From an uncultured Muribaculaceae bacterium (lineage in GTDB: Bacteria; Bacillota_I; Bacilli_A; RF39; UBA660): a stretch of 7,438 nt of DNA. The stretch lies in the NCBI GenBank assembly GCA_964372175.1, contig CAYJPP010000025.1:1-7438 (forward strand). Reading direction: 5' to 3'. Under the pieces are notes generated by a model. That model made no database searches. It saw only the letters and a list, made by a program, of their open reading frames with translations, and had not been told where the DNA came from. The translations under genes were made by a program, and so were the position numbers. Below are positions 1 to 7,438 of the stretch, one piece after another. Position 1 is the first letter of the stretch, and each line of letters starts with the position of its first letter.

Positions 1-11
1 CCACCTCCTTT
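1..11 (-). promoter_or_regulatory. Shine-Dalgarno of a minus-strand gene that starts beyond the left edge of the window
   Basis: The reverse complement of 1-18 reads TTTTTTTAAAGGAGGTGG, a near-perfect Gram-positive RBS at the window edge. It lies ~100 nt downstream of the kinase stop on the same strand. The start codon itself is outside the window. Confidence 0.4.
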
Positions 12-111
12 AAAAAAATATTCTATATAAACTTCAATTAAATCTTTTCTTTTTTTCGTTTCTTATAACATCCTCTTCCTTTCTATAACTAGTATATAAT
101 AATAACCTTAA

Positions 112-1341
112 TCAAATCTTAAATTTAATTACAAATTTTGTTTTTTTATTTATCTCACTAACTACGCTAATTTCTCCATTCAATTTATTTACAATACTCT
201 TAGCTATAAATAATCCTAATCCATAACTGTTATTGCTTCTTGATTTATCACTTTTATAAAACCTATCAAATATATAAGGTAAATCATTAGGAGCTATTCC
301 TTGACCACTATTTTCTACCTCAATATATACATTTTTTTTAACTTCATAAACTTTAATCGTAATATTTCCTTTTTCTTTATTATATTTTATAGCATTATCA
401 AGCAATATTTTAATAACTTGTTCTATTTTGTTTTCATCAGTTTGAATTATAACACAGTCATCAATATTAGTTTTAAGTTTGATATTGTTTTCAAAAATCA
501 TTGCTTCAAAAGATAAGCATATATTTCTAATAACTTCCGATAAGTTAACAGAAGTAATATTATATTTATCTTCTTCTGCTTTTGCTGATATTAACAACTC
601 ATTAATTAATTTGTTCATTCCAGATGTTTGATACTTAATATAATCTAACCATTTCGATTGATTCTTAACACAATCATCTCCATTTAATCTTATTGCATCA
701 ATATTAGCATTTATAATTGTTAAAGGCGTCTTCAACTCATGAGTAGCATCTGCAACAAATTGTTTTTGCTTTTTCCATATTGTTTCAACAGGTTTTATTG
801 ATTTATTAGCAAAGTATAAACTGATAAAATAAATAACTATCATCACTACTATACCAACTGTTATTAACATGAATAAAAGAGTGCTTAACACTTGATTACT
901 ACTTGTTATATCTATAAAATTAATTTTATAATATGAATCACCTATAAGATTTTGTTCAGTATCTCTTGGTAAGACAGAAATCTGATACATCCATTCCTTT
1001 TCATCCAGTTCAATTATTCCATTATGATTATCTAAATTAACAACTATTTCAAAATACTCATCATCAACTATATCTAAGCTTGATAATATTTTTGTTAAAT
1101 TAAAGTTTTCATCAGTTAATAACGAAAAGGACGATATATCATTATTAATTATCTCTTTTTCTTGATAAGGATTTCTAATATTTGTGAAATTTATTAGTTG
1201 ATGTCTATTAACTCTTTCTAAATTATCATTGTCAATAAAATGTGCTGTTAAAAAATATATTCCGGTAAAAGAAATCATCATAACAACAGAGATTATTATT
1301 AAATTAATAATTAATAGTTTTCTTTTTAAATCTTTAATCAT
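112..1341 (-). CDS. Membrane-bound sensor histidine kinase (HisKA + HATPase_c)
   Basis: 409-aa ORF. Two hydrophobic TM segments (aa ~9-31 and ~152-177) flank a ~120-aa extracytoplasmic loop. Motifs: H-box ADATHELKTPLT (His201, codon 739-741), N-box LLDNAIKYN, G1 VENSGQGI, F-box IFDRFY, G2 GLGLFIAKSIV. Its ATG (1339-1341) overlaps the stop of the upstream regulator (ATGATTAA, 8-nt overlap). Confidence 0.95.
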   Translation of the reverse strand: MIKDLKRKLLIINLIIISVVMMISFTGIYFLTAHFIDNDNLERVNRHQLINFTNIRNPYQEKEIINNDISSFSLLTDENFNLTKILSSLDIVDDEYFEIVVNLDNHNGIIELDEKEWMYQISVLPRDTEQNLIGDSYYKINFIDITSSNQVLSTLLFMLITVGIVVMIVIYFISLYFANKSIKPVETIWKKQKQFVADATHELKTPLTIINANIDAIRLNGDDCVKNQSKWLDYIKYQTSGMNKLINELLISAKAEEDKYNITSVNLSEVIRNICLSFEAMIFENNIKLKTNIDDCVIIQTDENKIEQVIKILLDNAIKYNKEKGNITIKVYEVKKNVYIEVENSGQGIAPNDLPYIFDRFYKSDKSRSNNSYGLGLFIAKSIVNKLNGEISVVSEINKKTKFVIKFKI

Positions 1342-2014
1342 TTTTTTCCTCTATTATTTTATAACCAATTCCACGCACTGTTTTTATAACAACACCTGTA
1401 GCTAAACTTTCTAATTTTTTCCTTAAAAATGAAATATAAACTTCAACATTGTTATCAACTACAATTTGTTCAATGTTCCAAAGTTTATTAATCATAACTT
1501 CTTTTGCAACAATAGTTTCTGGTTTTTTTAAAAACATTTCTAATAACTGAGTTTCCTTCAATGTCAACGAATAACTCTTATCTTCACAACTAAGTATCAA
1601 ATTATCAAGATTTAATTCTAAATTACTATATTTCAAAACATTTGTAACAATCTCACTACTTCTTCTACTTAAAGTCTTAACTCTCGCTAATAATTCTTCG
1701 CTTTCAAAAGGCTTAGTCAAATAATCATCTGCGCCCATATCAAACCCAGTTAATTTGTCTTCAAGTTCTATTTTAGCGGTCAACATAATTACTGGTGTAT
1801 TAATTTTTTCTTCTCTTAACCTTCTCAATATATTAAAACCATCCATACTAGGCAACATAACATCTAAAACAATTACATCATAACTATTAGTTAATCCATA
1901 TTCTAATCCTTCCAAGCCATCAAAAACTATATCTATATTAATTTTATTTTTTTTAAATATGTGTTCTACTGCATAAGCCATATACTTTTGATCTTCTACT
2001 AATAATACTTTCAT
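1334..2014 (-). CDS. OmpR/PhoB-family two-component response regulator (receiver + winged-helix DNA-binding domain)
   Basis: 226-aa ORF. Receiver signature: E8-D9 acidic pocket, phospho-acceptor D51 in VIVLDVMLP, T79, and K101 in LTKPF. The C-terminal trans_reg_C-like region ends in TVRGIGYKI. RBS GGGAGGT (2019-2025, minus) lies just upstream of the ATG. Confidence 0.95.
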   Translation of the reverse strand: MKVLLVEDQKYMAYAVEHIFKKNKINIDIVFDGLEGLEYGLTNSYDVIVLDVMLPSMDGFNILRRLREEKINTPVIMLTAKIELEDKLTGFDMGADDYLTKPFESEELLARVKTLSRRSSEIVTNVLKYSNLELNLDNLILSCEDKSYSLTLKETQLLEMFLKKPETIVAKEVMINKLWNIEQIVVDNNVEVYISFLRKKLESLATGVVIKTVRGIGYKIIEEKND

Positions 2015-2025
2015 ACTACCTCCCT

Positions 2026-2041
2026 GCTATAAATTATAGCA
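2026..2041 (-). promoter_or_regulatory. Candidate extended -10 promoter (TGcTATAAT) for the regulator/kinase pair, embedded in a 15-bp palindrome
   Basis: The minus strand reads ATGCTATAATTTATAGCAGGGAGG. TATAAT is plus 2033-2038 and the TG lies within plus 2039-2041. No good -35 is present. GCTATAA-a-TTATAGC (2026-2040) is a perfect 7+7 inverted repeat covering the -10. Confidence 0.4.
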
Positions 2042-2060
2042 TCCTTTTCTTAAACATATC

Positions 2061-2303
2061 TTAAATATTATAAATTATAAAAATATAAACAATTATTAAT
2101 ATAGGAAATAATAAAAAAGTTATTTTTTTTGTTTTATGTCTAAATAATAACATTCCTAAAAAAATTCCAAAGCATCCACCTATTAAACCTAAGATATAAA
2201 ATGTTTTTTCAGAAACCCTTCTTTTCTTTTTTATTGCAAATCTCTTATCTAAATACATTAAAGTAATTGTTATTAAGTTTATTATCATTAAATATAAATA
2301 CAT
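2061..2303 (-). CDS. Small DUF1294-like membrane protein
   Basis: The ORF track gives 2061..2312 (GTG start). An ATG at 2301-2303 is preceded by GAGGTG (plus 2310-2315) at 6-nt spacing, so I prefer the 80-aa form MYLYLMII.... The core DKRFAIKKKRRVSEKTFYILGLIGGCFGIFLGMLLFRHKTKK matches my recollection of the DUF1294 signature (DK..A....R.PE..L..L...GG..G......FRHKT.K). Two to three TM helices. Confidence 0.8.
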   Translation of the reverse strand: MYLYLMIINLITITLMYLDKRFAIKKKRRVSEKTFYILGLIGGCFGIFLGMLLFRHKTKKITFLLFPILIIVYIFIIYNI

Positions 2304-2320
2304 ATTAATCACCTCATATT

Positions 2321-2350
2321 AGTATATATTTTTTTTGCCAATAAATCAAT
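2321..2350 (-). promoter_or_regulatory. Candidate SigA-type promoter for the DUF1294 gene
   Basis: The minus strand shows TTGATT (plus 2345-2350), an 18-nt spacer, then TATACT (plus 2321-2326), just upstream of the RBS. The match is moderate only. Confidence 0.3.
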
Positions 2351-2360
2351 TTTCACAAAT

Positions 2361-2389
2361 TTGACACATTTTTAATTCTGGGATACAAT
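2361..2389 (+). promoter_or_regulatory. SigA-type promoter of the lipoprotein gene
   Basis: TTGACA (2361-2366), exactly 17 nt of spacer, then TACAAT (2384-2389). It is followed by RBS GGAGG (2420-2424) 8 nt before the ATG at 2433. Confidence 0.7.
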
Positions 2390-2432
2390 ATAATTAGTTG
2401 AGAATTCAACGTTGTGAGAGGAGGTGTGAAGT

Positions 2433-2852
2433 ATGAATGGTTTAAAAATTGCAATCATCTCTGTTACTATCTTATTAATCACAACTGGGTGTTTTTCTAA
2501 AACATTAGAGTGTACAATGAATGATGATGATTTCGGTAATCAAACTATGGAGTTAAAGTATGATTCATCAGGAGAAAACTTAGAAACTTTTGAAATGACA
2601 CTCGAAGAAGAATTTGATAGCGAAGATGAAGCAAATGAGGCAGTTAATGAAGGTATTTGTAGTATGATAACAGGTGAATCAGTAACTGGTGTTGTATGTG
2701 AAGCAGAATCAAAAGGTAAATCTGTTGTTATGACTGTTACTTATGATGTAAGTGAATTAAGTGATGAAATGATAAAGGAATTAGAACTTGAAGGCATGAC
2801 TTATGATAACGCTAAATCAGAAGCAGAAAAAGATGGATATACATGTAACTAA
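2433..2852 (+). CDS. Small secreted acidic lipoprotein of unknown function
   Basis: 139-aa ORF with a strong RBS. N-terminus MNGLKIAIISVTILLITTG|C has a charged n-region, a hydrophobic core and a lipobox-like TTGC (Cys20). The mature part is very D/E-rich, with four further Cys (C27, C76, C89, C138). The ending DGYTCN recalls small clostridial YehR/DUF1307-like lipoproteins, but this is from memory only. Confidence 0.85.
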   Translation: MNGLKIAIISVTILLITTGCFSKTLECTMNDDDFGNQTMELKYDSSGENLETFEMTLEEEFDSEDEANEAVNEGICSMITGESVTGVVCEAESKGKSVVMTVTYDVSELSDEMIKELELEGMTYDNAKSEAEKDGYTCN

Positions 2853-2876
2853 AAAGCAATTATTTTGCTTTTTTTT
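2852..2876 (+). terminator. Rho-independent terminator of the lipoprotein gene
   Basis: AAAAGCAA (2852-2859), loop TTATT, TTGCTTTT (2865-2872), running into a T-tract to 2876, immediately after the TAA stop. The stem is AT-rich (2 GC pairs), as expected in this genome. Confidence 0.6.
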
Positions 2877-3029
2877 AACTTTTTAGAGTCTGTAAAAAGA
2901 GAGTGTAAAAATAACCTAATAGGCTTTTCGTAAGATTAGCATAATAAGTTATTTTTCTATAAAAAAGATGTGTCACGTTTTGTTTGCTTTTGCAAATGAA
3001 AGTGGCGATAATCTTTTTTCTTTTTATGA

Positions 3030-3076
3030 AATAAAAAGGGCAACAATATCATTAATTCAATTTATAATATTGTTGC
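3030..3076 (-). terminator. Perfect 10-bp inverted repeat, a possible minus-strand intrinsic terminator for the three-gene cassette or for an ncRNA
   Basis: GCAACAATAT (3040-3049) and ATATTGTTGC (3067-3076) are exact complements with a 17-nt loop. On the minus strand the hairpin is followed by CCTTTTTATTT (plus 3030-3039). On the plus strand no T-tract follows. Confidence 0.45.
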
Positions 3077-3145
3077 TTAAATGGGTTTCAAAAGGGTCAT
3101 CCCTTTGCACAATTATAAGTTAGCTTTAGCCGACTTAGTAGTGTG

Positions 3146-3193
3146 TTACTAACTCGACGAAAAGAGTTAGTTATTCCAAACGCCGTTAGTTAT
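3146..3193. repeat. Hairpin plus 9-bp direct repeat in the ORF-free spacer
   Basis: ACTAACTC (3148-3155) pairs with GAGTTAGT (3164-3171) around loop GACGAAAA. GTTAGTTAT occurs twice (3166-3174 and 3185-3193). A further small hairpin, AAAGGG-TCAT-CCCTTT, is at 3091-3106. Function unknown. Confidence 0.5.
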
Positions 3194-3375
3194 GAAATTT
3201 CTTTTGGCTTTTGTTTTTTTGATGTGTTATTTTTTGTATTTAACTAAATCAGATAAATCACAGCCAACCACATGAAGAAATCTTTCTTTATATTTGCAAA
3301 TTCGATTATTTTTTGTGTAAATATTTACTTCTTAAAAAAATTAGTTGTATTTTTGCCATAACTTTTTTGTTTCGT

Positions 3376-4914
3376 TTATTTCATTCTTCTGTGATTATCT
3401 TTTTGTTCAGTTTCATAACATAATTTTCTTAATTGATCATCAGTTATGTGAATAACTTTTCCACCAACTGGATTTATCTTCTTACCACCAAATACAATCC
3501 AAATTGCATTCACAGGAGTATTTGGCATTGGAGCTTCACCATCAGTAAATATAATTTTATTTTCTACTCTTTTCGTAAAAGCATTCACAGCAGCATTAAA
3601 GTTGGTTCCTCCACCACCACGATATTCTATGTTATCAATATCATCTAAAGTTCTTACTTCATTCCAGCCATAAAATCTAGTATCAAAACATCCTACTTTG
3701 ACACTTGAAGTTTGAAAAATATTTTTACATTCACGAAGAAAGTTTTTGAGCAAGTTTTCGTGTATTGATCCACTTGTATCTAATAATATCTCTGTTTCTG
3801 GAATAGGATAAGTTTCAAGATTCGGTGTTACAACACCATTATCTATTTCAGCATTAGCAAAAGACCAATCAACATCCATACTTACTGCTTCTCTAAGCCA
3901 TAATCGCCAATCTATTAAGGGCTTACTTATTCCTATATCCTTTATTTCGCGTTTTTCAGAATTAGTTGTACTTCCAGCTACCATAGATTCTCTAGATAAG
4001 GCATCAAGTAATTCTTGTAATTGTTCTTTTCTTGTTTGCTCATTTTTTTTGAATGCTTTTTTTTCACCCATTTCAAATAGTTTTTCTTGTGTTTCTTTTA
4101 ACTTCTCATCAAAAATTTCTTCTTGTGTTTTTGAATTTTGATTTTGATTTTCTTTTTCATCTTCTTTATCAAAACTTTCAGTTTCCTTATATCGTTTAAC
4201 AGCATGCTCCCACATACTATGAGTATCATGTCCTACATCTTCATTATTTTTTTCTTGACCACTATCATTCACACTTCCACTGCTAGAATCATGTTGTTCT
4301 TTTTTTTGTTCTGTGTCGCTAATTTGTGCAGAACTATTAGAAGATTGCTCTTTTTGATCAGTTTGCTCATCACTTTGTGATTGACTATCTTTTGATTCTT
4401 GATTTTGATTTCCTTGTGATTGTTCTTGATTTTGTTCTGAACTATAACCACTTTGTTGTCTAGAAGATTGACTTTGTTGACCATTTTCTTGTTTTGGCTG
4501 TTGTTCTTTTTCTTCTCGTAATAACTTTTCATACAATCTTTCGGCGTCATAATTTAGTGCGTCTTCAATATCCACACCACCCTCAACTAGAGGTAATCCA
4601 TCTTTTTTCAGAAATTGATTTATAACCGCGTCAGTTGCAATATTCCAAAGCCTTGAATCTTTACCCTCACTACGAAGAATATGATTAAAAGCTATATGGC
4701 ATATTTCATGAGCAAAAATAAATGATTGTTCATCACTCGATAATTTACTCAAAAATTCAGGATCATAATATACTGTTTTACCATCTGTTCCAGCAGTTCC
4801 CAAACCCTTTACTTCTTTCAATCTTAAACTTGCCACTGCACTACCAAAAAAAGGATATTTTATTAGCATTTTTCGTTTTATATCATCAATATTAAATGAA
4901 TCTATATATTCCAT
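3376..4914 (-). CDS. Zincin metallopeptidase + VWA (MIDAS) fusion protein with DUF2201-type architecture and a long low-complexity insert
   Basis: 512-aa ORF. N-terminal HEICH (aa 69-73, nt 4696-4710) is followed by NIATDAVIN and, after the insert, GHDTHSMW. The C-terminal VWA fold has an intact MIDAS: ILLDTSGS (D379-S383, nt 3766-3780), GGGGT (aa 433-437) and FTDGE (aa 456-460). RBS AGGTGA overlaps the TAG stop of the upstream gene (8-nt gap). Confidence 0.85.
   Translation of the reverse strand: MEYIDSFNIDDIKRKMLIKYPFFGSAVASLRLKEVKGLGTAGTDGKTVYYDPEFLSKLSSDEQSFIFAHEICHIAFNHILRSEGKDSRLWNIATDAVINQFLKKDGLPLVEGGVDIEDALNYDAERLYEKLLREEKEQQPKQENGQQSQSSRQQSGYSSEQNQEQSQGNQNQESKDSQSQSDEQTDQKEQSSNSSAQISDTEQKKEQHDSSSGSVNDSGQEKNNEDVGHDTHSMWEHAVKRYKETESFDKEDEKENQNQNSKTQEEIFDEKLKETQEKLFEMGEKKAFKKNEQTRKEQLQELLDALSRESMVAGSTTNSEKREIKDIGISKPLIDWRLWLREAVSMDVDWSFANAEIDNGVVTPNLETYPIPETEILLDTSGSIHENLLKNFLRECKNIFQTSSVKVGCFDTRFYGWNEVRTLDDIDNIEYRGGGGTNFNAAVNAFTKRVENKIIFTDGEAPMPNTPVNAIWIVFGGKKINPVGGKVIHITDDQLRKLCYETEQKDNHRRMK
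3957..4515 (-). repeat. Low-complexity Q/S/E/N/K-rich coding tract inside the peptidase-VWA gene
   Basis: aa ~134-320. The first part is EEKEQQPKQENGQQSQSSRQQSGYSSEQNQEQSQGNQNQESKDSQSQSDEQTDQKEQ.... The second part is K/E-rich and heptad-like (KLKETQEKLFEMGEKKAFKKNEQTRKEQLQELLDAL). The DNA shows reiterated TTGATTTTGATT-type short motifs and three A8 runs in the coding sense. Both extra ORFs of the track (4138-4380 +, 4269-4550 -) fall in this tract. Confidence 0.8.
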
Positions 4915-4922
4915 AGTTTCAC

Positions 4923-5324
4923 CTAAATATGAGCCACTAAAGAATAAATCTCTGGTGATATTTTATTTTTATCAACTTTATCACAAGTAATAACAATCGC
5001 ACAATTTTTAGGTAGTTCAAATGTACTTATCTTGCGGTATTTTAATATCTCACAAAATTTCACTTGATCATCAGCCCCAATATTAGTTAAATTATCAATT
5101 ACTAATATATTAACATTCAAATCCTTTTTAATCATCAATTCTTCATACCATTTTGGAGGCATGAAATCTACACCCTCATAGTGTCCGTTTAAAAGTTCGA
5201 CTGCGCAATTAGATGGTATGATCACTGAATTAGGAAGATTTTGCCCAGTTATTCCTTCAACTAAAATAGGAGAGATATTTGTTTTGATGTAAGTATTCAT
5301 CATATTTATTTTTTCTTGATTCAT
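4923..5324 (-). CDS. Small degenerate (P-loop-less) AAA+ core paralogue of the upstream ATPase
   Basis: 133-aa ORF. Its ATG overlaps the ATPase stop (ATGA at 5321-5324), and RBS GGTGG lies 9 nt upstream. It aligns by eye with aa ~315-460 of the 671-aa protein: FMPPKWYEEL with DVPPTWYKKL, ILVIDNLTN with IIFFDEITN, ELPKNCAIVITC with KLPDNARVVAAG, PEIYSLVAHI with EPLFNRFAHVYI. Confidence 0.8.
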   Translation of the reverse strand: MNQEKINMMNTYIKTNISPILVEGITGQNLPNSVIIPSNCAVELLNGHYEGVDFMPPKWYEELMIKKDLNVNILVIDNLTNIGADDQVKFCEILKYRKISTFELPKNCAIVITCDKVDKNKISPEIYSLVAHI

Positions 5325-7336
5325 CGTTTCATCCCACCTTTATAGTCATTTATGTAAAAAGGAAGATCATCGTCATCCATTATTCGATACCCATCACTAT
5401 TCGACTGATCTGCATAAGCTGTTGTATTCCCATCTTTTAAGCGAATTTCTGCTACTTTTTCAATTCTCTTATCATCACCATGTGTCCATAAAGAATCAAA
5501 TATTGTAACTAACTCTGGTTCTAATCTAGAAACAAATTCTCGGACTTTTTCTACATTTTCATCATCTGCATAAGATAAACCCACTGTTGTTGCCCATTTT
5601 TCTGATATATCCATATATAAATCAGAATCATTATATTTATCTGCAATAACATCTTCTAATGTAATTACTTTTTGATTACAAAAATGTACGAAATCTCTTG
5701 TTAAATCATCACCAATTAATGCTCGCAGCATTTCTGGTTGACGAGTTCTATAAAGCATTTTAGAAGCCATTTCCCACTTTCTAGGATCAGCATTAGGCCT
5801 TTTACCAGTATATTGTGAACGAAGTGCTTGATCCCCTTTAAACGCAATATATGCGTATATTGATGGATGAATCTTGCGTTCTTGTTTTTGCTCTTCAAAA
5901 TCTAACTTTTCAACTTTTTTATCAGCTGTCATGGCCCACTTAAGCCAATCTTCAACTTTTGTATTTATATAAACATGAGCAAATCTATTAAATAATGGCT
6001 CTGCAAGTTGATTAGCTGCTAATGAATCATTATAGTCATTTCCTGCTGCTACAACTCTTGCGTTGTCTGGAAGTTTCCAAATCCCATTTACTTCTCTATC
6101 TAAAACAATATTGTACGCCATGCCTTGAATTGCGGGAAGTGCATTTGTAATTTCATCAAAGAAAATAATATTTATTTTATCTGGATTTGCTTCACATTTT
6201 GCTTTTAATTTTTTATACCAGGTTGGTGGAACATCTATCATCTCACCAGTTGCTGGATTATATACACTTTTTCCATTTAATGAATCAGGAGTTGCATTTC
6301 TTAGATAAATTATTTCTAAGTCTGGATCAAGTTGTTTAACCCTTGCACTTTTCCCCTCACTTGACTGACCGTGTAGGAAAACCGCTACACCAGATTCTAC
6401 TGTTCCTCTAATAATATCTTCTTCACTAACACCCTTAAAATCAAAATTATAAGGATTCTTTTTTCTAGCAGTTTCTTGGATTTCTATTCCTTGTTCTGCA
6501 ACTTGTGCTAAAGTTCTAGTTGTTTTTATATCTTTTGAAAAATGATTATCCATAAATCTTTTTATTTCAGTATTTTTAAAATCACCATCATATCTTCCAG
6601 GTTGATTAAATCGCACACCTGCAAATATTCCCCTTTTAGAAACTAACATTTTTGATTGTTCATCAACTAACCATTTAATCGGTTGTACTTCAATCCAAAC
6701 AGTATCGCCAATACTTACCGAAACACCATTAGCAATAGTTGTAGGATTGTTGCATAATGTTTTCACTTCTACGCGAACATATCTTTTTCCATTATATTCA
6801 TATTCTTGATGTTGTTGTGCACGAAAATCTTTGTCATAAGCATCATAATTTCTTGAATCAGTTGTATATGTTTTGCCAGTAGTTTTTATTCCTCGTGATT
6901 GATATTCACGCTCAAGATTTTCACCAAGTCTTTTATCAACTGCTTGTTGTGGGTATTCGCCATATTGAATTTCGGGAACAACACCTACTCCCCTCACTAT
7001 GTTCGGGGAGATTAAAGAGATGTCAGAGTACAGTGAAGCTGGGCGGGCAGTGGCATTTCGTTTATATGGAGAGAGCCAATTACAAAAACCATGATCTAAG
7101 ACAGCGCGAACACACCCATCACCAGCGGAAGATGACGAAAAATAATATCCGGCTCGATCTTTTAAATCGTTCCCCTCTGATGTATGTTGAGCTTCAAATT
7201 TTACAAATCCGCCTAAAAGAATTGAAAAATCGCTTACTGCCATTCTCATACCATATTTTTTTAATATATCTAATTTTCTATCACCGTATAATTGATCATC
7301 AGTTAAAAAAACAAAATCATTTATTTCTTGTTTCAT
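5321..7336 (-). CDS. MoxR/AAA_5-like AAA+ ATPase with a large N-terminal DUF6273-like domain and a helical C-terminal extension
   Basis: 671-aa ORF. RBS AGGTGAGGA (plus 7341-7349) lies 4 nt before the ATG. Walker A is GQSSEGKS (aa 323-330, nt 6347-6370). Walker B is IIFFDE (aa 390-395, nt 6152-6169). Sensor-1-like VVAAGN and Arg-containing PLFNRF are present. There is no signal peptide or TM segment. The N-terminal ~270 aa lack ATPase motifs. The C-terminus has an acidic MDDDDLPFY tail. Confidence 0.9.
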   Translation of the reverse strand: MKQEINDFVFLTDDQLYGDRKLDILKKYGMRMAVSDFSILLGGFVKFEAQHTSEGNDLKDRAGYYFSSSSAGDGCVRAVLDHGFCNWLSPYKRNATARPASLYSDISLISPNIVRGVGVVPEIQYGEYPQQAVDKRLGENLEREYQSRGIKTTGKTYTTDSRNYDAYDKDFRAQQHQEYEYNGKRYVRVEVKTLCNNPTTIANGVSVSIGDTVWIEVQPIKWLVDEQSKMLVSKRGIFAGVRFNQPGRYDGDFKNTEIKRFMDNHFSKDIKTTRTLAQVAEQGIEIQETARKKNPYNFDFKGVSEEDIIRGTVESGVAVFLHGQSSEGKSARVKQLDPDLEIIYLRNATPDSLNGKSVYNPATGEMIDVPPTWYKKLKAKCEANPDKINIIFFDEITNALPAIQGMAYNIVLDREVNGIWKLPDNARVVAAGNDYNDSLAANQLAEPLFNRFAHVYINTKVEDWLKWAMTADKKVEKLDFEEQKQERKIHPSIYAYIAFKGDQALRSQYTGKRPNADPRKWEMASKMLYRTRQPEMLRALIGDDLTRDFVHFCNQKVITLEDVIADKYNDSDLYMDISEKWATTVGLSYADDENVEKVREFVSRLEPELVTIFDSLWTHGDDKRIEKVAEIRLKDGNTTAYADQSNSDGYRIMDDDDLPFYINDYKGGMKR

Positions 7337-7340
7337 AAGT

Positions 7341-7366
7341 TCCTCACCTGTAAGTAAATAATACCA
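7341..7366 (-). promoter_or_regulatory. RBS and candidate extended -10 promoter of the three-gene cassette
   Basis: The minus strand reads TATGGTATTATTTACTTACAGGTGAGGAACTTATG. This gives TGgTATTAT (TATTAT = plus 7358-7363, TG = plus 7365-7366) with only a weak -35 (TAGTAA). The predicted leader is very short, so the true promoter may lie further upstream, outside the window. Confidence 0.35.
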
Positions 7367-7438
7367 TAAATAGCGTATTTTTACTAGTGTTTCTGCTTAT
7401 TTTCATACTTTTTTCATTTTATTTAAACTTACTTTTGA

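Follow-up and report, generated by a model that had tools for sequence, protein, structure and literature searches.

A gut Bacilli cassette of a MoxR-type ATPase with a DUF6273-like head, a dead AAA+ copy and a zincin-VWA protein: candidate receptor-and-effector part of a diversity-generating retroelement locus

Diversity-generating retroelements (DGRs) are reverse-transcriptase systems that rewrite a short stretch of a gene, and pairing with a VWA protein is the rule among MoxR chaperones. Cytoplasmic proteins diversified by DGRs have been proposed to act as bacterial "antigen sensors", chiefly in extensive multi-gene loci, hard to study, that belong to multicellular cyanobacteria and sulfur bacteria. 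The DGR-linked MoxR-vWA systems were put forward in this role (PMC7159879, PMC10907252). From the phage side, gp24 and gp25 of N4 belong to the core gene set of N4-like phages (PMC4193335), a virion-assembly role was proposed for a jumbo-phage pair of a MoxR protein and a metallopeptidase-vWA protein (PMC7824862), and DUF6273 has been described in print as a domain targeted by DGRs, the variable repeat (VR) lying at its C-terminal end (PMC10743442, PMC11792537).

The cassette described here lies in a window of 7,438 nucleotides, that is, the whole stretch of DNA that was analysed (Table 1). VMAP ternary systems, which are DGR-associated MoxR-vWA conflict systems, are known from cyanobacteria and gammaproteobacteria (Kaur et al. 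2020, PMC7159879; Dore et al. 2024, PMC10907252), and the cassette has in common with them a MoxR-type AAA+ ATPase, a VWA protein and a peptidase activity. In both families the DGR, made up of an accessory variability determinant (Avd), a template repeat (TR) and a reverse transcriptase (RT), directs hypermutation to a lectin-like domain for ligand binding in a cytoplasmic NTPase system, and the proposed logic of variable sensor, ATPase threshold and proteolytic output is shared. It differs in the variable domain, which is of DUF6273 type at the N-terminus of the ATPase instead of FGS/CLec type and C-terminal in the vWA protein or in a separate target; in the peptidase, a zincin fused to the VWA domain (DUF2201) instead of a trypsin- or caspase-like VMAP; in the third gene, by its alignment with gene 1 a dead AAA+ core instead of a VMAP; and in the hosts, unicellular reduced-genome gut Bacilli rather than multicellular bacteria. 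With a paralogue of the AAA+ core as third gene and the variable domain on the ATPase and not the VWA protein, we do not class the cassette as a VMAP ternary system.

The N4 gp24/gp25 and jumbo-phage pairs (PMC4193335; PMC7824862) belong to the same ATPase (phrog_1297) and zincin-VWA (phrog_1314; DUF2201_N plus DUF2201) families as the cassette, and are likewise adjacent and on one strand; in phage Ab09 a small ORF separates the two genes. Homologues were found in 624 (ATPase) and 556 (zincin-VWA) phage records, mainly N4-like and PA5oct-type, and among characterised genes it is core genes of lytic N4-like phages that are most closely related to the ATPase/VWA pair. However, the identity is only 25-32%, the phage ATPases (~350 aa) are without the N-terminal 290-residue variable region of gene 1, the middle gene of Ab09 has no similarity to gene 2, and the phage pairs are located in middle-gene or replication regions without a DGR. 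An assignment to the N4 gp24/gp25 module was considered and set aside: full-length gene 1 was found in 1 of 2.9 million viral contigs (IMG/VR) versus 239 matches in species-representative genomes, and the flanks in the other loci are cellular.

With the gut-phage tentaclins and other DUF6273 DGR targets (Baykov et al. 2023, PMC10743442; PMC11792537) the family shares an N-terminal DUF6273-type domain carrying the VR at its C-terminal end, a TR between Avd and RT, and the gut ecosystem. In the phages Ig-like domains follow DUF6273 and the protein is read as a virion receptor-binding protein, whereas here a beta domain and an AAA+ ATPase follow and the protein is cytoplasmic. In the chaperone pairs NorQ-NorD, CbbQ-CbbO and RavA-ViaA the partner likewise has a MIDAS-bearing VWA domain, and by structure the ATPase is closest to NorQ and NorQ-NorD. 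The cassette differs from these pairs in having no linked client gene and in its additional variable head, its dead paralogue and its peptidase domain.

Table 1. Features of the cassette and of the window edge (window coordinates; residues are those of the gene named)
Feature	Residues	Coordinates	Strand	Remarks
3' end of upstream ORF		7403..7438	(-)	same strand; cut by window edge; translation ...SKVSLNKMKKV-stop
Gene 1		5321..7336	(-)	671 aa ORF; DUF6273-like variable head, beta-rich domain, linker, MoxR-type AAA+ ATPase, helical C-terminal region
Gene 1, head subdomain	8-105	7022..7315	(-)	divergent DUF6273 relative
Gene 1, VR-homologous segment	67-102	7031..7138	(-)	ends CGCCCAGCTT
Gene 1, beta-rich second subdomain	120-235	6632..6979	(-)	strands 121-132, 151-160, 173-190, 212-233 in pLDDT-91 model
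Gene 1, AAA+ alpha/beta core	300-460	5957..6439	(-)	Walker motifs, NorQ/MCM fold match
Gene 1, Walker A	323-330	6347-6370	(-)	GQSSEGKS
Gene 1, Walker B	390-395	6152-6169	(-)	IIFFDE
Gene 1, helical C-terminal region	486-636	5429..5881	(-)	helices 491-636 in model; conserved PNADPRKWEMAS motif
ATGA overlap		5321..5324	(-)	gene-1 stop shared with gene-2 start
Gene 2		4923..5324	(-)	133 aa ORF; P-loop-less degenerate AAA+ core copy
Gene-2/gene-3 junction		4915..4925	(-)	stop TAG 4923-4925, 8 nt, gene-3 ATG at 4914; AGGTGA overlaps stop
Gene 3		3376..4914	(-)	512 aa ORF; zincin-like peptidase domain, long Q/S/E/K-rich linker, VWA domain
Gene 3, DUF2201_N (PF13203)	13-215	4270-4878	(-)	4e-37, 128.7 bits vs cut-off 23.2
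Gene 3, HExxH	69-73	4696-4710	(-)	H69-E70-x-x-H73; conserved in 66 orthologues
Gene 3, low-complexity linker	~135-300	4015..4512	(-)	unconserved in 66-sequence alignment
Gene 3, DUF2201 (PF09967)	376-490	3445-3789	(-)	3.5e-12, 47.0 bits vs cut-off 26.4
Gene 3, MIDAS DTSGS	379-383	3766-3780	(-)	D379-T-S-G-S383; conserved in 66 orthologues

A sequence-only reading of this DNA had described three coupled same-strand ORFs, and both couplings are seen, the ATGA overlap as well as the 8-nt gap with an RBS-like AGGTGA across the preceding stop. The order of the genes and the same junction types recur in ~75 loci of other genomes (gut Bacilli MAGs), and thus the arrangement is not due to chance; the gene-1/gene-2 junction is a 4-nt or 1-nt overlap in most related loci and the gene-2/gene-3 spacing is typically 8-11 nt. 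The same reading treated the cassette as self-contained. This did not hold, as related genomes show a four-part unit of Avd, TR and RT followed by the three genes; the RT part falls outside the window, and so does Avd. Signal peptides and membrane helices are absent from all three proteins (maximal 19-residue Kyte-Doolittle mean <=1.07). Upstream of gene 1 the window extends for 102 nt and includes the end of another ORF, which aligns where the RT stop falls in the closest relative, L081. It may be the 3' end of a DGR RT, which is suggestive only since just 11 codons are visible.

Both Walker motifs attributed earlier to gene 1 are present, with G323, G328, K329, S330, D394 and E395 invariant in 39 homologues, and the numbering then given for mutants (K329, and E70 and D379 of gene 3) is correct. 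The AAA+ core is the best-conserved region of gene 1 (mean pairwise identity 0.80), which has >3000 homologues, the full-length orthologues being 55-76% identical. Against the PHROG profiles, residues 307-627 matched phrog_1297, "ATPase" (2.5e-47). Foldseek analysis of the full-length AlphaFold2 model (pLDDT 74.5) gave NorQ and NorQ-NorD complexes as the best matches (E 1.7e-7 to 1e-5, probability 1.00, target-normalised TM 0.38-0.42), including hexamers bound to the VWA domain of NorD, and MCM proteins next. A sequence-level search against PDB chains matched none, and the expected Pfam AAA_5 (PF07728) match did not appear for window gene 1 at E<=0.1; in its homologues AAA_5 matches were under the cut-off (E 0.018-0.09). 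Because of the PHROG 1297 and NorQ fold matches we nonetheless assign gene 1 to the MoxR group, so that the earlier MoxR-like call is borne out by fold (best match NorQ, E 1.7e-7). The VWA partner that goes with this class is present in the same operon as gene 3, with PF09967 and an intact MIDAS. Judging from the model, the C-terminal region of gene 1 is probably a lid plus an extension.

The DUF6273 profile (PF19789) matched 13 of 81 orthologous N-domains at E<=0.01 (best E 3.4e-7); P0003 and P0065 exceed its gathering cut-off, the match in P0065 covering residues 23-97, and window gene 1 was unmatched at E<=1. The N-domain model of gene 1 is confident (pLDDT 91). A fold search of PDB and BFVD with it returned nothing at E<0.08, a C-type lectin fold was not recovered for the head by Foldseek, and family and fold searches with the beta-rich subdomain were also without match. 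Residues 81-90 are the most variable 10-residue block of gene 1 (3.1 bits vs 0.3-1.0 in the ATPase, 81 orthologues), and this entropy peak coincides with the position of the VR.

Among 59 related loci with >=2.2 kb of upstream DNA, 26 have an RT adjacent upstream (20 full length), and an Avd gene of ~195 aa lies upstream of the TR in 21; in about half of the loci there is no RT within 10 kb. The RT has YMDD and LGNQSSQ motifs and matches RVT_1 (8e-16) and phrog_1423 (2.8e-106), and Avd matches Pfam bAvd at E 1e-4 (23.1 bits, below the gathering score of 40). TR/VR pairs were identified in 18 loci, the VR being located at about residues 70-105 of gene 1 and spanning roughly 80-100 nt. Adenines account for 31% of the TR bases; of the 219 mismatches counted over 17 scored pairs, 186 lie at a TR adenine (binomial p 3e-61). 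From the upstream RT and the mismatches almost only at adenines it follows that the related loci have a DGR whose target is the ATPase's DUF6273-like head. The TR adenines occupy mostly codon positions 1 and 2 and permit 11-16 variable codons, or 10^11-10^13 possible sequences. Where gene 1 occurs in tandem, the ATPase domains are 96-100% identical in 10 of 11 loci compared (88% in L076), and the VR identity is 28-79% in the 8 of 10 loci with diverged heads. The earlier guess that the N-terminal domain of gene 1 is a sensor thus gains strong support, by homology, from the targeting of the orthologous domain by a DGR.

In the window, the VR-homologous segment aligns with the TR/VR pairs of relatives at gene-1 nt 201-305 and has the VR-type 3' end CCAGCTT, the TRs having CCAGATT instead. 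A search for a TR copy across the window found none, and in a cross-locus comparison of TR with the window segment 16 of 35 mismatches were at A, an uninformative outcome. An Avd-RT fusion remnant lies directly upstream of gene 1 in L081, which is 76% identical. The DGRs of this clade are decayed: a deletion has removed the TR of L081, L005 carries an inserted recombinase, and the RT of L006 is truncated. The DGR of the window lineage has probably decayed as well, and since its nearest relatives have broken DGRs, the window copy may hold a frozen specificity.

Gene 2 was earlier called a dead AAA+ paralogue, and this was confirmed. It matched residues 369-455 of gene 1 by BLASTP (E 5e-7), and hhalign aligned its residues 7-133 with residues 307-455 of gene 1 (94% probability, E 1.3e-7). 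In this alignment gene 2 has a deletion where Walker A stands and VIDN in place of the FFDE of Walker B; there is no P-loop. Profile libraries gave no match for gene 2, and its family is small, with 179 representatives among 1.84 billion, nearly all of 120-140 aa. In gene 3, the HExxH and the MIDAS claimed before are both intact, GGT and TDG are also conserved in the 66 orthologues, and the two domains that had been predicted, a DUF2201 VWA-like domain and an N-terminal peptidase domain, score above the Pfam cut-offs. The protein matches phrog_1314 at 1.3e-68. Its linker varies in length among orthologues, of which the intact ones have 400-611 aa. The window copy of this linker contains an imperfect internal repeat (4129-4169 / 4390-4430).

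The family is present in hundreds of gut Bacilli species, and the carriers found are only host-associated, reduced-genome Bacilli, with a patchy distribution and several copies in some genomes. The one IMG/VR contig with the cassette family has it beside prophage genes and not among them. None of the three proteins matched any PADLOC-DB 2.0 family at E<=0.1, so the PADLOC part of the proposed defence check came out negative for them. A neighbourhood survey, also suggested earlier, covered the 140 genes lying no more than three places away from the cassette and showed consistent enrichment neither of defence genes nor of phage genes. The neighbours are mostly housekeeping or miscellaneous, including rpoB/rpoC, secA, tRNA synthetases, TsaD and RNase J; matches to defence models are only scattered, phage structural and replication families do not rank among the neighbours, and no neighbour besides the DGR is conserved. 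One locus is flanked by HipA-like, RhuM and TnpB genes, some loci have IS, recombinase and integrase genes nearby, and in L083 prophage genes for tail and lysis are found at a distance of ~4 kb.

With the head of gene 1 a DGR target in related gut bacteria, the cassette looks like a cytoplasmic receptor in which a mutable binding head is coupled to an ATP-driven motor and to a protease, and its relation to the known DGR-linked MoxR-vWA systems is best read as that of a new variant, with a function that we infer. The balance tips slightly towards its being the receptor-and-effector part of a DGR locus in small-genome gut Bacilli, a conflict system of sensor-ATPase and protease. The sequence-only reading had likewise suggested a conflict system: its domain calls and its sensor guess stand, but PADLOC found no match, the 140 neighbours are unenriched and the nearest characterised ATPase/VWA relatives are phage core genes, and the conflict role is still one that we infer. 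By analogy, gene 1 would form an AAA+ ring displaying the variable heads, gene 2 might join or cap this ring as a non-catalytic subunit, and the VWA domain of gene 3 would dock on it as NorD does on NorQ. A foreign protein, from a phage or mobile element, bound by a head would elicit ATP-driven remodelling that switches on the zincin peptidase, and the activated peptidase would cleave invader or host proteins. The more ambitious proposal of an anticipatory intracellular immune receptor is a tentative one that we would not presently expect to hold. Here a retroelement would rewrite the head of an AAA+ motor in ~10^11-10^13 ways, phage protein binding would lead to ATP hydrolysis and protease activation, and arrays of paralogues with identical motors and different heads would have a single dead-AAA adaptor and a single VWA-tethered zincin protease in common.

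The phage relatives raise another explanation, namely that the cassette represents a fragment, domesticated or in decay, of a phage or other mobile element, its ATPase and zincin-VWA protein being an assembly chaperone or host-takeover pair and its DUF6273 head binding a receptor as in tentaclins, so that it serves the element and not host defence. Such an origin would account for the phrog_1297 (2.5e-47) and phrog_1314 (1.3e-68) matches and the 624 and 556 phage records; the Ab09 trio of ATPase, small ORF and DUF2201 adjoins a DNA polymerase gene, gp24/gp25 are core in N4-like phages (PMC4193335), an assembly role is proposed for the jumbo-phage pair (PMC7824862), and phage DGR targets are typically DUF6273. 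The phrog_1423 match of the RT (2.8e-106), the prophage genes near L083 and the IS, recombinase and integrase genes point the same way. Yet we regard it as quite unlikely, given the single viral contig against 239 species-representative matches, the housekeeping flanks free of phage structural or replication families, the lack of the N-terminal 290 residues in the phage homologues and of any likeness between the Ab09 middle gene and gene 2. Moreover, all three proteins are of cytoplasmic types, unfit for a receptor-binding protein, and the genes are intact with conserved catalytic motifs across ~70 loci.

A conflict or surveillance system could also have a target other than phage, such as plasmid or conjugative proteins, bacteriocins or effectors, or molecules of the animal host, or could be a self-regulating addiction module; its parts would stay as above, with a different trigger and output. 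No data single out phage, and the hypervariable head, the paralogue arrays, the restriction of the carriers found to host-associated reduced-genome Bacilli and the HipA-like, RhuM and TnpB genes beside one locus all suit this idea; it is unlikely, however, in that extracellular ligands are improbable for cytoplasmic proteins, no immunity or antitoxin gene is conserved in linkage, and the interpretation put forward in print for DGR-linked MoxR-vWA systems leans towards invader sensing (PMC7159879, PMC10907252). A housekeeping maturation factor or activase like NorQ-NorD, CbbQ-CbbO or RavA-ViaA, which would insert a cofactor or remodel a client selected by the N-terminal domain, agrees with the NorQ and NorQ-NorD fold match, with the MoxR-VWA pairing usual for such chaperones and with the many housekeeping genes in the flanks. 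It is nevertheless highly improbable: a supposed client-binding domain subject to DGR hypermutation is unfit for a fixed client, the heads diverge between paralogues, only the DGR is conserved as a neighbour, the family occurs patchily, some genomes having several copies, and a zincin domain that appears active is fused to the VWA domain.

The family fits the whole sensor idea into ~6.5 kb (Avd, TR, RT, sensor-ATPase, dead paralogue and VWA-protease), and clear point mutants are available for testing the cassette. The value is lower for the window copy, where the DGR part is absent from the sequence and probably decayed in the lineage. The proposed link of such systems to multicellularity is weakened, because the family is found in hundreds of reduced-genome gut Bacilli species. 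DUF6273, known from phage receptor-binding proteins, is here reused inside the cell, and a mutable binder coupled both to an ATPase and to a protease would be of interest to protein engineers. If the immune-receptor proposal were true, the cassette would stand as a compact analogue, among bacteria, of diversified receptor repertoires, in gut bacteria that are unicellular and not multicellular, and would hint that N4 gp24/gp25 are the phage-side relative of an immune-receptor machine. The cassette also provides a cellular counterpart for the N4-like phage core genes gp24/gp25. In the lytic N4-like and jumbo phages themselves, the ATPase/VWA pair presumably serves phage propagation.

The cassette consists of three coupled minus-strand genes. 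The stop codon of gene 1 and the start codon of gene 2 overlap in an ATGA at 5321-5324; the TAG stop of gene 2 is followed after 8 nt by the ATG of gene 3, and an AGGTGA overlaps this stop. Our check of the ORFs and junctions agreed with the sequence-only reading both on the coupling (the ATGA overlap and the 8-nt gap) and on its numbering of the residues to be mutated. Hydrophobic segments were absent from all three proteins, which are therefore predicted to be cytoplasmic.

Coordinates of the cassette, its left flank and selected features of related loci (handles beginning with L)
Feature	Sequence	Position	Strand	Remarks
Gene 1	window	5321-7336	minus	671 aa ORF
Gene 2	window	4923-5324	minus	133 aa ORF
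Gene 3	window	3376-4914	minus	512 aa ORF
Histidine kinase	window	112-1341	minus	first member of two-component pair
OmpR-type response regulator	window	1334-2014	minus	8-nt overlap with histidine kinase
DUF1294 membrane protein	window	2061-2312	minus	Pfam 2.3e-21
139-aa protein	window	2433-2852	plus	lipobox-like LITTGC signal; divergent neighbour of DUF1294 gene
Retroelement decayed by deletion	L081	8824-9946		N-terminal Avd half fused to C-terminal 274 residues of reverse transcriptase; template repeat removed
Interrupted reverse transcriptase	L005	8786-9919		interrupted by serine recombinase
Insertion in retroelement	L013	9149-9901		IstB-type (IS21-type) gene
Gene-1 paralogue array	L055	8063-21852		repeated gene 2-gene 3 units
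Gene-1 paralogue array	L072	8530-17992		four nearly identical gene-1 copies

Searches of Pfam, NCBIfam, PADLOC and PDB sequences with gene 1 returned zero matches, and PDB relatives were detected by neither sequence nor profile search. Residues 307-627 matched phrog_1297, annotated as 'ATPase' (2.5e-47), and a protein search recovered more than 3000 homologues. The Walker A (GQSSEGKS) and Walker B (IIFFDE) motifs are invariant in homologues. NorQ and NorQ-NorD VWA complexes ranked first among the PDB matches of the AlphaFold2 model (pLDDT 74.5; E 1.7e-7, probability 1.00), with MCM proteins next. The proposal that gene 1 is MoxR-like is thus upheld by its fold; the Pfam AAA_5 model lent it no support. 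Full-length orthologues have 625-690 amino acids and 54-76% identity. In homologues of about 900 amino acids (P0003, P0007, P0079 and P0087) the whole N-terminal region, comprising head and beta domain, is present as two tandem copies ahead of the ATPase, and each of them has its own variable-repeat-like stretch. In two others (P0055 and P0077) the linker between this region and the ATPase contains tandem repeats with a unit of about 20 residues (STSVEQTQNLEGKEPVRKQNP); the same linker is poorly modelled in the gene-1 protein of the window (pLDDT <50 at residues 273-290).

Gene 2 was without match in Pfam, NCBIfam and PADLOC. BLASTP aligned it to residues 369-455 of gene 1 (E 5e-7), and a profile-profile alignment placed its residues 7-133 on residues 307-455 of gene 1 with 94% probability; here the P-loop is deleted and the Walker B FFDE is replaced by VIDN. 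Both alignments bear out its earlier description as a dead paralogue of the AAA+ core. Its family, defined by an exhaustive HMMER search, comprises 179 cluster representatives among 1.84 billion, almost all of them stand-alone proteins of 120-140 amino acids. For gene 3, the expected VWA-like and N-terminal metallopeptidase profiles were both found above the Pfam cut-offs (PF09967 DUF2201, 3.5e-12; PF13203 DUF2201_N, 4e-37), together with phrog_1314 (1.3e-68). Its H69-E70-x-x-H73 and MIDAS residues (D379-T-S-G-S, GGT and TDG) are conserved across 66 orthologues, and between the peptidase and VWA domains runs a Q/S/E/K-rich linker whose length varies.

A scan of one genome per species gave 239 matches, of which the 76 most similar, mostly from MAGs, were taken as related loci and annotated with our own simple ORF calls. 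Almost all of these best 76 belong to uncultured gut Bacilli, including MAGs labelled 'Tenericutes' or Mollicutes, Coprobacillus sp. CAG:605, Clostridium sp. CAG:417 and Candidatus Faecisoma; the few Bacteroidales-labelled contigs among them are probably binning errors. By these ORF calls, the order gene 1-gene 2-gene 3 is kept in essentially every related locus. Clustering of approximately 1000 neighbouring proteins produced a single dominant family and no other conserved neighbours. Its 60 members, from 32 loci, all share the strand of gene 1 and lie immediately upstream of it. This family comprises a reverse transcriptase and a protein resembling the accessory variability determinant (Avd) of diversity-generating retroelements (DGRs). 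The reverse transcriptase (about 350 amino acids; RVT_1, 8e-16) contains YVRYMDDMIL and LPLGNQSSQ. The motif [I/L]GxxxSQ is a signature of DGR reverse transcriptases. The Avd-like protein, of about 195 amino acids, matched bAvd under the cut-off (E 1e-4). Among the 59 loci with at least 2.2 kb of upstream sequence, 26 possess an adjacent reverse transcriptase (20 of them full length), and the remainder have none within 10 kb.

Between the Avd and reverse transcriptase genes lies a repeat which matches gene 1 at about nucleotides 205-305. The differences between the two copies in 18 loci are almost confined to adenines of the upstream copy, as in L021 (10/10 mismatches), L064 (14/14), L023 (12/12) and L035 (12/12). 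When 17 pairs of template repeat (TR) and variable repeat (VR) were pooled, 186 of 219 mismatches fell at adenines, against an adenine share of 31% in the template (p 3e-61), the pairs having passed a filter (at least 70 nt, >75% identity and at least 60% of mismatches at A) that itself selects for this pattern. The repeat was first found regardless of base identity, and occupies the same relative position, the Avd-reverse transcriptase interval, in every one of the 18 loci. Adenine-biased differences between TR and VR are the defining signature of a DGR. The ATPase's N-terminal head is what this DGR targets; judged by this substitution pattern, the related loci show a retroelement that rewrites the gene-1 head. 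The TR adenines lie mostly at codon positions 1 and 2, in AAC/AAT-rich codons, and each VR has a computed 11-16 variable codons, or 10^11-10^13 possible sequences. In nine of the 17 loci the TR carries an in-frame TAA or TAG codon, and in L009, L025 and L041 the assembled VR retains the TR stop, splitting gene 1 near residues 84-99. Unmutated copying would thus give a null allele, with full-length protein arising only from diversified copies.

The stretch of gene 1 with the lowest conservation (3.1 bits at residues 81-90 vs 0.3-1.0 in the ATPase domain) coincides with the VR. Residues 1-270 were modelled confidently (pLDDT 91). Foldseek comparison of this N-domain model with PDB and BFVD gave nothing significant, so that a C-type lectin fold of the head is unconfirmed; profile searching against PDB sequences had no relevant match. 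Many loci carry extra tandem copies of gene 1, and the arrays of L055 and L072 contain up to five or more paralogues, that of L055 reading g1 g1 g2 g3 g1 g1 g2 g3 g1 g1. The near-identical copies of L072 may represent a recent amplification or an assembly artefact. Within a locus, the ATPase domains of the copies are 96-100% identical in 10 of the 11 loci compared (88% in L076); in eight of those 10, the ones with diverged heads, the variable segments share only 28-79% identity. One motor with many heads is the pattern expected of a recognition repertoire.

Does the copy in the window still diversify? Its gene-1 nucleotides 201-305 (7136-7032) align with the repeats of the other loci, and the segment ends in CGCCCAGCTT, as do all variable repeats, at a point where the templates read CCAGATT. 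The window holds no second copy of this segment, and its edge lies 102 nt upstream of gene 1. The final 36 nt read as the end of an ORF (closing in SKVSLNKMKKV and a stop codon), at the position where the reverse transcriptase gene ends in L081, the closest relative (76% identical). This match in position, together with the DGR remnants of relatives, indicates that the window's lineage once had a DGR. An independent assembly of a second close relative (L084; GCA_036646695.1, JAVXLT010000028.1) breaks off exactly at the base homologous to the window's edge, about 102 nt upstream of gene 1, and in L081 that base falls inside the 3' end of the reverse transcriptase gene; this shared end suggests a repeated sequence that breaks short-read assembly. 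Alignment of TRs from other loci to the window's VR placed 16 of 35 mismatches at A, a weak test given that TRs differ between lineages, and DNA identity to L081 is 72-73% in the VR vs about 78% overall, which at such a distance is uninformative. DGR decay has occurred independently and by different routes in L081, L005 and L013, where the three cassette genes are intact despite it, and in L006 the reverse transcriptase is truncated. On balance, the DGR of the window's copy is somewhat likelier to have decayed than to be diversifying the head still.

For the steps that follow mutagenesis of the head, we infer the course by analogy. Gene 1, as a homologue of NorQ and other MoxR proteins, would form a ring with exposed heads. 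Gene 2, an AAA core lacking the P-loop, would most likely occupy or cap a ring position or bridge to gene 3, whose MIDAS-bearing VWA domain would dock on the ring in the manner of NorD on NorQ, leaving the zincin domain tethered through the long flexible linker. Perhaps a foreign protein bound by the head changes the ATPase activity, so that gene 3 is remodelled and the peptidase switched on. The same sensor-ATPase-protease logic has been proposed for DGR-linked MoxR-vWA systems (PMC7159879, PMC10907252). The combination of DGR and MoxR-vWA is known, as is DUF6273 as a DGR target. In the literature searched we did not find, for such systems, an ATPase with the variable domain fused to it, a DUF2201 zincin-VWA protein of the N4 gp25 type as partner, a dead AAA+ paralogue as third gene, or an occurrence in unicellular, reduced-genome gut Bacilli. 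The nearest precedent is that of Wu et al., who described Midasin-like AAA motifs in some DGR targets of candidate phyla, and also a few variable repeats at N-termini.

Phages carry relatives of two of the genes. By tblastn, 624 phage records match the ATPase half of gene 1 and 556 match gene 3; identities are 25-32%, and most records belong to N4-like podophages or PA5oct-type jumbo phages. These homologues are N4 gp24 and gp25, which belong to the core gene set of N4-like phages; gp24 is without an assigned function, and gp25 is described simply as a protein with a vWFA domain (PMC4193335). In jumbo phages the pair has been interpreted as chaperones for virion assembly, consisting of a MoxR protein and a metallopeptidase-vWA protein (PMC7824862). 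Unlike gene 1, the phage ATPases lack its first 290 residues. Pseudomonas phage Ab09 encodes, in this order, an ATPase (356 aa), a small ORF (164 aa) and a DUF2201 protein (408 aa), near the DNA polymerase gene. The small ORF has no detectable relationship to gene 2 (E 0.03 over 25 residues). Many RefSeq phage records, such as those of N4-like phages, label the DUF2201 protein 'HNH endonuclease', a name taken from PHROG; this looks like a mis-annotation, and the Pfam matches of gene 3, which belongs to the same phrog_1314, contain nothing to back it. Of 2.9 million viral contigs, one carried the cassette family, which there lies some 4 kb outside the tail and lysis genes of a prophage.

The sequence-only reading, which proposed a conflict system, had named enrichment in defence islands as a check. 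In the first batch of loci (L001-L049), no family dominated the 140 genes that lie up to three positions from the cassette: the commonest Pfam families occurred only 2-3 times each (they include integrases, histidine kinases, TsaD, tRNA synthetases, RNase J and ClpB) and PADLOC matches were scattered. Single loci are flanked by rpoB/rpoC in one case and by secA, IS605 TnpB, RhuM and a HipA-like gene in another. Taken with the viral contigs, these neighbours indicate a cellular cassette, patchy and sometimes multi-copy, which lies outside prophages and outside any obvious defence island.

In the window, G+C is 30-39% over the cassette vs 22-28% in the left flank, which encodes a histidine kinase, a response regulator, a DUF1294 protein and a small lipoprotein-like gene. 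The two-component pair has a G+C of 22-27%, far below that of the cassette; histidine-kinase domains account for 3 of the 140 scanned neighbours in related loci. A hairpin and T-run directly follow the stop of the lipobox-like gene. Rfam, tRNA and terminator scans of the whole window were without match, including the 520-nt non-coding gap downstream of gene 3 (2853-3375), and hence no recognisable cassette terminator was found. The promoter scan upstream of gene 1 gave no consensus site; an extended -10-like element, TGGTATTAT, seen there by eye only, is kept in three relatives.

Follow-up and report, generated by a model that had tools for sequence, protein, structure and literature searches.

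In AAA+ machines, catalytically dead paralogues, such as ChlD, the clamp-loader subunits delta and delta′ or AAA5/6 of dynein, usually set asymmetry, docking sites or regulation. The AAA+ module of ChlD does not act as an ATPase but serves to bind ChlI, and in the same chain an acidic linker leads from it to a VWA domain (PMC6604950). In NorQ–NorD, the VWA protein inserts its finger into the pore, where it is bound by the hairpins of the helix-2 inserts, with the pre-sensor-1 hairpin at the subunit interface (PMC13036017), and in CobS–CobT the helix-2 inserts encircle the shaft of CobT, in which a disordered linker joins an M48-like N-domain to a VWA domain (10.64898/2026.07.21.739949). A third component is found in the ternary MoxR–vWA conflict systems, which were proposed to work by thresholding with this regulatory component; in the iSTAND type it is an inactive P-loop NTPase (Kaur, Burroughs, Iyer, Aravind 2020, PMC7159879). 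The remark in the initial annotation of the DNA described here that most MoxR–VWA pairs have no third component was thus incomplete, in view of these ternary systems and of the non-hydrolysing AAA+ module fused into ChlD/BchD.

The DNA analyzed here (the window) is a stretch of 7,438 nucleotides of contig CAYJPP010000025.1, in which a MoxR-like ATPase gene is followed by the gene of a small protein and then by that of a DUF2201 metallopeptidase–linker–VWA protein. The small protein can be regarded with high confidence as a dead AAA+ paralogue that is conserved and forms an integral third part of the cassette. Its family is unnamed, is not covered by a Pfam model and is absent from the literature, despite hundreds of members in gut Bacilli. 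Like ChlD and BchD, the small protein belongs to the helix-2-insert (MoxR/chelatase) clade, and in those two a dead AAA+ module associates with an active motor and acts together with a C-terminal VWA/integrin-I domain and the acidic linker before it, much as is proposed here for the small protein. Whereas the ChlD module is full length with its lid, about 40% identical to ChlI and in one chain with linker and VWA, the small protein is separate, lid-less, 133 aa long and only about 20–26% identical to its motor, and the linker–VWA protein here has an N-terminal HExxH metallopeptidase domain that ChlD lacks. With the dead AAA+ and the linker–VWA protein encoded by separate genes, 8 nt apart, the locus is not of the ChlD/BchD type, and the likeness stands as a functional analogy.

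The ternary systems likewise combine a MoxR ATPase, a vWA protein and a conserved third component, and share a link to diversification by diversity-generating retroelements (DGRs). However, iSTAND is an inactive STAND NTPase of systems found mainly in multicellular actinobacteria and cyanobacteria, where other components are diversified, whereas the small protein is a lid-less relative of the MoxR core itself: its only sequence relatives are in the neighbouring MoxR-like family, and its structural matches are clade-7/classical AAA+ proteins rather than STAND. Precedents are therefore known, and the stand-alone, lid-less form is a variant of them. CobS–CobT, NorQ–NorD and CbbQ–CbbO resemble the cassette in having a clade-7 AAA+ motor and a VWA finger or shaft gripped by helix-2-insert hairpins, but they are two-protein motors without a pseudo-AAA+ subunit, and their ATPases serve in metal insertion or as activases and have no N-terminal ligand-binding domain.

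Two further groups bear comparison. A jumbo-phage pair of an ATPase and a metallopeptidase–vWA protein has been noted (PMC7824862), and in phage pairs (N4 gp24-like, phrog_1297/phrog_1314) the C-terminal half of the ATPase and the DUF2201 protein fall into the same PHROG families as here; phage MoxR-like ATPases have no N-terminal variable domain, and a role in virion assembly was proposed for them. The window ATPase is about 25% identical to phage ATPases by tblastn. In an N4-like Burkholderia phage a small ORF lies between the ATPase and a DUF2201-like metalloprotease, but this 77-aa ORF, and one of 126 aa in rV5, proved unrelated to the small protein and were rejected as equivalents; phage G gp568 reached only E=0.023 against it, and the related phage ATPase/DUF2201-like pairs that were compared are without it. 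Fusions of DGR variable proteins with AAA ATPase domains are reported for CPR bacteria, and Midasin-like matches were described by Wu et al. (2018, PMC5758913); they likewise join a diversified ligand-binding domain to a MoxR/midasin-clade AAA+ module in one polypeptide. The cassettes described here differ in their gut Bacilli/Clostridia hosts and in a variable region (VR) near the N-terminus (aa ~70–108), a position called rare by Wu et al. (PMC5758913); a companion pseudo-AAA+ or DUF2201 gene is not mentioned in the reports on DGR–AAA fusions that were consulted (e.g., PMC5758913).

The three-gene cassette

The features of the cassette are collected in Table 1. The ATPase matches phrog_1297 ("ATPase") with E=2.5e-47 over aa 307–627, and its Walker A (GQSSEGKS), Walker B (FFDE) and Arg-finger (FNRF) motifs are intact and invariant in its family. 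NorQ and MCM are the best matches of its AF2 model, with NorQ as the best PDB match; Pfam gave no AAA match for the window protein, and AAA_5 was matched weakly by 9 of 39 family members. The intact motifs, the clade-7 fold and the VWA-like DUF2201 gene in the operon place it among the MoxR-like ATPases. The DUF2201 protein carries HEICH at aa 69, a linker at aa ~136–335 and a MIDAS-like DTSGS at aa 379. It matches PF13203 (E=4e-37) and PF09967 (E=3.5e-12), scoring 128.7 and 47 bits where the gathering cut-offs are 23.2 and 26.4, as well as phrog_1314 (E=1.3e-68) and, weakly, Peptidase_M48. With its M48-like N-domain, linker and VWA domain, the protein has the architecture of CobT (10.64898/2026.07.21.739949); a literature search on DUF2201 found nothing relevant.

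Table 1. Features of the cassette (nucleotide positions in the window; residue numbers for protein elements).
Feature	Position	Strand	Basis
671-aa ATPase: N-terminal beta-rich domain, MoxR-like AAA+ module, C-terminal helical region	5321..7336	minus	ORF, phrog_1297
VR-equivalent of the ATPase N-terminal domain (aa ~69–103)	7030..7135	minus	TR alignments from related loci
ATPase AAA+ alpha/beta core (aa ~305–455), segment homologous to the small protein	5972..6424	minus	hhalign, model secondary structure
ATPase-to-small-gene junction	5321..5340	minus	SD-like AAGGTGGG 5333–5340 and ATGA stop/start overlap 5321–5324
133-aa lid-less degenerate AAA+ core protein (pseudo-ATPase) gene	4923..5324	minus	ORF, homology, AF2, Foldseek, family, dN/dS
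Small protein, predicted elements, N-terminal part: alpha0 3–15, beta1 20–23, beta2 33–37, helix-2-insert hairpin 48–55			
Small protein, predicted elements, middle: alpha2 58–65, beta3 72–77, alpha3 84–96			
Small protein, predicted elements, C-terminal part: pre-sensor-1 turn ~97–107, beta4 108–114, alpha4 124–127, beta5 131–132			
Small-gene-to-DUF2201 junction	4912..4925	minus	TAG stop 4923–4925, SD-like AGGTGA 4919–4924, 8-nt gap, ATG 4912–4914
512-aa DUF2201_N metallopeptidase, acidic/Q/S-rich linker and VWA-like DUF2201 domain	3376..4914	minus	Pfam, PHROG, motifs

The small gene is translationally coupled to the ATPase gene, as the initial annotation had proposed: its start codon and the TGA that closes the 671-aa ORF share the sequence ATGA, behind an SD-like site, and an overlap of 4 nt or 1 nt, about half each, recurs in 56 of 63 complete cassettes. 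On the other side, the gap to the DUF2201 gene measures 9–10 nt in 47 of the 63. Coupling does not fix the stoichiometry of the products. A programmed frameshift that would fuse ATPase and small protein was considered and rejected, as the overlap is 4 nt or 1 nt across the cassettes, i.e., there is no conserved frame relation between the two genes, and the SD-like site precedes the ATG.

Homology and predicted fold of the small protein

The small protein had been described as a miniaturised copy of the neighbouring AAA+ core, collinear with it throughout, and pairwise and profile alignments, whose failure had been named beforehand as a refutation, were both significant. Composition-corrected BLASTP aligned residues 55–133 with ATPase residues 369–455 (E=5e-7, 26% identity over 87 aa), and the Smith–Waterman score of 87 (small protein 34–133, ATPase 342–455) was reached by none of 2000 shuffles (null 33.3 ± 4.8, z=11.1). 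Profile–profile comparison with hhalign extended the homology over the whole length, with residues 7–133 aligned to ATPase residues 307–455 (95% probability, E=3.5e-8, 126 columns), and a non-overlapping, divergent set of the small family gave 94.5% and E=7.4e-8. The ATPase HMM also matched one member of the small family directly (E=5.5e-6), and when each small protein was aligned locally with its own neighbour, the best-scoring stretch lay in the AAA+ core in 57 of 63 independent cassettes. The motif pairings made by eye reappeared in the hhalign alignment, namely ILVEGITGQN over the P-loop, LNG...PPKWY over LNG...PPTWY, ILVIDN over IFFDE, LPKNCAIVITCD over LPDNARVVAAGN and EIYSLVAHI over PLFNRFAHV.

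At this low identity the "copy" holds as paralogy within one family, not as a recent copy. The "miniaturisation" consists mostly of the absence of the lid/helical C-terminal part and of the N-terminal domain; compared with the ATPase, just a few residues are lost from the helix-2 insert and a few from the post-sensor-1 loop. Phage G gp566 scored equal to the neighbouring ATPase on one profile and was among the best structural matches of the small protein, but the P-x-W motif that the small protein shares with its neighbour is missing in two of the three phage ATPases that were compared with them, an argument for an origin within the lineage of the neighbour.

The predicted structure pointed the same way. 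The AF2 model of the small protein (pLDDT 88.5, pTM 0.83) is a compact AAA+ alpha/beta core, i.e., the Rossmann-like fold that had been anticipated, and its secondary-structure elements correspond one for one to those of the ATPase core model. Foldseek matches were almost exclusively AAA+ at a probability of 1.00, with the MoxR class first; CbbQ, NorQ and CHU_0153 were the best PDB matches (query-normalised TM 0.6–0.7), and the clade-7 matches comprised CbbQ, NorQ, dynein and MCM. The helix-2 insert that marks clade 7 is present as a predicted hairpin (48–55) aligned with the ATPase hairpin 356–369, and the pre-sensor-1 feature appears in a weaker form, a short strand pair at about 98–103 before beta4.

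A resemblance by chance or composition, with the small protein belonging to some other Rossmann-like fold, would agree with the AT-rich genome and with the lack of any match to the small protein in Pfam, NCBIfam, PADLOC or PDB sequences. PDB sequence searches with single proteins and family profiles gave noise only, and PADLOC and NCBIfam yielded no model beyond noise for any of the three cassette proteins. Such a coincidence, scarcely credible, is refuted by the composition-corrected and shuffled alignments, two independent profile comparisons at about 95% probability and a structure search that returned AAA+ almost exclusively. The cassette had no megablast match in the phage and plasmid collections, and neither the small protein of the window nor ATPase P0121, which is 100% identical to that of the window, was on record in an exact-sequence look-up.

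Lost catalytic residues and conservation in the family

The initial annotation had stated that every catalytic position was lost, and this holds throughout the family, as scored on 113 diverse members. The Walker A pattern GxxxxGK[ST] is absent from the small protein, where the aligned segment is VEGITGQNLPNS, and no G, K or T is conserved at positions 23–32 across the 113 members. In place of the Walker B motif hhhhDE the window protein has ILVIDN; the Asp is 42% conserved in the family, and the position of the Glu is taken by N, G, D or K. Sensor-1 is lost (ATPase N433 aligns with D115; K, S, N or D in the family), as is the trans-acting Arg finger (ATPase R451 aligns with L129, and Leu is found in 75% of the family). 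The C-terminal alpha-helical lid with sensor-2 is absent, and the protein ends at beta5 with residue 133. Walker A and B are intact in all ATPase paralogues of multi-ATPase loci, which limits the degeneracy to the small protein; the Arg-finger pattern F[ND]RF, as searched, was matched by all of these paralogues except those in L079 and L084.

What is retained lies elsewhere. P57, W59, Q87 and F90 are invariant and non-catalytic, and the small protein keeps the pore-side elements, namely the pore-loop LNG and the helix-2-insert hairpin ending in P-x-W, together with the start of alpha3 with its invariant Gln and the pre-sensor-1 turn LP-N. The most conserved residues of surface type are found in the elements that contact the VWA finger or shaft in NorQ and CobS.

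The family comprises 350 clusters at 90% identity and 297 representatives at 50%; among the 150 representatives listed all are short (nearly all about 120–140 aa, the longest 233 aa), none has the length of an ATPase and none is fused to a linker–VWA protein. The small gene is under purifying selection, with a dN/dS of 0.41 compared with 0.34 for the ATPase and 0.28 for the DUF2201 gene, values that are probably inflated in absolute terms by saturated dS in an AT-rich lineage and were used only for comparison among the three genes. Of the 77 loci from different species that could be assessed, 76 carry the small gene, in each case flanked by the ATPase and DUF2201 genes, and the divergent loci L088–L090 keep this gene order even where the ATPase N-terminus differs. 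The initial annotation had asked whether homologous cassettes always carry it, and an exception is L071, where DUF2201 directly follows the ATPase, which indicates that the pair can exist alone. Mirror-tree style correlations were computed and not counted as evidence of interaction, because all genes in an operon co-diverge.

A functionless remnant of a tandem ATPase-gene duplication might also have lost all its catalytic residues, and a second paralogue is indeed common: at least two long ATPase ORFs occur in 14 of 78 loci, the second often in direct tandem. However, the 297 diverse representatives with a conserved length of about 130 aa, the four invariant residues, the selection on the gene, the conserved coupling signals and the confidently predicted compact fold speak against decay, and this very improbable explanation is effectively refuted by conservation.

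A probable third subunit and a proposed diversified sensor

The best explanation as a whole, and on balance a probable one, is that the small protein serves as a third structural subunit or adaptor of a MoxR–VWA machine. The protein itself is an ancient paralogue of the large (alpha/beta) AAA+ subdomain of the MoxR-like ATPase whose gene precedes its own; it is non-catalytic, has lost the nucleotide site as a whole and is maintained by selection. The machine would comprise three proteins, i.e., the motor ATPase, the pseudo-AAA+ protein and the CobT-like metallopeptidase–linker–VWA protein. The arrangement might be seen as a "split ChlD/BchD", with the dead AAA+ module as a gene of its own directly ahead of the linker–VWA gene. 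The specific mechanism is more tentative, with a probability somewhat short of even: the small protein would dock on the ATPase oligomer through homotypic AAA+/AAA+ contacts and form a fixed nucleotide-free position, a built-in seam, while its hairpins would assist in holding or placing the finger (shaft) of a single VWA partner. We infer the binding to the ATPase and/or the VWA finger, the ring position, the stoichiometry and the effect on ATPase activity. Against a position in the ring is that lid and Arg finger are missing, so that canonical incorporation would disable the neighbouring active site; incorporation of a lid-less protein may be sterically atypical, and the ring position is not assured.

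A brake would suit the retained interface elements and the loss of catalytic residues as well. In this reading the small protein sits at the AAA+ interface of the ATPase and blocks closure of the hexamer or caps the end of a spiral, until it is displaced by ligand on the DGR-diversified N-terminal domains, or by a high local concentration, and the motor is licensed to act on the VWA/metallopeptidase protein. Thresholding by a regulatory third component has been proposed for MoxR–vWA conflict systems (PMC7159879), and the DGR link makes a sensor-type system plausible. The small protein also diverges faster than the motor core (mean pairwise identity 55% versus 80%), so that a peripheral regulator fits as well as a ring subunit. 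However, displacement or inhibition is without evidence, coupled translation from one mRNA offers no obvious means to vary the ratio of inhibitor to motor, and a structural role accounts equally well for the near-obligate presence of the gene; a brake is thus considered unlikely. Alternatively, the small protein could act outside the ring as a holder or decoy, its pore loop and helix-2-insert hairpin binding the DUF2201 finger/shaft or the acidic linker, which would keep the VWA protein soluble, or prevent its protease from acting, until the protein is handed over to the ATPase ring. The conservation of the finger-contacting elements and the location of the gene 8–10 nt upstream of the DUF2201 gene agree with this, but it takes a ring of several hairpins, rather than a single monomer, to grip the finger in NorQ and CobS, and the phage pairs and L071 manage without the small protein, which makes a holder improbable.

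About half of the related loci carry an avd–TR–RT DGR aimed at the N-terminal domain of the ATPase, with an RVT_1 RT and a bAvd-like protein, and in clean cases the mismatches between template repeat (TR) and VR fell at TR adenines (12/12, 14/14, 10/10 and 16/17). An RT, avd and an adenine-specific TR/VR pair are thus found in related loci, not inside the window, which shows only the VR-equivalent; the TRs of five loci (L001, L026, L040, L054 and L069) align there at 60–65% identity with conserved flanks, and any TR or RT would lie beyond position 7438. Based on this targeting in related loci, the most likely reading is that the whole machine would sense ligands in a programmable way and pass the signal through a motor to a protease/VWA output. 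That the small protein represents a class, not recognised so far, of stand-alone, lid-less pseudo-AAA+ subunits, which occupy or cap one position of a MoxR ring as a seam or activation threshold in a DGR-programmed immune-like or conflict system of gut Bacilli, is a rather doubtful extension. If true, the motor would carry a hypervariable receptor in the same chain and act on a metallopeptidase tethered to a VWA domain, and the system would differ in architecture from the ternary systems of the VMAP and iSTAND types.

With its dead module reduced to a bare large subdomain in its own gene, the cassette provides a natural experiment on which parts of the MoxR core serve partner binding and which serve hydrolysis. 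It is also a tractable three-protein case for how MoxR–VWA pairs are regulated and, together with the DGR, looks like a programmable device of sensor, motor and protease. The small family is hosted by Bacilli of the human and animal gut, and the cassettes appear to be carried on conjugative elements and small genomic islands.

The cassette and its partner genes

The 133-aa small protein is encoded in the middle of a tight operon of three minus-strand ORFs, between a 671-aa ATPase and a 512-aa DUF2201 protein. The TGA stop of the ATPase gene overlaps the ATG of the small gene (ATGA), with AAGGTGGG located 8 nt upstream of that ATG; the TAG of the small gene is followed by 8 nt and then the DUF2201 ATG, an AGGTGA spanning the TAG.

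Coordinates of features in the window and of diversity-generating retroelements (DGRs) in two related loci
Feature	Location	Strand	Remark
ATPase, 671 aa	5321-7336	-	ORF
Small protein, 133 aa	4923-5324	-	ORF
DUF2201 protein, 512 aa	3376-4914	-	ORF
Variable repeat (VR) equivalent of ATPase	7030-7135	-	from alignment to related loci
Histidine kinase	112-1341	-	downstream of cassette; overlaps response regulator
Response regulator	1334-2014	-	downstream of cassette
83-aa membrane protein	2061-2312	-	downstream of cassette
139-aa acidic putative lipoprotein	2433-2852	+	downstream of cassette
DGR (bAvd-like gene, template repeat, 338-aa RT)	L001:4055-6409		just upstream of ATPase
DGR (bAvd-like gene, template repeat, 338-aa RT)	L089:2067-4394		just upstream of ATPase

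In the 512-aa protein, Pfam identified a DUF2201_N domain (putative metallopeptidase, E = 4e-37), a DUF2201 VWA-like domain (E = 3.5e-12) and a weak Peptidase_M48 match. Its HEICH (aa 69) and MIDAS-like DTSGS (aa 379) motifs are separated by a 200-residue linker with 44 D/E, 30 Q and 29 S. The phrog_1314 family, which matches this protein (E = 1.3e-68), bears the label “HNH endonuclease”; this looks like an annotation error, because the protein combines an HExxH metallopeptidase with a VWA-like domain.

The ATPase of the window had no Pfam or NCBIfam match, AAA-type Pfam models detected neither it nor the small protein, and AAA_5 was matched weakly by 9 of its 39 relatives; its residues 307–627 matched phrog_1297, “ATPase”. 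GQSSEGKS, FFDE and FNRF are all present and invariant within the family. Despite textbook Walker A/B and Arg-finger motifs, this large gut ATPase family is effectively unmodelled in curated libraries. The structures closest to the predicted model of the ATPase are NorQ and MCM, which makes it a MoxR-like, clade-7 AAA+ protein. The flank varies among near-identical cassettes, as the window carries kinase and regulator genes, whereas HTH genes and a serine recombinase follow the cassette in the close relative L008.

A catalytically dead AAA+ core

The initial annotation had described the small protein as a catalytically dead, miniaturised copy of the adjacent AAA+ core. At the level of sequence this homology is confirmed, and all five of the proposed motif pairings were reproduced by hhalign. 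BLASTP aligned residues 55–133 with ATPase residues 369–455 (E = 5e-7), and the Smith–Waterman score was 87, whereas 2000 shuffles averaged 33.3 ± 4.8 (z = 11.1) and none reached it. When alignments of the small family (37 sequences) and the ATPase family (39 sequences) were compared by hhalign, 126 collinear columns were matched (small protein 7–133, ATPase 307–455) with 95% probability and E = 3.5e-8; with divergent small-family members only, 20–50% identical to the first sequence of their own alignment, the values were 94.5% and E = 7.4e-8. The ATPase-family HMM also matched a small-family member directly (E = 5.5e-6), and when each small protein was aligned locally to its own neighbour, the best match fell on the AAA+ core in 57 of 63 independent cassettes.

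The fold is likewise predicted to be that of an AAA+ core. The AlphaFold2 model is confident (pLDDT 88.5, pTM 0.83) and has the elements alpha0-beta1-beta2-hairpin-alpha2-beta3-alpha3-beta4-alpha4-beta5, which correspond one-to-one to those modelled for ATPase residues 305–455, and a Foldseek search of the PDB returned AAA+ proteins almost exclusively: CbbQ2 first (6l1q, E = 7e-5, TMq 0.67), with NorQ from NorQ–NorD complexes and the MoxR protein 2r44 also at the top, and, lower down, sigma54 activators, dynein, MuB, Lon and MCM. The closest predicted viral structure was gp566 of Bacillus phage G, from the same phage ATPase family that the large ATPase resembles in sequence; the viral matches listed were all much longer (198 aa or more), the great majority of them AAA+ ATPases, with no stand-alone core of ~130 aa among them.

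The loss of catalytic positions proved to be family-wide when conservation was scored over 113 diverse members. None of Gly, Lys or Thr is conserved in the P-loop-equivalent segment (23–32). In Walker B, conservation of the Asp is 42% and the catalytic-Glu position is N/G/D/K; sensor-1 is K/S/N/D, and Leu occupies the Arg-finger position in 75%. Since the protein stops at beta5, the lid subdomain is absent, and with it sensor-2. What the same 113 members conserve is P19, L45, P57, W59 (97%), L74, I76, Q87 (96%), K89, F90, K95, Y96, P105, N107 and I110. These residues map to the pore loop, to the base of the helix-2 insert, to alpha3 (its loop and start), to the pre-sensor-1 turn and to strands of the core; the ATPase family has P-x-W, LNG, Q and LP-N among its own invariant residues.

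The only detectable sequence relatives of the small protein are phrog_1297-type ATPases. A broad family HMM scored the neighbouring ATPase at 23.1 bits, phage G gp566 at 17.3, a Burkholderia phage ATPase at 12.4 and rV5 at 4.3, whereas a narrower HMM placed phage G (18.6 bits) above the neighbour (13.8). P-x-W is common to the small protein and the neighbour family, and absent in the phage G and Burkholderia phage ATPases. At 14 loci there are at least two long ATPase ORFs, often in direct tandem, with Walker A/B kept in every copy. The small protein is concluded to be an old paralogue that probably arose from the ATPase lineage via tandem duplication and truncation; the idea of a copy of the neighbouring core holds as paralogy within one family rather than as a demonstrated recent or direct copy.

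Conservation of the small gene and its proposed role

A word-indexed search found 350 clusters, all of ~130 aa and either unnamed or “hypothetical protein”, mostly from gut Bacilli MAGs. At 50% identity, an exhaustive profile search gave 297 family representatives, of which 176 had E ≤ 1e-10; the 150 best-scoring are without exception short proteins. Over the same genome pairs, dN/dS was highest for the small gene (0.41), followed by the ATPase (0.34) and DUF2201 (0.28), and mean pairwise identities were 55% (small protein), 80% (ATPase core) and 61% (DUF2201).

Seventy-eight loci were compared: 77 lie in reference genomes that represent different species, and the last is on an IMG/VR contig. 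The small gene was present in 76, always between the ATPase and DUF2201 genes. One exception (L076) is cut at a contig end; the other, L071 (2139-5665), the only assessable case, truly lacks the gene: a 698-aa ATPase is directly followed by the DUF2201 gene, and the small-family HMM matches only the ATPase core. The presence of the small gene in homologous cassettes is nearly, but not strictly, constant. One locus, L081, is a decayed copy. Among 63 complete cassettes, the stop of the ATPase gene and the start of the small gene overlap by 4 nt in 28 cases and by 1 nt in another 28, and the gap to DUF2201 is 9–10 nt in 47. Gene order is identical in the divergent members L088, L089 and L090, and as L090 keeps it despite a different, shorter ATPase N-terminus, the small gene travels with the AAA+ module.

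The small gene was not found in phage relatives of the ATPase/DUF2201 pair. The sole hint of a phage counterpart is phage G gp568 (L007:5334-5762), an ORF of 143 aa that lies two genes downstream of the ATPase gp566 and whose match to the broad small-family HMM is marginal and not significant (E = 0.023, 8 bits). One divergent small-family member has an atypical context on a 3-kb contig (L091:231-3012): two small-family paralogues (156 and 139 aa) are followed by a 133-aa ORF that is unrelated and then by an AAA_14/DUF4143 ATPase, and the contig has no DUF2201 gene.

Homology, fold, catalytic loss and the 76 loci together support the central interpretation of the initial annotation; they mark the small protein as a conserved paralogue of the AAA+ core that is dead and lacks a lid, and its gene as the integral third member of a MoxR-like ATPase/metallopeptidase–VWA cassette. 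In NorQ–NorD, the VWA finger lies inside the pore, bound to helix-2-insert hairpins, its tip intercalating at the ring seam; the pre-sensor-1 hairpin is found where subunits meet, and the post-sensor-1 loop binds the C-terminus of NorD (PMC13036017). In CobS–CobT, six helix-2 inserts encircle the CobT shaft and are themselves surrounded by pre-sensor-1 inserts; in CobT, a disordered linker of ~90 residues joins an M48-like N-domain to a VWA domain (preprint 10.64898/2026.07.21.739949), a layout that the DUF2201 protein shares. The small protein has kept pore-side and interface elements and discarded the nucleotide site, of which the most economical reading would be a non-catalytic subunit or adaptor of the ATPase–VWA machine, one that would contact the ATPase oligomer and may help to position the VWA finger. 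The main rival explanations are a brake, with the small protein capping ATPase protomers until triggered, and a holder, with it binding the VWA protein alone. As a subunit or adaptor, it would resemble a split ChlD; in ChlD, an N-terminal AAA+ module that lacks ATPase activity accounts chiefly for ChlI binding and precedes an acidic linker and a VWA domain (PMC6604950).

As third gene of the cassette, the small protein is a variation on known themes, namely the ChlD-like dead AAA+ partner and the ternary MoxR–vWA conflict systems, in which third components include an inactive STAND NTPase (PMC7159879). A jumbo-phage MoxR plus metallopeptidase–vWA pair has also been reported (PMC7824862). A lid-less pseudo-AAA+ companion is not described in these papers, in the chelatase and NorQ–NorD papers, or in the DGR studies PMC10907252 and PMC5758913.

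Retroelements and ATPase paralogues in related loci

In L001–L004 and L089, a protein of 193 aa that gives a weak bAvd-like match and a 338-aa RVT_1 reverse transcriptase (RT) precede the ATPase; a DGR is likewise found in many of L010–L087, and the RT in 29 of the 58 related loci that could be assessed. A repeat of 80–103 nt in the avd–RT gap matches ATPase aa ~70–108, in the N-terminal domain, and in clean cases nearly all mismatches fell at template adenines (12/12, 14/14, 10/10, 16/17 and 11/12). Over all alignments, spurious ones included, 259 of 440 mismatches were at A, against an A content of 34% (p = 2e-26). Such adenine-directed mismatches to an avd–RT repeat are a DGR signature, with the ATPase N-terminal domain as the target in these loci. 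Upstream of the ATPase start the window extends for only ~100 nt, and a DGR template would fall beyond that edge. DGR links of ternary MoxR–vWA conflict systems (PMC7159879; PMC10907252), CLec–AAA ATPase targets in CPR bacteria (PMC10907252), and Midasin-like matches, together with the observation that N-terminal VRs are rare (PMC5758913), have been described. Some ATPase relatives have a DUF6273 or Fib_succ_major match in this domain.

Two to four ATPase paralogues with intact Walker motifs occur at L019, L045, L058, L060, L075, L078, L079, L082 and L084; roughly half of these loci have them adjacent in tandem, the others in repeated cassettes, and adjacent paralogues have one small gene and one DUF2201 gene in common. 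At L078, three paralogues match one template. In five of six pairs compared, the motor/C-terminal halves are 93–99% identical and the N-domains 43–74%; the L058 pair is identical throughout. Near-identical motors with divergent N-domains and a single small and DUF2201 gene suggest several DGR-targeted receptor variants, and possibly mixed ATPase rings.

As to genomic setting, the avd–RT–ATPase–small–DUF2201 module of L089 (1-12405) forms a compact inserted island, with rpsF-ssb-rpsR on one side and, on the other, a DHH-family gene and then rplI-dnaB; that of L001–L004 instead belongs to an ICE-like element that carries a VirB4/TraG-like ATPase, a CHAP hydrolase, a PemK toxin and serine recombinases.
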